Shown here in pieces: positions 1 through 64,000 of a DNA stretch of 64,000 bases. Under the pieces are notes generated by a model that was given only the letters and a program-made list of their open reading frames with translations, was not told the origin of the DNA and ran no database searches. The DNA comes from an uncultured bacterium (GTDB lineage: Bacteria > Zhuqueibacterota > QNDG01 > DTFT01), in NCBI GenBank assembly GCA_963736115.1, contig CAVTNR010000014.1:32001-96000 (forward strand), given 5' to 3'. The position numbers were made by a program, and so were the translations under genes. The stretch's first letter is position 1; every line of letters starts with the position of its first letter.

Positions 1-348
1 GAGCGGGGCGCCTGCTTCGGCTATCACAACCTCGTGGTCGACATGCGGTCGCTGCAGATCATGCGGGGCCTCGGGTACCCGGTGGTGTTCGACCCCACCC
101 ACGCCATCCGCATCTACGGCGTGTCCAGCGCGGATCCGAAGGGCGGCGCGCCGCAGTTTGTCCCGGGGCTTTCCCGCGCCGGCGTCGCCTCGGGCGTGGA
201 CGCGGTGTTCATCGAGACCCATCCGAACTGCCGGGAAGCGCTCTGCGACGCGGCCAGCATGTGGCCGCTCGACCGTCTCGAGGAACTGCTCGTTCAGCTG
301 AAGAAAATAGACGAACTGGTGAAGGGCATGGGGGAGATCCGGCTGTAA
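1..348 (+). CDS. kdsA: 3-deoxy-8-phosphooctulonate (Kdo8P) synthase, 5'-truncated by window edge
   Basis: Frame 1 reads ERGACFGYHNLVVDMRSL...VVFDPTHA...FIETHP...CD, the KdsA C-terminal motifs; upstream of kdsD/lpt genes. Confidence 0.92.
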   Translation, partial: ERGACFGYHNLVVDMRSLQIMRGLGYPVVFDPTHAIRIYGVSSADPKGGAPQFVPGLSRAGVASGVDAVFIETHPNCREALCDAASMWPLDRLEELLVQLKKIDELVKGMGEIRL

Positions 349-470
349 CGGAGACCGCCGCGGCGCGGCCTGCCGGCGGCGGATTTTGCCCGGTGACGGA
401 CGGAACGGCCTGATCGGCCGACCGCGGATGCGTCCCCGGAGTCCGGGCGACAGGAACAACAGGAGGACCG

Positions 471-1121
471 ATGAAAATATTTGTCGATACGGCCGTGCTG
501 GAGGAGGTTCAGGCCGCGAAAGCCATCGGCTGCGCGGACGGCGTGACCACCAACCCCACTCTGATTCAGAAGTCCGGCCGCGAGTTCAAGACCGTCATCC
601 GGGAGATGGCGGCTCTGATCGAGGGCCCGGTGCTGGCGGAGGTGATCAGCGAGGACCGGGACGGCATGGTGAAGGAAGGCGTCGAAATGGCCAAATGGGC
701 CCCGAACGTGGTGGTCAAGATCCCGATCACGCGGGCGGGACTGGAAGCCGTTGCCGTCCTGCGCCGGGAGGAGATCCGCACCGCCCTCACCCTCGTGTTC
801 TCGCCGACACAGGCCCTGCTCGCCGCGCGCGCGGGCGCGTCCATGATCTGCCCCTTCATCGGCCGCCTGGACGACATCGCGCAGAACGGGATGGATCTGA
901 TCCGGACCATCGTCGAGATGTACGCCAATTATCCGGACATCTCCACCGAGGTCGTGGTGGCCAGCATCCGGACGCCCAACCACGTGGTGGAGTCGGCTCT
1001 CGCCGGCGCCGATGCCGTGACCGTCCCTCCCAAGGTCATCGAACAGCTCATGCGGCATCCGCTGACGGACTCGGGCGTGCGCCAGTTCCTGGACGATTGG
1101 AAGAAAATCCGGCCGGCGTGA
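471..1121 (+). CDS. Transaldolase / fructose-6-phosphate aldolase (short type)
   Basis: MKIFVDTA, GVTTNPT, VVKIP, PFIGRLDD, ASIR motifs; AGGAGG RBS. Confidence 0.93.
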   Translation: MKIFVDTAVLEEVQAAKAIGCADGVTTNPTLIQKSGREFKTVIREMAALIEGPVLAEVISEDRDGMVKEGVEMAKWAPNVVVKIPITRAGLEAVAVLRREEIRTALTLVFSPTQALLAARAGASMICPFIGRLDDIAQNGMDLIRTIVEMYANYPDISTEVVVASIRTPNHVVESALAGADAVTVPPKVIEQLMRHPLTDSGVRQFLDDWKKIRPA

Positions 1122-1147
1122 CTTCCGGCCGGCCGGACGGGAAAACC

Positions 1148-2125
1148 ATGACGGAATCGAAGAAAAACAGCATCGAATGGGGACGGGAAGCCGTCCGGAT
1201 CGAGGCCCGCGCCGTGGCGGCCCTCGAGGCGCGCATCGGCGCTTCGTTTGCCGCGGCGGTGGATATCCTCATGAACTGCCGGGGCCGCGTCATCGTCACC
1301 GGAATGGGCAAGTCCGGAATCATCGCCCGGAAAATTTCGTCCACCCTGACCTCCACGGGAGTGGCCGCTTATTTCCTTCATCCGGCCGAGGGCGTGCACG
1401 GCGACATCGGGGCGGTTCTGAAGGACGATGCGGTCATCGCCGTTTCGAAAAGCGGCAGCACCGAGGAGCTCCTGCGCATCCTCCCGGTGTTCAAGCGCCG
1501 GAACTGCCCCATCATCGCGATCACGGGCAATCCGGATTCGCCGCTGGCCCGGCAGAGCGACGCGGTTCTCGATGTGGCCGTGGAGGAGGAGGCGTGCCCG
1601 CACGACCTCGTGCCCTCGTCCAGCACCACGGCCCAGATGGCCATGGGGGACGCGCTCGCCATCGCCCTGCTCCAGCAGCGGGGATTCAGCGCCGGGGATT
1701 TCGCCGAACTGCACCCGGCGGGCAGCCTCGGCGCGCGCCTGCTCCTGCGCGTCGACGATGTGATGCGAACGGGCCGGGACATGGCCGCGGTGCGGGAAGA
1801 CACGCCCCTGGCCCGGACCATACTCGAGATCACGTCGAAGCGGCTGGGCGCCACCTGCGTTCTGAACGATGCCGGTGCGCTGTCCGGAATCGTCACGGAC
1901 GGCGACCTGCGCCGGCTTCTGGAGAAAGGCGGCGATATCCGCGGCCTGGCCGCGAAGGATATCATGACGGCCGGACCCAAATGCATCCGTACCGGCATTC
2001 TGGCGGCCGCGGCCCTGCACGCGATGGAATCGCACAGCGTCAACCAGCTGATCGTTCTGGATGAATCGGGCCGCCCCGCGGGCATGGTGCACATCCACGA
2101 CCTGCTGAAGGCAGGCGTGGCATGA
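1148..2125 (+). CDS. kdsD: Arabinose-5-phosphate isomerase KdsD/KpsF (SIS + 2 CBS domains)
   Basis: VTGMGKSG, LHPAEGVHGDIG, SKSG, LHPAGSLG, GIVTDGDLRR, IHDLLKAG; start set to ATG 1148. Confidence 0.95.
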   Translation: MTESKKNSIEWGREAVRIEARAVAALEARIGASFAAAVDILMNCRGRVIVTGMGKSGIIARKISSTLTSTGVAAYFLHPAEGVHGDIGAVLKDDAVIAVSKSGSTEELLRILPVFKRRNCPIIAITGNPDSPLARQSDAVLDVAVEEEACPHDLVPSSSTTAQMAMGDALAIALLQQRGFSAGDFAELHPAGSLGARLLLRVDDVMRTGRDMAAVREDTPLARTILEITSKRLGATCVLNDAGALSGIVTDGDLRRLLEKGGDIRGLAAKDIMTAGPKCIRTGILAAAALHAMESHSVNQLIVLDESGRPAGMVHIHDLLKAGVA

Positions 2126-2772
2126 CGCGTTCCGCCGGTCCGCCGGCGGCGTTCCGGACGCTTTTCGCCCTCGCCGCCTGTCTCGCCGTGTTCTGCGGCG
2201 GCGGGCCCGAAAAGCAGGACAGCCCCGGCCACGCGGTTCCGGAATCCGAACCGCCCTCGCAGGAAAGCTGGAATTCCGCCCTGACTCTGTCGCGGGCGGG
2301 AAAACCCCAGGCCGTGATCCGTTACGGCCACATGGCGCAGTACGACAGCCGGCGCATGGCGTATTTCGACGGCGGCGTGTCGGTGGACTTTTTCGACGCG
2401 GAGGGACGGCACACCTCCGTGCTGACGTCCGACCGTGGGGAGTACAATTCCGCCACCGAGGAAGTGAGGGCCATCCGCAACGTGGTTGTGGTGTCGGACA
2501 CGGGCGTCACGCTCCGGACGGCCTTTCTCCGGTGGGATCCGCGCGTGGAGAAGATCCTGTCGGATTCGGCGGTGACCGTCACGACGCAGGACGCGGACAC
2601 CCTCTTCGGAACCGGATTCGAGTCCGCCTCCGATCTGAGCCACTGGATGATCCGAAAGCCCACCGGCTCGACGGTCAGGCGCGTGGACGTCGAAAAGGCA
2701 GAGTCCGGCTTCCGGAATGCGCCGGCCGTGGATTCCTCCGCCTCTGCTCCGGAGGATGGTAAGGGAACGTGA
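2122..2772 (+). CDS. lptC: LPS export ABC transporter periplasmic protein LptC
   Basis: N-terminal signal, beta-jellyroll-like sequence (V.FFD..G...S.LTSD.G.Y; L.WD; G.GFES); position between kdsD and lptB. Confidence 0.82.
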   Translation: MTRSAGPPAAFRTLFALAACLAVFCGGGPEKQDSPGHAVPESEPPSQESWNSALTLSRAGKPQAVIRYGHMAQYDSRRMAYFDGGVSVDFFDAEGRHTSVLTSDRGEYNSATEEVRAIRNVVVVSDTGVTLRTAFLRWDPRVEKILSDSAVTVTTQDADTLFGTGFESASDLSHWMIRKPTGSTVRRVDVEKAESGFRNAPAVDSSASAPEDGKGT

Positions 2773-3965
2773 AGCGAATGCGCGCGTCCGGCGACAGACC
2801 AGCCGTCCGGAAAATGAACGGATTCCGCCAACCGATCACAGCGGTGCTTCTGACAGCCGCGCTTTGGGTCGGAACGCGGCCCGCTGCCGCGGACGTTCAG
2901 ACGGACCCACTCCGGCTGGTGGCGGCCGAACGGATGGAAAACGCGATGGAGAACGGCAAGGCCGTCCGCAGTCTGATCGGCGGCGTTCGGCTGGTTCAGG
3001 GGCCGTGCTTCCTGGAATGCGACGCGGCCTCCTGGGTCGAGAATGAGGCGTATCTCCGGCTGGCCGGACGCGTCCGGATTTTCGACGGAAAGCGGACGCT
3101 CGATGCCGATGAAGTGGAATACTTCGGCGAATCGAAGACGGAGCGGGCGTCCGGCCGCGCGTCCCTGCGGTCCGGATCCAGGCGGCTGACAGCGGACCGC
3201 ATCCATTATCGGCAGATTGAGGAACAGGCCGAGGCCGCCGGACGCGTCACGGTGTCGGACACGACCGAGCTTGTCCGCCTCGAATCGGATTCGGCGTTCT
3301 ACGACCGGAAGCGGGATTACGGACGGGTCTGGGGCCGGCCGAGGCTGATCCGATCCGACACGACGGCCGCCGGAAATGAATGGCGTCTCAGCGGCATCCG
3401 GATGGAGATGTGGGGAGCGGAAAGGCGCACCACGGTTACGGACAGCGTCCGCATCGAACAGGACGGACTCGGGGCCGACGCCGGCGCCGCCGAATATCGG
3501 TCCGGAGAGGAACTGCTGATACTGACCCGATCGCCCCGGGTGACGCAGCCCGGACGCATCATCACAGGCGACTCCATGGCCATCCGGATTCAAGGCGCCC
3601 GTTTCGCGGGCGGCGGTATTTTCGGCAGGGCCGGTATCGTGTCCGAGGACAGCGCCGGACGGGACGTGCTGAAGGGCGGCCGGATATTCATAACGGCGCG
3701 GGGTGACACGCTGGAACGCGTCGTGGTCGAGGAACGGGCCGAGAGCGCCTTCCGCGTTTCAGACGAGAACGGACGGCCCCAGGGCGTCAACGAAGCGTCG
3801 GGGGACCGCATCCTCATCGAATTCGACGGCAATAAACTGCTCAGCGTGGAGGTCGAAAGCCGGCCCGCCTCCTCGATGGGGGTGTTTAAGCCCCAGGATA
3901 CGCCGGCCCGTCCGGGCGCAACGCCGCGGGTGGAAGAGCCGGAACAGGATCAGCCGGATGGATGA
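2769..3965 (+). CDS. LptA/OstA-like beta-jellyroll protein (start may be about 2813)
   Basis: Signal peptide, repeated L.AD...Y / A.G.V OstA-type units; between lptC and lptB. Confidence 0.75.
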   Translation: MKRMRASGDRPAVRKMNGFRQPITAVLLTAALWVGTRPAAADVQTDPLRLVAAERMENAMENGKAVRSLIGGVRLVQGPCFLECDAASWVENEAYLRLAGRVRIFDGKRTLDADEVEYFGESKTERASGRASLRSGSRRLTADRIHYRQIEEQAEAAGRVTVSDTTELVRLESDSAFYDRKRDYGRVWGRPRLIRSDTTAAGNEWRLSGIRMEMWGAERRTTVTDSVRIEQDGLGADAGAAEYRSGEELLILTRSPRVTQPGRIITGDSMAIRIQGARFAGGGIFGRAGIVSEDSAGRDVLKGGRIFITARGDTLERVVVEERAESAFRVSDENGRPQGVNEASGDRILIEFDGNKLLSVEVESRPASSMGVFKPQDTPARPGATPRVEEPEQDQPDG

Positions 3966-4731
3966 AACGAAAATGAAGCCGAGCTCCGTGCTCGAGGCGG
4001 AGAACCTTTCCAAAAGCTACCGCGGCAGGCGCGTGGTGGACGGCGTCTCCGTGCAGGTCCGGAACGGCGAGATCGTGGGCCTGCTCGGGCCCAACGGCGC
4101 CGGAAAAACCACCACTTTTTACATGATCACCGGCATGATCCGGCCGAATGCGGGTGTGATCCGGTACGACGGCCGCGACATCACCGGATTCCCGATGTAC
4201 CAGCGGGCCCGGCTGGGCATCGGGTATCTGAGCCAGGAGCCGTCCATCTTCCGCCGCATGACCGTCGAGGAGAACATCCTGGCCATCCTGGAAACCCTCG
4301 GCATCGACAAAGCCGAGCAGAAGCGCCGGCTCGAGAAACTCCTGGATGAACTATCCATCGCCAGGCTGGCGAAACAGAAATCCTACACGCTCTCCGGCGG
4401 CGAGCGCCGCCGCCTGGAGATCACGCGGGCTCTCGTCACGGATCCGGCCTTCATTCTACTCGACGAGCCGTTCGCCGGCGTGGATCCCATCGCGGTGGAG
4501 GATATCCAGAACATCGTGCGCCATCTCAAGAGCCGCGGGATCGGCATTCTCATGACCGATCACAACGTCCATGAAACCCTTTCCATTACGGACCGGTCCT
4601 ATCTGCTCTTCGAGGGCCGGATCCTGAAATCGGGAACGTCCGAGTTCCTGGCCAACGACGAGGAGGCCCGGAAGATCTATCTCGGACAACAGTTCCGCCT
4701 GGACCGTTATTCGGAGACCGTTTCGCCATGA
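3958..4731 (+). CDS. lptB: LPS export ABC transporter ATP-binding protein (start 3958 or 3973)
   Basis: GPNGAGKTT, LSGGERRR, LLDEPFAGVDP, TDHNV, YLG. Confidence 0.96.
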   Translation: MDETKMKPSSVLEAENLSKSYRGRRVVDGVSVQVRNGEIVGLLGPNGAGKTTTFYMITGMIRPNAGVIRYDGRDITGFPMYQRARLGIGYLSQEPSIFRRMTVEENILAILETLGIDKAEQKRRLEKLLDELSIARLAKQKSYTLSGGERRRLEITRALVTDPAFILLDEPFAGVDPIAVEDIQNIVRHLKSRGIGILMTDHNVHETLSITDRSYLLFEGRILKSGTSEFLANDEEARKIYLGQQFRLDRYSETVSP

Positions 4732-6158
4732 TTCAAATCAGCCAGAGGCTCTCCCTTCAGCAGAAACAGAGCCCACAACAGGTCCTGCTTTCCACCCTGC
4801 TGCAACTGCCCGTCCTGCGTCTCGAGCAGCGTATCAAGCAGGAGCTCGAGTTGAATCCCCTCCTCGAACTGGAGGAGGAAATCGTGATGGAGGAGGAGCA
4901 GGAGCTCGAGGAGAAGGAAGAGGAGGAGGATGAGGAGGAGGATGCCGTCGATCCCGTCGAAAAGGAGCCCGAGCTCCAGGAGAAGGAGGAAATCGACTGG
5001 GACACCATCCTCAACGACGACGACAACTATGAGATCAAGCTGCCGCGGGAACAACCCGAGGAGGATATCGAGCACCCGGAGCCGGCCCCCGTCACTCTGA
5101 TGGACCACCTTCTGGAGCAGCTGCGCCTGGCGCCCCTGTCGCCGTCCGATATGCAGATCGGCGAGTACCTGTTGTGGTGCATCGATGACGTCGGATACCT
5201 GACCTGCGACCTGGAATCCGTGGCCGAGCAGTTCAATATCGAGGTCGAGGCCGTCGAACAGGTGCTCAAGGTGATCCAGCGGTTCGATCCGGTCGGCATC
5301 GGGGCCCGCACCCTGCGCGAGTGTCTCCTGATCCAGCTCGAAGAGAAGACGCCCCGCGACGAGATGGCGATCCGCATGCTGGAGGAGTGCTACGAGGACT
5401 TCTCGAACAAGCGGTTCGAAAAGATCGCGAAGAAGCTCGACCTCTCGCTCGATCAGGTGAAGCGCATCATGGATGCGGTCGCGAAGCTGAATCCCAAGCC
5501 CGGCGAGAGGAACGTCGCCGCCGCCGAGAACATCATCGTGCCCGACGTGGTCGTCCAGAACGACGACGGCAAGCTCGAGGTGACCCTGAACGACTGGAAC
5601 ATGCCGCGGCTCCGCATAAACGAATCCTACAAGCAGCTGCTGAAGGAGAAGGACCGGGTCAATAAGGAGACTCGGGACTATATCCGGCAGAGGCTCGAGT
5701 CGGCCCGGTGGCTCATCAATTCCATCTACCAGCGTCGTTCGACCATCCTGCGCGTCATGGAGTCCATCGTCAAGCATCAGCGCGATTTTTTCGAAAAGGG
5801 CAAGGAGTTCCTCAGGCCGATGATCCTGAAGGATATCGCCGACGACGTCAGTCTGGACATCTCGACCGTGTCGCGGGTGACGAGCGGCAAGTACGTGCAG
5901 ACGGAATTTGGGATTTTCGAGCTGAAATACTTCTTCAGCGAGCGTATGGAAACCGCGGACGGCGAGGAAGTCTCCAATAAGCTGATCAAGGAAAAGATCC
6001 GTGAGATCATCAGCAAGGAGGATTCTCGGAATCCCTTAAACGACGAGGAAATCTCCGACATGCTGCGGAAGGACGGATTCATCGTGGCGCGCCGAACCGT
6101 AGCGAAATACCGGGAGCAGAGCATGATTCCCGTGGCGCGGCTGAGGCGGAATATTTAA
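4728..6158 (+). CDS. rpoN: RNA polymerase sigma-54 factor
   Basis: Q/L-rich N-terminus, DPVGIGAR, STVSR, RpoN box ARRTVAKYRE. Confidence 0.97.
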   Translation: MIQISQRLSLQQKQSPQQVLLSTLLQLPVLRLEQRIKQELELNPLLELEEEIVMEEEQELEEKEEEEDEEEDAVDPVEKEPELQEKEEIDWDTILNDDDNYEIKLPREQPEEDIEHPEPAPVTLMDHLLEQLRLAPLSPSDMQIGEYLLWCIDDVGYLTCDLESVAEQFNIEVEAVEQVLKVIQRFDPVGIGARTLRECLLIQLEEKTPRDEMAIRMLEECYEDFSNKRFEKIAKKLDLSLDQVKRIMDAVAKLNPKPGERNVAAAENIIVPDVVVQNDDGKLEVTLNDWNMPRLRINESYKQLLKEKDRVNKETRDYIRQRLESARWLINSIYQRRSTILRVMESIVKHQRDFFEKGKEFLRPMILKDIADDVSLDISTVSRVTSGKYVQTEFGIFELKYFFSERMETADGEEVSNKLIKEKIREIISKEDSRNPLNDEEISDMLRKDGFIVARRTVAKYREQSMIPVARLRRNI

Positions 6159-6159
6159 G

Positions 6160-6250
6160 GTTCATAGTTCATGGTTCATAGTTCATAGAAAAAGAAGTGC
6201 AGGTAAATCTTTTTTTTCCTCTTTTCAACCATGAACTATGAACTATGAAC
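6160..6250. repeat. Inverted heptamer-array element 1: (GTTCATR)x4 - AT-rich spacer - (YATGAAC)x3
   Basis: GTTCATA GTTCATG GTTCATA GTTCATA at 6160-6187; CATGAAC TATGAAC TATGAAC at 6230-6250. Confidence 0.92.
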
Positions 6251-6262
6251 TTCAGAATTTAA

Positions 6263-6838
6263 ATGGTAAAGAAAATGATCAGTGATTACGAATCCAGGAC
6301 AACCGCCCCGTTCCATGCCACCACCATCCTCGGCGTGCGGAAGAACGGCAAAACCGCGATCGGCGGAGACGGCCAGGTGACGCTCGGAGACACGATTGTC
6401 AAGGAAAAAGCCCGCAAGATCCGCCGTCTCTACAAGGACACCGTGCTGGCCGGATTCGCCGGTTCCACATCCGACGCTTTCGCGCTTTTCGAGAAGTTCG
6501 AGAAGACACTCGAACAGACGCGCGGCAATCTGACCCGAGCCGCAGTGGAACTCGGAAAGGAGTGGCGCACGGACAAATACCTGCGGCGGCTGGAGGCCAT
6601 GCTCGTGGTGGCGGACCGGAGCGGTATTCTGCTGATTTCCGGTTCCGGGGACATCATCGAACCGGATGACGGCCTGGTGGCCATCGGCTCCGGCGGGCCC
6701 TATGCGCTGGCCGCCGGCCGCGCGCTTCTCAAGCACACGGACCTGGACGCCGCCGGTGTCATCAAGGAGTCCCTGCTGATCGCCTCCCGCATCTGCATCT
6801 ACACCAACGATTCGATTCTGGTCGAGGAGATGGGATGA
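6263..6838 (+). CDS. hslV: ATP-dependent protease subunit HslV (short propeptide; start 6263 or 6275)
   Basis: [45 protein letters not shown]. Confidence 0.96.
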
Positions 6839-8243
6839 CCGCCGCCCGTAAATCCGCGGACACCGGCCGGGAACGGCACGAATCCCTGACGCCGACGAGA
6901 ATCGTCGCCGAGCTGGACAAGTACATCATCGGACAGGCCAAGGCCAAGAAGATGGTGGCCATCGCTCTCCGGAACCGCTGGCGGCGCATGCAGGTGCCCG
7001 AGGAACTGCGCGAAGAGATCATGCCCAACAACATCATCCTGATCGGACCGACCGGCGTGGGAAAGACCGAGATCGCGCGCCGGCTGGCAAGGCTGGCCGA
7101 TGCGCCCTTCATCAAGGTCGAGGCCTCGAAGTTCACCGAAGTGGGCTACGTGGGTCGTGACGTGGAATCCATCATCCGCGATCTCACCGACCTGGCCGTG
7201 TCCATGGTGAAGTCCGAATGGACCGAAGCGGTGCGAGGCCAAGGCCGAGGCCCTGGCCGAAGAGCGTCTGCTCGACCTGCTGTTCCCGAGGCCGAAGCCC
7301 CGCGCAAGGGGCGAATCACCGAACGGCGCCGAGAAAAACGGAGAGGAGCCGGAAGAGGAGCGGGCCGCGAGGACGCGCGAAAAGCTGAAGAAAAGCTCGC
7401 CGACGGCAAGCTGGAGGACCGCGTCGTCGAGATCGACGTGTCCGCCGAGTCTTTTCCCATGCTCCAGATTTTTTCGCCGATCGGCATCGAGGAAATGGGA
7501 CTCAACATGCAGGAGCTTTTCGGCGGCATGATGCCGCCCAAGCGCAAGAAGCGGAAGATGCCGGTGGCCGAGGCGCGGGAGGTGATCGTCGCAGAGGAAG
7601 TGCAGAAGCTCATCGATATGGAGAAGGTGGTGGACGAGGCCATTCTGCGCGTCGAGGAGTCGGGCATCGTCTTTCTCGACGAGATCGACAAGATCGCGGG
7701 AAAGAGCGAGGGCGCCGGCCCCGATGTTTCCCGCGAGGGTGTGCAGCGCGACATCCTGCCCGTGGTCGAGGGCACGAACGTTCTGACCAAGTACGGCTGG
7801 TGCGCACCGACCACATCCTGTTTATCGCCTCCGGCGCTTTTCACGTTTCGAAGCCCTCGGACCTGATCCCGGAACTGCAGGGCCGCTTTCCCATCCGGGT
7901 CGAGCTTGAAAGCCTGACCCGGGAGGACTTCGTCCGCATCCTGACCGAACCGGAGAACGCGCTCATCAAGCAATACACCGCCCTGCTCGCCACTGAAAGC
8001 GTTAAAATCGAATTTACGCCCGAGGCGATAGTCGCCATCGCGGATACGGCCTGCGACGTCAACGAGCGCACGGAAAATATCGGCGCGCGGCGGCTGCACA
8101 CCATTATGAGCCTGCTGCTCGAGGACGTTCTTTTCGAGACCCCGGAGAAAAAGACGCGTTTCATCCGGGTCACCCCGAGGGAGGTCCACAAGCGTCTGAA
8201 GCGCATCGTCGAGAACCAGGATCTGACGAAGTACATACTATGA
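6835..8243 (+). CDS. hslU: ATP-dependent protease ATPase HslU, interrupted by three single-base frameshifts (about 7236, 7392, 7798), probably sequence errors
   Basis: [55 protein letters not shown]; conserved [14 protein letters not shown] lies in the +1 frame at 7241-7390. Confidence 0.93.
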
Positions 8244-9334
8244 AGAAACCGGCTGACCCGGGTTCCGGAAAGCCCATGCGTTTCATCCTGGTGGATGTTT
8301 TCGCCGAGGCGCCGTACGCGGGAAATCAGCTCGCGGTCGTAATCGGCGGGGAACACCTCGCGACGGACGCGATGCAGGCGGTCGCCCGGGAACTGAACTT
8401 TTCCGAGACCAGCTTCATTCTGTCCGGCGGTTCCGGATCGGAATTTTCCGCCCGTCCATCCGAGGCGTCCGCCTTATTCGTTGCTGGAGATCCTCCGCTG
8501 TCTGCGGCGGCCGCATTCGATCGGGCTGTTAAAAGCCCGTCCCTGGAATCCGGTGAAAGCGAACCGCATCCTCGGGCTTTTGACAGCCGCGACAAGTCGG
8601 CTTTGCCTCCATGCCCGGAGTCGGCGGAATTCGACGTCCGCATCTTCACGCCCGCCGAGGAGGTACCCTTCGCCGGCCATCCCGTACTGGGGACGGTCCA
8701 TGTGCTACGGACCGAGGGTGCGGCCGGGCTGACTTCGCCCGTGACGCTTAATCTGAAAGCCGGACGGATCCCCGTCCGTTTCGGGGCGGGGGAAGAGCCG
8801 GATGTGTACTGGATGGATCAGCTCGAACCGGTTTTCGGCGGTCTGATTCCCGCGGAACAGGCCGCTGCGGTGGTGGGTCTTTCGCCGGACGATCTGGACC
8901 TTCGGTTTCCCGTCCAGGAGGTGTCCACCGGGCTTCCCCATGTAATTGTCCCGCTGAAAAACCTCGACGGTCTCCGGCGGGCACAGTCCGTGCGCGACCG
9001 GTATCTCGAATTCGTCCGGAAACGCGAGGCCAAGGCCGTGCTCGTCTTCTGCACGGAGACGCATGAACCCGGGAACGACGTGAGTACGCGCATGTTCGCC
9101 GACGCCTTTGGTATCACGGAGGATCCGGCGACGGGAAGCGGCAACGGCTGCCTGGCGGCCTATCTGGTCCGCCACCGGGTATTCGGAAAATCAAGCCTGT
9201 CCGTCCGTTCGGAGCAGGGATACGAGATCGGTCGGCCCTCGCTGCTCCGCCTGGAGGCGGAGGAGAAGGACGGCCGCATACGCGTGTCCGTGGGGGGACG
9301 GGCGTTCACCGTGGCCCGGGGGGAGTTCGACTGA
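8240..9334 (+). CDS. PhzF-family isomerase with about 60-aa in-frame insertion
   Basis: VDVF...[47 protein letters not shown]. Confidence 0.92.
8524..8588. repeat. 16-bp inverted repeat (MITE-like) inside the PhzF insertion
   Basis: GGCTGTTAAAAGCCCG (8524-8539) vs CGGGCTTTTGACAGCC (8573-8588), 15/16 complementary. Confidence 0.7.
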
Positions 9335-9356
9335 TCGATATTGCACAGGAGGATTC

Positions 9357-10271
9357 ATGAAACGTGATTTTATGGACATCATTGATTTGTCGACCGACGA
9401 GATCCGCCAGCTGTTCCGGCTGGCCGTGGACCTTAAAAAGAAGCAGAAAAAGGGGAAGGCCCATCCGATTCTCAAGGGCAAAACCCTGGCGATGATATTC
9501 CAAAAGCCCTCGACTCGGACCCGCATCTCATTCGAAACCGGCATGGTGCAGCTCGGCGGGCACGCGATCTACATTTCTCCGGACGAAATGGGGCTGGGCA
9601 AGCGCGAGACCGCGGCGGATGTGGCGCGGGTGCTGTCCCGGTACAATGACGGCATCATGGCTCGGGTGTTCTCGCATGACCTGCTCACGGAACTGGCCCG
9701 GCACGCCTCCATCCCCGTGATCAACGGACTCTCCGACTGGTCGCATCCCTGCCAGATTCTGGGGGACATGCTGACCATTCTCGAGCACCGCGGCGCATTT
9801 GACGGTCTCAAGGTGGCCTGGATCGGAGACGGGAACAATGTGGCGCATTCGTGGATACACATGGCCATGCGCGTCCCCATGGAACTGGTCCTCGCCTGCC
9901 CGGCGGGATTCGATCCGGACAAGGACCTGGTGGCGAAGGCGAATGACGCGAAAATCAGCAGGGTCCGTATCGTGCGGAATCCGCTGGAGGCCGCGGACGA
10001 GGCCGACGTGCTGTACACCGACGTCTGGGCGAGCATGGGGCAGGAGAAGGAGGCCGCCCGGCGCAAAAAGGCGTTCCGGAACTTTCAGGTGAACGACCGG
10101 CTGGTCGAGAAAGCCAAGCCGAACGTGCTGGTCATGCACTGCCTGCCGGCCCACCGGGGCGAGGAGATATCCGAATCCGTGCTGGAAGGGCCGCGATCCA
10201 TCGTCTTCGACGAAGCCGAAAACCGCCTGCACATCCAGAAGGCGATTCTGGTCACGCTGATGAAGAAATAA
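9357..10271 (+). CDS. argF: Ornithine carbamoyltransferase
   Basis: STRTR, HPCQ, GDGNNV, DVWASMG, HCLP, EAENRLH; AGGAGG RBS. Confidence 0.96.
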   Translation: MKRDFMDIIDLSTDEIRQLFRLAVDLKKKQKKGKAHPILKGKTLAMIFQKPSTRTRISFETGMVQLGGHAIYISPDEMGLGKRETAADVARVLSRYNDGIMARVFSHDLLTELARHASIPVINGLSDWSHPCQILGDMLTILEHRGAFDGLKVAWIGDGNNVAHSWIHMAMRVPMELVLACPAGFDPDKDLVAKANDAKISRVRIVRNPLEAADEADVLYTDVWASMGQEKEAARRKKAFRNFQVNDRLVEKAKPNVLVMHCLPAHRGEEISESVLEGPRSIVFDEAENRLHIQKAILVTLMKK

Positions 10272-10289
10272 AGGCGTTCCATCCGACCG

Positions 10290-11379
10290 ATGCGGATCCT
10301 TCATTTCGCGGCGGAAAACGTCGCAGGAGTGCCCGGCACGATGGTCCGCGCCGAGCGCCGAGCTGGGGCACGACAGTCTGCTGATGACACTGATCCCTTC
10401 CGCGCATGGAATCGCGGACGGGGAGTTCTGCCTGAATCTGCCGTTCGTGCGCTCGACTTCGGTGCGCCGCATCAAAGCGATCCTGCATCCGGATTCCGTC
10501 AGCGTCGGAACCCACCGGCGCGGCGGGACGACCGGCCTTCCCCCTGTCTGGGCGCCCGCCAACGGATTACAGGCGTTTCTCCTCCGGATCCGTGACCGGG
10601 TCTGGGAACCGGCCGTCCGGCGCGCGCTCAGGCGCGTCCGCATCGAAGACGTCGACATCGTTTTTCTGGACAGCGGCCTCGGGTTTCTCAGAAACGACAC
10701 AATCGCGGCCGGTCTGAAAGCGAAGGGAAAACGGATCGCCGTGGGTTATTTCGGCAGCGATCTGCGGACCCGCGGCATCCTGCCGGAGATCGACCGGCTG
10801 GCCGACTTCCGGTTCACCGTGGAATTCGACCATACCCTGTTGTATCCGGGGATCTCCTTCGTCTATTTCCCCTTCCGGCTGCCCGGCTTTCAGCGGCCGC
10901 CGGCGCCGCCCGGCGGACGCATACGGATCGGACATTCACCCTCCAACCGGGCCACGAAAGGGACGGAAGCCATTCTCGGCGGATTGCGCCGGCTCGGCCG
11001 GGATTTTCCGGTCGAAACCGTCCTGATCGAAGGCCTGCCATACGCGGAGGCATTGTCCCTGAAATCCACCTGTGATCTGTTCGTGGATCAGCTCGGGGAG
11101 CTCGGATACGGTATCAGCGGACTGGAGGCCCTGGCCATGGGTATCCCGACAGCCGTTCAGCTCATGCCTGATTTCGACCGGTTTCTGGCCCCGCATCCAT
11201 TTATCTCCGTCACGGGGGAGGAACTCGCGGAACGCCTGGCTCCGTTCGCCGCATCGGCCGAGTTGAGGCGGAGCCGCGGCGAAGCCGGAATGGCCTGGGT
11301 CCGCGAACGGCATGACCCGGTCCTCGTGGTGAAGAGTATCCTGGACCGGCTCACCATCCATCCGGAGGCACGCGCGTGA
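10290..11379 (+). CDS. GT-B glycosyltransferase (GT4-like), one frameshift at about 10360
   Basis: MRILHF...AGVP N-terminus joins LGHDSLL... frame; HSPSNRATKGT, DLFVDQL, GYGISGLEALAMGIP. Confidence 0.78.
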
Positions 11380-12341
11380 TCGAGATCAGGAGATACGGCG
11401 AGGAGGAGTTGCGCCTGTGGGAGGCGTTCACGGAGGGTTCCAATAACGGAACCCTGTTCCATACGCGCGCTTTTCTCAACTACCATCCGCCGGGCCGGTT
11501 CGAGGACCATTCGCTGGTTTTCACGGAGGAGGGGCGGACGGCGGCCCTTTTTCCCGCAGCGGCCCGGACTGTCGAGGGGAAACGCATTCTTTCATCCCAT
11601 GCCGGCGCCTCGTACGGCGGATTCGTGTATTCGGAATCTCTCTCAGTGCGGTCCGCGTTCGATCTGGTCGCCGCCCTGGTGGACCATGCCCGGCGCGAGG
11701 GGTTCCACGCCATCGACATGACCCTCCCGCCCGTCATCTATCACATGCGGCCCAGCCACTACGCCGATTTTGCCCTGTACAAGAACGGTTTCACCTACCG
11801 GAAGAGGGAAATCTCAAGCGTCATTCCGCTGGACTTTCCCGAATCCGAAATTCTGGAACAGTTCAAGCCCGAGGCCCGGACGGCATACCGGAAATCCATC
11901 AAGTCGGGCGTCACGGTCCGGGAATCCGACGATTTCGCCGCTTTCTATCCGATTCTCCGGAAAAACCTGAAGATGCGGCACAACGTCGATCCCACCCATA
12001 CACTCGATGAGATTCTCAGGCTGAAGTCGATCTTTCCCGAGCGCATCCGGCTGGTGGCCGCCTATGTGGGCGGTTCGATGGCGGCCGGCGTCGTCAATTT
12101 CATCTGCAACCGCAAAGTGGTGCTGGCGTTCTACATCAGCCACGACGAGTCGTTCCAGGAGGTCCGGCCCGTCAACCGCCTGTTCTACGAGATCATCCGG
12201 TGGTGCATCCAGAACGGCTACGCGTTTCTCGACTACGGTATATTCACCGTGAATGAGGACCCCAACTGGGGACTCGGCAAATTCAAGGAAAGCTTCGGCG
12301 CCCGCGGTATCTTTCGGGACACCTTCCGCCGGAATCTGTGA
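11376..12341 (+). CDS. GNAT/FemAB-like acyltransferase-fold protein
   Basis: NGTLFHTRAFL.YH, SH.GASYGG, LDYG, GL.KFKESFGA. Confidence 0.8.
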   Translation: MIEIRRYGEEELRLWEAFTEGSNNGTLFHTRAFLNYHPPGRFEDHSLVFTEEGRTAALFPAAARTVEGKRILSSHAGASYGGFVYSESLSVRSAFDLVAALVDHARREGFHAIDMTLPPVIYHMRPSHYADFALYKNGFTYRKREISSVIPLDFPESEILEQFKPEARTAYRKSIKSGVTVRESDDFAAFYPILRKNLKMRHNVDPTHTLDEILRLKSIFPERIRLVAAYVGGSMAAGVVNFICNRKVVLAFYISHDESFQEVRPVNRLFYEIIRWCIQNGYAFLDYGIFTVNEDPNWGLGKFKESFGARGIFRDTFRRNL

Positions 12342-12384
12342 TCCGACCGGCGTTCCGGGAACCGCACACCAAAAAGGAGCGGCC

Positions 12385-13287
12385 ATGTCCTGGTTCAATC
12401 GTCTGATCGTCTGGGTGATGCCCGTTTTCCCCAAATCCTTCATCTGGATATTCGCCAGGCGGTATGTCGCCGGAAAGACTCTGGCGGATGCGGTCCGTCA
12501 GACGCGGAAACTGAACGAAGTCGGATGCACGGCCACCATCGACGTCCTGGGCGAGGACAACCGGACGATGCAGGAGGCGGATACGGCGAAGGCCGACGCG
12601 CTGACCGTGCTGGACGCGATCCGAGCCGAGGGGCTCCGCGCAAACCTCTCCGTCAAGCTCTCCCAGCTCGGGCTGAGGCTCGATCCGGAGTCCTGCCGTC
12701 GAAACGTGGAGGAACTGGTCTCCCACGCGGCTTCGTTCGGCAATTTCGTCCGGATCGACATGGAGGATTCCACGGTCACTGACGCCACGCTGAGCCTGTA
12801 CCGGGCCGTCCGGAAAGAACACGCGAACACGGGGGCCGTCATCCAGGCCTGCCTCAGGCGGAGCGAGGACGACGTCCGGGCCCTCATCGGCCAGGGGTTC
12901 GCGCATCTCCGGCTGTGCAAGGGCATCTACAATGAGGCGCCGGAAATCGCGTACAAGGGCCGCGAGGAGGTCCGCGAGCAGTTCCGGAAGCTCGCCCTCA
13001 TGATGTTCGACGCGGGCGCATTCGTCGGACTCGCGACCCATGACAGGGTTCTCGTCGACTGGGCCGTCCGGACGATCCGCGAGAGGAACATTCCAAACGA
13101 CCGGTTCGAGTTCCAGATGCTATACGGCGTGACTGAAAAAATGCGGGCCCGCTTGGTGTCCCAGGGATTTTCGCTCCGCGTGTACGTCCCCTACGGCGAA
13201 CTTTGGTACGCGTACAGCATGCGGCGCATGAAGGAAAACCCCGCAGTCGCCGGGCACATCGTCAAGAGCCTTTTCATACGGACCTGA
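12385..13287 (+). CDS. Monofunctional proline dehydrogenase
   Basis: RYVAG, SVKLSQLG, RIDMEDS, LRLCKG.Y, ATHD, EFQMLYG, YVPYG, RRMKENP. Confidence 0.94.
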   Translation: MSWFNRLIVWVMPVFPKSFIWIFARRYVAGKTLADAVRQTRKLNEVGCTATIDVLGEDNRTMQEADTAKADALTVLDAIRAEGLRANLSVKLSQLGLRLDPESCRRNVEELVSHAASFGNFVRIDMEDSTVTDATLSLYRAVRKEHANTGAVIQACLRRSEDDVRALIGQGFAHLRLCKGIYNEAPEIAYKGREEVREQFRKLALMMFDAGAFVGLATHDRVLVDWAVRTIRERNIPNDRFEFQMLYGVTEKMRARLVSQGFSLRVYVPYGELWYAYSMRRMKENPAVAGHIVKSLFIRT

Positions 13288-13291
13288 GACC

Positions 13292-13753
13292 ATGACCAAG
13301 GAAGACCGATATGAGGCCGCGCTCCGGGAAATCGACGTCCGCCTGGCGAAAGGCGGCGATCTCGTCGCGGACCTGGGCAACGCGGCCGCGGTGCTGAAAA
13401 AGAGGCTGGACGGCCAGGCGTCGTGGATCGGCTTTTATTTCGTCCGCGGAGACAAACTCGTCCTCGGACCCTTCCAGGGCAGGCCGGCCTGCGTGTTCCT
13501 GCCTTTCGGAAAGGGCGTATGCGGCACCTGCGCCGCGATGCGCGAGACCATCAACGTGCCCGACGTTCACGCCTTCGAGGGCCATATCGCCTGTGATCCG
13601 GATTCCAAGTCGGAGCTCGTCGTCCCCGTGTTCGACGGCAACGGCGCGGTCCGCGCCGTGCTCGACATGGATTCCGACCGGCCGGCCGCTTTCGACGCGG
13701 TCGACATCCGCTTCGCCGAGCGTCTCGCGGCGCGTCTGGCGTGCATTTGGTGA
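13292..13753 (+). CDS. msrC: GAF-domain free methionine-(R)-sulfoxide reductase
   Basis: WIGFY, LGPFQG.PAC, GKGVCG, VPDVH.F.GHIACD..SKSE.VVP. Confidence 0.85.
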   Translation: MTKEDRYEAALREIDVRLAKGGDLVADLGNAAAVLKKRLDGQASWIGFYFVRGDKLVLGPFQGRPACVFLPFGKGVCGTCAAMRETINVPDVHAFEGHIACDPDSKSELVVPVFDGNGAVRAVLDMDSDRPAAFDAVDIRFAERLAARLACIW

Positions 13754-13775
13754 ACCGAATCCGGAGAACCATTCC

Positions 13776-15245
13776 ATGAGCGGAACGAGGGAGACGGGAT
13801 TCCAGAAGCGGCTGGGGCTGTTCGACTGCACGGCCGTGGTGGTCGGATCCATGATCGGGTCCGGCATTTTTATCGTCAGCGCGGACATGGCCCGCAGTCT
13901 CGGATCCCCCGGACTCCTGCTCCTCGCCTGGGCGGTCACGGGCCTGCTCACCGTGACCGCGGCCCTGTGCTACGGCGAGCTGGCCGGCATGATGCCCAAA
14001 ACGGGCGGGCAGTACGTGTACATCAAGGAGGCCTATCACCCGCTGGTGGGGTTCCTGTTCGGATGGGCGTCCTTTCTGATCATCCAATGCGGAACGATCG
14101 CGGCGGTCGGCATGGGCTTCGCCAAGTTCACGGGCGTCCTATTCCCCGGCGTCACCGAATCGGCCGTCTGGGCGCAGTGGAAGTTCCTCAGGGTCACGCC
14201 CGTGCACGCCGTGGCCGTCGCCATGATCCTCCTGCTGACCTGGATCAACACGCGGGGCATTGTCGCGGGCAAACGCGTGCAGAACGCGTTCACTTCGTCC
14301 AAAACCCTGATCATGGCGCTTTTCATTCTCGCCGGTCTTCTGGCGGCGCGGAATCCCGAGGCCATCCGGCTGAACGCGGAGGGGTTCTGGAGCGCCGTCC
14401 GGTTTACGGAGCACGGGCCCGTCGCGCTGTCCGGGCTGGCGCTGGGGGCCGCCTTCTGCACGGCCATGGTCGGGTCCCTGTTCTCGTCCGACGCGTGGAA
14501 CAACATCACCTTCGCGTCGGACGAGGTCGTGCGGCCGTCGCGGAACATCCCCTTGAGCCTGTTTCTGGGGACCCTGACGGTGGCCGTCCTCTACATTCTG
14601 ATGAACGTGGTCTACCTGCAGGCCCTGCCCCTGCGGGGCGACCCCGCGGCCGCGGGCGTTTTCGAGAGGGGCATCCAGTTCGCCGCGGACGAACGGGTCG
14701 CCACCGCGGCCATTGCCGGACTGCTGGGAAACAGCGCGGCCCTGGTCATGGCCGTGTTCATCATCATCTCGACCTTCGGCTGCAACAACGGCATCATCCT
14801 GTCCGGCGCGCGCGTGTATTACGCGATGGCCAGGGACGGCCTCTTCTTCCGGTCGGTCGGCGTCCTGAACGGCCGCGGCGTCCCGGCGCGTGGGCTGGCG
14901 GTTCAGGCCGTCTGGACATCCCTTCTCTGCCTGTCCGGAACGTACGGCAACCTGCTCGACTATGTCGTGTTCACGGTTCTGCTCTTCTACATCCTCACCA
15001 TCGCCGCCATCTTCATACTCCGCCGGAAAATGCCGGACGCGCCGCGTCCCGTGAAGGCGTTCGGGTATCCGGTCGTGCCGGCCCTCTACATGGCCGGCGT
15101 GGCGATCATCATGGCGGCCCTCCTGGTCTACAAGCCGCTATACACCTGGCCCGGCCTCATCCTCGTTCTCCTCGGGATCCCCGTTTATTTCATCTGGAAA
15201 CGGCGCGCCGCCGCGTCCGGCCAGCCGGGACCCGCGCACTCCTGA
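13776..15245 (+). CDS. APC-family amino acid permease
   Basis: GSMIGSGIF, YGELAGMMP..GG.Y, about 12 hydrophobic segments. Confidence 0.93.
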   Translation: MSGTRETGFQKRLGLFDCTAVVVGSMIGSGIFIVSADMARSLGSPGLLLLAWAVTGLLTVTAALCYGELAGMMPKTGGQYVYIKEAYHPLVGFLFGWASFLIIQCGTIAAVGMGFAKFTGVLFPGVTESAVWAQWKFLRVTPVHAVAVAMILLLTWINTRGIVAGKRVQNAFTSSKTLIMALFILAGLLAARNPEAIRLNAEGFWSAVRFTEHGPVALSGLALGAAFCTAMVGSLFSSDAWNNITFASDEVVRPSRNIPLSLFLGTLTVAVLYILMNVVYLQALPLRGDPAAAGVFERGIQFAADERVATAAIAGLLGNSAALVMAVFIIISTFGCNNGIILSGARVYYAMARDGLFFRSVGVLNGRGVPARGLAVQAVWTSLLCLSGTYGNLLDYVVFTVLLFYILTIAAIFILRRKMPDAPRPVKAFGYPVVPALYMAGVAIIMAALLVYKPLYTWPGLILVLLGIPVYFIWKRRAAASGQPGPAHS

Positions 15246-15258
15246 ACCGGAGCGGATC

Positions 15259-15633
15259 ATGGAAAAGGACCTTGACGCATTCGCCGGCTACCGTGAACGC
15301 ATGAACACTGAAATCCTGGATTCCGGCAACCTCGACCTCAAACGGTTTTTCGCCCTCGACTCGGCCGTGTACCGCGAAGGAGCGATCCCGCCGAAAACCA
15401 AGGAGCTGCTCGGTCTCGTTGCCTCCCTGGTGCTCCGGTGCGACGACTGCGTGCTGTACCACCTGGTCCGGTGCGGCGAGGAGGGCGTTTCGGACGCGGA
15501 ATTCCAGGAAACGGTTTCCATCGCGCTGGTCGTCGGCGGGTCGATCACCATTCCCCATCTCCGGCGCGCGTTTGAGATGTGGGCAAAAATACAGGACCGG
15601 AAAAAGACGGATGGAGCTCAGGGAAAAACTTGA
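15259..15633 (+). CDS. Carboxymuconolactone decarboxylase/AhpD-family protein
   Basis: KTKELLGLVASLVLRCDDC..YH. Confidence 0.87.
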   Translation: MEKDLDAFAGYRERMNTEILDSGNLDLKRFFALDSAVYREGAIPPKTKELLGLVASLVLRCDDCVLYHLVRCGEEGVSDAEFQETVSIALVVGGSITIPHLRRAFEMWAKIQDRKKTDGAQGKT

Positions 15634-16861
15634 CCGGCTGGGTGTGGCCGGTTCCCGCACGCCGCCGGAAAAAGTACGGCGCGGGCGGGACAATCTGACC
15701 GATCACGTTTCCGGTTCGGAGTGCCGATCCGGTTCCGGACCGTATTTTCTTTCCAGCTCCGTCTTCCCGGAAAACCACGCCCATGGCCGCGAGCCCATCC
15801 GCGGATGGTTCGACATTCCACCCGATCGTCTCTCCTGGATGGGACGTGATCCGGCCCTTTCCGGCGCTGACCTGCGCCGCGCCTTATTCCTCGACACCGA
15901 GACCACCGGACTGGCGGGCGGAACGGGAACGGTCCCGTTTCTCGTGGGCATCGGGGCCTTCGAGGGAACCGGATTTCGGGTGGATCAGTATTTCATGCGG
16001 GACCTCGACGAGGAGAGGGCCGCGCTCGAAGCCGTGGCCGGCCGGCTGGAGGAGGCCGGACTGCTCGTCTCCTACAACGGAAAATGCTTCGACGCCACCC
16101 TGCTGGCCTCGCGGTTCACGCTCAAGCGCATGCGCACGCGCATCCGCGAGATCCCGCACGTGGACCTGCTGTTCACGGCGCGGCGCATCTGGAAGCGGCG
16201 GCTCGTCGACTGCAGTCTGTCGAACGTGGAAAACCGGGTGATCGGATTCCAGCGGCAAGACGACGTTCCCGGTTTCCTGATTCCGGGCCTGTACTTTGAC
16301 TGGCTGAGAACCCGCGACGCGGCGGGCCTGTCGCCGGTGTTCCGGCACAATGTCTGGGACATCCTGGCCCTTGCCGCGCTCGGATCCGCGGCCGGCCGGA
16401 TGTACGACCGCCCTCTCGAATCGATCCGGCATCCGCAGGACGGCATCGGGATCGGCCGGGCATTCGAGTCCCTGGGCCGGTTCGAGACCGCGGCATCCTG
16501 TTATCATCGCGTTCTGGAAGGCGCTTCCGGGAAAGAAGAACGGGAGGAGGCCCTGTTCCGGCTCGGCTTGACGCTGAAACGCTCCGGAGACTGGTCCGCC
16601 ATGGCGGCTGTATGGGAGCGCGCGGCGCGTGAAATCCGAAGTCCGATACGGGCCTGGGAGGAACTGGCCAAATACCACGAACATCGATCCGGCGACCTGG
16701 AAAGGGCGTTGGAAGCGGTGCATGCGGCCCTATCCGCCCTGGACATTCTGGAGGCTGTGCGTCCGGAGGACGGCGTGACGGACACACGAGACCGGCTCAT
16801 CCGGCGTCTGGAACGGGTCCATTCGAAAATGGCCCGAATCAAAAAGACGTTAGAACGTTGA
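15611..16861 (+). CDS. YprB/MrfB-like RNase H-fold exonuclease with TPR C-terminus
   Basis: FLDTETTGL, SYNGK.FD, H.DLL, HN.WD; ELAKY.EH helical tail. Confidence 0.87.
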   Translation: MELREKLDRLGVAGSRTPPEKVRRGRDNLTDHVSGSECRSGSGPYFLSSSVFPENHAHGREPIRGWFDIPPDRLSWMGRDPALSGADLRRALFLDTETTGLAGGTGTVPFLVGIGAFEGTGFRVDQYFMRDLDEERAALEAVAGRLEEAGLLVSYNGKCFDATLLASRFTLKRMRTRIREIPHVDLLFTARRIWKRRLVDCSLSNVENRVIGFQRQDDVPGFLIPGLYFDWLRTRDAAGLSPVFRHNVWDILALAALGSAAGRMYDRPLESIRHPQDGIGIGRAFESLGRFETAASCYHRVLEGASGKEEREEALFRLGLTLKRSGDWSAMAAVWERAAREIRSPIRAWEELAKYHEHRSGDLERALEAVHAALSALDILEAVRPEDGVTDTRDRLIRRLERVHSKMARIKKTLER

Positions 16862-16987
16862 CTCGTTTATACATTCGAACGTCCGGCGGTCGCCCTGAGG
16901 TTCACTCTTCTGATTTGCCCCCGAAGGACCTCATGACAGAAACGATTTCGACGTCGGATCACGGCGATCGACTTTACAGGAGACCCC

Positions 16988-17512
16988 ATGATATTCCTTA
17001 AACTGATCTCCAAACTCATCAGCATGCTCCGCTCCGCGGACTCGGCGTCGGGAATTGCCTGGGGATTCAGCCTCGGCGCGGTGCTCGGGCTGACCCCTTT
17101 TCTGGGCTTACACACCGCGGTAGTCATTCTGCTGATCTGTATGCTCCGGGTAAACGTATCGGCCGCCCTGTTTGCCTGGCTTCTGTTCGGCGCAGTCGCG
17201 TGGGTGCTGGATCCGGTTTTTCATACGCTCGGCTTTTACGTGCTCACCGGCATTCCAGCGCTTGAGCCGTTCTGGACGGACCTGTACAACGCGCCCGTCG
17301 CGCCGCTGACCCGCTTCAACAATACGGTCATGATGGGCAGTTGGATCGTGAGCCTGCTTCTCATGATTCCCAATTACATTCTGTTCCGCGCTTTCGTTCT
17401 CCGGTACCGGGAATCGTGGAACGCCAAAATCGCTCAATGGAAATGGGTAAAGGCGGCCGGCGCATCCGGATTTGTCCAAACCCTCTGGAAAATCCGCGGA
17501 TTGGAGGTCTGA
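16988..17512 (+). CDS. TIGR03546-like membrane protein
   Basis: LDPVFH.LG..VL, LYNAP....TRFNNTVMMGS; paired with the next gene. Confidence 0.78.
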   Translation: MIFLKLISKLISMLRSADSASGIAWGFSLGAVLGLTPFLGLHTAVVILLICMLRVNVSAALFAWLLFGAVAWVLDPVFHTLGFYVLTGIPALEPFWTDLYNAPVAPLTRFNNTVMMGSWIVSLLLMIPNYILFRAFVLRYRESWNAKIAQWKWVKAAGASGFVQTLWKIRGLEV

Positions 17513-17513
17513 C

Positions 17514-19424
17514 ATGGGAACAAAACAGACACCGCGGCCCAAGGGATGGATACGCTGGAACGGTCTCATCGCAGCTGTCGTGCTTGCGGCGGGCTGGTTG
17601 CTGATCACCACCGTGTTCATGGACCGATGGCTGGAATGGGGCGTCGAGAAGGCGGGGGAGGAAGCCCTCGGGGCGAAAGTCGAAATAGACGGATTCGATT
17701 TGAAGCTTTCAGACCTGTCCGTCCGCTGGACCCGCCTGCAGGCCGCTGATCCCGGCCGGCCCATGCGGAATATCCTCGAAACAGGCCGGAACTCATTCCG
17801 GATGAATCCCACGGCTTTGCTGAGGAAGCGGTTCGTCATCGAGGAGATGATCCTGGAGGACGTTCGCTCCGGAACGGCGCGCCGGACGGACGGATCCCTG
17901 GCCCGGAAGCCGAAGCTGGCCCGAAAAATCCGGTCCGATTTCATCGAAGAAGTCAAGGCCGATATCCGGAAGGACGTGGAAGCCCTGCCGAAAATGAATT
18001 TTGACCCGGCCTTATTCAGGCGCAGGCTGAACGTGGACAGCCTCATCGCCCTGTCCGGCATCCGGAGCGTCCATCGCATTGATTCCGTCCGGAAAGAGGG
18101 AATCGCCGCGGCCGCAGGATGGACGGCCTTTCAGAAAAGCTTCCGACCGGACGAGGAACTGAAGCGCATCCGGGACGATTTTGAAGGTCTCGACCCGCAA
18201 GGAATCAAAACTGTTCAGGAGGGGCTTGCGCTGGTCGACAAAGCGGTAACGGCCCGGAAAAACCTGACCGCGATCGCGGACACGTTCGACGTGCGGCAGA
18301 GGGCGATACGCTCGGACATCCGTAGATTTTCCGCGGTTCCGGATCAGCTGGCCGGCTGGATTCAGGAGGATTACCGGACCGTGGCGGAAAAGGCGAAACT
18401 GCCGGACCTGTCGTTCCGCGCCATCGCCAAGAAACTCATCGGAGGCACTTTGGCATCCGCATCGGATTTTGTTCTCGACGCGTATCAAGGCCTCCTGGAA
18501 CAGCTTCCCCGGAAAGCCAAACCCGAGAAGCGATCCCGCCCCCGTTTCAAGGGCCAGGATATTCATTTCGAGGATCGGCACGAGGCGCCTGCTTTTCTCA
18601 TCCGCAGAATGAGCCTGTCCGGCCGGGTGGAGCCCGGTTCCGCTTACACGGACGTCAGCCTGTCCGGCAAGGCGGAAAACATCACGAACCAGCCCTGGAT
18701 CACCGGAAAGCCCATGACCGTGGACATCACCGCCCGGGCCCCGGACGGCCGCACCGCCGTGCTGAACGGCATCCTGAACCGCGTCTCGGAAGCGGCCAGT
18801 GATGACTTCCGCGTTCGGGTGTCCCATCTCAGTCTGAACAGCGTCAGGATTATGAACTCCGAATACCTGCCCTCGGTCATCCGGAAAGGCCGAATGGATC
18901 TCGACCTGACCCTCCGGTTCCGGGAAAACGACTTTTCCGCGAGGCTCAACGCGGACGCCTCAGGCGTGGTTTTCGACTCTCTGGCCCATGCGTCCAGCGA
19001 CCTGTTCGCGGGTGTCGTGCAGTCCGTTATCGGGAAACTGGACCGCATCACGCTGGACGTGGCCGCGGACCGGAATCCCCGAGGCTTTCGTTTCAGCGTT
19101 GATTCCAATATCGACGAAGTGGCGTTGCGGGAGCTCCGGAGCCTCGGAGCCAAGGCTGTGGCCGACGCCGAGGCCCGGATTCGCTCGAAGCTGGTTGGGA
19201 TACGAGACGAGAAACTCGCGGAGTTCGAGGCTTCCGTCGGCGCAAAATACAAGGGTGTCGGGGAATTTCTGGACGGCTATGAGAAATGGATAGGGGATGA
19301 CCGATCGCTCCTCGACGGCAAAATCGAAGCCCTGAAAAAGGAAATCGACAAGCGCAAAAAGGCTGAGGAGAACAAGCTGAAGGACAGGGCGAAAGAAGCG
19401 CTGGATGGGGTGCTGAACAGATGA
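17514..19424 (+). CDS. TIGR03545-like protein (AsmA-like, membrane anchored)
   Basis: IRWNG + TM helix, GAKVEI, ADP..PMRN, R.KG.DI.F, SNID, coiled-coil tail. Confidence 0.78.
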   Translation: MGTKQTPRPKGWIRWNGLIAAVVLAAGWLLITTVFMDRWLEWGVEKAGEEALGAKVEIDGFDLKLSDLSVRWTRLQAADPGRPMRNILETGRNSFRMNPTALLRKRFVIEEMILEDVRSGTARRTDGSLARKPKLARKIRSDFIEEVKADIRKDVEALPKMNFDPALFRRRLNVDSLIALSGIRSVHRIDSVRKEGIAAAAGWTAFQKSFRPDEELKRIRDDFEGLDPQGIKTVQEGLALVDKAVTARKNLTAIADTFDVRQRAIRSDIRRFSAVPDQLAGWIQEDYRTVAEKAKLPDLSFRAIAKKLIGGTLASASDFVLDAYQGLLEQLPRKAKPEKRSRPRFKGQDIHFEDRHEAPAFLIRRMSLSGRVEPGSAYTDVSLSGKAENITNQPWITGKPMTVDITARAPDGRTAVLNGILNRVSEAASDDFRVRVSHLSLNSVRIMNSEYLPSVIRKGRMDLDLTLRFRENDFSARLNADASGVVFDSLAHASSDLFAGVVQSVIGKLDRITLDVAADRNPRGFRFSVDSNIDEVALRELRSLGAKAVADAEARIRSKLVGIRDEKLAEFEASVGAKYKGVGEFLDGYEKWIGDDRSLLDGKIEALKKEIDKRKKAEENKLKDRAKEALDGVLNR

Positions 19425-19452
19425 TGGGTGGTCGGCGTCCGTTTCTGCCAGA

Positions 19453-19653
19453 GTTCATAGTTCATGGTTCATAGTTCATTGTTTAAAGAGAATTAAATAA
19501 ACGAATCGAATTTTATCATATCCGGAATTATAAAAATGTCCAAAGGCCTCGTCCGCTTCGCGGCTTCGGCATTTCGGACCTACAGCTAACTTTTTCAACT
19601 CGGAACTCGGAACGTTTTTTTTAACTATGAACCATGAACTATGAACCATGAAC
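19453..19653. repeat. Inverted heptamer-array element 2 with nested REP-like hairpin
   Basis: GTTCATA GTTCATG GTTCATA GTTCATT at 19453-19480; TATGAAC CATGAAC TATGAAC CATGAAC at 19626-19653. Confidence 0.9.
19538..19583 (-). repeat. REP-like element (GTAG-GTCCGAAATG... family), copy 1
   Basis: GTCCAAAGGCC...GGCATTTCGGACCTAC; same ends as 36191-36234. Confidence 0.65.
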
Positions 19654-19660
19654 TTTGAAG

Positions 19661-22069
19661 ATGTCTCTCACCCGCACCCGCATTATCGTTACCGGTCTCG
19701 TTCAGGGCGTCGGATTCCGGCCCTTCGTGTACAGGCGGGCCGTGTCCCTCAACCTCAAGGGCTTCGTCCGCAATACGCCCGAAGGCGTCGAGATCGAGGC
19801 GGAAGGCGCTCCGGATTCCGTCCGGACACTGATCGAGTCGCTGAAAGCCGGTCCCCCTCCTCAGGCGGAGGTGCGTTCCGTTGAATTCCGGTCCATGCCC
19901 GCGTCCGGCGGAACGGAATTTGAAATCCGGGAAAGCGCGGGAGAGGCGGCTGGTTCCGCGCTGGTATCCCCGGACATCGCAACCTGCCCGGACTGTCTCG
20001 CTGAACTTTTCAATCCCTCGGACCGGCGTACCCGTTATCCCTTCATCAATTGCACCAATTGCGGCCCGCGTTTCACTATTATCAAGGGCGTTCCGTACGA
20101 CAGACCGGCCACGACCATGGCATCCTTCACCATGTGCCCGGCGTGCCGGGCCGAATATGAGGACCCGGCGGACCGGCGTTTCCACGCACAGCCCAACGCC
20201 TGCCCGGTTTGCGGCCCCAGACTGATGCTTGCGGACACGGACGGGATGGAAATCCTCACGCCGGAAAGGGATGCGATCGCGGAAGCGGCTCGCAGAATCC
20301 GGGACGGACAGATCATCGCAATCAAGGGGCTGGGCGGATTCCATCTGGCCTGCGATGCGGAGAACGATGAAGCGGTTCTCAGACTGAGGGCCAGAAAAGG
20401 CCGGGAAGAAAAACCGCTGGCGGTCATGGCCCGGGATCCCGAAGCCGCATCCCGGTTCGCGGTCTCATCCGAATGTGAAACCGCGGCGATGCTTTCCTGG
20501 CGGCGGCCCATCGTCCTGCTTGGTAAACGGATCCCGTTTCCCCTGGCCGGGTCCGTGGCGCCGGGAAACGCATTCATCGGCGTGATACTGCCCTATACGC
20601 CTGTTCATCATATGCTCATGGCTGAAAGTTTTCGTGCGCTTGTCATGACGAGCGGCAATGTTTCGGAACAGCCCATCGCGTACACGAACGGGGAAGCCCT
20701 GGCCAGCCTCGCGGGTATCGCGGACGGATTCCTCCTCCACGACCGGGACATCCGCGTCCGCAACGACGACTCGGTGGTCCGGTTCAGCCGCGGCGTTCCG
20801 GTGTTCATCCGGCGTTCGCGGGGATGGGCGCCTTCGCCGGTTCACCTCGGCCTGTCCGGTCCGTCCGTGGTCGCGGTCGGGGCGGAGATGAAGAACACGA
20901 TCTGCCTCACGGCCGGGGACAAGGCCTTTATCAGCCCCCATATCGGCGATTTGGAGAACGCGGAAACACTCGAATCCTTCGAGTCCGCGGTCGGGCACCT
21001 GTCCCGGCTGTTCGACGTCCGGCCCGAAATCGCGGTTCATGACTTGCATCCGGATTACCGGTCGACCCAGTGGGCCCTGAACCGGTCGGGGCTGAAGACC
21101 GAGGCTGTTCAGCACCACCATGCCCATATCGCCTCCTGCCTGGCTGAAAACGGGAGAACCGGACCTGTCATCGGATTCGCGCTGGACGGAACCGGATTCG
21201 GTCCGGACGGAACGGTATGGGGCGGGGAAATCCTGGTCGCGGATTGCCTCCGTTTCGAAAGAGCGGGTCATTTTTCGGTCCGTTGCATGCCCGGCGGCGC
21301 GGCCGCGATACACGAACCCTGGCGCATGGCCCTCTCTTTCATGGAAGCCGCGTTCAGGCACGTAATCGATCCAGGAATGACTGAGGACGTCCTTCTGCGG
21401 AAAGCAACCGAAGTGCCGGCTTTCCGGGAAGCCGGCTCCGGGAAGGTCCGATCCGTCATCCGGCTGATCCGTTCCGGGATACACCAGCCTGCCACTTCAA
21501 GCCTGGGGAGGCTGTTCGATGCGGTTTCGGCTCTGGCCGGGGTCCGATCCGTTTCCACTTATGAAGGACAAGCCGCATCCGACCTGGAGGCTGTTCTGTA
21601 TACTTCTGCACACATCGGGAATCAAGGAAATGTTGCTTCAGCGGAAATTCGGAAAAACGGGGGAAATACGGCGGTCGCAGTGGATATCGAACCGTATGTA
21701 TTTGAAATAAAAGAAATTAACGGAATTTTTGAAATCGATCCTGATCCCATTATTTTTGCGGTGCTGAAAGACGCTCAGGCCGGATTTTCAGTATCCGGCA
21801 TCAGCCGGAAATTCCACCTGGCATTGATCCGGGTTTTTGTCCGTATCGCAGAGCGGATACGGGATAAAACCCGCCTGTCCACAGCCGCATTGAGCGGCGG
21901 CTGTTTCCAGAACCTGTTTCTCCTCGACAACCTGTCCGCGGAACTGGGTAGGGCCGGTTTCGAAGTGCTGTCCCATTCACTCGTGCCCGCCAATGACGGG
22001 GGGCTGTGCCTGGGCCAGGCGGCCGTGGCCCATGCCCGAATGCGGGCGTCAAGCAGGGTCCGGGCCTGA
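19661..22069 (+). CDS. hypF: [NiFe]-hydrogenase maturation carbamoyltransferase
   Basis: VQGVGFRPF, two CxxC zinc fingers, KGLGGFH, HDLHPDY, QHHHAH, DGTGFG, PANDGG..LGQ. Confidence 0.97.
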   Translation: MSLTRTRIIVTGLVQGVGFRPFVYRRAVSLNLKGFVRNTPEGVEIEAEGAPDSVRTLIESLKAGPPPQAEVRSVEFRSMPASGGTEFEIRESAGEAAGSALVSPDIATCPDCLAELFNPSDRRTRYPFINCTNCGPRFTIIKGVPYDRPATTMASFTMCPACRAEYEDPADRRFHAQPNACPVCGPRLMLADTDGMEILTPERDAIAEAARRIRDGQIIAIKGLGGFHLACDAENDEAVLRLRARKGREEKPLAVMARDPEAASRFAVSSECETAAMLSWRRPIVLLGKRIPFPLAGSVAPGNAFIGVILPYTPVHHMLMAESFRALVMTSGNVSEQPIAYTNGEALASLAGIADGFLLHDRDIRVRNDDSVVRFSRGVPVFIRRSRGWAPSPVHLGLSGPSVVAVGAEMKNTICLTAGDKAFISPHIGDLENAETLESFESAVGHLSRLFDVRPEIAVHDLHPDYRSTQWALNRSGLKTEAVQHHHAHIASCLAENGRTGPVIGFALDGTGFGPDGTVWGGEILVADCLRFERAGHFSVRCMPGGAAAIHEPWRMALSFMEAAFRHVIDPGMTEDVLLRKATEVPAFREAGSGKVRSVIRLIRSGIHQPATSSLGRLFDAVSALAGVRSVSTYEGQAASDLEAVLYTSAHIGNQGNVASAEIRKNGGNTAVAVDIEPYVFEIKEINGIFEIDPDPIIFAVLKDAQAGFSVSGISRKFHLALIRVFVRIAERIRDKTRLSTAALSGGCFQNLFLLDNLSAELGRAGFEVLSHSLVPANDGGLCLGQAAVAHARMRASSRVRA

Positions 22070-22125
22070 GCCGCTTTTTTCGGTGTTGTTTTATTTGGAT
22101 GTTTTTATTATCTTGAAAAAAGGAC

Positions 22126-22557
22126 TTGTTCGCTTACCGGTTTCTCTTACCTGCGACTTTATGCATCCTAGCGTTTCTCGGATCGGGAATGCGGAAAAAT
22201 CCGTTTCGGCCGGAGTCTGCGACTTACGGAAAGTCATTTTTTCCGTATCAGTATGCGGTCACGCTCTTCATCATCCTGATTCTTTGCCTGGTCGACGGCG
22301 GACTGACGATTTTTCTCGTCAAGAGAGGGGCCTGGGAAGCCAACCCGCTGATGCGGCATGCCCTTTCAATCAGTCACGAATACTTCATCATTCTGAAGTA
22401 CTTTCTGACGGCCGGAGGATTTCTCTTTCTGATGCATCACGGCCGTAGGCGGATTTTCCGGGGCATCATGACTCTTGAGGAACTGACAGGGGGCATTCTC
22501 CTGTTCTATTCCGGTCTGGTCATTTACGAGATCACCATCTACCATATCGTCAAATAG
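22126..22557 (+). CDS. Small membrane protein, DUF5658-like (start uncertain)
   Basis: L..VDG.LT..L...GAWEANPLM motif, 3-4 TM segments. Confidence 0.62.
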   Translation: MFAYRFLLPATLCILAFLGSGMRKNPFRPESATYGKSFFPYQYAVTLFIILILCLVDGGLTIFLVKRGAWEANPLMRHALSISHEYFIILKYFLTAGGFLFLMHHGRRRIFRGIMTLEELTGGILLFYSGLVIYEITIYHIVK

Positions 22558-22566
22558 CAGCCCTTT

Positions 22567-22785
22567 ATGTGCCTGGCCATACCCATGCGATTGACCGAGA
22601 TCCGGGACGACCGGGGCGTTGCCGAAGCCGGCGGCGTCCGGCGTGAGGTCGGTCTGCAGCTGCTTGACGGACTGCAGGTCGGCGATTATGTTCTCGTGCA
22701 CGCCGGATTCGCCATCCAGAAAGTGGACGAGGAGGAAGCGCGGAAGACCCTGGACCTGTTCCGCGAGCTCGGTCAGGATTTTTGA
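22567..22785 (+). CDS. hypC: Hydrogenase maturation chaperone
   Basis: MCLAIP, GDYVLVHAGFAI. Confidence 0.97.
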   Translation: MCLAIPMRLTEIRDDRGVAEAGGVRREVGLQLLDGLQVGDYVLVHAGFAIQKVDEEEARKTLDLFRELGQDF

Positions 22786-23867
22786 AGTACGTGGACGAAT
22801 TCCGCGACGGCCGCGCCGGCCGGAAGCTCGTTGAGGAAATACGCGAGGCTGCGCCGGACCGGCCCCTGACGCTGATGGAAGTGTGCGGCACCCACACCAT
22901 GGCAATCGCGCGGTTCGGCATACGGCCGCTTCTGCCGCCTTCCATCCGCCTCATTTCAGGGCCCGGGTGCCCGGTCTGCGTCACGCCCCTGGCATACATG
23001 GACCAAGCAATGGCGATCGGCCGGCTGCCCGACGTGACCCTGGCCGTTTTCGGGGACATGATGCGTGTTCCCGGATCCGCATCGAGCCTCGAACGGGAGG
23101 CCGCTTCGGGCGCGGACGTGCGGGTGGTCGCATCCACACTGGAGGCACTGGCTCTCGCGGAGCGGTTGAACCCCCGGACGGTGGTGTTTCTCGGCATCGG
23201 TTTTGAAACGACTGCGCCCACGGTGGCCGTTTCCCTGGTCAATGCACGGCGCAGGGACCTGGCGAATTACACGGTGCTCTGCGGACACAAGACCATGCCG
23301 GGCGCTCTGGCCGTACTGGCGGCAGGGAACCCGAGGCCGGACGGGTACCTGTGTCCCGGACACGTCAGTGTGGTGATCGGATCCGGCGCATATGAAGGGA
23401 TTGTCCGGGATTTCGGCATCGGATGCGTGATCGCGGGTTTCGAGCCCTTGGACATACTCCAGGCGATATGGATGCTCGTGCTTCAATCCGCGTCCGGCGT
23501 TCCGGCTGTTGAAAATCCCTACAGCCGCGCGGTGACCGCGGGCGGGAACGGACGCGCCCGCGAGGCGATGGAAACGGTTTTCGAGCCCTGCGATTCGGAA
23601 TGGCGGGGGCTCGGCCGGATTCCGGGAAGCGGCCTCAGAATCAGGGCGGAATTCGCGGATTTCGACGCGGCTGTGCGTTTTCCGGTTTCGATCGCGCCCG
23701 CGTCCGATCCCCCGGGATGCCGGTGCGGCGAAGTGCTGACCGGAGCCTTACGGCCGGCCCAATGCGGCCTGTTCGGCAAAGCCTGCACGACCGACCATCC
23801 GGTCGGGGCTTGCATGGTCTCCTCTGAAGGAACCTGCGCGGCGGCGTACAGATATGGGACGGAATAA
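22782..23867 (+). CDS. hypD: Hydrogenase maturation protein (TTG start overlapping hypC stop)
   Basis: MEVCGTHT, GPGCPVC, GFETTAP, PGHVS, GACMVSSEGTCAA. Confidence 0.97.
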   Translation: MKYVDEFRDGRAGRKLVEEIREAAPDRPLTLMEVCGTHTMAIARFGIRPLLPPSIRLISGPGCPVCVTPLAYMDQAMAIGRLPDVTLAVFGDMMRVPGSASSLEREAASGADVRVVASTLEALALAERLNPRTVVFLGIGFETTAPTVAVSLVNARRRDLANYTVLCGHKTMPGALAVLAAGNPRPDGYLCPGHVSVVIGSGAYEGIVRDFGIGCVIAGFEPLDILQAIWMLVLQSASGVPAVENPYSRAVTAGGNGRAREAMETVFEPCDSEWRGLGRIPGSGLRIRAEFADFDAAVRFPVSIAPASDPPGCRCGEVLTGALRPAQCGLFGKACTTDHPVGACMVSSEGTCAAAYRYGTE

Positions 23868-23870
23868 CGA

Positions 23871-23988
23871 GTTCATAGTTTATAGTTCATAGTTCATAGA
23901 AAAGAGAGGAAAAAAGTAAAATTCAGGATTTTTTTTAACTATGAACCATGAACTATGAACTATGAACTTTTTCCCATGAACCATGAAC
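23871..23988. repeat. Inverted heptamer-array element 3
   Basis: GTTCATA GTTTATA GTTCATA GTTCATA at 23871-23898; (YATGAAC)x4 at 23940-23967 plus CATGAAC x2 at 23975-23988. Confidence 0.92.
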
Positions 23989-23996
23989 TAACAGAT

Positions 23997-25022
23997 ATGA
24001 CGCTTTCCGATCAACAAGAAACGATCCGTCTGGCCCACGGCGGCGGGGGAAGCCTGACCCATGCGCTCGTGCGGGACGTCTTTCTCTCCTCGTTCGGGGA
24101 CCGGGAACTGGCCCGTCTGAACGACAGCGCCCTGCTCGACACGACGGCGGGCCGCATCGCCTTCACCACCGATTCTTTCGTGGTCCAGCCGCTCTTCTTT
24201 CCGGGCGGAGACATCGGCCGGCTCGCGGTGTGCGGCACGGTGAACGACCTGGCCGTGACCGGCGCGGTTCCGGTTGCGCTCAGCGCGGGATTCATCCTCG
24301 AGGAAGGGCTGCCCCTCAACGATCTGAAGCGGATCGTCCGTTCCATGGCCGACGCGGCGGCCGAGGCGGACGTACGCATCGTCACCGGCGACACCAAGGT
24401 TGTGCAGAAAGGCAAGGGGGACGGCGTTTTCATCAACACGGCGGGAATCGGGATTTTTCCCGAAGGCCGGACGCCTGTGACGGGATCCGGAGCGCGGCCC
24501 GGGGACGCCGTCATCGTGAGCGGGCCGCTCGGCCGCCACGGCATGGCCGTGGTTCTGGCGCGTGAGGATCTCGGCCTGTCCTCCACTATCCTGTCGGACG
24601 CGGCGCCGCTCAACGGCATGCTTCAGAGGCCGCTGTCGTCCGTTCCGGGTCTTCACGCCATGCGCGACGCCACGCGCGGCGGGCTCGGCGTGGTGCTGAA
24701 CGAGATCGCGGAACAGTCCGGGGTGGGCATTGAACTGGAGGAAGAAAGGATTCCCGTTCCCGAGGATGTGCGGAGCGCGTGCGAGATCCTGGGCTTCGAC
24801 CCGCTGTACGCTGCGAACGAAGGCGTGGTTGCGGCCTGCGTGGCCGAAGAACACGCGGCGGAATGGGTCCGGATGATGGCCGAATCGCCCTACGGAAAAC
24901 AGGCGGCTGTGATCGGTCGGGTGACGGAAAAATCGCGCCACCGGGTGGTGCTCAAAACGCGCATCGGAAGCCGTAGAATCGTAGATGTGATCAGCGGGGA
25001 GCAGCTGCCGAGGATATGCTAG
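23997..25022 (+). CDS. hypE: Hydrogenase maturation dehydratase
   Basis: LAHGGGG, TTDSFVV.PLFFPGGDIG, GDTKVV, RDATRGG, C-terminal PRIC. Confidence 0.97.
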   Translation: MTLSDQQETIRLAHGGGGSLTHALVRDVFLSSFGDRELARLNDSALLDTTAGRIAFTTDSFVVQPLFFPGGDIGRLAVCGTVNDLAVTGAVPVALSAGFILEEGLPLNDLKRIVRSMADAAAEADVRIVTGDTKVVQKGKGDGVFINTAGIGIFPEGRTPVTGSGARPGDAVIVSGPLGRHGMAVVLAREDLGLSSTILSDAAPLNGMLQRPLSSVPGLHAMRDATRGGLGVVLNEIAEQSGVGIELEEERIPVPEDVRSACEILGFDPLYAANEGVVAACVAEEHAAEWVRMMAESPYGKQAAVIGRVTEKSRHRVVLKTRIGSRRIVDVISGEQLPRIC

Positions 25023-25317
25023 AGTCGAGCGCGGCGCGGACTTCGGAGTAGAAGACCGCCCAGCGTTCCGGCTTCGAGTCCAGCCGCTTGTAGCGTTTCG
25101 CGAATGCGTCGGGCGTTATCTTCCACCGCAGCAGCAGGGCCCGGGCGGAATCCGAGTAGGCGGGTTCAGACGGTACGCGTTCCCGGAGAAGCGTCAGCTC
25201 GGCCACAACGCGGGCGAATCTGCGGTCGCCGCGGGAAAGCCGTTCCTGACGTCCTCCGCCGCAGGACGGCAGAAGCGCCAGCACAACGAAGAGGATCAGC
25301 AGGTCGCGGTTTTTCAT
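24991..25317 (-). CDS. Small putative lipoprotein
   Basis: MKNRDLLILFVVLALLPSC lipobox-like signal; fills gap between hypE and the PHP gene. Confidence 0.6.
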   Translation of the reverse strand: MKNRDLLILFVVLALLPSCGGGRQERLSRGDRRFARVVAELTLLRERVPSEPAYSDSARALLLRWKITPDAFAKRYKRLDSKPERWAVFYSEVRAALDSSISSAAAPR

Positions 25318-25338
25318 CGCAATCAATAAAAGGAAAAA

Positions 25339-26235
25339 TTGGACGAAAAGCAAGAACATTCCGGGGAAAGCGGGGTCGATCTACACGTCCACACGGTGTA
25401 TTCCGACGGTCTGCTGAGTCCTTCCGAGATGGTCGAACGGGCGCGGGACGGGGGACTGGCCGCCCTCGGCGTGACGGACCACGATACGGTGGACGGAATC
25501 GCCGAAGCCATCCGTTCGGGGGCCGGCGCGGGCGTCGAGGTGGTGCCCGGCGTGGAGCTTTCAAGCCAGTACAACGGCAAGGATGTCCACATCATCGGAT
25601 ATTACATCGATCCGTCCTGCGGGGAGCTCATGGATTACCTGAAGCTTTTCCGGGACGAGCGGTTTAAGCGCGCGGAAAAAATGATCCGGACTCTGAACAG
25701 CCGCGGAGTGGATATCCATATTGACGAGGTCGAGGCGAAATCACGCGGCCGGTGCATCGGCCGGCCGCACATCGCCGAAGTGCTCATGGACCGGGGATAT
25801 GTGGAGACGATTCAATCCGCTTTCAATAAATATATCGGGTACGGGGCTGATGCCTATGAAGAGAAGTACAAGCTGCCTCCGGACGAGGCCATACGCCTCA
25901 TCTCTGAATCGAAAGGACTTTCGTTCCTCGCCCATCCGGGCGCCGCGATCAGCGAGACCGTGATCACGAATTTCGTCAAATCCGGACTGGACGGGGTCGA
26001 GGTCATTCATCCCTTTCTGCCGCCGCATCGGAGAAAGCAGCTGCACGCGCTCGCGGTCAAAATGGGGCTTCTCATGTCCGGCGGATCCGACTGCCACGGC
26101 GGCCGCGACGGCCAGTTTCTGGTGGGCCGGCACCGGGTTCCCTACGCCTATCTGAAACGCATCCGCGAGGGTTACCGGCTCCGCTACGGAACCGAGCCGG
26201 GGGGGGACGGAACCGGATTCCAGGAGCCGGTGTGA
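25339..26235 (+). CDS. PHP-domain phosphoesterase (TrpH/YciV-like)
   Basis: DLHVHT..SDG, TDHD, GVELS, GRPHIA, LAHP, GGSDCHG. Confidence 0.92.
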   Translation: MDEKQEHSGESGVDLHVHTVYSDGLLSPSEMVERARDGGLAALGVTDHDTVDGIAEAIRSGAGAGVEVVPGVELSSQYNGKDVHIIGYYIDPSCGELMDYLKLFRDERFKRAEKMIRTLNSRGVDIHIDEVEAKSRGRCIGRPHIAEVLMDRGYVETIQSAFNKYIGYGADAYEEKYKLPPDEAIRLISESKGLSFLAHPGAAISETVITNFVKSGLDGVEVIHPFLPPHRRKQLHALAVKMGLLMSGGSDCHGGRDGQFLVGRHRVPYAYLKRIREGYRLRYGTEPGGDGTGFQEPV

Positions 26236-26963
26236 AGTCCTCCGCGAAACCGGCCGCGGGCGCCAAAACCGCGCCGCGCCGCCTGAGAATCCCGGACTGG
26301 CCCGAGGCGGAGCGGCCGAGGGAGAAACTGCTCCAGTCGGGCGCCCAGGCCCTTTCAGACGCGGAACTGCTGGCCCTGATGATCGGGTCCGGCTGCAGCG
26401 GCGCAACGGCTGTGGACATGGGAAGGGAAATGGTCAGCGCCGGCGGCGGGCTTGCGTCCCTGGCGACACGGAACGCCCGGGAACTGTCCCGGATGAAGGG
26501 CATCGGGTCCGCGTCGGCGGCGCGCATCCTTGCCGCCTTCGAGATCGGCCGCCGGACCGCGGGCGGAGGCCGCGGGGGCAAAAGGAAGGTGTGTTCCCCG
26601 GAGGATGTCGTCCGGTGGTACGGCCCCCAGCTCCGCGACATGCGCCGCGAGGCATTCCGCGTCCTCCTGCTCGACGGCGCCAACCGCATCCTGGCCGACC
26701 GCACGGTTTCGGAGGGCACCCTGAACGCGAGCCTGGTGCATCCGCGCGAGGTGTTCAAGCCCGCGGTGGACCATACGGCCGCCTCGGTTATCCTTTTGCA
26801 CAACCATCCCTCCGGCGAGGCGGATCCTTCCGCCGAGGACAGGGCCGTCACGGCCCAGCTGGCCGAGGCGGGCCGGATGATGGGGATTCCGGTCATCGAC
26901 CATGTCATCGTCGCCGGGGACCGATATTTCAGTTTTGCGAAGGAAGGACTGATCAAACCGTAA
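26232..26963 (+). CDS. radC: RadC-family JAB-domain protein
   Basis: ERPREKL, LSDAELLA, VHPREVF, HNHPSG...PS.ED, DHVIV. Confidence 0.95.
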   Translation: MKSSAKPAAGAKTAPRRLRIPDWPEAERPREKLLQSGAQALSDAELLALMIGSGCSGATAVDMGREMVSAGGGLASLATRNARELSRMKGIGSASAARILAAFEIGRRTAGGGRGGKRKVCSPEDVVRWYGPQLRDMRREAFRVLLLDGANRILADRTVSEGTLNASLVHPREVFKPAVDHTAASVILLHNHPSGEADPSAEDRAVTAQLAEAGRMMGIPVIDHVIVAGDRYFSFAKEGLIKP

Positions 26964-26971
26964 GGAGCCGC

Positions 26972-27325
26972 ATGCAGATCGAACGGGAAACCGCCGGGGA
27001 CGTCCTCGTCCTCCGCGTCCTGGAGAAGCAGGTGACCTCACACGAGGCGCCCGAACTGAAGACCGCGCTGCTCGGCGCAATGACGGGGGATGAGGACCGG
27101 ATTCTGCTCGACCTCAAAGCGGTCGAGAACATGGACAGCACGGGCCTCGGCGCCCTCCTGTTCGGATTGCGACAGGCCGATCAGCACGACAAAGACCTCC
27201 GGTTCAGCGGGATGCAGAAGAAGATCCGGTTCCTCGTCCATGTCGCCCAGCTGGATTCCGCGGTGCCCTCCTACGAAAACGTGGAGGAGGGGCTGAAGGC
27301 GTTCAATGAGGATGAGGCTGAATAG
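26972..27325 (+). CDS. STAS-domain anti-sigma factor antagonist
   Basis: LDL..V..MDSTGLGAL; AAGGAG RBS. Confidence 0.9.
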   Translation: MQIERETAGDVLVLRVLEKQVTSHEAPELKTALLGAMTGDEDRILLDLKAVENMDSTGLGALLFGLRQADQHDKDLRFSGMQKKIRFLVHVAQLDSAVPSYENVEEGLKAFNEDEAE

Positions 27326-28127
27326 AGCGCCATTGACCGAGGAATCGGTCGGTTCGGCGCTTCGCACCCGGCGTTTCGGAAGCGTCTTGTACGTCCTGGG
27401 CCGAATCGATTCCACGAACGCGTTCGCCAAGACCTTGGCGGGCCGCGGCGCTCCGGACGGAACGCTGGTCGTGGCCGACCACCAGACCGCAGGCCGGGGC
27501 CGGTGGGGGCGGTCCTGGACCTCGTCGCCCGGACTCGGGCTTCAGTTCTCCGTCCTGCTCCGGCCCGCATCCGGGACGTTCCACATGCACCGCCTCACGC
27601 TTACGGCCGCGACGTCCGTGGCCCAGGCGGTCGGCCGGCTCGGTCTGCACACCCGGCTGAGATGGCCGAATGACGTGACGGTGGACTCGAAGAAAATCGC
27701 GGGTGTGATCGTGGAAACCCAGCGGAACCGGAAAGGCGCCTCTTTCGCCGTCATCGGCGTGGGTCTCAACGTGAACCAGCGGCGGTCCGATTTTCCAGAG
27801 GCCCTGGCTGAGAAGGCCGGTTCCATCCGTCAGGCGCTCGGGCGGAAAATCGACCGGCCGGCCCTGCTGGCCGACCTCGTGCTCCAGCTTGAGCGGGACG
27901 TTCACCGGCTCGAAACCGAGGGTCCGGATTTCGCGCTGGGTCGGTGGATCCGGCGGAATGCGCTGCTGGGAAAGCCCGTGGTTCTCCTCACCGCGGCGGG
28001 CGAGGAGAGAGGCGTCGTGAAGGGATTCCACTCCGACGGCGCGCTGATTCTCGCCGGAGAGGATGGACGGCTGAGGCGCTTTTCGGACGCAGAAGTGACG
28101 GAGGTGTCGTATGCTGCTGGTCATTGA
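27306..28127 (+). CDS. birA: Biotin-[acetyl-CoA-carboxylase] ligase (no HTH domain)
   Basis: DSTN, QTAGRGRWGRSW, WPND, KIAGV, GVGLN. Confidence 0.93.
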   Translation: MRMRLNRAPLTEESVGSALRTRRFGSVLYVLGRIDSTNAFAKTLAGRGAPDGTLVVADHQTAGRGRWGRSWTSSPGLGLQFSVLLRPASGTFHMHRLTLTAATSVAQAVGRLGLHTRLRWPNDVTVDSKKIAGVIVETQRNRKGASFAVIGVGLNVNQRRSDFPEALAEKAGSIRQALGRKIDRPALLADLVLQLERDVHRLETEGPDFALGRWIRRNALLGKPVVLLTAAGEERGVVKGFHSDGALILAGEDGRLRRFSDAEVTEVSYAAGH

Positions 28128-28908
28128 CGCGGGCAACACGGAAACTGTTTTCGGAATATACCGGGGCGAAGCGCTCGTTTCGCGGTGGCGGATGTCGAGT
28201 CATTCCGGCCGCACTGCGGACGAGGCGTGGGTTCTGCTCCGCGGCTGGTGCAATGCCGAGGGGCTGGAGACGCGCGGCATCCAAGACGCGGTGATTTCAT
28301 CCGTGGTTCCGGACCTTACGGCGCTGTTCTCCGACATGGCCGTCCGGCACCTCCGCATCCGGCCTCTGGTCGTGTCGTCCGATACGGACACGGGCGTTCC
28401 GATCCGGACCGACGCGCCCGCGACCGTCGGCGCGGACCGGATCTGCAACGCGGTGGGCGGGCTCGCCAAATACGGCGCTCCGCTGGTGGTCGTGGACTTC
28501 GGCACGGCGATCACGTTCGACGTTATTTCCGGAAAAGGGGAATACCTCGGCGGCTCGATCTGTCTGGGACTGAGGGGCGCCGCGCGGGAACTGCACCGGG
28601 TCGCGGCCAAACTGCCCCGAGTGGATCTCGTTTTTCCCCCCTCCGCCGTCGGCCGCAACACCGAATCCAGCATCCAGGCGGGCCTGCTCTGGGGCACGGC
28701 CGCCATGGTCGACGGTCTGATCGGCCGGATGGCCGGCGAGCTGGAATGCCCGGACGTCGCCGCCGTGGCCACGGGCGGCATGGCCGATCTGATTTCAACC
28801 CAATGCGCCCGGATCCGTCATGTCGATCCGTTTCTCACACTCGAAGGCATGCGGATCATCCATGACCGCGCCGCAAACCGAACCGAACCCAAGTCAGGAG
28901 GCATATGA
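28111..28908 (+). CDS. coaX: Type III pantothenate kinase
   Basis: IDAGNT, SSVVP, GADRI, VDFGTA, YLGG, ATGG, LTLEG. Confidence 0.95.
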   Translation: MLLVIDAGNTETVFGIYRGEALVSRWRMSSHSGRTADEAWVLLRGWCNAEGLETRGIQDAVISSVVPDLTALFSDMAVRHLRIRPLVVSSDTDTGVPIRTDAPATVGADRICNAVGGLAKYGAPLVVVDFGTAITFDVISGKGEYLGGSICLGLRGAARELHRVAAKLPRVDLVFPPSAVGRNTESSIQAGLLWGTAAMVDGLIGRMAGELECPDVAAVATGGMADLISTQCARIRHVDPFLTLEGMRIIHDRAANRTEPKSGGI

Positions 28909-29411
28909 ATACGCTCATCCCGTCCGCGAAGGATCCCAAGGAAGCCAACGACACCATCTACAAGGTCATCGGCGCCTGCATGGAAGTGCATAAAGCCATC
29001 GGCCCGGGATTCCCCGCCGCTTTCTACCAGAAGGGGATGGAAGTCGAGATGAAGGAGAAGGAGCTTCCCTTCGAGCCCGACAAGGTCCTCCAGGTGAAGT
29101 ACAAGGACGTCGTGGTGGGCGAATACACGATCGATTTCCTGGTGGCCGGGTCGGTGGTGCTCGAGGTGCGGGCGAATCGGGATGAGATGGGGGATCTGGA
29201 CATCCAGAACGTCCTGCGCAGTCTGACCCTGTCCGGCGCGCCCATGGGCCTGCTGGTGAATTTCGGGAACCTGAAGATCCAGTACAAGCGGATTCTGCCG
29301 AGCCGGGCGATGCGCGGCGAGGCCCAGCCCCCGCGGTTGGACCGGCCGCTCCGGCCGATGGGCTATCGAGATATCGGGGGGCGCACGCGCGAAAGCAATC
29401 CCATCCTGTGA
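28905..29411 (+). CDS. GxxExxY-family-like protein (PD-(D/E)xK-related), degenerate motif
   Basis: IGACMEVH..IGPG, V.YK...VG.Y..DFLV, GLLVNFG. Confidence 0.8.
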   Translation: MNTLIPSAKDPKEANDTIYKVIGACMEVHKAIGPGFPAAFYQKGMEVEMKEKELPFEPDKVLQVKYKDVVVGEYTIDFLVAGSVVLEVRANRDEMGDLDIQNVLRSLTLSGAPMGLLVNFGNLKIQYKRILPSRAMRGEAQPPRLDRPLRPMGYRDIGGRTRESNPIL

Positions 29412-29860
29412 CCGGGCCTTCGCGAACCCGATTTTTTCTCGCGGGCATCATCCAGGGTTCCCTGAGAGGCCTCGGTGTTTTCGATCAGAGCTACCGGCAT
29501 CGGATCAAGGCGGTTCTGCGCGGATTCGACCCGGGCTGCGAGCTGGTCTGCCCCGTCGAGGAACACCCGGAATCGGTCCGCTATACGGACGGCCAGGCCC
29601 GTGAGACGTTTTTCGCCAATGTCGAAAGGGCGAAACAGTGCGACGCGGTCATCGTATACCTTCCAGAAGCGAGCATGGGATCGAGCATCGAGATGTGGGA
29701 GGCGCACCGATGCGGTGTTCCTGTTCTGACCGTGTCCCCGCTTGACAGCAACTGGGTCGTCCGCATACTGTCGGACCATGTATTCCCCGATCTGGACGGA
29801 TTCGAGTCTTTCGTGACGTCCGGCGGATTGAGCCGCCTACTGTCCGGCAAACCGAGGTGA
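29408..29860 (+). CDS. Nucleoside 2-deoxyribosyltransferase-like protein
   Basis: FFLAG...D.VIVYL..ASMGS.IEM..A...G.PV. Confidence 0.68.
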   Translation: MTGPSRTRFFLAGIIQGSLRGLGVFDQSYRHRIKAVLRGFDPGCELVCPVEEHPESVRYTDGQARETFFANVERAKQCDAVIVYLPEASMGSSIEMWEAHRCGVPVLTVSPLDSNWVVRILSDHVFPDLDGFESFVTSGGLSRLLSGKPR

Positions 29861-29867
29861 CTGAAAA

Positions 29868-30623
29868 ATGCATTTCATGAAGCGTCCGGCTTTGATCCTC
29901 TTTCTCTTCCTGTCCGTCCGCCTGGCGGCGGCCGTTCCGGATTTCCCCGAATCCCAGGGCGCCGTGAATGATTTCGCGGGCGTCATCGACGGGGAATCGA
30001 GAGGCCGCATCGAGGCCCTTTCCAGGGAGCTCCAGGAGAAAACCGGCGTCGCGCTCGTTGTCGCGGCCGTGGACAGCATGAGCGGCCTGACCGTCGAGGA
30101 GTACGCGAACCGGCTGTACGCCGCCTGGGGCGTCGGCGGTAAGGAACTGGACGAGGGCGCGCTGGTCCTGCTGGCCGTAAAGGAGCGGAAGGTCCGGATC
30201 GAAACTGGGTACGGGCTGGAAGGACTGTTTCCGGACGGCAAAGTCGGCCGCATACTCGACAATGACCTGCTGCCCGAGTTCCGGGAAGGACGGTATGGGG
30301 AGGGATTCTACGCCGCGGTCCTGACCATGGCGGAAGATGTCGCTGAGGAGAAAGGGGTGACCCTGGACGGATCGACGGGCCGGCGGCGTTCCGGCAAAGA
30401 CGGCGGATCCGAGTGCGGCGGCACGCTCATGTTCCTGCTCTTCATCCTGCTGGTTATTCTAACCCGGGGCCGCATTCTCGGCTGGATCCTGCTTGGCGCC
30501 CTTTCCGGCGGACGGGGCGGCTGGAGCGGGGGCGGCGGTTTCGGGGGCGGTTTCGGAGGAGGCGGATTCGGCGGATTCGGCGGCGGATCGAGCGGAGGCG
30601 GAGGCGCGTCCAGGGGTTTTTAG
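29868..30623 (+). CDS. TPM-domain (YgcG-like) membrane protein
   Basis: VNDFAG, WGVG, RIETGYGLEG..PD, Gly-rich tail GGGSSGGGGAS. Confidence 0.92.
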   Translation: MHFMKRPALILFLFLSVRLAAAVPDFPESQGAVNDFAGVIDGESRGRIEALSRELQEKTGVALVVAAVDSMSGLTVEEYANRLYAAWGVGGKELDEGALVLLAVKERKVRIETGYGLEGLFPDGKVGRILDNDLLPEFREGRYGEGFYAAVLTMAEDVAEEKGVTLDGSTGRRRSGKDGGSECGGTLMFLLFILLVILTRGRILGWILLGALSGGRGGWSGGGGFGGGFGGGGFGGFGGGSSGGGGASRGF

Positions 30624-30713
30624 CGGTACCATCCCCGGAAACGGAACGTTCCGGCCGCCGGGGATAAGGTTGGAGAACGGCGGACGGGCGGGTCATCATA
30701 ACGCGAGGCAGAC

Positions 30714-31442
30714 ATGTCAGAACCGATTATCGAGAAAACGGTCGAGGCATTCTCGAAAGACATCACCGGGGCTTTCGGGGACGATTGCGTTTCCATCATT
30801 CTGTACGGGAGCGCAGCCACGGCTGATTTCAAGCCCGGAAAATCAGACTACAACTTCATGGTCGTGCTCACGCCCGCGGGGCTCGGCCGCCTGCGGTCCG
30901 CGAGAAAACTGGTGCGGGGATGGGAGCGGAAACGCATTCTGTTTCCGCTTTTCATCAGCGAGGAATGGATACGCCTGTCGCTCGACAGCTTTCCGGTCGA
31001 GTTTTTCAACATGAAACAGGCCTACCGCGTCGTACTGGGAAAGGACGTGTTCGACGGCATGGAGATTCCGGTCCGGTATCTCCGCCTGCAATGCGAGCGG
31101 GAGCTGAAGGGCAAACTGCTTCACCTGCGGGCCGACAGCCTGCTCAGCCGGGGCCGGCCGAAGGCGATCCGCGCCGTCATCGCCCGGTCCGTCGTGACCT
31201 TCACCGCCATCCTGCGCGCCCTGCTGTTCGTCAAGGGCCGCGCAACGCCGGACGGCCGGGAGGAGATACTGACCGCCGCCTGCGGGGAATTCCATCTCGA
31301 CCTGGCCCTGTTCCGGAATCTGCTGGCTATACGGGAAAAGGGCATCACCTACACGAAGTTTGAACTGGAGGATTTCATGGACCGGTACATCGCCGAGATC
31401 GACCGGCTGTGCCGGGACGTGGATCAGCTCACGACGGTTTAA
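30714..31442 (+). CDS. Nucleotidyltransferase-fold protein
   Basis: LYGSAA..DF....SDYN, D.FP.EF, LR.QCERE. Confidence 0.72.
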   Translation: MSEPIIEKTVEAFSKDITGAFGDDCVSIILYGSAATADFKPGKSDYNFMVVLTPAGLGRLRSARKLVRGWERKRILFPLFISEEWIRLSLDSFPVEFFNMKQAYRVVLGKDVFDGMEIPVRYLRLQCERELKGKLLHLRADSLLSRGRPKAIRAVIARSVVTFTAILRALLFVKGRATPDGREEILTAACGEFHLDLALFRNLLAIREKGITYTKFELEDFMDRYIAEIDRLCRDVDQLTTV

Positions 31443-31464
31443 GTTTATCCAACAGGAGGAACAC

Positions 31465-32070
31465 ATGAGCAAAGGAATGAAAATCGGATGCGGCGTTCTG
31501 GGACTGCTGGGGATCGCGGCTCTGGCAGCCGTGTCCTGGGCCTTCGGCATCCGCAATCAGATGGTCAACTACGACGAGGACGTGAAGCAGAAATGGGCGC
31601 AGGTTCAGAGCCAGTACCAGCGCCGGTTCGACCTGATTCCGAACCTCGTCGAAACGGTGAAGGGCTACGCGAAACACGAACGGGAAACGCTGGAGGCCGT
31701 GATCGAGGCGCGTTCCAAGGTCGGCGGCGTGACCCAGCTCGACGCGAAGGATCTGACGCCTGAAAACCTGGCCAAATTCCAGGCCGCGCAGGCCAGCCTG
31801 TCCGGCGCCCTGCAGCGGCTCATGGTCGTCGTGGAACAGTACCCCAACCTGAAGGCGAATGAAAATTTCAAGCAGCTGCAGGACGAGCTTGCGGGCACGG
31901 AAAACAGGATCGCCACGGAACGCGGCCGGTACACCGAGTCGGTCCAGCAGTACAACCGGTACATCCGCCGGTTCCCACAGTTCTTGCTGGCCGGCATGTT
32001 CAATTTCAAGGAGAAGGCGCAGTTCGCGGCCGAGGAATCGGCCCAGACCGCGCCGAAAGTCCAGTTCTGA
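31465..32070 (+). CDS. lemA: LemA-family protein
   Basis: QYQRRFDLIPNLV.TVKGY, EQYPNLKA, GTENRI; AGGAGG RBS. Confidence 0.94.
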   Translation: MSKGMKIGCGVLGLLGIAALAAVSWAFGIRNQMVNYDEDVKQKWAQVQSQYQRRFDLIPNLVETVKGYAKHERETLEAVIEARSKVGGVTQLDAKDLTPENLAKFQAAQASLSGALQRLMVVVEQYPNLKANENFKQLQDELAGTENRIATERGRYTESVQQYNRYIRRFPQFLLAGMFNFKEKAQFAAEESAQTAPKVQF

Positions 32071-32100
32071 CCGTTTCCCGATTTTTCAAAACGGATTTTC

Positions 32101-32142
32101 CCATCCCGCCTTCCTTACAAGGGAAGGCGGGATGGCCTTTTT
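32101..32142 (+). terminator. Probable intrinsic terminator after lemA
   Basis: CCATCCCGCCTTCC / GGAAGGCGGGATGG 14-bp stem followed by CCTTTTT. Confidence 0.75.
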
Positions 32143-32218
32143 CGGAACGGAGTCAGCCGGCCGCCCGGCAGGCGCTCTGATCGCCATAGGGTTCCACCCC
32201 GCGATCCGGGGCCAAGTC

Positions 32219-32245
32219 GTAGGGTGGGCCTTCGGCCCACCCTAC
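32219..32245. repeat. Perfect GTAG-bounded palindrome (REP family GTAGGGTGGGCC)
   Basis: GTAGGGTGGGCC-TTC-GGCCCACCCTAC; related copies at 53451 and 53491. Confidence 0.75.
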
Positions 32246-32263
32246 AACTGAGGAAATGAAACA

Positions 32264-35239
32264 ATGACCGAACCTGAAGAAAATAGCCGATCCGCAACTC
32301 CGGAAGATGGGGGCGTCGACCTGACCCCGAGCCAGCGCCAGGCCGTCGAGCACGGAAACGGTCCCCTGCTGATCGTGGCGGGCGCGGGCACGGGGAAAAC
32401 ACTCGTTCTCACTCGGCGCATCGCGCACCTGATCCGGTCCAAACGCTTCAGGCCGGAGGAGATTCTGGCCCTCACGTTCACGGAAAAAGCCGCGGCCGAG
32501 ATGGCTGAACGCGTGGATGTGCTTCTGCCCTACGGTTTCGCGGCAGTGAATGTGTCCACCTTCCATGCCTTCGGGGACCGGATTCTCCGGGAGTATGCGA
32601 TCGAGCTCGGGCTGAATCCCGATTTTCAGGTGCTCTCCGAGGCCGAGCAGGTCATCCTGTTCCGGGAGCACCTTTTTGATTTTCCTCTGAAACATTACCG
32701 GCCTCTCTCTGATCCCACCAAGTTCATTCAGGCCATGTTGAAAGTCATTTCCCGGGCGAAGGACGAGGACGTGTCCCCTGAGGACTATGCGGCTTACGTG
32801 GCCGCCCTGCGGAAGGATCCGAAATCGGACCCGGAGGAAACCGGACGGCAGGCCGAAATCGCCGGAACCTACGCGGCTTACCAGCGCCTGCTGGCTGAGA
32901 AGGGGAAGGCCGATTTCGGCGACCAGGTCACGCTGACTCTCCGGCTGTTCCGCGAACGGCCGCATGTGCTCAGCGAGGTCCATAAGCGGTACCGGGCCAT
33001 TCTGGTGGACGAGTTTCAGGACACGAACTACGCGCAGTTCCAGATGGTCCAAATGCTGGGCGGCCCTGAGGCCAATGTCACCGTGGTCGGCGACGACGAC
33101 CAGTCGATCTACAAGTTCAGGGGCGCCGCGATTTCCAACATCCTGGGCTTCAGAAAGACGTATCCACAGGCCCGGCTGGTCGTGCTCACCGGGAATTTCC
33201 GCTCCAGTCAGGAGATTCTTGACACGGCCTACCGGCTCATCCAGCACAACAATCCCGACCGGCTCGAGGTGCAGGAGCAGTTCGACAAGCGGCTGGTCTC
33301 GAACCGTGCCGAAGGCTCTCCGGTCGAACATATCCATGCGGATTCCCTGACTTCCGAGTCGGACCGGGTGGCGGCCCTGATTCAGGAAATGCTCGAGTCC
33401 GGGAAGGCCGTTCCGAACGACATTGCCATACTGGTACGGTCCAACTCGGACGCGGACCCTTTTCTGCGGGCGTTGAATCTCAAGAATATCCCGTGGCGTT
33501 TTTCAGGAAACCGGGGTCTGTACGGCAGGAGCGAGGTCCGCCTGCTGATTTCCTTTCTCCGTACGATTTCCGATTCCGGGGATTCGCTGAACCTTTTCGC
33601 TTTCGCGTCCTCTCCTGTGTACCAGATGCCGATGGAGGATCTTCTGCTGTGCGCGAACGCGGCCCGGCGTTCAAACCGGCCGCTGATGGACGTATTCCGG
33701 ACCGCGGCAACCGAAGATCCGGCGAAGAGCGGACGGCCCGAAACGGATTCTTCGAAGAATCGGGATCCGCTCGCCGGTCTGACGGACGAGGGCCGCATCA
33801 CGGTCCGGAAGCTCACGGCGGATATCCGCGCGTACGCCGAACTGTCGCGTGACCACGCGACGGGCGTCGTCCTGTATCAGTTCCTGATGCAGTCCGGTTT
33901 TCTGAAGCGTCTGTCCCAGAGCGCGGACCCGGAGGACGGCGTCCGCATTCAGAACATCGCCCGGTTCTTCGACGTGGTCGGATCCTTCGGCCGGATGGCC
34001 GAGGAGGATCGTGTGTTTCAGTTCGTCCGGCACCTCGAAATGCTCATGGAGGCGGGCGACGATCCCGGCACCGCGGAGACGGATCCGGACCTGGAGGCGG
34101 TCAGCGTGCTCACCGTGCACCGGGCCAAGGGGCTTGAGTGGCCGGTGGTGTTCATGGTCAGCCTGGTCCATCAGAAATTCCCCCACACCCGGCGGTCCGA
34201 CGCGCTTGATTTGCCAGAAGCACTGGTCCGGGATGAGCCCCCGAAAGGCGATTTTCACATGCAGGAGGAGCGGCGGTTGTTCTATGTGGCCATGACGCGG
34301 GCCCGGGACCGGCTGTTTTTCACGGGTGGAGCGGATTACGGGGGCGCCCGGATCCGGAAAGTCAGCCCCTTCGTGCTCGAGGCCCTGGACCGGCCGCATG
34401 TGGACCAGGTGAACTTCCGGTCCGGCGCGGAGGAACGGATCCGGCGTTTCGCGCCGATCGAGACCTCCTTCACGGAGCTGTCCGCGCCTCTTCCGGACGA
34501 CCGTGTGCTGCAGCTCTCGCACTTTCAGGTGGACGATTACCTCACCTGCCCCCTTAAATACAAGTATGTCCACATCCTGCGCGTACCCATACTCGAGCAC
34601 CACACCGTGGTGTACGGGAAATCCCTGCACAAGGCAGTCGAACTGTACCACGAACGAAAAACGAGCAGGGTCCCGGTCGCGCTGGAGGACCTTTTGGCCG
34701 CCTTCGAATCCGAATGGAAGAGCACGGGATTCCTGTCGGCCGCTCACGAGGAACAGCGCTTCGAGGCCGGGCGGAACGCGCTTCGGCGTTTCTTCGAGAC
34801 CGAGGAGACATCGGGCGCTGTGCCGATCCTGGTGGAGGAAAAATTCAGTTTCCTCATCGGGTACAACCGGATGGAGGGGCGCTGGGACCGGGTCGACGAA
34901 AGGGACGGCCGTATCGTGATCGTCGATTTTAAGTCCTCCGAAGTGTACCAGCAGGAGGCCGCGGACAAGCGGGCCGCTGAAAGCCTCCAGCTGGCCATAT
35001 ACGCCATGGCCTTTCAGAGGGCCTTCGATCGGCCCGTGGAATCCACGGAGCTCCGGTTCCTGGAATCGGGCCTGGTCGGTCGGGCGCCGGTCACGCCGAA
35101 GCGGCTGGAAAAGACGGAAACGGCCGTGCTTGAGGCCGCAGCCGGGATTCGCGGCCGGGACTACACAGCCAAACCTTCCTACCAGAGCTGTCGGTTCTGC
35201 GCCTATTCCGAGGTATGCCCCAGCGCGGCCGGGAGATGA
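32264..35239 (+). CDS. UvrD/PcrA-type SF1 helicase fused to C-terminal PD-(D/E)xK nuclease with 4-Cys cluster (AdnAB/AddAB-like)
   Basis: AGAGTGKT, VDEFQD, VGDDDQSIY.FRGA, TVHRAKGLE, EERRLFYVAMTRA; TCP...GRWDRVD...DFKS...QL.IY...CRFC..SEVC. Confidence 0.92.
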   Translation: MTEPEENSRSATPEDGGVDLTPSQRQAVEHGNGPLLIVAGAGTGKTLVLTRRIAHLIRSKRFRPEEILALTFTEKAAAEMAERVDVLLPYGFAAVNVSTFHAFGDRILREYAIELGLNPDFQVLSEAEQVILFREHLFDFPLKHYRPLSDPTKFIQAMLKVISRAKDEDVSPEDYAAYVAALRKDPKSDPEETGRQAEIAGTYAAYQRLLAEKGKADFGDQVTLTLRLFRERPHVLSEVHKRYRAILVDEFQDTNYAQFQMVQMLGGPEANVTVVGDDDQSIYKFRGAAISNILGFRKTYPQARLVVLTGNFRSSQEILDTAYRLIQHNNPDRLEVQEQFDKRLVSNRAEGSPVEHIHADSLTSESDRVAALIQEMLESGKAVPNDIAILVRSNSDADPFLRALNLKNIPWRFSGNRGLYGRSEVRLLISFLRTISDSGDSLNLFAFASSPVYQMPMEDLLLCANAARRSNRPLMDVFRTAATEDPAKSGRPETDSSKNRDPLAGLTDEGRITVRKLTADIRAYAELSRDHATGVVLYQFLMQSGFLKRLSQSADPEDGVRIQNIARFFDVVGSFGRMAEEDRVFQFVRHLEMLMEAGDDPGTAETDPDLEAVSVLTVHRAKGLEWPVVFMVSLVHQKFPHTRRSDALDLPEALVRDEPPKGDFHMQEERRLFYVAMTRARDRLFFTGGADYGGARIRKVSPFVLEALDRPHVDQVNFRSGAEERIRRFAPIETSFTELSAPLPDDRVLQLSHFQVDDYLTCPLKYKYVHILRVPILEHHTVVYGKSLHKAVELYHERKTSRVPVALEDLLAAFESEWKSTGFLSAAHEEQRFEAGRNALRRFFETEETSGAVPILVEEKFSFLIGYNRMEGRWDRVDERDGRIVIVDFKSSEVYQQEAADKRAAESLQLAIYAMAFQRAFDRPVESTELRFLESGLVGRAPVTPKRLEKTETAVLEAAAGIRGRDYTAKPSYQSCRFCAYSEVCPSAAGR

Positions 35240-35357
35240 GGCCCGGAACCGGGAACCGGAAGGGGGGAGTCGGGGTTCACTTATATCCGGCATTCTTCAG
35301 CGTACCGCCGGCCGGATCAGCCGGAAATGATTGATTAACATAGAACGGAGATCGTGC

Positions 35358-35873
35358 ATGGATTTCTTTGAAACGGTTCAGGCCAGGCGTTCGGTGCGCT
35401 CATTCAAACCGGATCCCGTGGACGCTGAGGCGCTCAGCGGTATTCTGGAGGCGGCCCGTCTGGCGCCATCCGCGAACAACAGGCAGGAATGGCGATTTGT
35501 CGTCGTGCGGGATCCGTTGACGCGTCAGATGCTTTCAATTGCCGCGGAGGGACAGGCCTTCGTGGCTGAGGCGCCCGTGGTCATCGCGGCTTGCGCCTCG
35601 GAATCGGATCATATCATGCACTGCGGCCATCCGGCCTATGCCGTTGACCTGGCCATCGCCATCGAGCACATGGTTCTGGCCGCGGCCAGCCTCGGGTTGG
35701 GAACTTGCTGGATCGGCGCGTTCAATCAGGCGAGGGTACGGGAAATCCTCGGTATTCCCGATTCCGTGGCGGTCGTGGAACTCCTGGCCCTGGGCCATCC
35801 GGCGGCCGTTCCCGGCCCCAGGCCGCGCAAATCCATGAATGAGATTGTGGCGTACGAGAAGTGGACGTTTTGA
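35358..35873 (+). CDS. Nitroreductase-family protein
   Basis: RRSVR.F, APSANN.QEW.F, GLGTCWIG, RPRK. Confidence 0.93.
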   Translation: MDFFETVQARRSVRSFKPDPVDAEALSGILEAARLAPSANNRQEWRFVVVRDPLTRQMLSIAAEGQAFVAEAPVVIAACASESDHIMHCGHPAYAVDLAIAIEHMVLAAASLGLGTCWIGAFNQARVREILGIPDSVAVVELLALGHPAAVPGPRPRKSMNEIVAYEKWTF

Positions 35874-35910
35874 TCAGATCTCGGATTTCCGAATACGGAA
35901 TTGAAGCGGC

Positions 35911-36164
35911 CGGTAGCCGCGGGCTTCAGCCCGCGTTTGAAAAAGAATCGCCAGACCATAAGTGACCGGTAGCCGCGGGCTTTAACCCGCGTTTGAAAGA
36001 GAATCGCCAGACCATAAGTGACCGGTAGCCGCGGGCTTTAACCCGCGTTTGAAAGAGAATCGCCAGACCAAAAGCGATCGGTAGCCGCGGGCTTCAGCCC
36101 GCGTTTGAAAGAGAATCGCCAGACCATAAGTGATCGGTAGCCGCGGGCTTCAGCCCGCGTTTGA
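35911..36164 (+). repeat. Tandem array of five 56-bp units, each containing a GTAG-REP hairpin
   Basis: GTAG at 35913, 35969, 36025, 36081, 36137, each followed by CCGCGGGCTTYARCCCGCGTTTGA; linkers near-identical. Confidence 0.93.
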
Positions 36165-36190
36165 GACCATTTGAATAGAACGTAAGACTT

Positions 36191-36234
36191 GTCCGAAAGG
36201 CCCGCTGAGAAAACGCGGGCCATTTCGGACCTAC
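36191..36234 (-). repeat. REP-like element (GTAG-GTCCGAAATG... family), copy 2
   Basis: GTCCGAAAGGCCCGC...GCGGGCCATTTCGGACCTAC hairpin. Confidence 0.7.
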
Positions 36235-36235
36235 A

Positions 36236-36284
36236 TTTGAACTTTGAACTTTGAACTTTGAACTTTGAACTTTGAACTTTGAAC
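36236..36284. repeat. Heptamer tandem repeat (TTTGAAC)x7
   Basis: Seven perfect copies, ending 14 bp before the next ATG. Confidence 0.95.
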
Positions 36285-36298
36285 TCAGAGGTTTCTTT

Positions 36299-36526
36299 AT
36301 GCCCACTTACGAATTCAGCTGTAAAAAATGCGACAACCGGTTCAGCACATTCACGACGATTTCGCGCAAATCCGAGATACGGTGCCCCCAATGCGGGGCC
36401 GAGGATCTGAGGGAACACTACGGCGTGCCCTCAATCGGGGGCAGTCTTTCAGCCCCGTCCGCCGGAACCGGAGGCCATAGCTGCGGCGGATCCTGCTCGG
36501 GCTGCGGCGGATCCTGTAAAACCTGA
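36299..36526 (+). CDS. FmdB-family zinc-ribbon protein
   Basis: MPTYEFSCKKC...CPQCG, Cys/Gly tail. Confidence 0.9.
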   Translation: MPTYEFSCKKCDNRFSTFTTISRKSEIRCPQCGAEDLREHYGVPSIGGSLSAPSAGTGGHSCGGSCSGCGGSCKT

Positions 36527-36552
36527 TCCCCGGACGAAGCGTGCGAGCGGAC

Positions 36553-36873
36553 ATGGAAAAAGAAGCCCTTCCCGGATCATTCGACGATTTGCTGACGCAG
36601 GCCGGCCTGCCGGTTCTCGTCGATTTCCGCGCGGACTGGTGCGGCGCGTGTCGTTCCCTGGATCCCGTTCTGAAGCGGATCGCAGCCGGGTACAAGGGCC
36701 GGGTTCTGACGATCCGCATCGATGTGGACAAACGGCCCGCGATCGCATCCCGATATGAGGTGTCCGGCATTCCGACGGTCATCCTGTTCCGGTCCGGCAG
36801 ACCCGTGATGCGTTTCTCCGGCGCTTTACCGTTTGATGAATTCAAAAAACAACTGGACCAGGCGCTTCTGTAA
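36553..36873 (+). CDS. Thioredoxin
   Basis: PVLVDF.ADWCGAC, IDVD, GIPT. Confidence 0.92.
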   Translation: MEKEALPGSFDDLLTQAGLPVLVDFRADWCGACRSLDPVLKRIAAGYKGRVLTIRIDVDKRPAIASRYEVSGIPTVILFRSGRPVMRFSGALPFDEFKKQLDQALL

Positions 36874-36911
36874 AACGATTTCGTCCAGCCCTCCAACCCG
36901 GTTTACCAGGA

Positions 36912-37529
36912 ATGAGCCCAGACCCTTCCATTCATCCCATGCTCGAAATCGAGAGCCGCATCCGCGAATCCGGCGTGGAATGGATAGCCGGAGTGGACGA
37001 GGCGGGCCGCGGTCCTCTGGCCGGTCCGGTGGTGGCCGCGGCCGTGATGTTCCGTCCGGATGACTTCCATGACCGCGTGCGCGATTCAAAGAAAATCCGG
37101 CCATGCGAGAGGGACAGCCTGTACGACTGGATCCGTGAAAACGCGGCATCCGTGGGCGTCGGGATTGTGGGGCCGGAACGCATCGACGAGATCAACATAC
37201 TCCAGGCGACCTATGCGGCCATGCGCGAAGCCCTTGCCTCCCTGTCGCCTGCACCCAGGCATATTATAGTCGATGGGAGACCCATTTCCGGAGCTTCGAC
37301 ACCGCAAACCGCAGTGATCCGCGGAGACGCCAGGTGCTTCAGCGTGGCGGCGGCTTCCATCATCGCCAAAGTGGTCCGCGACCGTTTGATGTGCGAATAT
37401 GACAAGGCGTATCCGCATTACGGATTTGCACGGCACAAGGGATACGGAACCCGTCTGCATGTCGCGGCCATACGCGCTCACGGGCGCTGTCCGATACACC
37501 GGCAAACCTTCCGGATTCCGGAATGGTGA
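36912..37529 (+). CDS. rnhB: Ribonuclease HII
   Basis: GVDEAGRGPLAGPV, DSKK, AAASIIAKV.RD, HKGYGT. Confidence 0.96.
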   Translation: MSPDPSIHPMLEIESRIRESGVEWIAGVDEAGRGPLAGPVVAAAVMFRPDDFHDRVRDSKKIRPCERDSLYDWIRENAASVGVGIVGPERIDEINILQATYAAMREALASLSPAPRHIIVDGRPISGASTPQTAVIRGDARCFSVAAASIIAKVVRDRLMCEYDKAYPHYGFARHKGYGTRLHVAAIRAHGRCPIHRQTFRIPEW

Positions 37530-37900
37530 AAACGCCTCGTAATAAGCGATCCGAGGGCAGACGTTCCGAGGATGAGGCCGGCCGCCATCTGGAGTCCAAG
37601 GGGCATGTCATTCTCGAAAGGAATTTCCGGGCTGTACGGGGTGAGATTGACCTCATCACCAGAGACGGGAACGTGCTGGTTTTCGTCGAAGTCAAATCCG
37701 CAACATCCGGAATGTTCGGTTCCCCTGAGGAGCGTGTGACCTGGCGTAAACGGCGCCAGATCGGGAAAGTGGCGTTGGCCTACATCACGGATCGCGGGCT
37801 CGGGGACTCGGACTGCCGTTTCGACGTGGTGTCCGTGATCTGGTCCGAGTCCGGACCTGAAATCCGGCACATCGAAAATGCGTTCTGGCTCGATCGATAG
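37523..37900 (+). CDS. YraN-family endonuclease-like protein
   Basis: ERNFR...GEIDLI, FVEVK, RFDVV, HIENAF; downstream of rnhB. Confidence 0.92.
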   Translation: MVKTPRNKRSEGRRSEDEAGRHLESKGHVILERNFRAVRGEIDLITRDGNVLVFVEVKSATSGMFGSPEERVTWRKRRQIGKVALAYITDRGLGDSDCRFDVVSVIWSESGPEIRHIENAFWLDR

Positions 37901-37910
37901 GGGGCGGACA

Positions 37911-38300
37911 ATGGAAGACACGGAATCCGAAATCCTGAAAAGAGCGGCGCGCAAACAGCGTCTGGGCCTGCTATACGAAGGTCTTCGCTGGGCTTTGGTG
38001 ATCTGGCTGCTTTTGCCTCTTCTTGGCCTGGTCCGCGGCTCTTTCTCGGTAGGCCGGGTGGTGCTTGGCATCGCCCTGTTCGTCGTTTTTTCCGGAAAAC
38101 TGTTTTACGACACCATGATCAGCGAGTTCATCCGGCAGAAAAGGCCGTCCCTGAAACAGGATATGATCGGCATACTTGGCATGATTCTCGGCGTCCTGCT
38201 GATCGTCGGTTTCGTCGTGGTGATGGTGGGTCTCCTGTTGGCGAGGTGGCAGGAGAGCGCTGCAACGGGTATGGGAGGCGGCGCAGGTTCGGAACCGTAA
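37911..38300 (+). CDS. Hypothetical membrane protein (3 TM)
   Basis: Hydrophobic segments; ATG after GGGG/GGA; operon position. Confidence 0.65.
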   Translation: MEDTESEILKRAARKQRLGLLYEGLRWALVIWLLLPLLGLVRGSFSVGRVVLGIALFVVFSGKLFYDTMISEFIRQKRPSLKQDMIGILGMILGVLLIVGFVVVMVGLLLARWQESAATGMGGGAGSEP

Positions 38301-38350
38301 GGGTTCTGAAACCCATCTCTTTCTGAGCGTATCTTATATAATTGATAATT

Positions 38351-38378
38351 AACGATTTACGATTCACGACGAACGATT
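38351..38378. repeat. Degenerate heptamer array (NACGATT)
   Basis: AACGATT TACGATT CACGACG AACGATT. Confidence 0.5.
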
Positions 38379-38429
38379 TTCGATCGTTCCATACTGTCTC
38401 TTTCCTCCTTTCTTATCATCAAAATTAAC

Positions 38430-38458
38430 TTGCGTTTCCGTCTCTGAAAGATTATACT
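38430..38458 (+). promoter_or_regulatory. Sigma70-type promoter
   Basis: TTGCGT-N17-TATACT in an AT-rich intergenic region. Confidence 0.6.
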
Positions 38459-38466
38459 GATAGATT

Positions 38467-38591
38467 GAAGATTCCCCGTCGTCCGCTACGCGGGATTAAG
38501 CTATTGTATCTGTAAATTATTGAAGACAATCCGCGGGCCTTCAATAATGAAAAATCAGATAGCTTGATCCAGCGTAGCTGGGGGAATCTTC
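38467..38591. other. 125-nt rod-like inverted repeat (candidate structured RNA or REPIN/MITE)
   Basis: Nested pairings GAAGATTCCCC/GGGGAATCTTC, GCTACGC/GCGTAGC, GGATTAAGCTAT/ATAGCTTGATCC, ATTATTGAAG/CTTCAATAAT. Confidence 0.6.
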
Positions 38592-38618
38592 TATCTGCAT
38601 AGAAGAAAATATATTATA

Positions 38619-38673
38619 TTCGCTCGCTTTCCCCGCTGTCCAGTTGCGCGGGACAGCGGGGAATGCGAGCGAA
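38619..38673. repeat. 23-bp-stem hairpin upstream of the BNR-repeat gene
   Basis: TTCGCTCGCTTTCCCCGCTGTCC / GGACAGCGGGGAATGCGAGCGAA, one mismatch. Confidence 0.7.
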
Positions 38674-38701
38674 CAGATTGACCAGATGGAGGATCCGGGC
38701 C

Positions 38702-40051
38702 ATGAAACGCTATTCGTGGTTATTCATCCTCGTTATTCTATCCGCATCCCGCTGCAATCTGCTCAAGGATATCCAATTCACTGCCGCGGGCCTGACCGGG
38801 GAGGAACTCCGTTTCGTAACAGCCGCGCCCGCTGATCTGCATTCCTCCGACGCCGCAGCCGCTTTTCTCCACAACGGCGATATTCTGCTTGTTTTCAAGT
38901 CATCCGCACCCGATCCGGGAGCCGACCGCACAAAAAATGTATTTGTGACGCGTTCCTCCGACCGGGGCCGGAGCTGGAACCCTCCCGAGACTGCTTTCAG
39001 CGCGTCATGGGACTTCCGTAATCCCGTGCTTGCGTCCATCCCGGATGGACCCGTTCTTCTGGCTTTCGGATGGCAGGACGCGGACGCGTCTTCCCGTGCC
39101 CATGGAGACCCGGGTTTCTTCGTCAGCCATTCCTCGGATAACGGCGTTTCGTTCTCAACTCCCAGACTGGTCCGCACACCGCAGGCAGGCCGGGTGGCCA
39201 CGTCCGGGAGCGCGGTTGTGCTCGAGGACGGATCCGTCCTGCTTCCCCTGACCGCGGGAGACGGGATCCGGCTGGCCGTTTCCAAAGACAACGGCGAGAA
39301 CTGGACCATCGGTCCTGCAATCGCGGAGAACGCGGCTTCGACGCGCAGGAATCCCTCGCTTGTCCGCCTTCCGGACCGCAGGTTGTTCTGTCTGTTCGAG
39401 CAGGGATCCGCTTCTCCGCGGCTCATGACCTGCGAATCGTCCGACAACGGGATCACCTGGAGCGGACCGGTCGATACCGGCATGCTGGGCAGCCGGCCGT
39501 CATGCGCGGCTCTCACCGGCGGTGTTCTGGCCTGCGTTTTTACGGACCGCTGGCCTTCCGGCATCGGCCTGATGCGGAGTTTTGACGGGGGTCTGCGCTG
39601 GGAGTGCATGGAACAGCTTTCTTCTTCGGATTCGGAATGTAAAATCGTGCCGATGAACGGGGACACACTGCTCGCGGTGTGCGGACCGGATCAGGGGAAA
39701 ACGGGCGCGGCTCTGAAGGCCGCGGTTTTCGCCGATGTCGCGCCCGGGCCGCCGGCCGGACTGTCCGGCTCCTACAAGCACGGAAAAGGAAATCACCTGC
39801 GCTGGAATGCGAAAAAGCACGCGGTTTATTACGCGGTTTACAGGGACACGTCTTCTCTTGCGGATCCGCCGCCTGCCGGCCTGCGGCTGGCCACCACGGG
39901 TTCAGCGGGTTTCTCGGACGTTTCCGTAGATTCGGGCAGAACCTATTACTACCGGGTCACGGCCGTGCGTTCGGAAAACGCCCCGGTGCCGGGATCCGAA
40001 GGACCGCCGAGCGAAGAACTTGCGATCCGGGCGGTGGAGAAGAAAAAATAA
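38702..40051 (+). CDS. Secreted BNR/Asp-box beta-propeller (sialidase-fold) protein with C-terminal FN3-like domain
   Basis: Asp-boxes SSDRGRSW, SSDNGVSF, SKDNGENW, SSDNGITW, SFDGGLRW; L.W...Y.VYR...G.TYYY.VTAV. Confidence 0.82.
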   Translation: MKRYSWLFILVILSASRCNLLKDIQFTAAGLTGEELRFVTAAPADLHSSDAAAAFLHNGDILLVFKSSAPDPGADRTKNVFVTRSSDRGRSWNPPETAFSASWDFRNPVLASIPDGPVLLAFGWQDADASSRAHGDPGFFVSHSSDNGVSFSTPRLVRTPQAGRVATSGSAVVLEDGSVLLPLTAGDGIRLAVSKDNGENWTIGPAIAENAASTRRNPSLVRLPDRRLFCLFEQGSASPRLMTCESSDNGITWSGPVDTGMLGSRPSCAALTGGVLACVFTDRWPSGIGLMRSFDGGLRWECMEQLSSSDSECKIVPMNGDTLLAVCGPDQGKTGAALKAAVFADVAPGPPAGLSGSYKHGKGNHLRWNAKKHAVYYAVYRDTSSLADPPPAGLRLATTGSAGFSDVSVDSGRTYYYRVTAVRSENAPVPGSEGPPSEELAIRAVEKKK

Positions 40052-40150
40052 GTTCATAGTTCATAGTTCATAGTTAGAGACGGTATTCAACAAGATTCAA
40101 CAATAACTCTTTTTCTGATAACTATGAACCATGAACCATGAACTATGAAC
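40052..40150. repeat. Inverted heptamer-array element 4
   Basis: (GTTCATA)x3 at 40052-40072; TATGAAC CATGAAC CATGAAC TATGAAC at 40123-40150. Confidence 0.92.
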
Positions 40151-40172
40151 TCGAAAAGGATCATTGACCTTC

Positions 40173-41288
40173 ATGCACAGGGATTCATCCAAAATATCCT
40201 TGAAGACGATTGTGGGAATCACCGCGGGCGACCCCGCGGGCATAGGACCTGAAATCACCGTGAAATGCCTCAAATCGAGGCATTTTCCCAAAGATGTGAC
40301 CCCGGTTCTTTTTGCGGACCGCGTCGCGATCGACCAGGCGGCGCGTCTGCTCGGCGTGAAAGTTGCGCTGGCCGAAGTGTCGGACCGAAAGTCCGCGCTC
40401 CGGACCGGCAGGGCAACGGCTTTCGTGCCCACCGGGGTTCTCAACGGTCCGGTCCGTCCCGGCCGCGTGTCCGCGGACTGCGGCCGGAGCGCGCATCTCT
40501 CGATCACGGCCGCGATCGGCTGGGCTCTCAGGGGATGGGTGGATGGCGTCGCAACCGCCCCGATCCAGAAGGAGGCGCTCCGCCAGGGAGGATGCCGGGA
40601 ACTCGACCACACCGGGATTCTGAAAGTCAACACCGGCGCTGTTGATGAGACCACGCTCTTCGTGACCGGATCCCTGCGTGTTTTCTTTCTGACCCGGCAT
40701 TGCAGTCTGGCCGACGTGCCGGGACGCATCACCCGCGAGGGCATTCTGCTCGCGATTCCGAGATGCCTCCGCTTTCTCGGTCAGCTGGGCATACGCCGTC
40801 CTTCCCTGGCCGTCGCCGCCCTGAATCCGCACGCGGGTGAAGGCGGCATGTTCGGAGACGAGGAGATCAGGATCATCGGACCGGCAGTCGCGGAGGCCCG
40901 GGCATCCGGTCTGAAAGTCGAAGGTCCGATTCCCGCGGACAGCGTGTTTCATCTGGCGCGTGAAGGCCGGTATGACGGTGTTCTTTCCCTGTACCACGAC
41001 CAGGGCCACATCGCGACCAAGACGCTTGATTTCAGACGTACCGTGAGCCTGACCATGGGACTGCCCTTCCTGCGCACGTCCGTGGACCATGGCACGGCTT
41101 TCGACATCGCGGGCAGGGGAATCGCGGACGAGACCGCCATGATCGAGGCGGTCATCGCGGCCGGTCTCTACGCGAAACGGGTCCGGCGCGCGCAGGCCGC
41201 GGATCGAGCCCGCCGCGGCGCGGAGTTGAAAACATCCACTGCGAAGGGCGCGGCAGAAGCAGCGGCCCGCCGGACGGAGCGGCCATGA
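40173..41288 (+). CDS. pdxA: 4-hydroxythreonine-4-phosphate dehydrogenase family (PdxA/PdxA2)
   Basis: GDPAGIGPE, TAPI.K, LNPHAGE, GPIPAD, YHDQG, RTSVDHGTAFDIAG. Confidence 0.92.
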   Translation: MHRDSSKISLKTIVGITAGDPAGIGPEITVKCLKSRHFPKDVTPVLFADRVAIDQAARLLGVKVALAEVSDRKSALRTGRATAFVPTGVLNGPVRPGRVSADCGRSAHLSITAAIGWALRGWVDGVATAPIQKEALRQGGCRELDHTGILKVNTGAVDETTLFVTGSLRVFFLTRHCSLADVPGRITREGILLAIPRCLRFLGQLGIRRPSLAVAALNPHAGEGGMFGDEEIRIIGPAVAEARASGLKVEGPIPADSVFHLAREGRYDGVLSLYHDQGHIATKTLDFRRTVSLTMGLPFLRTSVDHGTAFDIAGRGIADETAMIEAVIAAGLYAKRVRRAQAADRARRGAELKTSTAKGAAEAAARRTERP

Positions 41289-42190
41289 TTTCCAGCCTGT
41301 TGTCCTTCAAACCGCTCGATCTGGCGGACCGGGAGACGCTCCGTTCCGCGTTCCGCGCCTACAACCCGGAAACATCCGAATGGACGTTCACGAATTTTTT
41401 CATCTGGCGCAGTTATTACCGGTTCGAATGGGCCCGCGATGAAGACCTGATCGTTTTTCTGTGCAGGCCGGAAAACCAGGAGCCCTTTCTGCTGATGCCG
41501 ATCGGACAGGCCCCCCGGGCGGAAAAAGCGCGTTTCCTTCTCCGCGCTCTGGGTGAAGAGACCGGCGTCCGGTCTCCCGCAATTCACAAAGCGGACGCCC
41601 GGTTCGCGGCTGAACTCGAAGGCCTGCCCGATTTCTCCGTCGAGCCCGAGCGCGACCATTTCGATTACGTCTATGACCGGAAAGCGCTGGCCTCCCTGTC
41701 CGGCCGGAAGCTCCACTCCAAGAAGAATCACCTGAACCGGTTCGAGAGAATCCATCCGGACGCCCGGTATGCGCCGATCGACGCGTCCCTGGTTCCGGCC
41801 TGCATCGAGGTGCTCGACCGGTGGCACGAATCGCGCAACAGCGGGCACAACCCCGTTCTTCTGGCCGAGTCGCAGGCGGTGCGGGAGGCGCTCGGCCATT
41901 TCGAGGCACTCCAGCTCAGCGGCGGCGTCATCCTGATCCGCGACAAGGTCGAAGCGTTCACGCTTGGAAGCGAACTCAGTTCGGACACGGCGGTGGTGCA
42001 CGTCGAAAAAGCGGACCCCGAAATCCCGGGCCTGTACACGGCCATCAACCAGCGTTTCGCCTCGGATGCATGGACCCAGGCATCCTTTTTCAACCGTGAG
42101 CAGGACCTGGGGGAAGAGGGCCTGCGCAAGGCGAAACAGTCCTACAATCCGGCCCGCCTCGTTGAAAAATTCATCGTTCGGCTCCGGTAA
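41285..42190 (+). CDS. DUF2156 / phosphatidylglycerol lysyltransferase-like domain protein
   Basis: DYVY....L..L.G.K.H.K.NH.NRF, HVEKA, NREQDLG..GLRKAK.SY.P. Confidence 0.85.
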   Translation: MISSLLSFKPLDLADRETLRSAFRAYNPETSEWTFTNFFIWRSYYRFEWARDEDLIVFLCRPENQEPFLLMPIGQAPRAEKARFLLRALGEETGVRSPAIHKADARFAAELEGLPDFSVEPERDHFDYVYDRKALASLSGRKLHSKKNHLNRFERIHPDARYAPIDASLVPACIEVLDRWHESRNSGHNPVLLAESQAVREALGHFEALQLSGGVILIRDKVEAFTLGSELSSDTAVVHVEKADPEIPGLYTAINQRFASDAWTQASFFNREQDLGEEGLRKAKQSYNPARLVEKFIVRLR

Positions 42191-42193
42191 ACC

Positions 42194-45100
42194 ATGGATC
42201 TTTCCCCTCAGGCCATCCAGCGTCTCGTTTCTCCGAACATTTACGAACGGGGTCTCCGCTACCGGCGGGAGGGACGGGTCCGCGTCGAGACCGCGGGACC
42301 GGACCGCATTGTGGCCACGGTGCAGGGCCGCAGGCTGTACCGGGTGACGGTGAGGCCGAAAGGAAACCGCCTGGACGCGTTCTGCGACTGCCCTTACCCG
42401 GAGCCGTGCAAGCACATCGCGGCGGCCCTCATCAAGGCGAGGGAGGATCTCGAGGCCGCGGCCGCGGGTTCCGTGAGAGGGGAGGATTCCGAAGAACTCA
42501 CCGCCGGGGAGAAACTGGCACGGCTCGCGGAGGAATCCGCCTCAGGCCCGGCCAGGCGCTGGCGCGTACTCTTCCACCTGCGGTTGCACCCCCATTCCTG
42601 GTCCCTCACGCCCGTGCGCGCCTTCATCCGGCAGAACGGAGATCTGGGCCGCACTGAGGAAATCCTCGACTCCCGGCTGGACCCGGACGAGGACGCCTAT
42701 GCGCCGAACGACCCGTTCATTCTTCCGGCCCTGGAACAGATGAGCGGTTCCAGGCGGCCCTTTCATCCGTGGCGGTCAGAACAACCCGCATCCCGTGAAT
42801 TTCCGTACGGCGCCGAGCTGGGCGGGCTCTTCGATCTGCTGACCGGCAGCCGGATCCTGCTCGCCGGCGGATCCCATTCCGGAAAACCGGTCGAGTTCGC
42901 CTCCGCGGCGTGCAGGCTCGAACTCGAGATGGCGCGGGCCGGCGAGAAAATCGAACTCAGAACGGTTGCCGTTTTTCCGGACCGCAGGGAATCGCTCACC
43001 GACGGCGCGGTCCGCTGGCTCACGGCCAGGCCTTCCTGGATACTCCGGGATCGCACCCTTTTCCGCGCCGATCACCCGGCTTCGGCTTTTCCCGTTCTCC
43101 ACGCGGCCCTGGTCCGACATCCCGTCCGGATGCGTGAGGACGAAGCCGGCCGATTCATCCGTTCCGCGGCGCCCGCGCTCGGGTCGGGCCTGGTGCTTCC
43201 GGAGGGATTCGAAATCGTGCAGGCCGACCGACTGGAGAGGCGCCGGCTGGAAGTGAAGGAAACAGGAGAAGGCCTGCGACTCAGGCTGGTTTTCCGGTAC
43301 GGGGACGCGGAAGTGGACTCCGCGGAACCGGCCGCGGATTTCCTGAAACCGTCTTCGGACGAAAAGCGTTTCCTCCGGATCCTGCGCGACGTCACGGCTG
43401 AAGCGGACGCGCTGAAAAGAGTGACTGCAACCGGAGTCAGGCGGGACACCGCGGGCGCATTGACCGTGCCTCACAGGAAGGCGCTGGACTGGCTTCTCGG
43501 GGAAACGGCCGGACTGGCCGCGGCCGGAATTAGTATCGAGGGTCTGGCCGGCCTGAACCGGTATAAGGTCAGGCGCAGGCGTCCTGAATTGAAACTGGCT
43601 GTTTCCTCGGGCATCGATTGGTTCGATCTGCGTTTTGCCGTGACCTTCGACGGCGCGTCCGTGCGTTTTGAGGACCTGGCGGAAAGCGTTGAAAAGAAAA
43701 CGCGTCTGGTCCGCCTGGCCGGCGGCGCGGTCGGCGAACTGCCGGCGGAATGGGCGGAAGCCTTTCGCTCCGTCTTCCACTTCGGACGCCGCGGACGGGA
43801 TTCGGTGCGCCTGTCCAGATGGCAGGCCGGGCTGATCGAGGCATTGATCGAGGGCGCGGCGTCCGCGGAAACGGACGAGCCCTTCCGGAAGACACTGGAA
43901 CGCTTGAAGGGATTCAACGGCATTGTGCGCCAGGAGCCCCCGGCCGGATTCACCGGGACCCTGAGGCCTTATCAGCGGGCCGGCCTCGACTGGCTGTGCT
44001 TTCTCAAGACGGGGCCTTTCGGCGGCCTGCTCGCGGATGACATGGGACTCGGCAAGACCGTTCAGACGCTCGCCTTTCTGATGAAGGAGAGGGAAGATGG
44101 GGCACGGGATCCTTTTCTCATCGTCTGCCCGACGACCGTGGTGTTCAACTGGGAGCATGAGATCCGCCGCTTCACGCCGGGCCTGACCGTACTCACGCAT
44201 GCGGGTCAGGACCGGGCCCGGGACCTGTCGGGTTTCAAGGGCACGGACATCGTGCTGACCAGCTACGGAATCCTCCTGCGGGACATCGCGTTGTTCCGGA
44301 AAACATCTTTCCACTGTGTGGTGCTCGACGAATCCCAGAAAATCAAGAATCCCGCGACCCTGTCCAGTCGCGCGGTACGGACGATCCGTTCGCCCTTTCG
44401 GCTCGCGCTGACCGGAACGCCGGTGGAAAACCGCGCCGTGGAGCTCTGGTCCCAGTTCGCCTTTCTGAACCCGGGTCTTCTCGGTAGCCTTGAGGCCTTC
44501 AGGCGGGAATTCGCCGGCCAGGTGGACAAGGCGGAATCTCCGGATGCCGCGGCCGCGGTGCGAAGGCTGACGCATCCCTTCATTCTGAGGCGGACCAAGG
44601 AAGCCGTCGCCCGGGAACTGCCCCCGAAAGTGGAGCAGACCTATCTCTGCCCCATGAATCCGGCCCAGGAAAAACTGTACCACAAATGGCGGGATTACTA
44701 CCGGGTGCGCATTCTCGAATCGATCGAATCGGAGGGAATCGGCCGCTCGCGCATGCTCGTGCTCGAAGGCCTGCTCCGGCTCCGGCAGATCGCCTGCCAC
44801 CCGAAACTCGTCGGGGAGGAGCACACCGGTTCGGAGAAATTCGAATCTCTGAAGGAAATTCTGGAGGATGTCGTTTCGGAAGGGCACAAGGTGCTCGTCT
44901 TCTCCCAGTTCACCAAAATGCTGGCCATCGTGCGCCAGCACCTGGACGGACGCGGCATCCGTTATGCCTATCTCGACGGACGCACGCGGAACCGGGAGAA
45001 GACGGTTACGGAATTCCAGTCCGCCTCGGGCCCCCCGATATTCCTGATCAGCCTGCGCGCGGGCGGTACGGGCATCAATCTCACGGCCGCGGATTACGTG

Positions 45101-45337
45101 ATCCTGTACGACCCCTGGTGGAACCCCGCGGTCGAGCGACAGGCCGTGGACCGGAGTCACCGGATCGGCCAGGACAAGAACGTGTTCGTCGTGAAGCTGA
45201 TCGGCAAGGACACGATCGAGGAAAAAGTGCTCGAGCTCCAGGAAAAGAAGAAGCGCATCGTGACCAGCCTGATCGCGGGCGAGGCGGAGGCGTTCAAGAC
45301 CCTGACCCGGCAGGATATCGAAGCGCTGTTCGGGTGA
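42194..45337 (+). CDS. SWIM zinc finger + SNF2-family helicase
   Basis: CDC.....CKH; LADDMGLGKT, DESQ.IKN, LTGTPVEN, LRRTK, FSQFT, DPWWNP, DRSHRIGQ. Confidence 0.94.
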   Translation: MDLSPQAIQRLVSPNIYERGLRYRREGRVRVETAGPDRIVATVQGRRLYRVTVRPKGNRLDAFCDCPYPEPCKHIAAALIKAREDLEAAAAGSVRGEDSEELTAGEKLARLAEESASGPARRWRVLFHLRLHPHSWSLTPVRAFIRQNGDLGRTEEILDSRLDPDEDAYAPNDPFILPALEQMSGSRRPFHPWRSEQPASREFPYGAELGGLFDLLTGSRILLAGGSHSGKPVEFASAACRLELEMARAGEKIELRTVAVFPDRRESLTDGAVRWLTARPSWILRDRTLFRADHPASAFPVLHAALVRHPVRMREDEAGRFIRSAAPALGSGLVLPEGFEIVQADRLERRRLEVKETGEGLRLRLVFRYGDAEVDSAEPAADFLKPSSDEKRFLRILRDVTAEADALKRVTATGVRRDTAGALTVPHRKALDWLLGETAGLAAAGISIEGLAGLNRYKVRRRRPELKLAVSSGIDWFDLRFAVTFDGASVRFEDLAESVEKKTRLVRLAGGAVGELPAEWAEAFRSVFHFGRRGRDSVRLSRWQAGLIEALIEGAASAETDEPFRKTLERLKGFNGIVRQEPPAGFTGTLRPYQRAGLDWLCFLKTGPFGGLLADDMGLGKTVQTLAFLMKEREDGARDPFLIVCPTTVVFNWEHEIRRFTPGLTVLTHAGQDRARDLSGFKGTDIVLTSYGILLRDIALFRKTSFHCVVLDESQKIKNPATLSSRAVRTIRSPFRLALTGTPVENRAVELWSQFAFLNPGLLGSLEAFRREFAGQVDKAESPDAAAAVRRLTHPFILRRTKEAVARELPPKVEQTYLCPMNPAQEKLYHKWRDYYRVRILESIESEGIGRSRMLVLEGLLRLRQIACHPKLVGEEHTGSEKFESLKEILEDVVSEGHKVLVFSQFTKMLAIVRQHLDGRGIRYAYLDGRTRNREKTVTEFQSASGPPIFLISLRAGGTGINLTAADYVILYDPWWNPAVERQAVDRSHRIGQDKNVFVVKLIGKDTIEEKVLELQEKKKRIVTSLIAGEAEAFKTLTRQDIEALFG

Positions 45338-45343
45338 CAAAGG

Positions 45344-45364
45344 GTTCCGCGTTCCGGGTTCCGG
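45344..45364. repeat. Heptamer array (GTTCCGS)x3 just after stop codon
   Basis: GTTCCGC GTTCCGG GTTCCGG. Confidence 0.5.
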
Positions 45365-45611
45365 GTCGAGAGGGGGGTGTCATCCCCGAATTCTTTAATC
45401 GGGGATCCAGGGGGGTGGGGAATGGATGTCATATAGCTTTGTTCGACATTAAATATCCGGCCCCCGGGAAAAATCTTCCACCTATACATGGAAAAAATTG
45501 CCACTACAGGTAGAAAAAGGAAGTACAGTAAACGAATGAGATTGCGTAGGAAAGGTACCTAATCCCATAAAAAACAATAAATTTATGCTTTCCCCTAAAT
45601 GTATGATGGTA

Positions 45612-45627
45612 TGGCACACGTTTTGTA
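45612..45627 (+). promoter_or_regulatory. Possible sigma54-type -24/-12 site (imperfect)
   Basis: TGGCAC-ACGTT-TTGTA vs consensus TGGCAC-N5-TTGCW; AT-rich upstream region. Confidence 0.3.
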
Positions 45628-45700
45628 TATGGTTATGGTAGCCATCAAAATTCCTTTCCTCTTCCCCTAAAGCCGTTGTTCCTTCAACGGCTTTTCTTTT

Positions 45701-45729
45701 TTGACTTTATCGCGCTTGCTGACTATATT
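45701..45729 (+). promoter_or_regulatory. Sigma70-type promoter directly before mutY (near-leaderless)
   Basis: TTGACT-N17-TATATT; ATG 9 bp downstream; no SD sequence. Confidence 0.6.
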
Positions 45730-45738
45730 AACCCTTCC

Positions 45739-46860
45739 ATGATTGCTTCCCAGAGGATAAAATTCCGCTCCAGACTGGTCCGCTGGTTCAGGGCCAGCCG
45801 CAGACCTATGCCCTGGCGGGAAACGGACGACCCTTATAAAATCTGGATTTCCGAGACCCTTCTCCAGCAAACCCAGGTCGCCACAGCCACAGGTTATTAC
45901 CTTCGGTTCATTGAACGCTTCCCGGATGTCCGGAGTCTCTCCAGAGCCAGGCTTCAAACCGTTCTGAAGCTCTGGGAGGGATTGGGCTATTACGCCAGGG
46001 CCAGGAACCTGCTTCGCGCAGCTGCCGAGATAGTGCGCCGGTTCGACGGCCGCGTGCCGGACCGCATGGAGGACCTGCTCTCCCTTCCGGGCATAGGCCG
46101 TTACACGGCCGGCGCCGTACTCTCCATCGCGTACGGCCAGCCCGTGCCGGTTTTGGACGGCAATGTGATCCGCGTCCTATCCCGCCTTTTCCGTGTCGAG
46201 GAGGATAGCGGCAAGCCTGCCACGCGGGAGTCTCTGTGGGATCTGGCCGCTTCGCTCATGCCCCGGTCCGGAACACGGGATTACAACGAAGCGATCATGG
46301 AGCTCGGGGCCGTGATCTGCGTTCCCAGAAATCCCTCCTGTCCGGAATGTCCTGTCCGTACTGTCTGTAAGGCCTTTGCCGCGTCGGTCCAGAACGATTA
46401 TCCGAGATCCTCTCCGAGAAAAGCCATTCCGCACAAGGATGTCACGGCTGGAATCATCTGGAAAAACGGCAAATTTCTGATTACATTACGTCCGGCAAGA
46501 GGTATGCTCGGCGGGCTGTGGGAATTCCCGGGCGGCAAGGCTGAGCCTGGCGAGACCCTGGAACAATGCCTGAAGCGGGAGATCCGCGAGGAACTCGGCA
46601 TTCATATCCGTGTCCTGAGAAAACTGGTTTCAGTCAATCACGCGTACACGCATTTCCGGATCACGCTTCACGCTTTTGAATGCCTGGCCGGGGCCGGCCG
46701 CATACGGCCGATTGCCTGCGATGATTATAAATGGATTACGTCCCGCGAGCTCGACCGCTATCCGTTTCCGGGCGCGGACCGTAAAATCATAGCCCTGCTG
46801 AGCCGCATCGATCCGCCGGGACGCGGATCGCTCCGGTCGGATAAAGGAGAAAGCAAATGA
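45739..46860 (+). CDS. mutY: A/G-specific adenine glycosylase with C-terminal Nudix domain
   Basis: PWR, SE.LLQQTQV, WEGLGYYARARNL, LPGIGRYTA, DGNV.RV, C-X6-C-X2-C-X5-C, WEFPGGK. Confidence 0.96.
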   Translation: MIASQRIKFRSRLVRWFRASRRPMPWRETDDPYKIWISETLLQQTQVATATGYYLRFIERFPDVRSLSRARLQTVLKLWEGLGYYARARNLLRAAAEIVRRFDGRVPDRMEDLLSLPGIGRYTAGAVLSIAYGQPVPVLDGNVIRVLSRLFRVEEDSGKPATRESLWDLAASLMPRSGTRDYNEAIMELGAVICVPRNPSCPECPVRTVCKAFAASVQNDYPRSSPRKAIPHKDVTAGIIWKNGKFLITLRPARGMLGGLWEFPGGKAEPGETLEQCLKREIREELGIHIRVLRKLVSVNHAYTHFRITLHAFECLAGAGRIRPIACDDYKWITSRELDRYPFPGADRKIIALLSRIDPPGRGSLRSDKGESK

Positions 46861-47192
46861 AGATTGCTCATTTAGAGGACGTTCCAGCCGAACCCGTCAC
46901 GGTCGAAGGCGCCGAACAGACGTCAATCCGCTGGCTGATCGCCAAGGAAGACGGCGCGCCGAACTTCGTCATGCGGCTGTTCGAGATCGGCCCGGGAGGC
47001 CGGACGCCCCTGCATACGCACTCCAACGAGCATGAAGTTTTCGTAGTCGAAGGAGAGGGATCCGTCTGGCGCGATGGGGCCGATGTTCCGATCATGCCGG
47101 GTACAGCGGTTTTCGTTCCCGGAAGCGAGAAGCACTGCTTCAAGAACCGGGGGAATACACCTTTCCGTTTCCTCTGTCTCATCCCCGTCTGA
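46857..47192 (+). CDS. Cupin-domain protein
   Basis: TPLHTH..EHEVFV..G.G, P..EKHCF.N. Confidence 0.9.
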   Translation: MKIAHLEDVPAEPVTVEGAEQTSIRWLIAKEDGAPNFVMRLFEIGPGGRTPLHTHSNEHEVFVVEGEGSVWRDGADVPIMPGTAVFVPGSEKHCFKNRGNTPFRFLCLIPV

Positions 47193-47229
47193 CCATGTGC
47201 GCCCGGCCGGTTATAAAGGAACGTTTATT

Positions 47230-48885
47230 ATGGAAGGAGAAACCTTGAGAATCGCAATGGTTGCGCTGGCCTGCATCGGCCTCGGCTGGCTGTCAGGATG
47301 CGGCCCCGGAGCTGAGGAAAAAGCCGCGGCTGAATTCGTCGCTGAAAAAACGGCTGAACTCGAACCGCTCATGAAAGCAGCGAATCTCGCCTACTGGAAG
47401 GCTTCCACGACAGGCGATGAAACCGCGTACGCGGAATACGCTGAGGCTGATCTTGCGATTCGAAAGGTGTATTCGGACTCCGCGGGATTCGGCCTGCTCG
47501 CCGGATGGAAAAAGGACCTGAAAAAGGCCGATCCGCTCCTGTTCCGCAGAATAGAACTCCTGCACAACGCCTTTCTCATCAACCAGGTCGAACCCGGTCT
47601 GCTCAAGGAAATCGCGGACCTGGCCGCAGCCACTGAAGGCCGGTTCAGCACGTTCCGGGGCCTCATGGACGGCAAGCCGGTCACTGCGAACAAAATCAGC
47701 GAGATACTCAAGGAATCCCGCGATTCGGCGGAGCGGAAGAAGGCCTGGCAGGCCTCCAAGCAGGTCGGGGCCGCGGTCGCGGACGATGTGATACGGCTCG
47801 TCAAGCTCCGGAACCGCGCAGCTCAGGCCGCGGGATACGACAATTACTACAGCCTCGCGCTCGCTGCCGCGGAACAGGATGCGGCTGAGGTCAGCCGGCT
47901 GTTCGATGCACTTTACAGTCAGACGGAAGAGCCGTACGGACGGGTGAAGGCGGAAATCGACTCCCTGGTAGCGGCTCAGTCCGGCGTCCGGACCGCGGAT
48001 CTTCGGCCCTGGCATTACCGGGATCCCTTCTTCCAGGAAGCGCCTCAGGCTGGCTTGGAGGAACTGGACCGTTTCTACAAGGGTCGCGACATCAGCGGCC
48101 TGGCATCCGCCTATTTCACGTCCATCGGCATGCCTGTCGATTCCGTTCTCTCGAAGAGCGATCTGTTCGAGCGCGAAGGCAAGAACCCGCACGCGTTCTG
48201 CACGGACATTGACCGGAACGGCGACGTTCGCATTCTCTGCAACATCCGCGACAATGAGCAGTGGATGGAAACCACCCTGCACGAGCTCGGGCATGCGGTG
48301 TATTCCTATTACACGGACCGGAGCCTGCCTTTCCTGCTTCGCGACGCTGCGCACGCCTTCACCACCGAGGGTGTGGCCGAGTATTTCGGCGCCTTGTCGC
48401 GCGATGCGGACTGGATGGAAGCGAATCTCAAGATATCGAAAGAGGACGCGGACCGTATCCGGCCTGCGGGAAGGGGCATGACCCGGGCCCAGAAGCTCGT
48501 TTTCGCGAGATGGGACATGGTCATGACCGCTTTCGAGCGGGGGCTGTACGAGAACCCGGACCGCGACCTGAACGCGTTCTGGTGGGATCTGGTCGAAAAA
48601 TACCAGGGCGTAAAACGGCCCGAGGGCCGGAACGAGCCGGACTGGGCGGCCAAGATCCACTTTGTCATGGCGCCCTGCTATTACCACAATTACCTGCTCG
48701 GCGAGATGTTCGCGTCGCAGATGCGGGTCTCGATCGCGTCCCTGCGCCCGGAACAGGTCGGCGGGTTTTTCCGAGAGAAGGTGTTCGAGCCCGGAACGCG
48801 GTATTCCTGGAACGAAATGATCAAAAGGGCCACCGGCGAGCCGCTGAATCCGAAGTATTTCACGGAAGAGGTGGTGAAGGAATAG
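47230..48885 (+). CDS. Gluzincin metallopeptidase (M2/M3/M32-like), lipoprotein
   Basis: LSGC lipobox; HELGH, TEGVAE, PDWAAKIH, YYHNY. Confidence 0.87.
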   Translation: MEGETLRIAMVALACIGLGWLSGCGPGAEEKAAAEFVAEKTAELEPLMKAANLAYWKASTTGDETAYAEYAEADLAIRKVYSDSAGFGLLAGWKKDLKKADPLLFRRIELLHNAFLINQVEPGLLKEIADLAAATEGRFSTFRGLMDGKPVTANKISEILKESRDSAERKKAWQASKQVGAAVADDVIRLVKLRNRAAQAAGYDNYYSLALAAAEQDAAEVSRLFDALYSQTEEPYGRVKAEIDSLVAAQSGVRTADLRPWHYRDPFFQEAPQAGLEELDRFYKGRDISGLASAYFTSIGMPVDSVLSKSDLFEREGKNPHAFCTDIDRNGDVRILCNIRDNEQWMETTLHELGHAVYSYYTDRSLPFLLRDAAHAFTTEGVAEYFGALSRDADWMEANLKISKEDADRIRPAGRGMTRAQKLVFARWDMVMTAFERGLYENPDRDLNAFWWDLVEKYQGVKRPEGRNEPDWAAKIHFVMAPCYYHNYLLGEMFASQMRVSIASLRPEQVGGFFREKVFEPGTRYSWNEMIKRATGEPLNPKYFTEEVVKE

Positions 48886-49057
48886 AGAAATTTCAACGCC
48901 GATCGCCCGGGATTCCGACGGTCCCGGGCGTAGAGTGGCTCATGATCGCGCCAGGGTTCTACCCTGGCACGCATCGTAAACCATGCGGCCAATTGCCTCG
49001 ATCACGCCGGGCTTGCACCTGGCAGAAAAAAAAAGCCAACTTTCCCGGGAGGCTCCC

Positions 49058-50446
49058 ATGAAACATAGATGCTTTATCCTGTTCGGATGCCTGCTCTTCG
49101 CCTCGATCCTGTCAGCCGATGACGGCTGGCAGAACCTGTTCAACGGCAAGAACTTGAGAAACTGGCAGGTTCTGAACGGAGACGGCGAATTCAGGATTGA
49201 AGACGGTGTCATCGTGGCCGTAAGCAGGATGGGCATCCCGAATACGTTTCTGTCCACGAAAAAGAGTTACGGCGATTTCATCCTTGAATACGATGTCCGG
49301 ATCGATTCGGGATTGAATTCCGGCGTGCAGATCCGCAGCCAGAGCCTGCCTGAATACCAGAACGGCCGCGTTCACGGGTACCAGGTCGAAATGGATCCCA
49401 CGCCGCGCGCGTGGACCGGTGGTATCTATGATGAGGCAAGGCGGGGATGGCTCTACAATCTCGAATGCAATCCGAAGGCGAAAGCGGCTTTCAAGCCGGA
49501 GGATTGGAACCATTTCCGGGTCGAGGCGATCGGAAACCACATCCGTGTGTGGCTGAACGGAACGCCCTCAGCGGATATCGTGGATGACATGACTCCAAAA
49601 GGATTCATCGCTCTTCAATCGCATGCCATTTATGCCGAAAGCGATGCGGGCAAAACTGTCCGGTTTCGGAATATCCGCATCCGCACTGACCATCTGGATG
49701 AAGTAAAAACACCGATTTCCCAAGAAATCCCCCAAAACAACTATCTGAATAACACCCTCACCGAGCGGGAAAAGAAGGATGGCTGGCGGCTTCTCTGGGA
49801 CGGCACAACCGCGGCTGGATGGCGGGGCGCCAAACTGAATCATTTTCCGGAGCAGGGCTGGAAAATAGCGGACGGCATGATCACAGTTATCAAATCGGGT
49901 GGGGGCGAGTCAAAGGGCGGCGGGGATATCGTGACCGTGAAGACCTGCAAAAATTTCGAGCTGGAGGTGGATTTCAAGATCACTGAAGGCGCGAACAGCG
50001 GCATCAAATATTTCGTGGATACGGAATTGAACAAGGGAGAAGGTTCGTCCATCGGGTGCGAATACCAGATTCTGGATGACAAGCTCCACCCCGATGCCAA
50101 ACTGGGCACTGCCGGCAACCGGACCCTGGCGTCTCTGTACGACCTCATTCCCGCGGACGCGCATTTCTGCGCGCCGAACGAGAGCACAGCCAAACGCGTG
50201 AACGAGTATGGCTGGAACCGGGCGAAGATCGTTGTGAACGGGAATCACGTGGAGCACTATCTCAACGGAATCAAAGTCGTCGAATACGACCGCCGCACCC
50301 AGGTGTGGCGAGCGTTGGTGGCGCGGAGCAAATATGCGGTCTGGCCCGGTTTCGGGGAGGCGGAGGAGGGACACATTCTGCTCCAGGACCACGGGGACGA
50401 GGTTTCATTCAAGAACATCAAGATCAGAGAAAAGGACGCGTCATGA
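49058..50446 (+). CDS. Secreted tandem DUF1080 (3-keto-disaccharide hydrolase) protein
   Basis: Two units LF/WNG..., NSG, GYQ/EYQ, WN, G.I.LQ.H, FRNI/FKNI. Confidence 0.9.
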
Positions 50447-51777
50447 GCGAAAACTGGTCGAGACGGGACTTCATCCGGAACGCGTCCGCAGCTTCCCTGG
50501 GATTGACGTTCGGCATGACCGCTTTACGCGCAAAAGGCCAAAGCCGGATCATCGGCGCGAACGACCGGGTGAATTTTGGGGTCATCGGATTGCACGGCCG
50601 GGGGCGCGAGCATATCCTGTCCATCAACGCATGCCCGAACGCGGCAGTGACCCATGTGTGCGATGTGGATCAGCGAGAACTGGAACGGGGCGCGGCGCTC
50701 GTGCGGGAGGTTTCAGGAAAATCGCCTCAAACGGTAAAGGATTTCCGCGTCCTGCTTGAAAGCAGGGATGTGGACGCGATTGCCATAGCGACACCTGAGC
50801 ACTGGCACGCGCCCATGGCCATACTCGGGTTGCAGGCCGGCAAGCACGTGTATGTGGAGAAACCGTGCAGTCACAATCCGGCCGAGGGCGAGATGCTGAT
50901 CCGGGCACAACGGAAAACTCAAAGGCTCGTGCAGATGGGCAATCAGCAGCGGTCCTCGCCCCACACGCAGGAAGCCATGCAGAAAATTCACGAAGGCATC
51001 ATCGGCCGAGCCTGTTACGGCAAGGCCTGGTACAACAACAAACGGCCGGGTATCGGGGTGGGGCGCCAGGTTCCCGTGCCTGCGGAACTCGATTGGGATC
51101 TCTGGCAGGGGCCGGCGCCGAGGCGTCCGTACAAGGACAATATCCACCCCTACAACTGGCACTGGTTCTGGCACTGGGGCACGGGCGAAACCCTGAACAA
51201 CGGCACGCACGAGGTCGATCTATGCCTCTGGGCGCTGAACGTGAAAACTCCCGATTCCGTGAGCGCGAGCGGAGGCCGGTATCATTTCAAGGATGACTGG
51301 GAATTCTATGACACTCTGGTCACGGAATACGCCTACGCGGACAAGATGATCACCTGGGAGGGCAGAAGCTGTAACAACATGAACCAATACGGCCGGGGCA
51401 GGGGAGTGACGATTCACGGCACTGAAGGCACGGTCCTGATCGATCGAAACGGATATGAGATTTATGACAACGACAATAAGCAGAGTTTTTCCTTTTACAA
51501 ACCGGAGATGGACGCCACGACCGGATTGGCGGGCGGCGGGCCCATGACTGACGCCCATTTCGCCAATTTGGTCAATGCCATCCGGGTCGGAGAAAAGCTG
51601 AATTCGCCCATCGAAGAGGGAAATCTGAGCGTGACCATGCTGCTGCTCTCCAATATCGCGTGGAAGACGGGGCGGACATTGAAGCTCGATCCATCCAATG
51701 CGCATATACAAAAGGATAAAAGGGCAATGGCCCTGTGGGGCCGCGAATATGAAAAGGGGTGGGAACCGAAGGTGTGA
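50443..51777 (+). CDS. Tat-exported Gfo/Idh/MocA oxidoreductase
   Basis: SRRDFI Tat motif, [29 protein letters not shown]. Confidence 0.93.
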
Positions 51778-51912
51778 TCGGTTCTCCACTCGGCCCCCTG
51801 ACAAGCCTTCAATCATGATCCATCTGATTGATTGGTCCCGCGCAGCGGGAGGGGCAACGGGGGTTGCCTAAAGGTTTAACCGGACATTCATGTATATAAC
51901 TAAACTTGACTC

Positions 51913-53430
51913 ATGATCGTACGGGATGAGAAAATGACGCAGGAGCAAATTTCCGGGTCCGTGTCCCGCCGCTCTTTCCTCGTGTCCTCAGCTGCCGCAG
52001 GGCTTGCCCTGGTAAACGCACCGCGAGCATTGAGCGGTAAAACGAGTCAGCGGGTGATAGGCTCCAATGACCGGATCAGGCTGGGCATCGCAGGCTTGCG
52101 TATCAAAGGCGCCTATCACATAGACATGTTCCGCGAAATGGATGATGTGCAGGTGGCGGCCATCTGCGATGTGGACAGCGACATTCTGGCCCGTGAAGCG
52201 GCCAAATTCGCTACGGCTGGCGAATCCGTGAAAACCTATTCGGATTACCGTCGGATGCTTGAGTCCCCGGATATCGATGCGGTTGTCGTCTCTACCCCCA
52301 ATCACTGGCACTCCCTGATGGGCATATGGGCGTGTCAGGCGGGCAAGGATGTGTATGTCGAAAAGCCGGTTTCACACAGCGTATGGGAAGGCCGGCAGCT
52401 CATCCGTGCCGGCCAGAAATACGGCCGGGTGGTTCAGGCTGGGATGCAAAAACGATCGGATGAGGGGTTGATCGAGGCTTTCCGTTATATTCGCGCGGGG
52501 AATCTCGGAAAAATCACACTGGTGCGGGGACTGTGTTACAAGCGCAGGACCTCCATTGGAAAAGTGAACGGTCCCCAGCCTATCCCGAAGCAAATCGATT
52601 ATGATTTATGGACCGGTCCGGCAGCGCTCGAGCCGCTCAGGCGGGAAAACCTGCATTACGACTGGCATTGGTTCTGGAATACGGGAAACGGTGATATCGG
52701 AAACCAGGGCATTCATGAAGTGGATCTTTGCCGATGGGTGCTGGATGAACCCGGATTTCCCCGATCGGTCATTGCCTACGGCGGCAGGTACGGATATGAA
52801 GATGACGGCGAAACCCCCAACACGCAGGTCATTGTGTACGATTATGCATCGGCTCCGATGATTTTCGAGGTCCGGGGACTGCCCCGTTCCTCGGGCAGTG
52901 AGGCCATGGATGATTACAAGGGAACCCGGATCGGCGTGGTGATCCAATGCGAAAACGGATATTTTGCAGGCGGAGATGGCGGGGGATGGGCGTATGACAA
53001 TTCCGGAAAGAAGCTCAAGCAATTTATCGGAACCGGAGGCGTAAAAGAGCATGCCGTCAATTTCATCCGTGCGGTTCGGGAACGCAAGCCGTCCGATTTG
53101 AACGGCGCTATTGAGGACGGGCACATTTCGTCAGCGTTGTGCCATATGGGGAACATTTCCTATCGGTTGGGAACGGAAACGGATTACGATACAGCCGGCA
53201 AATCCATGTCAGGCGACTCCTGGATGGAAGACACGTTCAATCGGTTCGGCAGCCACCTGGAGAACAACAGTTTGTCCTTACCTGGAATTCGCGTGTGCGC
53301 CGGCCCCAGGCTGGAGGTGGATCAGGCATCCGAATCCTTTGTGAGCAAAGAGGCCTACGACCCGGCGTATTTCGCCAATCTTCTGCTGAGGCGGGAATAT
53401 CGAGCGCCTTTCGTGGTTCCTGAATTTTGA
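51913..53430 (+). CDS. Tat-exported Gfo/Idh/MocA oxidoreductase (start 51913 or 51934)
   Basis: SRRSFL, TPNHWH, GKDVYVEKP, YDLWTGP, GNGDIGNQG.H. Confidence 0.93.
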   Translation: MIVRDEKMTQEQISGSVSRRSFLVSSAAAGLALVNAPRALSGKTSQRVIGSNDRIRLGIAGLRIKGAYHIDMFREMDDVQVAAICDVDSDILAREAAKFATAGESVKTYSDYRRMLESPDIDAVVVSTPNHWHSLMGIWACQAGKDVYVEKPVSHSVWEGRQLIRAGQKYGRVVQAGMQKRSDEGLIEAFRYIRAGNLGKITLVRGLCYKRRTSIGKVNGPQPIPKQIDYDLWTGPAALEPLRRENLHYDWHWFWNTGNGDIGNQGIHEVDLCRWVLDEPGFPRSVIAYGGRYGYEDDGETPNTQVIVYDYASAPMIFEVRGLPRSSGSEAMDDYKGTRIGVVIQCENGYFAGGDGGGWAYDNSGKKLKQFIGTGGVKEHAVNFIRAVRERKPSDLNGAIEDGHISSALCHMGNISYRLGTETDYDTAGKSMSGDSWMEDTFNRFGSHLENNSLSLPGIRVCAGPRLEVDQASESFVSKEAYDPAYFANLLLRREYRAPFVVPEF

Positions 53431-53446
53431 TAGCCCGGGATACCGA

Positions 53447-53516
53447 AGTAGTAGGGTGAGCCGGTAGGCCCACCATTGATCGCGCCAGTAGTAGGGTGGG
53501 CCGGTAGACCCACCAT
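53447..53516 (+). repeat. Two tandem GTAG-REP copies (40-bp period)
   Basis: AGTAGTAGGGTGAGCCGGTAGGCCCACCAT and AGTAGTAGGGTGGGCCGGTAGACCCACCAT. Confidence 0.75.
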
Positions 53517-53876
53517 CATCACGGTCATTGCCCCAGGGTTCCAATCCCAAGCGAAAAGAGCCCAGATTTCCCTTGTTTTATTCTTTCTAAGGATTTATAT
53601 TAACTTCAATAATTTATTGCCAGTTGCAGTCCTTGTTCTCGATACGGGAGGGAATACATGCCGTTCGAAGTCAGGGAATTTTCCTCGAAAAATACTGGTA
53701 ACCGTCTGAACCCTGCAGGGTTTTCATTACTTATTCTACATTTCGTGCCTTTTTATTCCCTCTCCTTTTGTTCGATTTATTACAACTTATCAAATGCCTA
53801 TTTTAATCAAACTTATTCATTCGCTATTGGGAATATAGCATGAGAAGTCTCATTACAAAATCCTGTTCCATTCATT

Positions 53877-53960
53877 CCACTAATAGGAAAACGTTTTTCC
53901 TATTAGTGGGAAAAGCTCAATTTTACCCAGTGATAGGAAAATATTTACCAGTAATGGAAA
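53877..53960. promoter_or_regulatory. Perfect 15-bp palindrome plus two half-site direct repeats upstream of the putative attI
   Basis: CCACTAATAGGAAAA-CGT-TTTTCCTATTAGTGG; CCAGTGATAGGAAAA (53927) and CCAGTAATGGAAA (53948), 21 bp apart. Confidence 0.6.
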
Positions 53961-53974
53961 TATGTTTATAGTTT

Positions 53975-53999
53975 TGGAACCATCTAATAATAGTTATGC
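53975..53999 (+). other. Putative integron attI site
   Basis: CATCTAATAATA-GTTATGC; GTTATGCG is complementary to CGCATAAC at the start of the next attC; no attC-type hairpin upstream. Confidence 0.6.
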
Positions 54000-54063
54000 G
54001 AGATATATGTCAATACGATTTAAAATGAACTAATATAATTACAGGAAACGGATTATATACTTC

Positions 54064-54354
54064 GTGAAAACAATTTTAATAAATTTACTAGGAATAATTA
54101 TATATAGTGGTCCCGTAATTTTCTATTTAATAACCAGATTCATAGGGTCCATTAAAAATGATAGATTGACCAATAGATTGTTTGTAGGTCAAATATTATT
54201 TCAAGCGATAGTAGGCATAATATTAATATATAGATATTTTCAAAATAAGTTTATTATTGAAGATTTAATAGTATTGTTTATTTGTGGAGCAATCACAATA
54301 ATTATCGATATAATATATATTCCTATTAGATTAATTGAGTTAAACGGGAAGTAA
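54064..54354 (+). CDS. Cassette 1 gene: small AT-rich membrane protein (3 TM)
   Basis: Only ORF between attI and attC1; very AT-rich; GTG start. Confidence 0.55.
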   Translation: MKTILINLLGIIIYSGPVIFYLITRFIGSIKNDRLTNRLFVGQILFQAIVGIILIYRYFQNKFIIEDLIVLFICGAITIIIDIIYIPIRLIELNGK

Positions 54355-54406
54355 AATATACCAATTACAGATTTATAAATATTGATTAAACAGATAACTG
54401 ATTTTC

Positions 54407-54513
54407 GCATAACCCGTTAATCGTGCGGACGGTGCCCTAATCGGTCTTGACTTCCTGGAGGGGCGTGCAATGCGAAATATCCCATTGCCGCCCGCACATC
54501 AACCATGTTATGC
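54407..54513 (+). other. Integron attC site 1 (intact, 107 bp)
   Basis: R'' GCATAAC ... R' GTTATGC; TTAAT(C)GTGCGGACGG pairs with CCGCCCGCACATCAA with an extrahelical base. Confidence 0.88.
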
Positions 54514-54519
54514 GGATAT

Positions 54520-55167
54520 ATGAGGTATTCAAATATGATCATACGAATATTCCCGTCAGCTGTGATAAGGTACCCAGCGATAGTTCATCAGATAAAAATA
54601 AAGCTGACTATTTCCCTGTTGAATTGAACACTAAATGGACATATCAGTATTCATCATATTTTATTTCGAGTGGTTTTGATGGCGATTTCGTAGAAGCAAC
54701 AGATGAATGGGAAATTATAAATAAAACAATAAATGATACGGTTATAATTTATACAGTAAATAGAAATTCAAAGGAAGAATTTGAAAAGAAATATCAATTG
54801 AAGAATTGGTTAAAATACGATACAACCATAATAAATAATGAGATGAGCGTGTTCAATATTTATGAAAATATTCATTTAAATGTAATATCGATTGACTTAA
54901 AAGAAAGCGATAGTATGAATTACCTAAAAATGGAAATTATCATCTTGAACATTAAACGGAGTAGGATCAATACCACCTGGAAGTATGGTTATGTTTCGAT
55001 TTGGTGATTATATCGTTGGCCATGGTCTAGTCAGGGAAGATATCAAACCTATAAATATAAAAATAGAAGGTGTGACGTATCATGGTCTTATTAAATTTGA
55101 TAAACAATCTATAAAAATTTATCCAATAATCATTACCCATAAAGTTATTAGAAAAATATCTTACTAG
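54520..55167 (+). pseudogene. Cassette 2 gene: AT-rich lipoprotein-like ORF, apparently frameshifted/degraded
   Basis: SCDK...DYFPVELNTKWTY segment without an in-frame signal peptide; split into 54447-55007 and 54985-55167. Confidence 0.5.
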
Positions 55168-55249
55168 AAATCTGTCGGTTGCTCAACCATATTATAAACT
55201 TGATGCATACAAATTATTAGATACATTATTGATTAAAATACTAAAATTG

Positions 55250-55280
55250 GCATAACACGATCATTCTCGGGACGGTGCCC
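55250..55280 (+). other. attC site 2, left half (interrupted by IS110-family element)
   Basis: GCATAAC-AC-GATCAT(T)CTCGGGACGGTGCCC, homologous to the attC1 left arm. Confidence 0.85.
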
Positions 55281-55299
55281 CTTTAAAAAGGACAAAGTC

Positions 55300-55590
55300 A
55301 AGTATAAAATATCCTCTCGGGCGAAAACAATATGTTTTCGCCTAATGTAAAGATGGTTTGGATTGACGTAACAGCGTTCGTTCTTTGAAAAACTCTGTCT
55401 CTGTGCCGATTCAATATCGTTGAACGTCAATGGCGTCCATACCCCTTTCCGGGCTTGACTCTCTCAGATCGAGAGCGTTCCGAAATCGTCTCAGAACTAT
55501 CCCAGATATCTTATCGGCACTGCGAGCCTGACTTCCCAATCCCTACTGCGGATCTCTAGGATCCAGCACCGTCCCCGGGCTTGTCGGGCT
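55300..55590 (-). ncRNA. Predicted bridge/seek RNA of the IS1111-type element (ends approximate)
   Basis: Minus strand: GGGACGGTGC-hairpin-AGTAGGG matches both strands of the target; AAGATATC...AAAGGGG matches both strands of the circle junction. Confidence 0.78.
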
Positions 55591-56589
55591 CGGCCAGTGA
55601 CGCACTTTTACTCGTGTTAGTTTTTTCCCTTTAAAGGTAAAATCATAATCAGATTTCTTGGTGATGACGTGATACACGATACGGGCCAGTTCTTTGGCAA
55701 CCAGGTTCCGTGCAAGGTGTTTGTTTTTTTTACGGCATTTTCTTTGATAGAAGTCCCGGATTTCAGGGTAATTCGTGTAGGCGCTAACAGCCGCATCGTT
55801 GAAAACAATTTTTAGATAGTTATTGCCGGCTTTTGATTCTTTTTTGCCGTGCTTGCATTTTCCGCCCGAATTGGAAGCCGCAGGCACGACTCTCGAATAG
55901 GAGAAAAACTTTTTTTCCGTTGGGAATCTTGAAAAATCCCCAACTTCGAGAAAAATGGTGAATGCACTGATTTTACCGATACCTGGAATCCAGAGAATTC
56001 TCTGAACATCCTCATTGAGGACGACTTGAGGATAAATCGTTTTTTCCAGTTCTTTGACTTGTTCGTTTAGGAAATTGACATGCTCATCAAGCTGCTTGTA
56101 CTGAAATTGAAAAAGACCGGGTAGATCATCAGGATCGGTTACGTTGAATTTCTCAGTCAATCGGCAGATACTGTTTACGACACACGTTTTTCTTTGAATC
56201 AGGCGAAGTCTGGCTCTCATGAGATCGCGTTTATCCCTGAGAACGGGATCGATTTGATGGGCTTCAGGTATATAATCGATTCTAAGTAATTGTGCCATGG
56301 TTGTGGAATCGATTTGGTCTGTTTTGATTTTAGCAGTGGATATGGCTTTGAGTTTGTTGGTATTGGCCAGGATCATCTCGATGCCGTTCCCGTGAAGCAG
56401 GTCGGCGATCCAATACCATCCATTTGTGGATTCGACGACAACTTTGTGTGTGTTGCCAAGTTGTTGAAAATAATTGAGTATTTTATCGGGATGATTGTAT
56501 ATTTTCTGTTGCTCGATGACAACGCCTTTCTCATCGACGGTTGTCAGGTGAGAGAAGCTTTTATGAAGATCGATGCCGGTGTAATACAT
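55543..56589 (-). CDS. IS110-family DEDD recombinase/transposase
   Basis: GIDLHK, VVVEST, KTD.ID, IPGIG, SNSGG; GGGAGG RBS before ATG 56589. Confidence 0.95.
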   Translation of the reverse strand: MYYTGIDLHKSFSHLTTVDEKGVVIEQQKIYNHPDKILNYFQQLGNTHKVVVESTNGWYWIADLLHGNGIEMILANTNKLKAISTAKIKTDQIDSTTMAQLLRIDYIPEAHQIDPVLRDKRDLMRARLRLIQRKTCVVNSICRLTEKFNVTDPDDLPGLFQFQYKQLDEHVNFLNEQVKELEKTIYPQVVLNEDVQRILWIPGIGKISAFTIFLEVGDFSRFPTEKKFFSYSRVVPAASNSGGKCKHGKKESKAGNNYLKIVFNDAAVSAYTNYPEIRDFYQRKCRKKNKHLARNLVAKELARIVYHVITKKSDYDFTFKGKKLTRVKVRHWPSPTSPGTVLDPRDPQ

Positions 56590-56678
56590 GACGGGCCTCC
56601 CTGCTGACATTGGTGATTTTATGCTAATTTAATCACCTTGAATGAAAAGGGAAAGGACGTCCTTTTTGAAAATATCCC

Positions 56679-56753
56679 TACTCAGTTGTGGCTTTTTGAA
56701 AGCTGTGCAATCCGTAACCGATCATGTCCGCCCCGAGATGATCACCGTTACCA
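56679..56753 (+). other. attC site 2, right half
   Basis: TACTCAGTTG...GTGCAATCCG...CCGCCCCGAGATGATC-ACC-GTT; complementary to 55259-55275. Confidence 0.85.
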
Positions 56754-56899
56754 TCTGGTTAGATGAGATTACTATAAACTATTTTAAAAAGTTAGCTGAT
56801 GAAATTGATGTGCCCTATCAGACATTAATCAATCTTTATCTAAGAGATTGTGCTGCTACTAATCGAAAACTATCTTTAAAATGTCGACCGGCCGGTTAA
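56747..56899 (+). pseudogene. 5'-truncated BrnA/CopG-type ribbon-helix-helix antitoxin
   Basis: VTIWLDE.TI.YFK.LA.E..VPYQTLINLYLRDCA; begins exactly at the attC2 GTT. Confidence 0.72.
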
Positions 56900-56961
56900 T
56901 TTTCTCGGCCAACCCCAGATCCAATTGTGTCATTCGTTGAACCATACTGTGGAGCGAATCA

Positions 56962-58764
56962 ATGCTAAAAGAACATCCAAGAGGGTTACTTGTCGCATTC
57001 ATCGCCAACATGGGCGAACGCTTTGGCTTTTACACCATGATGGCCATTCTGGTGCTGTTCCTGCAGGCCAAATATGGTCTCAGCGAAAGAGAAGCAGGAA
57101 GTTACTACAGCTGGTTCTATTTCGGTATTTACGCGCTGGCGCTGTTTGGCGGCACGATAGCGGATTGGAGCAAAAAGTACAAGCTGGTCATTCTGGTTGG
57201 TCTGCTCGTCATGTTCTCCGGTTACATTATTATGAGTCTGCCGGGCAACACCCTTGCCATGACGCTGATCGGTCTTTTTATCATTGCCTTTGGCAATGGT
57301 TTATTTAAAGGCAACCTGCAGGCGGTGGTCGGTCAGATGTACGACAATCCGCAGTACTCCAAAGTCCGCGACTCCGCATACATGATTTTCTACATGGGCA
57401 TAAACGTCGGCGCTTTTTTCGCGCCATTTGCCGCCACAGCGGCCCGCAACTGGTTTTTAAAGACACAAGGGCTGCTCCACGACGGCAGTATGCCTGCCAT
57501 GTGTCATGCCTTCATGCGCGGAGAAATGAACGATATCGGAAAATTTCAGGCGCTCGCCGACAAAGTCTCCGGGCAAACGGTCACAAATCCGGGCGTATTT
57601 GCACAGCATTATATCGATGTTTTCTCCAGGGGTTACAATTATGCCTTTGCGCTCGCGGCAGGGGCGATGATTCTTTCCACCCTGGTTTTCGTCATTTTCA
57701 ATAAACATTTGCCGAACAAAGAAAATTCGGCCGTCAAGGAGAAAGTTGGTAAGGGATCACTGTCTTTTGTCTTGGCGCTGATCGCCGCCGCGGCATCAGC
57801 CGGTTTGGCATACCTCGCCTCCGGCAATGTGGACATATCGTTCGCTATCGGTCTTTTCATCGGGTTTGTAACATGGATCGTGCAGATTTCCACCAAAGAA
57901 GAACGGCCGCGCATCGTCGCCCTGCTACTGGTATTCCTAGTGGTCATCTTCTTCTGGATGTCATTCCACCAGAATGGGCTCACGCTCACCTTCTTCGCCC
58001 GCGATTATACGGTCAAGGAAGTCGGTCCTTTCACCAACATATTCTTCGATCTCACATCCATGCTGGTATTTATCGGAGCGGTGGCCGGATTTTTCCTGCT
58101 CCTGCTGAACAAGAAATCGTTGGGCAAATTGATCGGCGGAGTCATGTTGGCTGGTTTAGGCTATTTAACCTATTACTTTGTCTCGCGAAATCAGACTTTA
58201 AATCCCATCGCCCCCGAAGTATTTCAGTCATTCAATCCGCTCTTCATTGTTGCGCTAACTTTTCCGGTGATGGCCATTTTCGCCTGGTTGAATCGAAAAA
58301 ATATTGAGCCTTCAACGCCGAAAAAGATCGGCATCGGCATGATCATCGCATCCATCGGCTTTCTCATCGTGCTGGTCGCCTCCCTCAAGCTGGTGTCGCC
58401 GCACATGCTGCAATACGTCGACGGGTTCGGCAAGCAGGCGTACAATCCGGTGCCGGATACATCGCGGGTCTCGCCCTACTGGCTGATCCACAGTTACCTC
58501 ATCCTCACCATTGCAGAACTATTCCTCAGTCCGATGGGATTGTCTTTTGTGTCGAAAGTTGCGCCAGTGCGTTTCCAGGGCGTGATGCAGGGTGGCTGGC
58601 TGCTGGCTACGGCCGTTGGTAACAAGCTCCTGGTCGTCGGCAGTTACTTCTGGGGCAAACTGGATCTGTGGCAGCTTTGGGGTATTTTTATCATCTGCTG
58701 TTTGTTATCGGCTGGATTTATTTTTTCAATCATGAAAAGGCTAGAGCAATCCACCAAAAGCTGA
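56962..58764 (+). CDS. POT/PTR proton-dependent oligopeptide transporter
   Basis: HPRGL, ERFGFY, GNGLFK, FYMGINVG, FQSFNP, ELFLSPMGLS. Confidence 0.94.
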   Translation: MLKEHPRGLLVAFIANMGERFGFYTMMAILVLFLQAKYGLSEREAGSYYSWFYFGIYALALFGGTIADWSKKYKLVILVGLLVMFSGYIIMSLPGNTLAMTLIGLFIIAFGNGLFKGNLQAVVGQMYDNPQYSKVRDSAYMIFYMGINVGAFFAPFAATAARNWFLKTQGLLHDGSMPAMCHAFMRGEMNDIGKFQALADKVSGQTVTNPGVFAQHYIDVFSRGYNYAFALAAGAMILSTLVFVIFNKHLPNKENSAVKEKVGKGSLSFVLALIAAAASAGLAYLASGNVDISFAIGLFIGFVTWIVQISTKEERPRIVALLLVFLVVIFFWMSFHQNGLTLTFFARDYTVKEVGPFTNIFFDLTSMLVFIGAVAGFFLLLLNKKSLGKLIGGVMLAGLGYLTYYFVSRNQTLNPIAPEVFQSFNPLFIVALTFPVMAIFAWLNRKNIEPSTPKKIGIGMIIASIGFLIVLVASLKLVSPHMLQYVDGFGKQAYNPVPDTSRVSPYWLIHSYLILTIAELFLSPMGLSFVSKVAPVRFQGVMQGGWLLATAVGNKLLVVGSYFWGKLDLWQLWGIFIICCLLSAGFIFSIMKRLEQSTKS

Positions 58765-59039
58765 GTGGATTGTGTAATAATAACGGCCTCGAAATTCGAG
58801 TTCCAGGCCGATTCTGGCAGAAAAATGGGTAAAATTCAATCGAGTCCGGATGCGATGCAAATGAAAATTTCAATCAACGATGATTTTGATTTTCACCATA
58901 TCACACAAAAATGGGGAATACTCCACTTTCATATACCTCCAACTTCCGGATATAAATACCCCGATCCAGCAGTGAAGCCCGGCATCATGATGCGCCCGGG
59001 GTTCGGAAACTCCGGGCGATCAAAAATATAATAAATATT

Positions 59040-59161
59040 GTATAACCCATGCATTTTGCTGGACGCAACCCGAACGTGCAATTTTCATAGTTGGCTGATC
59101 ACTTCATGGTTAGTAATGTATTTTAACCTTTAAGGTTGCGCCGCAAATGCTTGCGTTATGG
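59040..59161 (+). other. Integron attC site 3 (122 bp)
   Basis: R'' GTATAAC ... R' GTTATGG; GCATT(T)TGC(T)GGACGCAACC pairs with GGTTGCGCCGCAAATGC with extrahelical bases. Confidence 0.82.
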
Positions 59162-59408
59162 TAGAAATCGTGGCAATTTTAAGTTTTCAAAGAAATATAT
59201 TAGATCAATAAAACTGCCAGGGGCGCCTGCCCATACCTAACCCCTCCCCTGAACGGCGCCTGGCAGTAACGAAAACAAAAGAAGAAGATATAATAGAAGA
59301 AGAAGGGAAATAGTGTAATCGGCAATTTTTAATTATACTAAAAATGTAAATTTGAAAATGTACGACTTCTTGTTTGAATCCTCTTTTAGAACAGAAAAGA
59401 TACTTCGA

Positions 59409-59500
59409 CCATAACCCGCACCTTGGACTCAGTTGTGGCTTCCTGGAGCCCGTGCAATCCGAAAGCAATCATGCCCGCCCGCACAGGTTGCCCGTTGTGA
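59409..59500 (+). other. attC site 4 (attC1/attC2 family, internally deleted)
   Basis: R'' CCATAAC is complementary to GTTATGG at 59155; body ACTCAGTTGTGGCTT...GTGCAATCCG...CCGCCCGCAC homologous to attC1/attC2; R' GTTGTGA. Confidence 0.78.
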
Positions 59501-59653
59501 GTTGTTTGAGAGCGCAATAAAGTTGAACTCGACGTGCCGCACACTTTCAAAAGAACGGTAAACGTTAAAGCTGAAAATGATGCATAAAAGACGGTTACTT
59601 TCTTCAAGAAAGTAACCGTCTTTTAATCGGGATAATAGAAAAGGGAGGAAAAG

Positions 59654-60568
59654 ATGAGAAACAAAATCATTATTCTTATATCCACCTGTATTTACCTTTT
59701 TCAAACAGGTTGTGTTGAGGATCCTCTTTCATCGATCTTTCATTTCGACAACTCGGACAATCGGGTTCTTTTTTACGCGATTTCCATTGAGAATAATCGG
59801 GATATCGGCATTTATATCATGGATCCGGACAGTCTGAATGCCGAATTGATCATTCAGGGAGCATACAGTTACCCGATCTGGCAGGACACTAAAGACAAGA
59901 TCGCGTATCAGGACCTAACCGATTGTTCAGTTGAAATCAGGTCTTTGAATGACAGAAACAGTCCCCCACTGGAGTGCATCCCTTACAACCAAAATTTCCT
60001 TTTTATGCGTCATTCAATCCTTTTGGGTTCATACCTGTTTTCATCTCAAATCGGGGGCGGATCTAAAATCGTGATCATGAATGATGAAGGAGATTCCTGC
60101 AGGACGATCAGCCAGTCGAATTATTTCGAAGGAAATCCCGTAACAAGCGCATTCGGATCCCGGATTTATTTTTCGAGGGAAGTGAATGGATTTGACGGCA
60201 TATTCAGGATGGATCGTAACGGTGAAAATGTCGGTGAAATCCTGTCGTGCAGGGCAAATCTAAACACGTTTTCAGTCAGTTATGACGGCAGTCTCATCGT
60301 CTCGCCCCGGTACGTCGACGACGAAGGCGATATCATCGTATTCGATCTGGAATCCAATCAGATACTGCATGAAATATTCCCGTCTGTCCCGGGGATCCCG
60401 CTGTACACATCCTTTTCATCGGACAACCGGACCGTTTATTTCGTTAATGGATTTCCGAACGATTACTCCAAACCCAGAAATTTATACCGGGTTGATATCG
60501 ACGGCTCGAATCTGGAGCAACTGACGCATTTTACGGACAGGATGGTCAGCCGTCCGCTGGCTTGGTAA
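59654..60568 (+). CDS. TolB/PD40-like beta-propeller lipoprotein
   Basis: QTGC lipobox-like; IYIMD.D, IFRMD.NG, S.DG, FSSDN..VYF, LYRVDIDGSNLEQLT; GGAGG RBS. Confidence 0.75.
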   Translation: MRNKIIILISTCIYLFQTGCVEDPLSSIFHFDNSDNRVLFYAISIENNRDIGIYIMDPDSLNAELIIQGAYSYPIWQDTKDKIAYQDLTDCSVEIRSLNDRNSPPLECIPYNQNFLFMRHSILLGSYLFSSQIGGGSKIVIMNDEGDSCRTISQSNYFEGNPVTSAFGSRIYFSREVNGFDGIFRMDRNGENVGEILSCRANLNTFSVSYDGSLIVSPRYVDDEGDIIVFDLESNQILHEIFPSVPGIPLYTSFSSDNRTVYFVNGFPNDYSKPRNLYRVDIDGSNLEQLTHFTDRMVSRPLAW

Positions 60569-60570
60569 CG

Positions 60571-60607
60571 GAACGCTCCGGGAGGTTCGGAATCTCCCGG
60601 AGCGTTC
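60571..60607. terminator. Hairpin between convergent genes
   Basis: GAACGCTCCGGGAG / CTCCCGGAGCGTTC 14-bp perfect stem. Confidence 0.65.
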
Positions 60608-63119
60608 ATGCTATTTCCACACACTCCATATCTATTCCCATCCAATCCCTCTTGTCCGGCAAATGGAACGCCCCTTTCAGAAAATCCTCGACGGAAAACT
60701 TGATGCCTGCCTTCAATTCGATTATCCAAGTCCCATCGTTTGGCGGCCTTGAAACAGTCAGCGACTCCAGTATCTTTTTCTTTAGGGCCGGTGCCGAGAA
60801 CGTGAATGTCTGGTTTCCGTCCGACGGGCCTGTGCGGGTGGCAGCCAGGCCTTTCGACCGAAAATATTCCGAAGCCTCGAACGGGAAAGGGGAGAGGATG
60901 CGGAAGCGGAAGGCTGCGGGCTCATCCTGAACCTCCCCCATTAAAACTCCAGTACTCCCCAGAAGGCGGTTGACATTAGCCAGCTTATCCGCATCAGTTA
61001 ACAAGCCTCTGAGCACCGGCAACCCCTCCGGCCTCCACCTGAGCGTCAGAATATCCTCCCCCCACAGCCAGGCCGGATTTTCCCTGGACTGCCAGAAGGA
61101 TCCTGCAAATCCGAAATAATGGGAGATCAGTGATGCGTCCGTAAGCATCAAAGTGGAGGACATCGCGGATGCCAGAACATTCCGGTCCACGCCTCGGAAA
61201 TTCCGGCTTGCGCGGACGGACAGACGGACTTCGATAATGGATTTTCGAACAGCGGTCACACGTTGTGCCAGATCTTCAGCGAATCGGCCGGAGATAGGAG
61301 AACGTTCCGGATGGGGAAGGTCAGGGCAGGCTGCGCAATCGCCGCAGGATCCGTCAGGAGAATCCGGACGGCCGCAGGGACGCATCTCGATGAAGTCCCG
61401 GTTTTTCTCCCATCTGGCAACGAGGGAATCGTATGAAATTCCGGTTTCGACGACGCGCCACGGTTTGTTCCGTCCTTCGTCCGTGGAATGACCTTTCAGA
61501 AGGGAATTCGGATCTATGCCTGCGGCTGTCAGGCGTGCTCTGAATTCGGAAACAAATCGCGCCGGAACGCTTCGGAAATACAGCCGTTCCGTTTCAAGCG
61601 CGGTCGACTTCAGTATCTCCCCGATTCGACTGTCTCCGGGACGGACGAGAACCTGGGAAAGCCAGTATTCCTCAGGTGATGCGGACTCCCTGAATTCGAA
61701 ACCTTTCAAAGTCACAGATCGGCTTATCCGTCGGAGCACTTCCGAAATCGTTTCCATGGATGGGGCGTCCTCGAATTCAAGAGGGGTCCATGGAAACCGG
61801 ACCAGCGGCGTGACTGAGAATTGCACGCCCGGACTGCGGCCTGTTTTCGTCTGAATCGAACGGAGCCGGTTCAGCAGGGCTTCGAATTCCGTGTAATCGT
61901 CCTCCGATTCAAGACCGGGCGCGATCAGGAAAATCTTGAGGCTGCGCAGGGGGACTTTATGGATTTCTAAAAGGCTGGAGTAAAGCTGTTCATCGTCGAT
62001 CTGCTTGTTCAGGTAGCGCCGGAGGCGTCCGGAAATGCCCTCCAGCCCGCAGGTCAGGTTTGATTTACCGACAGCGTGGAGAAGGGGGGCAAGGCCGGAG
62101 TCGGATGCGAAACGGTCGAACCGCTGGCTCTTCAGCCGCACCCGGTCGAAACGATCGGCAGCGCGGCCGATCAGGCCTGCAAACCGGCTATGGGCGTTGA
62201 AATTGAAAGCCGCGAGTTCGATTTGGGACAGCCCTATTCCGGCCTTGAGCCCGTCCATTTCACGGAACAGATATTCTTCAGGATATTCCCCATAGGGTTT
62301 CAAGGCCCAGCTTTCAGCGCAGAACGAGCAGGACGAGGGGCATCCGGAGCTGATCCACAGCGGCGCGCAACCGGCCTGGGATTCTCCGGGAAGCACAGGC
62401 GCGGATGCGGCTGTCGTGACACCGTCCGTTTCCCGTAAAAGTGAAGTCGGCCGGCCGACTGTCGTACGGCGCAGGTGATCCGGTTGAATGAAACCATCTA
62501 CGGATTCCAGGGATTCGAGTATTTCCCTCTTGGAGAGACCCTTTTCCGTACCTTCCCGGCACATCCGGAATACGTCAGCCACAGGCCCGGTTCCGTTACC
62601 GATGAACACACCGTCCACAAGCGGGTCCGCGTTCCAGAAAACGGACGTATGCAGGCTATTGGCGCCCCCGAGAATGACAAGAGGCACGTCCGGCCGGGGC
62701 AGGCGTTCGGATTTGGATAGAGGGATGCCGCTCCTGGTCATCAGAACCGGAAGGTTGATCAATTCCTGAACGCAGGAGTTGGAGACAGCAAGAAGGTTAA
62801 AATCCAATGGACCGCGTTTTGAGGATATGCCCAGCCACCAGGGAAGACCTGCCTGTTTGAATGTCGGAAGGTCATTGGGCGGCGGGAGGAAGGCCAGATC
62901 AGGAAAAGTCGAAGGATCGGACGCGGCGATTGCGTATAAAAGCCTGTGCGTCCATGAATCCACAGAATCATAATAGGAGGAAAGTCGGGCGATGAGCAGG
63001 CGGAAAGGCCGGTCCCGCATTGCCGAAGGAGGCAGGAGGTTCCATCCGCAGCCTCTCAGCCAGACGCCCCCGCCGGTCAGGCGGTGACCGTTTGTTTCAT
63101 ACCAAGGGGTGAAGTCCAT
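60606..63119 (-). CDS. Large radical SAM protein (TIGR03960-like N-terminus), start uncertain
   Basis: GCPSSCSFC (CxxxCxxC), EL.N...L...GIPL, LGG, GLEG.S.RLR...NK, P.TPLEF, C-terminal CxxCxxC. Confidence 0.8.
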   Translation of the reverse strand: MDFTPWYETNGHRLTGGGVWLRGCGWNLLPPSAMRDRPFRLLIARLSSYYDSVDSWTHRLLYAIAASDPSTFPDLAFLPPPNDLPTFKQAGLPWWLGISSKRGPLDFNLLAVSNSCVQELINLPVLMTRSGIPLSKSERLPRPDVPLVILGGANSLHTSVFWNADPLVDGVFIGNGTGPVADVFRMCREGTEKGLSKREILESLESVDGFIQPDHLRRTTVGRPTSLLRETDGVTTAASAPVLPGESQAGCAPLWISSGCPSSCSFCAESWALKPYGEYPEEYLFREMDGLKAGIGLSQIELAAFNFNAHSRFAGLIGRAADRFDRVRLKSQRFDRFASDSGLAPLLHAVGKSNLTCGLEGISGRLRRYLNKQIDDEQLYSSLLEIHKVPLRSLKIFLIAPGLESEDDYTEFEALLNRLRSIQTKTGRSPGVQFSVTPLVRFPWTPLEFEDAPSMETISEVLRRISRSVTLKGFEFRESASPEEYWLSQVLVRPGDSRIGEILKSTALETERLYFRSVPARFVSEFRARLTAAGIDPNSLLKGHSTDEGRNKPWRVVETGISYDSLVARWEKNRDFIEMRPCGRPDSPDGSCGDCAACPDLPHPERSPISGRFAEDLAQRVTAVRKSIIEVRLSVRASRNFRGVDRNVLASAMSSTLMLTDASLISHYFGFAGSFWQSRENPAWLWGEDILTLRWRPEGLPVLRGLLTDADKLANVNRLLGSTGVLMGEVQDEPAAFRFRILSPFPFEASEYFRSKGLAATRTGPSDGNQTFTFSAPALKKKILESLTVSRPPNDGTWIIELKAGIKFSVEDFLKGAFHLPDKRDWMGIDMECVEIA

Positions 63120-63182
63120 GAGTGTCCGGTTAAATGAATTTGGCCCGGGTTGGATACTCCGGGCCATCAAGTCAAAGGTTTA

Positions 63183-63680
63183 TCACGGGGACGGATTACC
63201 GGTAGGCCCGTGCCGACGTCCAATCCGCAATCCGATTTCCATAACCACACACAGCCCGACCCAGACTGGAGCGAACGCGACAATATCTCCAGCCCAGAAC
63301 AGGCCGAATCCGAAATCATGATACGAGAAGGGGAAGAGCCAGAAATTATTGCCCGTTACCTGCTTCTGAAAACAGTCCAGGAGAAAGTGGAAAAGCCCCC
63401 CTGCAACCAGAAAGCGGAACGCCGTTGGCTGGAAAGGTTTCTCGAAACGCGAAGCCAGAAGCCCTGAAGCGGCCAGAAGCCCGGCCGGTGTGTGGAAAGC
63501 GACCACCCAGTCGTGCACACCCGGGAAGAGGATGTACAGGGGGCGGCTGAGAATGTCCGGCAGGATGACGCCGAGAAAGAACAGCATGCGTTTCGAAGCG
63601 TCGTCCCTGGAGGGCTTCAGGATCTCAACCGGCCGGCGGATCAGGTAACCGATGGCCGCGTGCGTGACCAGATCAGGCAC
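63183..63680 (-). CDS. Membrane-bound metal-dependent hydrolase (YdjM-like)
   Basis: TH...G..LPD...HT...H.LLD...LFPF. Confidence 0.75.
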   Translation of the reverse strand: MPDLVTHAAIGYLIRRPVEILKPSRDDASKRMLFFLGVILPDILSRPLYILFPGVHDWVVAFHTPAGLLAASGLLASRFEKPFQPTAFRFLVAGGLFHFLLDCFQKQVTGNNFWLFPFSYHDFGFGLFWAGDIVAFAPVWVGLCVVMEIGLRIGRRHGPTGNPSP

Positions 63681-64000
63681 GGATCCTCCTGTAAAACGTC
63701 CTATCCCGGAAATCGAAGCGGAACCGGATCAGGAAGAGGAGAACGATCAAAGCCGCAGGGATCAGGGAAATGATCATTTTCTCCCTGCGACCCCGGGCGA
63801 CGACGATGCGTGCGGCTTCCAGTGATCCGTCCTCGCGCAGGACCGCCTTCAGTCCAGTGTATTCACCGGATTTCAGTCCGGTTGTGTCCGCATGGACGAA
63901 AACGGGTTTCTCCCCTCGCTGGAGCAGGGTGAACCCGTCCGGTCCGATCGGACCGATCATCGGCTCCCGGAAGGACTCGATCACGCGCCCCCTGCAGCGG
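63673..64000 (-). CDS. Hypothetical membrane protein, 5' part outside window
   Basis: Open frame with C-terminal TM helix overlapping the next start codon. Confidence 0.5.
   Translation of the reverse strand, partial: RCRGRVIESFREPMIGPIGPDGFTLLQRGEKPVFVHADTTGLKSGEYTGLKAVLREDGSLEAARIVVARGRREKMIISLIPAALIVLLFLIRFRFDFRDRTFYRRIRA

What the first reader, a model, noticed from the sequence alone, without database searches (positions are those of the whole stretch)
55250..56753. IS1111-type bridge-RNA recombinase programmed against integron attC sites, with all four guides readable
Seen: removing 55281-56678 rebuilds an intact attC containing GGGACGGTGCCCTACT, and joining the element ends gives the junction AAAATATCCCCTTT. 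On the recombinase (minus) strand, 55575-55566 reads GGGACGGTGC (10/10 with the target left arm). A GGATC/GATCC hairpin follows, then 55547-55541 reads AGTAGGG (7/7 reverse complement of the right arm CCCTACT). Further 3', 55512-55505 reads AAGATATC (7/8 with donor AAAATATC; the mismatch would be a G:T wobble), then a stem region, then 55448-55442 reads AAAGGGG (7/7 reverse complement of CCCCTTT). Both first guides are followed by TG, and all four read toward the C-rich core. The target loop overlaps the last codons and the TAG stop of the recombinase. Known: IS110/IS1111 recombinases use a bridge/seek RNA with target- and donor-binding loops, IS1111 elements carry it 3' of the gene and have sub-terminal IRs, and some IS1111 elements target attC. 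Inference: this is a complete RNA-guided recombinase system with a CC(C) core, possibly an uncatalogued reprogrammable ortholog. A TTGACT at 55301-55296 faces outward and would sit 17 bp from GATATT after circularisation, a candidate junction promoter.
Basis: partly seen in the sequence, partly recalled or inferred. Interest (0 to 1): 0.92.

Follow-up and report, generated by a model that had tools for sequence, protein, structure and literature searches.

The report
RNA-guided insertion sequence in integron attC
This is an intact jumping gene of the IS1111 type that sits in an integron recombination site (attC) and carries its own guide RNA matched to that site; the kind has been known since 2024, so this is a well-documented new member, not a new system.

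Summary
The 1398-bp element encodes an IS110-family DEDD recombinase. Its 3' non-coding RNA has two internal loops.

In 159 fetched relatives:
- the first target guide changes together with the right flank;
- the last donor guide equals the element's right end in 72 of 73 loci;
- the target-loop stem keeps pairing through compensatory changes in 8 of 9 pairs;
- a split promoter with a 17-nt spacer forms on circularisation in 86 of 87 junctions.

The flanks are a real attC in a three-attC array. The element lies antisense, near the attC 5' end, as published for the IS1111-attC group.

The mechanism and attC targeting are already published (Siddiquee 2024, PMC11187229; Durrant 2024, PMC11208160). 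This scan already holds 37 similar notes on other DNA.

What is new here:
- The lineage is distant, at most 34% identity among the 25 best plasmid hits listed.
- This subclade has moved its target 21-23 nt inward from the attC inverse core.

Verdict: new member of a known kind, moderate interest.

The parts
55250..55279 (+). 5' part of the split attC: inverse core R'' GCATAAC (55250-56), 12 nt, then the right-flank target GGGACGGTG (55269-77) and the left copy of the CC core (55278-79)
   Evidence: nhmmer hit 55247-55280 to this genome's attC family
55280..56675 (-). Body of the insertion sequence, 1396 bp without the core.
55285..55293 (-). Right-end sub-terminal inverted repeat (GTCCTTTTT on the element strand), followed by the 5-nt terminal extension AAAGG (55284-55280)
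   Evidence: 0 mismatches to the left repeat
55296..55301 (-). Outward-facing -35 box TTGACT of the junction promoter
   Evidence: TTGAC-like box, 17 nt, GATATT in 86 of 87 distinct in-silico junctions
55320..55342 (-). Stem-loop GGCGAAAAC/GTTTTCGCC between the RNA and the -35 box; possible RNA 3' end; function not shown
   Evidence: in the MFE; one search found no canonical terminator
55403..55520 (-). Donor-binding loop: closing stem GTGCCGAT (55520-13) with ATCGGCAC (55410-03); guide C AAGATATC (55512-05); inner stem UGGG/CCC; guide D AAAGGGG (55448-42); conserved GATATT (55418-13)
55524..55591 (-). Target-binding loop: 9-bp stem (55591-83 with 55532-24); CCC/GGG (55579-77 with 55537-35); guide A (55576-66); hairpin (55564-50); guide B AGTAGGG (55547-41)
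55543..56589 (-). Recombinase gene, 348 aa from the ATG at 56589 (GGGAGG 6 nt upstream; relatives start there). The ORF is open from 56610. Its last ~16 codons overlap the target loop
56659..56667 (-). Left-end sub-terminal inverted repeat (AAAAAGGAC on the element strand), preceded by the 8-nt terminal extension ATATTTTC (56675-56668)
56671..56676 (-). -10-like GATATT, which lies 17 nt from the -35 box only after the ends are joined
56676..56753 (+). 3' part of the split attC: right copy of the CC core (56676-77), left-flank target CTACT, variable centre, then the core R' GTTACCA (56747-53)
   Evidence: nhmmer hit 56676-56750
54405..54527 (+). Neighbouring intact attC of the same family; its copy of the target differs at 2 of 16 positions
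59410..59499 (+). Third attC of the array

Best explanation
An intact IS1111-type insertion sequence is inserted antisense, 21 nt inside the 5' end of an integron attC.

Inferred mechanism, by homology with ISEc11/ISKpn4 and IS621:
1. The element excises as a circle.
2. Joining the ends creates a promoter (TTGACT, 17 nt, GATATT) that drives the recombinase gene and the RNA encoded behind it.
3. The RNA folds into two internal loops.
4. In the target loop, guide A pairs with one strand of the right half-site (CACCGTCC on the element strand) and guide B with the other strand of the left half-site plus core.
5. In the donor loop, guides C and D do the same with the joined element ends.
6. The DEDD/Ser recombinase exchanges strands at the CC core.

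Shown here: anatomy, conservation, covariation and the nature of the target. Inferred: RNA production, binding and catalysis.
For: Protein:
- Pfam PF01548 (53.9 bits) and PF02371 (65.1 bits).
- NCBIfam NF033542 'IS110 family RNA-guided transposase', 174.6 bits against a cut-off of 140.
- IS621 (8wt6) E = 2.7e-7, with the KTDxxD motif and a Ser aligned. That this Ser is the catalytic one is from recall.
- D14, E60 and D98 are invariant; D101 and S248 nearly so, in 32 sequences.

Guide A covaries with the right flank:
- Contiguous matches: WIN 9, and L086, L089, L093 and L158 8 each, on different sequences.
- L087, L091 and L092 match by eye.

Guide D equals the terminal 5 nt of the right end in 72 of 73 loci, and 7 nt in 62 of 73. 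The non-cognate rate is 14 of 110.

Structure:
- Target-loop stem: 97.9% of cells paired, 8 of 9 pairs with changes on both sides, 0 of 500 shuffles as high (MAFFT alignment of 91 sequences).
- Donor loop: 81.9% paired against 26-51% when slid. The inner stem switches GC (27) to AU (21).
- Fold z-score -4.09.

Junction promoter in 86 of 87 junctions.

Target:
- It is the conserved block of this genome's attC family. There were 17 nhmmer hits, and 9 attC-context sites lie within 2 mismatches of the 16-mer.
- A relative about 92% identical sits at the same place in another attC in run X1.
Against: - Only one copy is present in this 87%-complete assembly. An exact, empty copy of the 16-nt window tested lies on contig C16, and six more attC sites have one mismatch. 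So current activity is not shown.
- Guide B does not match the left flank beyond the core in L089 and L090.
- Guide C has an internal mismatch here, and only a 5-7 nt run in relatives.
- Across all 99 unique pairs, the cognate excess for guide A is small (mean run 4.13 against 2.99), because most relatives share one target class.
- Four loci fit only after a 1-nt shift or fit poorly: L075, L078, L091 and L159.
- An automated search for the donor-loop closing stem did not beat shuffles (6.08 against 5.78). RNAalifold gave only 8 pairs at -2.36 kcal/mol.
- No promoter-like site on the gene strand lies upstream of the gene inside the element, and no canonical terminator was found.
Confidence: 0.9

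Rival explanations
1. The element was RNA-guided when it arrived but is now a dead single copy. The guides are a fossil record of one insertion.
For: One copy in the genome. An exact empty target on C16 and six one-mismatch targets are left unused. No promoter on the gene strand lies upstream of the gene in the integrated state.
Against: The ORF is intact, with the conserved residues kept. The inverted repeats are perfect, 9 of 9. Both promoter halves are intact. Relatives 95% and about 92% identical lie in other attC sites of other samples, which argues for recent movement of the lineage. The assembly is a draft, in which repeated IS copies tend to be lost.
Confidence: 0.2
2. Site choice is made by the protein recognising the folded attC hairpin (as integron integrases do), and the RNA matches are by-products.
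For: All targets of the family lie in attC sites, which fold. Most relatives match only 3-6 nt of their right flank.
Against: In the window's subclade, guide A follows the flank base for base over 8-9 nt in five different target sequences. Relatives such as L158 have non-attC-like flanks that still match their guide. Guides A and B address opposite strands on the two sides of the core, which needs duplex DNA. For ISKpn4/ISPst6 the RNA was shown to be essential (PMC11187229, abstract and passages).
Confidence: 0.04
3. The four matches are chance or leftovers of recombination, with no RNA involved.
For: The three 7-8-nt matches would each be unremarkable alone in 1.4 kb.
Against: The 10-mer is found only at the two expected places in 64 kb. 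All four segments sit at fixed places of a structure conserved through compensatory changes. They vary with flanks and ends in relatives.
Confidence: 0.01

Closest known systems
IS1111-attC group (ISPa21, ISPst6, ISKpn4, ISPa25); seekRNA shown for ISKpn4 and ISPst6 and predicted for ISPa25 (Siddiquee et al. 2024, PMC11187229; group defined by Tetu & Holmes 2008 and Post & Hall 2009, which I could not read)
   Same: DEDD recombinase. RNA downstream of the gene. Sub-terminal inverted repeats. The guide complementary to the top strand lies 5' of the other. [quoted passage not shown] A promoter forms at the circle junction (shown for ISEc11 in PMC11187229).
   Different: The 25 best plasmid hits listed are 29-34% identical, and all of at least 5000 matching records are under 60%. 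The RNA region has no blastn match in 72,556 plasmids. Hosts of relatives are Ignavibacteria, Bacteroidota and Gemmatimonadota MAGs. The window's subclade inserts 21-23 nt inside the inverse core, where attC sequence is family-specific. The exact site used by ISKpn4 was not available to me (it is in figures and supplements).
IS621 / ISCro4 bridge-RNA recombinases (IS110 group; Durrant et al. 2024, PMC11208160; PDB 8wt6, 9t56)
   Same: Two-loop RNA with four guides, a dinucleotide core shared by target and donor, and the same protein domains.
   Different: The RNA lies at the 3' end, not the 5' end. The guide order is reversed. The inverted repeats are long. The protein match is weak (E = 2.7e-7).
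Group IIC-attC introns (PMC3001079)
   Same: Another mobile element that inserts near the 5' end of attC, antisense to the cassettes.
   Different: It is a ribozyme/reverse-transcriptase element, unrelated in protein and mechanism.

Membership tests
IS110 family of RNA-guided DEDD recombinases | N-terminal RuvC-like DEDD domain with the four acidic residues | tested here: met
   PF01548 53.9 bits against a cut-off of 29. D14, E60 and D98 invariant, D101 nearly so. KTDxxD aligned with IS621.
IS110 family of RNA-guided DEDD recombinases | C-terminal Tnp domain with the conserved serine | tested here: met
   PF02371 65.1 bits against a cut-off of 21.3. S248 aligns with the Ser of IS621's YESG motif. 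That this Ser is the catalytic one is from recall.
IS110 family of RNA-guided DEDD recombinases | Curated family model passed | tested here: met
   NF033542 174.6 bits, cut-off 140.
IS110 family of RNA-guided DEDD recombinases | Non-coding RNA with a target loop and a donor loop whose guides match flanks and ends | tested here: met
   Target loop. Donor loop: (weaker for guide C and the closing stem). The RNA itself was not observed.
IS110 family of RNA-guided DEDD recombinases | Circular intermediate | not testable with these tools
   Only the potential is shown: a split promoter conserved in 86 of 87 junctions. The contigs laid showed no circle junction.
IS1111 group | Sub-terminal inverted repeats of 7-17 bp | tested here: met
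   9 bp, 0 mismatches. 12 bp if one mismatch is allowed (by eye).
IS1111 group | Long non-coding region and RNA downstream of the gene, short left end | tested here: met
   262 nt after the stop against 86 nt before the ATG at 56589.
IS1111 group | The guide complementary to the top strand is 5' of the bottom-strand guide | tested here: met
   Guide A is the reverse complement of the right flank on the element strand, and guide B is identical to the left flank. The rule is from PMC11187229 section 9.
IS1111 group | Terminal extensions of 7 (or 6) bp left and 3 bp right | tested here: inconclusive
   8 and 5 nt when the 2-nt core is left out. The figures depend on where the core is counted.
IS1111-attC group | [quoted passage not shown] | tested here: met
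   R'' at 55250-56, core at 55278-79, gene on the minus strand, attC sites on the plus strand. The definition is from the PMC3001079 passage.
IS1111-attC group | Transposase inside the monophyletic attC subgroup | not testable with these tools
   No reference sequences were on hand: ISfinder is absent, supplements are closed, and PMC2447020 is not held. Indirect evidence: at most 34% identity among the plasmid hits listed.
IS1111-attC group | Same nucleotide position in attC as ISKpn4/ISPst6 | not testable with these tools
   The position is given only in figures and supplements that I could not see.

The most novel reading that the evidence does not exclude
The window's element belongs to a large clade of attC-targeting IS1111-like elements of Ignavibacteria, Bacteroidota and Gemmatimonadota. 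This clade is not described in the papers searched and is separate from the clinical IS1111-attC group. Most members aim guide A at the near-universal inverse core (RYYYAAC) and insert right beside it. One nested subclade, which includes this copy, has re-aimed its guides 21-23 nt inward, at the attC-family-specific arm. There guide A tracks attC subfamilies base for base. Because guide A overlaps the end of the gene, the retargeting also removed the stop codon and lengthened the protein by about 10 residues.
Probability: 0.4. Interest if true: 0.5.

Novelty: new member of a known kind. Interest (0 to 1): 0.35.

Why it matters
- It is a clean natural example of guide reprogramming. Within one clade, the same RNA scaffold carries at least seven different 8-9-nt guides, each matching its own attC variant. 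It also shows which scaffold positions stay fixed.
- RNA-guided insertion sequences that invade integron cassette arrays are common outside Proteobacteria.
- For tool builders it adds one more distant IS1111-type candidate with readable guides. It does not open a new question, because the mechanism and the attC habit are already in print.

Tried and rejected
- Other copies in the own genome: none, so target consistency had to come from relatives.
- The first scan of genome contigs with the single protein found nothing. The alignment-based scans worked.
- Rfam: no family matched at E up to 1.
- Direct comparison with ISKpn4/ISPa21/ISPst6 failed:
  - PMC2447020 is not held.
  - The best P. aeruginosa plasmid hit (L166) is not in an integron.
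  - Papers gave no usable plasmid coordinates.
  - blastn of the RNA region against plasmids found nothing.
- My first regexes for the RNA start and for guides C and D were wrong and were replaced. The 'MISMATCH5' rows were a 1-nt register fault of the regex, cured.
- The label regex filed ATAAC guides under 'other'. I read the tree by the guide sequences printed with it. L087 and L088 were not in the tree.
- The heuristic search for the donor-loop closing stem did not separate from shuffles.
- RNAalifold on the donor loop gave a near-empty consensus. The structure counted was derived from the window's own sequence, so its slid controls flatter it.
- Sequencing runs: no RNA holder is listed. 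All holders had small shares (0.13 or less). The four laid were contigs only, and no circle junction was seen.
- No structure prediction or complex job was run, because none was needed.
- Print searches behind the statement that attC-targeting guide RNAs are described only by Siddiquee 2024 and Durrant 2024 in the held library. Supplements of PMC11187229 (ISfinder sequences, target logos) are closed and may hold relatives of this element.
Full report
**The observation.**
- The + strand reads GGGACGGTG (55269-77), then a run of four C (55278-81), then TTTAAAAAGGAC.
- The other end reads GAAAATAT (56668-75), CC (56676-77), then CTACT.
- Taking out 1398 bp rebuilds one continuous site. The cut can slide by 3 nt inside the C run.
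- A contig of run X1 joins 55277 to 56676 with that same 3-nt ambiguity. It is a related, uninterrupted attC from another sample (side 27 letters, likeness threshold 88, so it shows the empty form exists, no more).
- On the minus strand the four segments, the GGATC/GATCC hairpin, the TAG stop in its loop and the TTGACT box all stand where stated.
- The 10-mer occurs only twice in the 64-kb window, at the flank and in the RNA (expected 0.24).

**The protein.**
- The minus-strand ORF 55543-56610 carries PF01548 and PF02371. It passes NCBIfam NF033542, 'IS110 family RNA-guided transposase' (174.6 bits, cut-off 140).
- It matches the IS621 recombinase weakly (8wt6, E = 2.7e-7). Its KTDxxD motif and a serine align with those of IS621. 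That this serine is the catalytic one I know only from recall.
- In an alignment of 32 relatives, D14, E60 and D98 are invariant, and D101 and S248 nearly so.
- Relatives start at the ATG at 56589, which has GGGAGG 6 nt upstream. The likely product is therefore 348 aa.

**Relatives.**
- The protein search gave 1073 proteins at E up to 0.001 among 3415 candidates. A few are close (97, 94, 87%), and then there is a broad group near 50-58%.
- I fetched 79 loci from genome contigs, with best identity 53%. Most are MAGs labelled Ignavibacteria, Bacteroidetes, Melioribacter, Gemmatimonadales or Rhodothermales.
- I fetched 80 loci from metagenome contigs at 95, 90, 87, 71, 69, 57% and lower.
- In plasmids, all of at least 5000 matching records are under 60% identical. 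The 25 listed are 29-34%.
- The RNA region has no blastn match in plasmids.

**Ends.** In 102 of 160 loci (the window included) both ends could be placed by the inverted repeat.
- The layout is the same throughout: flank, 2-nt core, 8-nt extension (ATATTTTC here), 9-nt repeat ... 9-nt repeat, 5-nt extension (AAAGG here), 2-nt core, flank.
- On the element strand the cores (left, right) are GG/GG in 38 loci, TG/GG in 30, TG/TG in 30, GT/GT in 2 and GG/AG in 2. GG/TG was never seen.
- The window has GG on both sides, which is CC on its + strand.

**Target loop.** The RNA begins inside the end of the gene.
- A MAFFT alignment of 91 distinct sequences (from 93; two long outliers, L116 and L111, were left out) shows an invariant AAGCCC, 11 variable nt (guide A), TGG, a variable hairpin, a variable stretch (guide B), then an invariant ATTGGGAA-like box.
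- The 9-bp stem that closes the loop is paired in 97.9% of cells. Eight of 9 pairs change on both sides, and no shuffle of 500 reaches the observed score. Slid controls fall to 34-44% paired.
- The apical hairpin is badly aligned by MAFFT (58% paired).
- Guides A and B lie in the internal loop, not in the conserved stems.

**Guide A and the right flank.** In the window's subclade the guide follows the flank.

| Locus | Guide A | Right flank |
|---|---|---|
| Window and L086 | GGACGGTG | CACCGTCC |
| L087 | GGACGCAA | TTGCGTCC |
| L089 | GGATGCGG | CCGCATCC |
| L091 | GGAATTTTA | TAAAATTCC |
| L092 | GATTGAAA | TTTCAATC |
| L093 | GATTTGAA | TTCAAATC |
| L158 | GATTGGCGA | TCGCCAATC |

- Contiguous runs were 9 for the window and 8 each for L086, L089, L093 and L158.
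- L091, L075 and L078 fit only with a 1-nt shift. L159 fits poorly.
- Over all 99 unique pairs, the cognate mean run is 4.13 against 2.99 for non-cognate pairs. The margin is small because most of the family shares one target class.

**Guide B.** It is weaker. Here AGTAG plus the GG core matches (7 nt). L086, L087, L091 and L092 match 3 nt plus core, and L089 and L090 hardly at all. The cognate mean run is 2.68 against 1.42.

**Donor loop.**
- Guide D equals the last 5 nt of the right end in 72 of 73 loci, and all 7 nt (with core) in 62 of 73. There are six different 5-mers. The non-cognate rate is 14 of 110.
- Guide C ends in ATATC almost everywhere, because the left end begins with GATAT almost everywhere. 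The matching run counted from the core is 5-7 nt. Position 6 follows the end (TAATATC with ATATTA ends, AAATATC with ATATTT ends) in part of the loci.
- The structure I named (8-bp closing stem, 3-bp inner stem) is 81.9% paired against 26-51% when slid. The inner stem switches between G-C (27) and A-U (21).
- Weak points: that structure was drawn from the window's own sequence, a heuristic stem search did not beat shuffles, and RNAalifold found little.

**Junction promoter.** Joining right end, core and left end in silico gives a TTGAC-like box, exactly 17 nt, then GATATT (TATATT in 2) in 86 of 87 distinct junctions. Inside the integrated element, no promoter-like site on the gene strand lies upstream of the gene. 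This is the arrangement shown for ISEc11 (PMC11187229 passages).

**The target is an attC.**
- The rebuilt site runs from GCATAAC (55250-56) to GTTACCA (56747-53). It folds as an imperfect hairpin: -37.7 kcal/mol for the bottom strand and -29.0 for the top, with RNA energy parameters.
- A profile of eight similar sites found 17 hits in the genome. They include arrays on C12 (6 hits) and C16 (5 hits).
- In the window the hits are 54405-54527, the two halves of the split site, and 59410-59499, all on the + strand.
- The element's target is the most conserved block of that family. One empty site on C16 is identical over the 16-nt window tested. Six sites have 1 mismatch, and two have 2, one of which is the neighbour at 54426.
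- The integron integrase match lies on another contig and has an internal TGA.
- The gene lies antisense to the attC sites and near their 5' end. A passage of PMC3001079 says the same of ISPa21 and ISPst6.

**The wider family.**
- Most relatives have a guide A ending in CTAAC or ATAAC, which is the attC inverse core. Their right flank begins TTAG or TTAT directly after the core dinucleotide. So they insert right beside RYYYAAC.
- One Rhodothermales MAG holds nine such copies among the fetched loci, each in a different flank.
- In a FastTree of 93 proteins, midpoint-rooted, the window's subclade (WIN, L086, L089-L093) is one clade nested among clades that aim at the inverse core. Its inward target, 21-23 nt from the inverse core, is therefore probably derived. 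This rests on midpoint rooting and is an inference.

**What is known.**
- Siddiquee et al. 2024 showed that IS1111 members, including the attC-targeting ISKpn4 and ISPst6, need a seekRNA encoded downstream of the gene and co-purify with it. The top-strand match lies 5' of the bottom-strand match, and ISPa25 has a predicted equivalent (abstract, passages and section 9; preprint passages).
- Durrant et al. 2024 predicted bridge RNAs in the right end of 93% of IS1111 elements (passages).
- In the held library, only these two papers treat attC together with such RNAs.
- This scan already holds 37 notes of the same kind in at least 31 genomes.

**Verdict.** The reading is right and unusually complete, but the thing is a new member of a known kind.

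**Limits.**
- No RNA, circle or transposition was observed.
- ISfinder and the supplements that hold its sequences were out of reach, so 'uncatalogued' and 'independent of the IS1111-attC group' stay open.

Noticed in passing
L008, L014, L044 and most loci; window 55543-55576: The end of the recombinase gene is also the RNA. The conserved W-P...S-P residues are encoded by the invariant TGGCC and AAGCCC boxes. In the clade that targets the inverse core, the stop codon is the TAA inside guide A (CTAAC). In the window's subclade the new guide has no stop, so the ORF runs about 10 codons further, to the TAG in the hairpin loop.
   Followed up: partly
window 55413-55418 (minus strand GATATT); same place in relatives: A GATAT-like motif, identical to the start of the left end and complementary to guide C, lies a median of 28 nt after guide D in 71 of 73 distinct sequences (about 36 expected in shuffles). 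The MFE pairs it with guide C. It could be self-masking or an extra donor guide; this is open.
   Followed up: partly
102 loci with both ends: The core dinucleotide differs between the two junctions in 30 loci, always TG on the left and GG on the right, never the reverse. In 8 loci guide D says GG while the right junction has TG. The asymmetry should bear on where the strands are exchanged.
   Followed up: no
L094 and L119: Two relatives have the guide A segment replaced by a short GC hairpin while the rest of the RNA is kept. They may be disabled copies.
   Followed up: no
window 56642-56899 (+): Directly after the attC core lies the C-terminal part of a CopG/BrnA-like antitoxin. The Pfam scores are below the cut-offs (23.2 against 28, and 18.9 against 26.1). 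No N-terminus is seen.
   Followed up: no
window 56962-58764 (+): A 600-aa ORF that looks like a membrane protein fills most of the 2.7-kb stretch between the split attC and the attC at 59410-59499. That is large for a cassette. I did not search it.
   Followed up: no
G000 C12:324986-325908 (L002, L004): The only integron-integrase match over the cut-off (345 bits) has one internal TGA. It lies about 212 kb from the attC array on the same contig.
   Followed up: no
run X1, record 2: A 1428-nt contig about 92% identical to the element reaches into a different attC left arm (GCTAAC...) at the same insertion point.
   Followed up: partly
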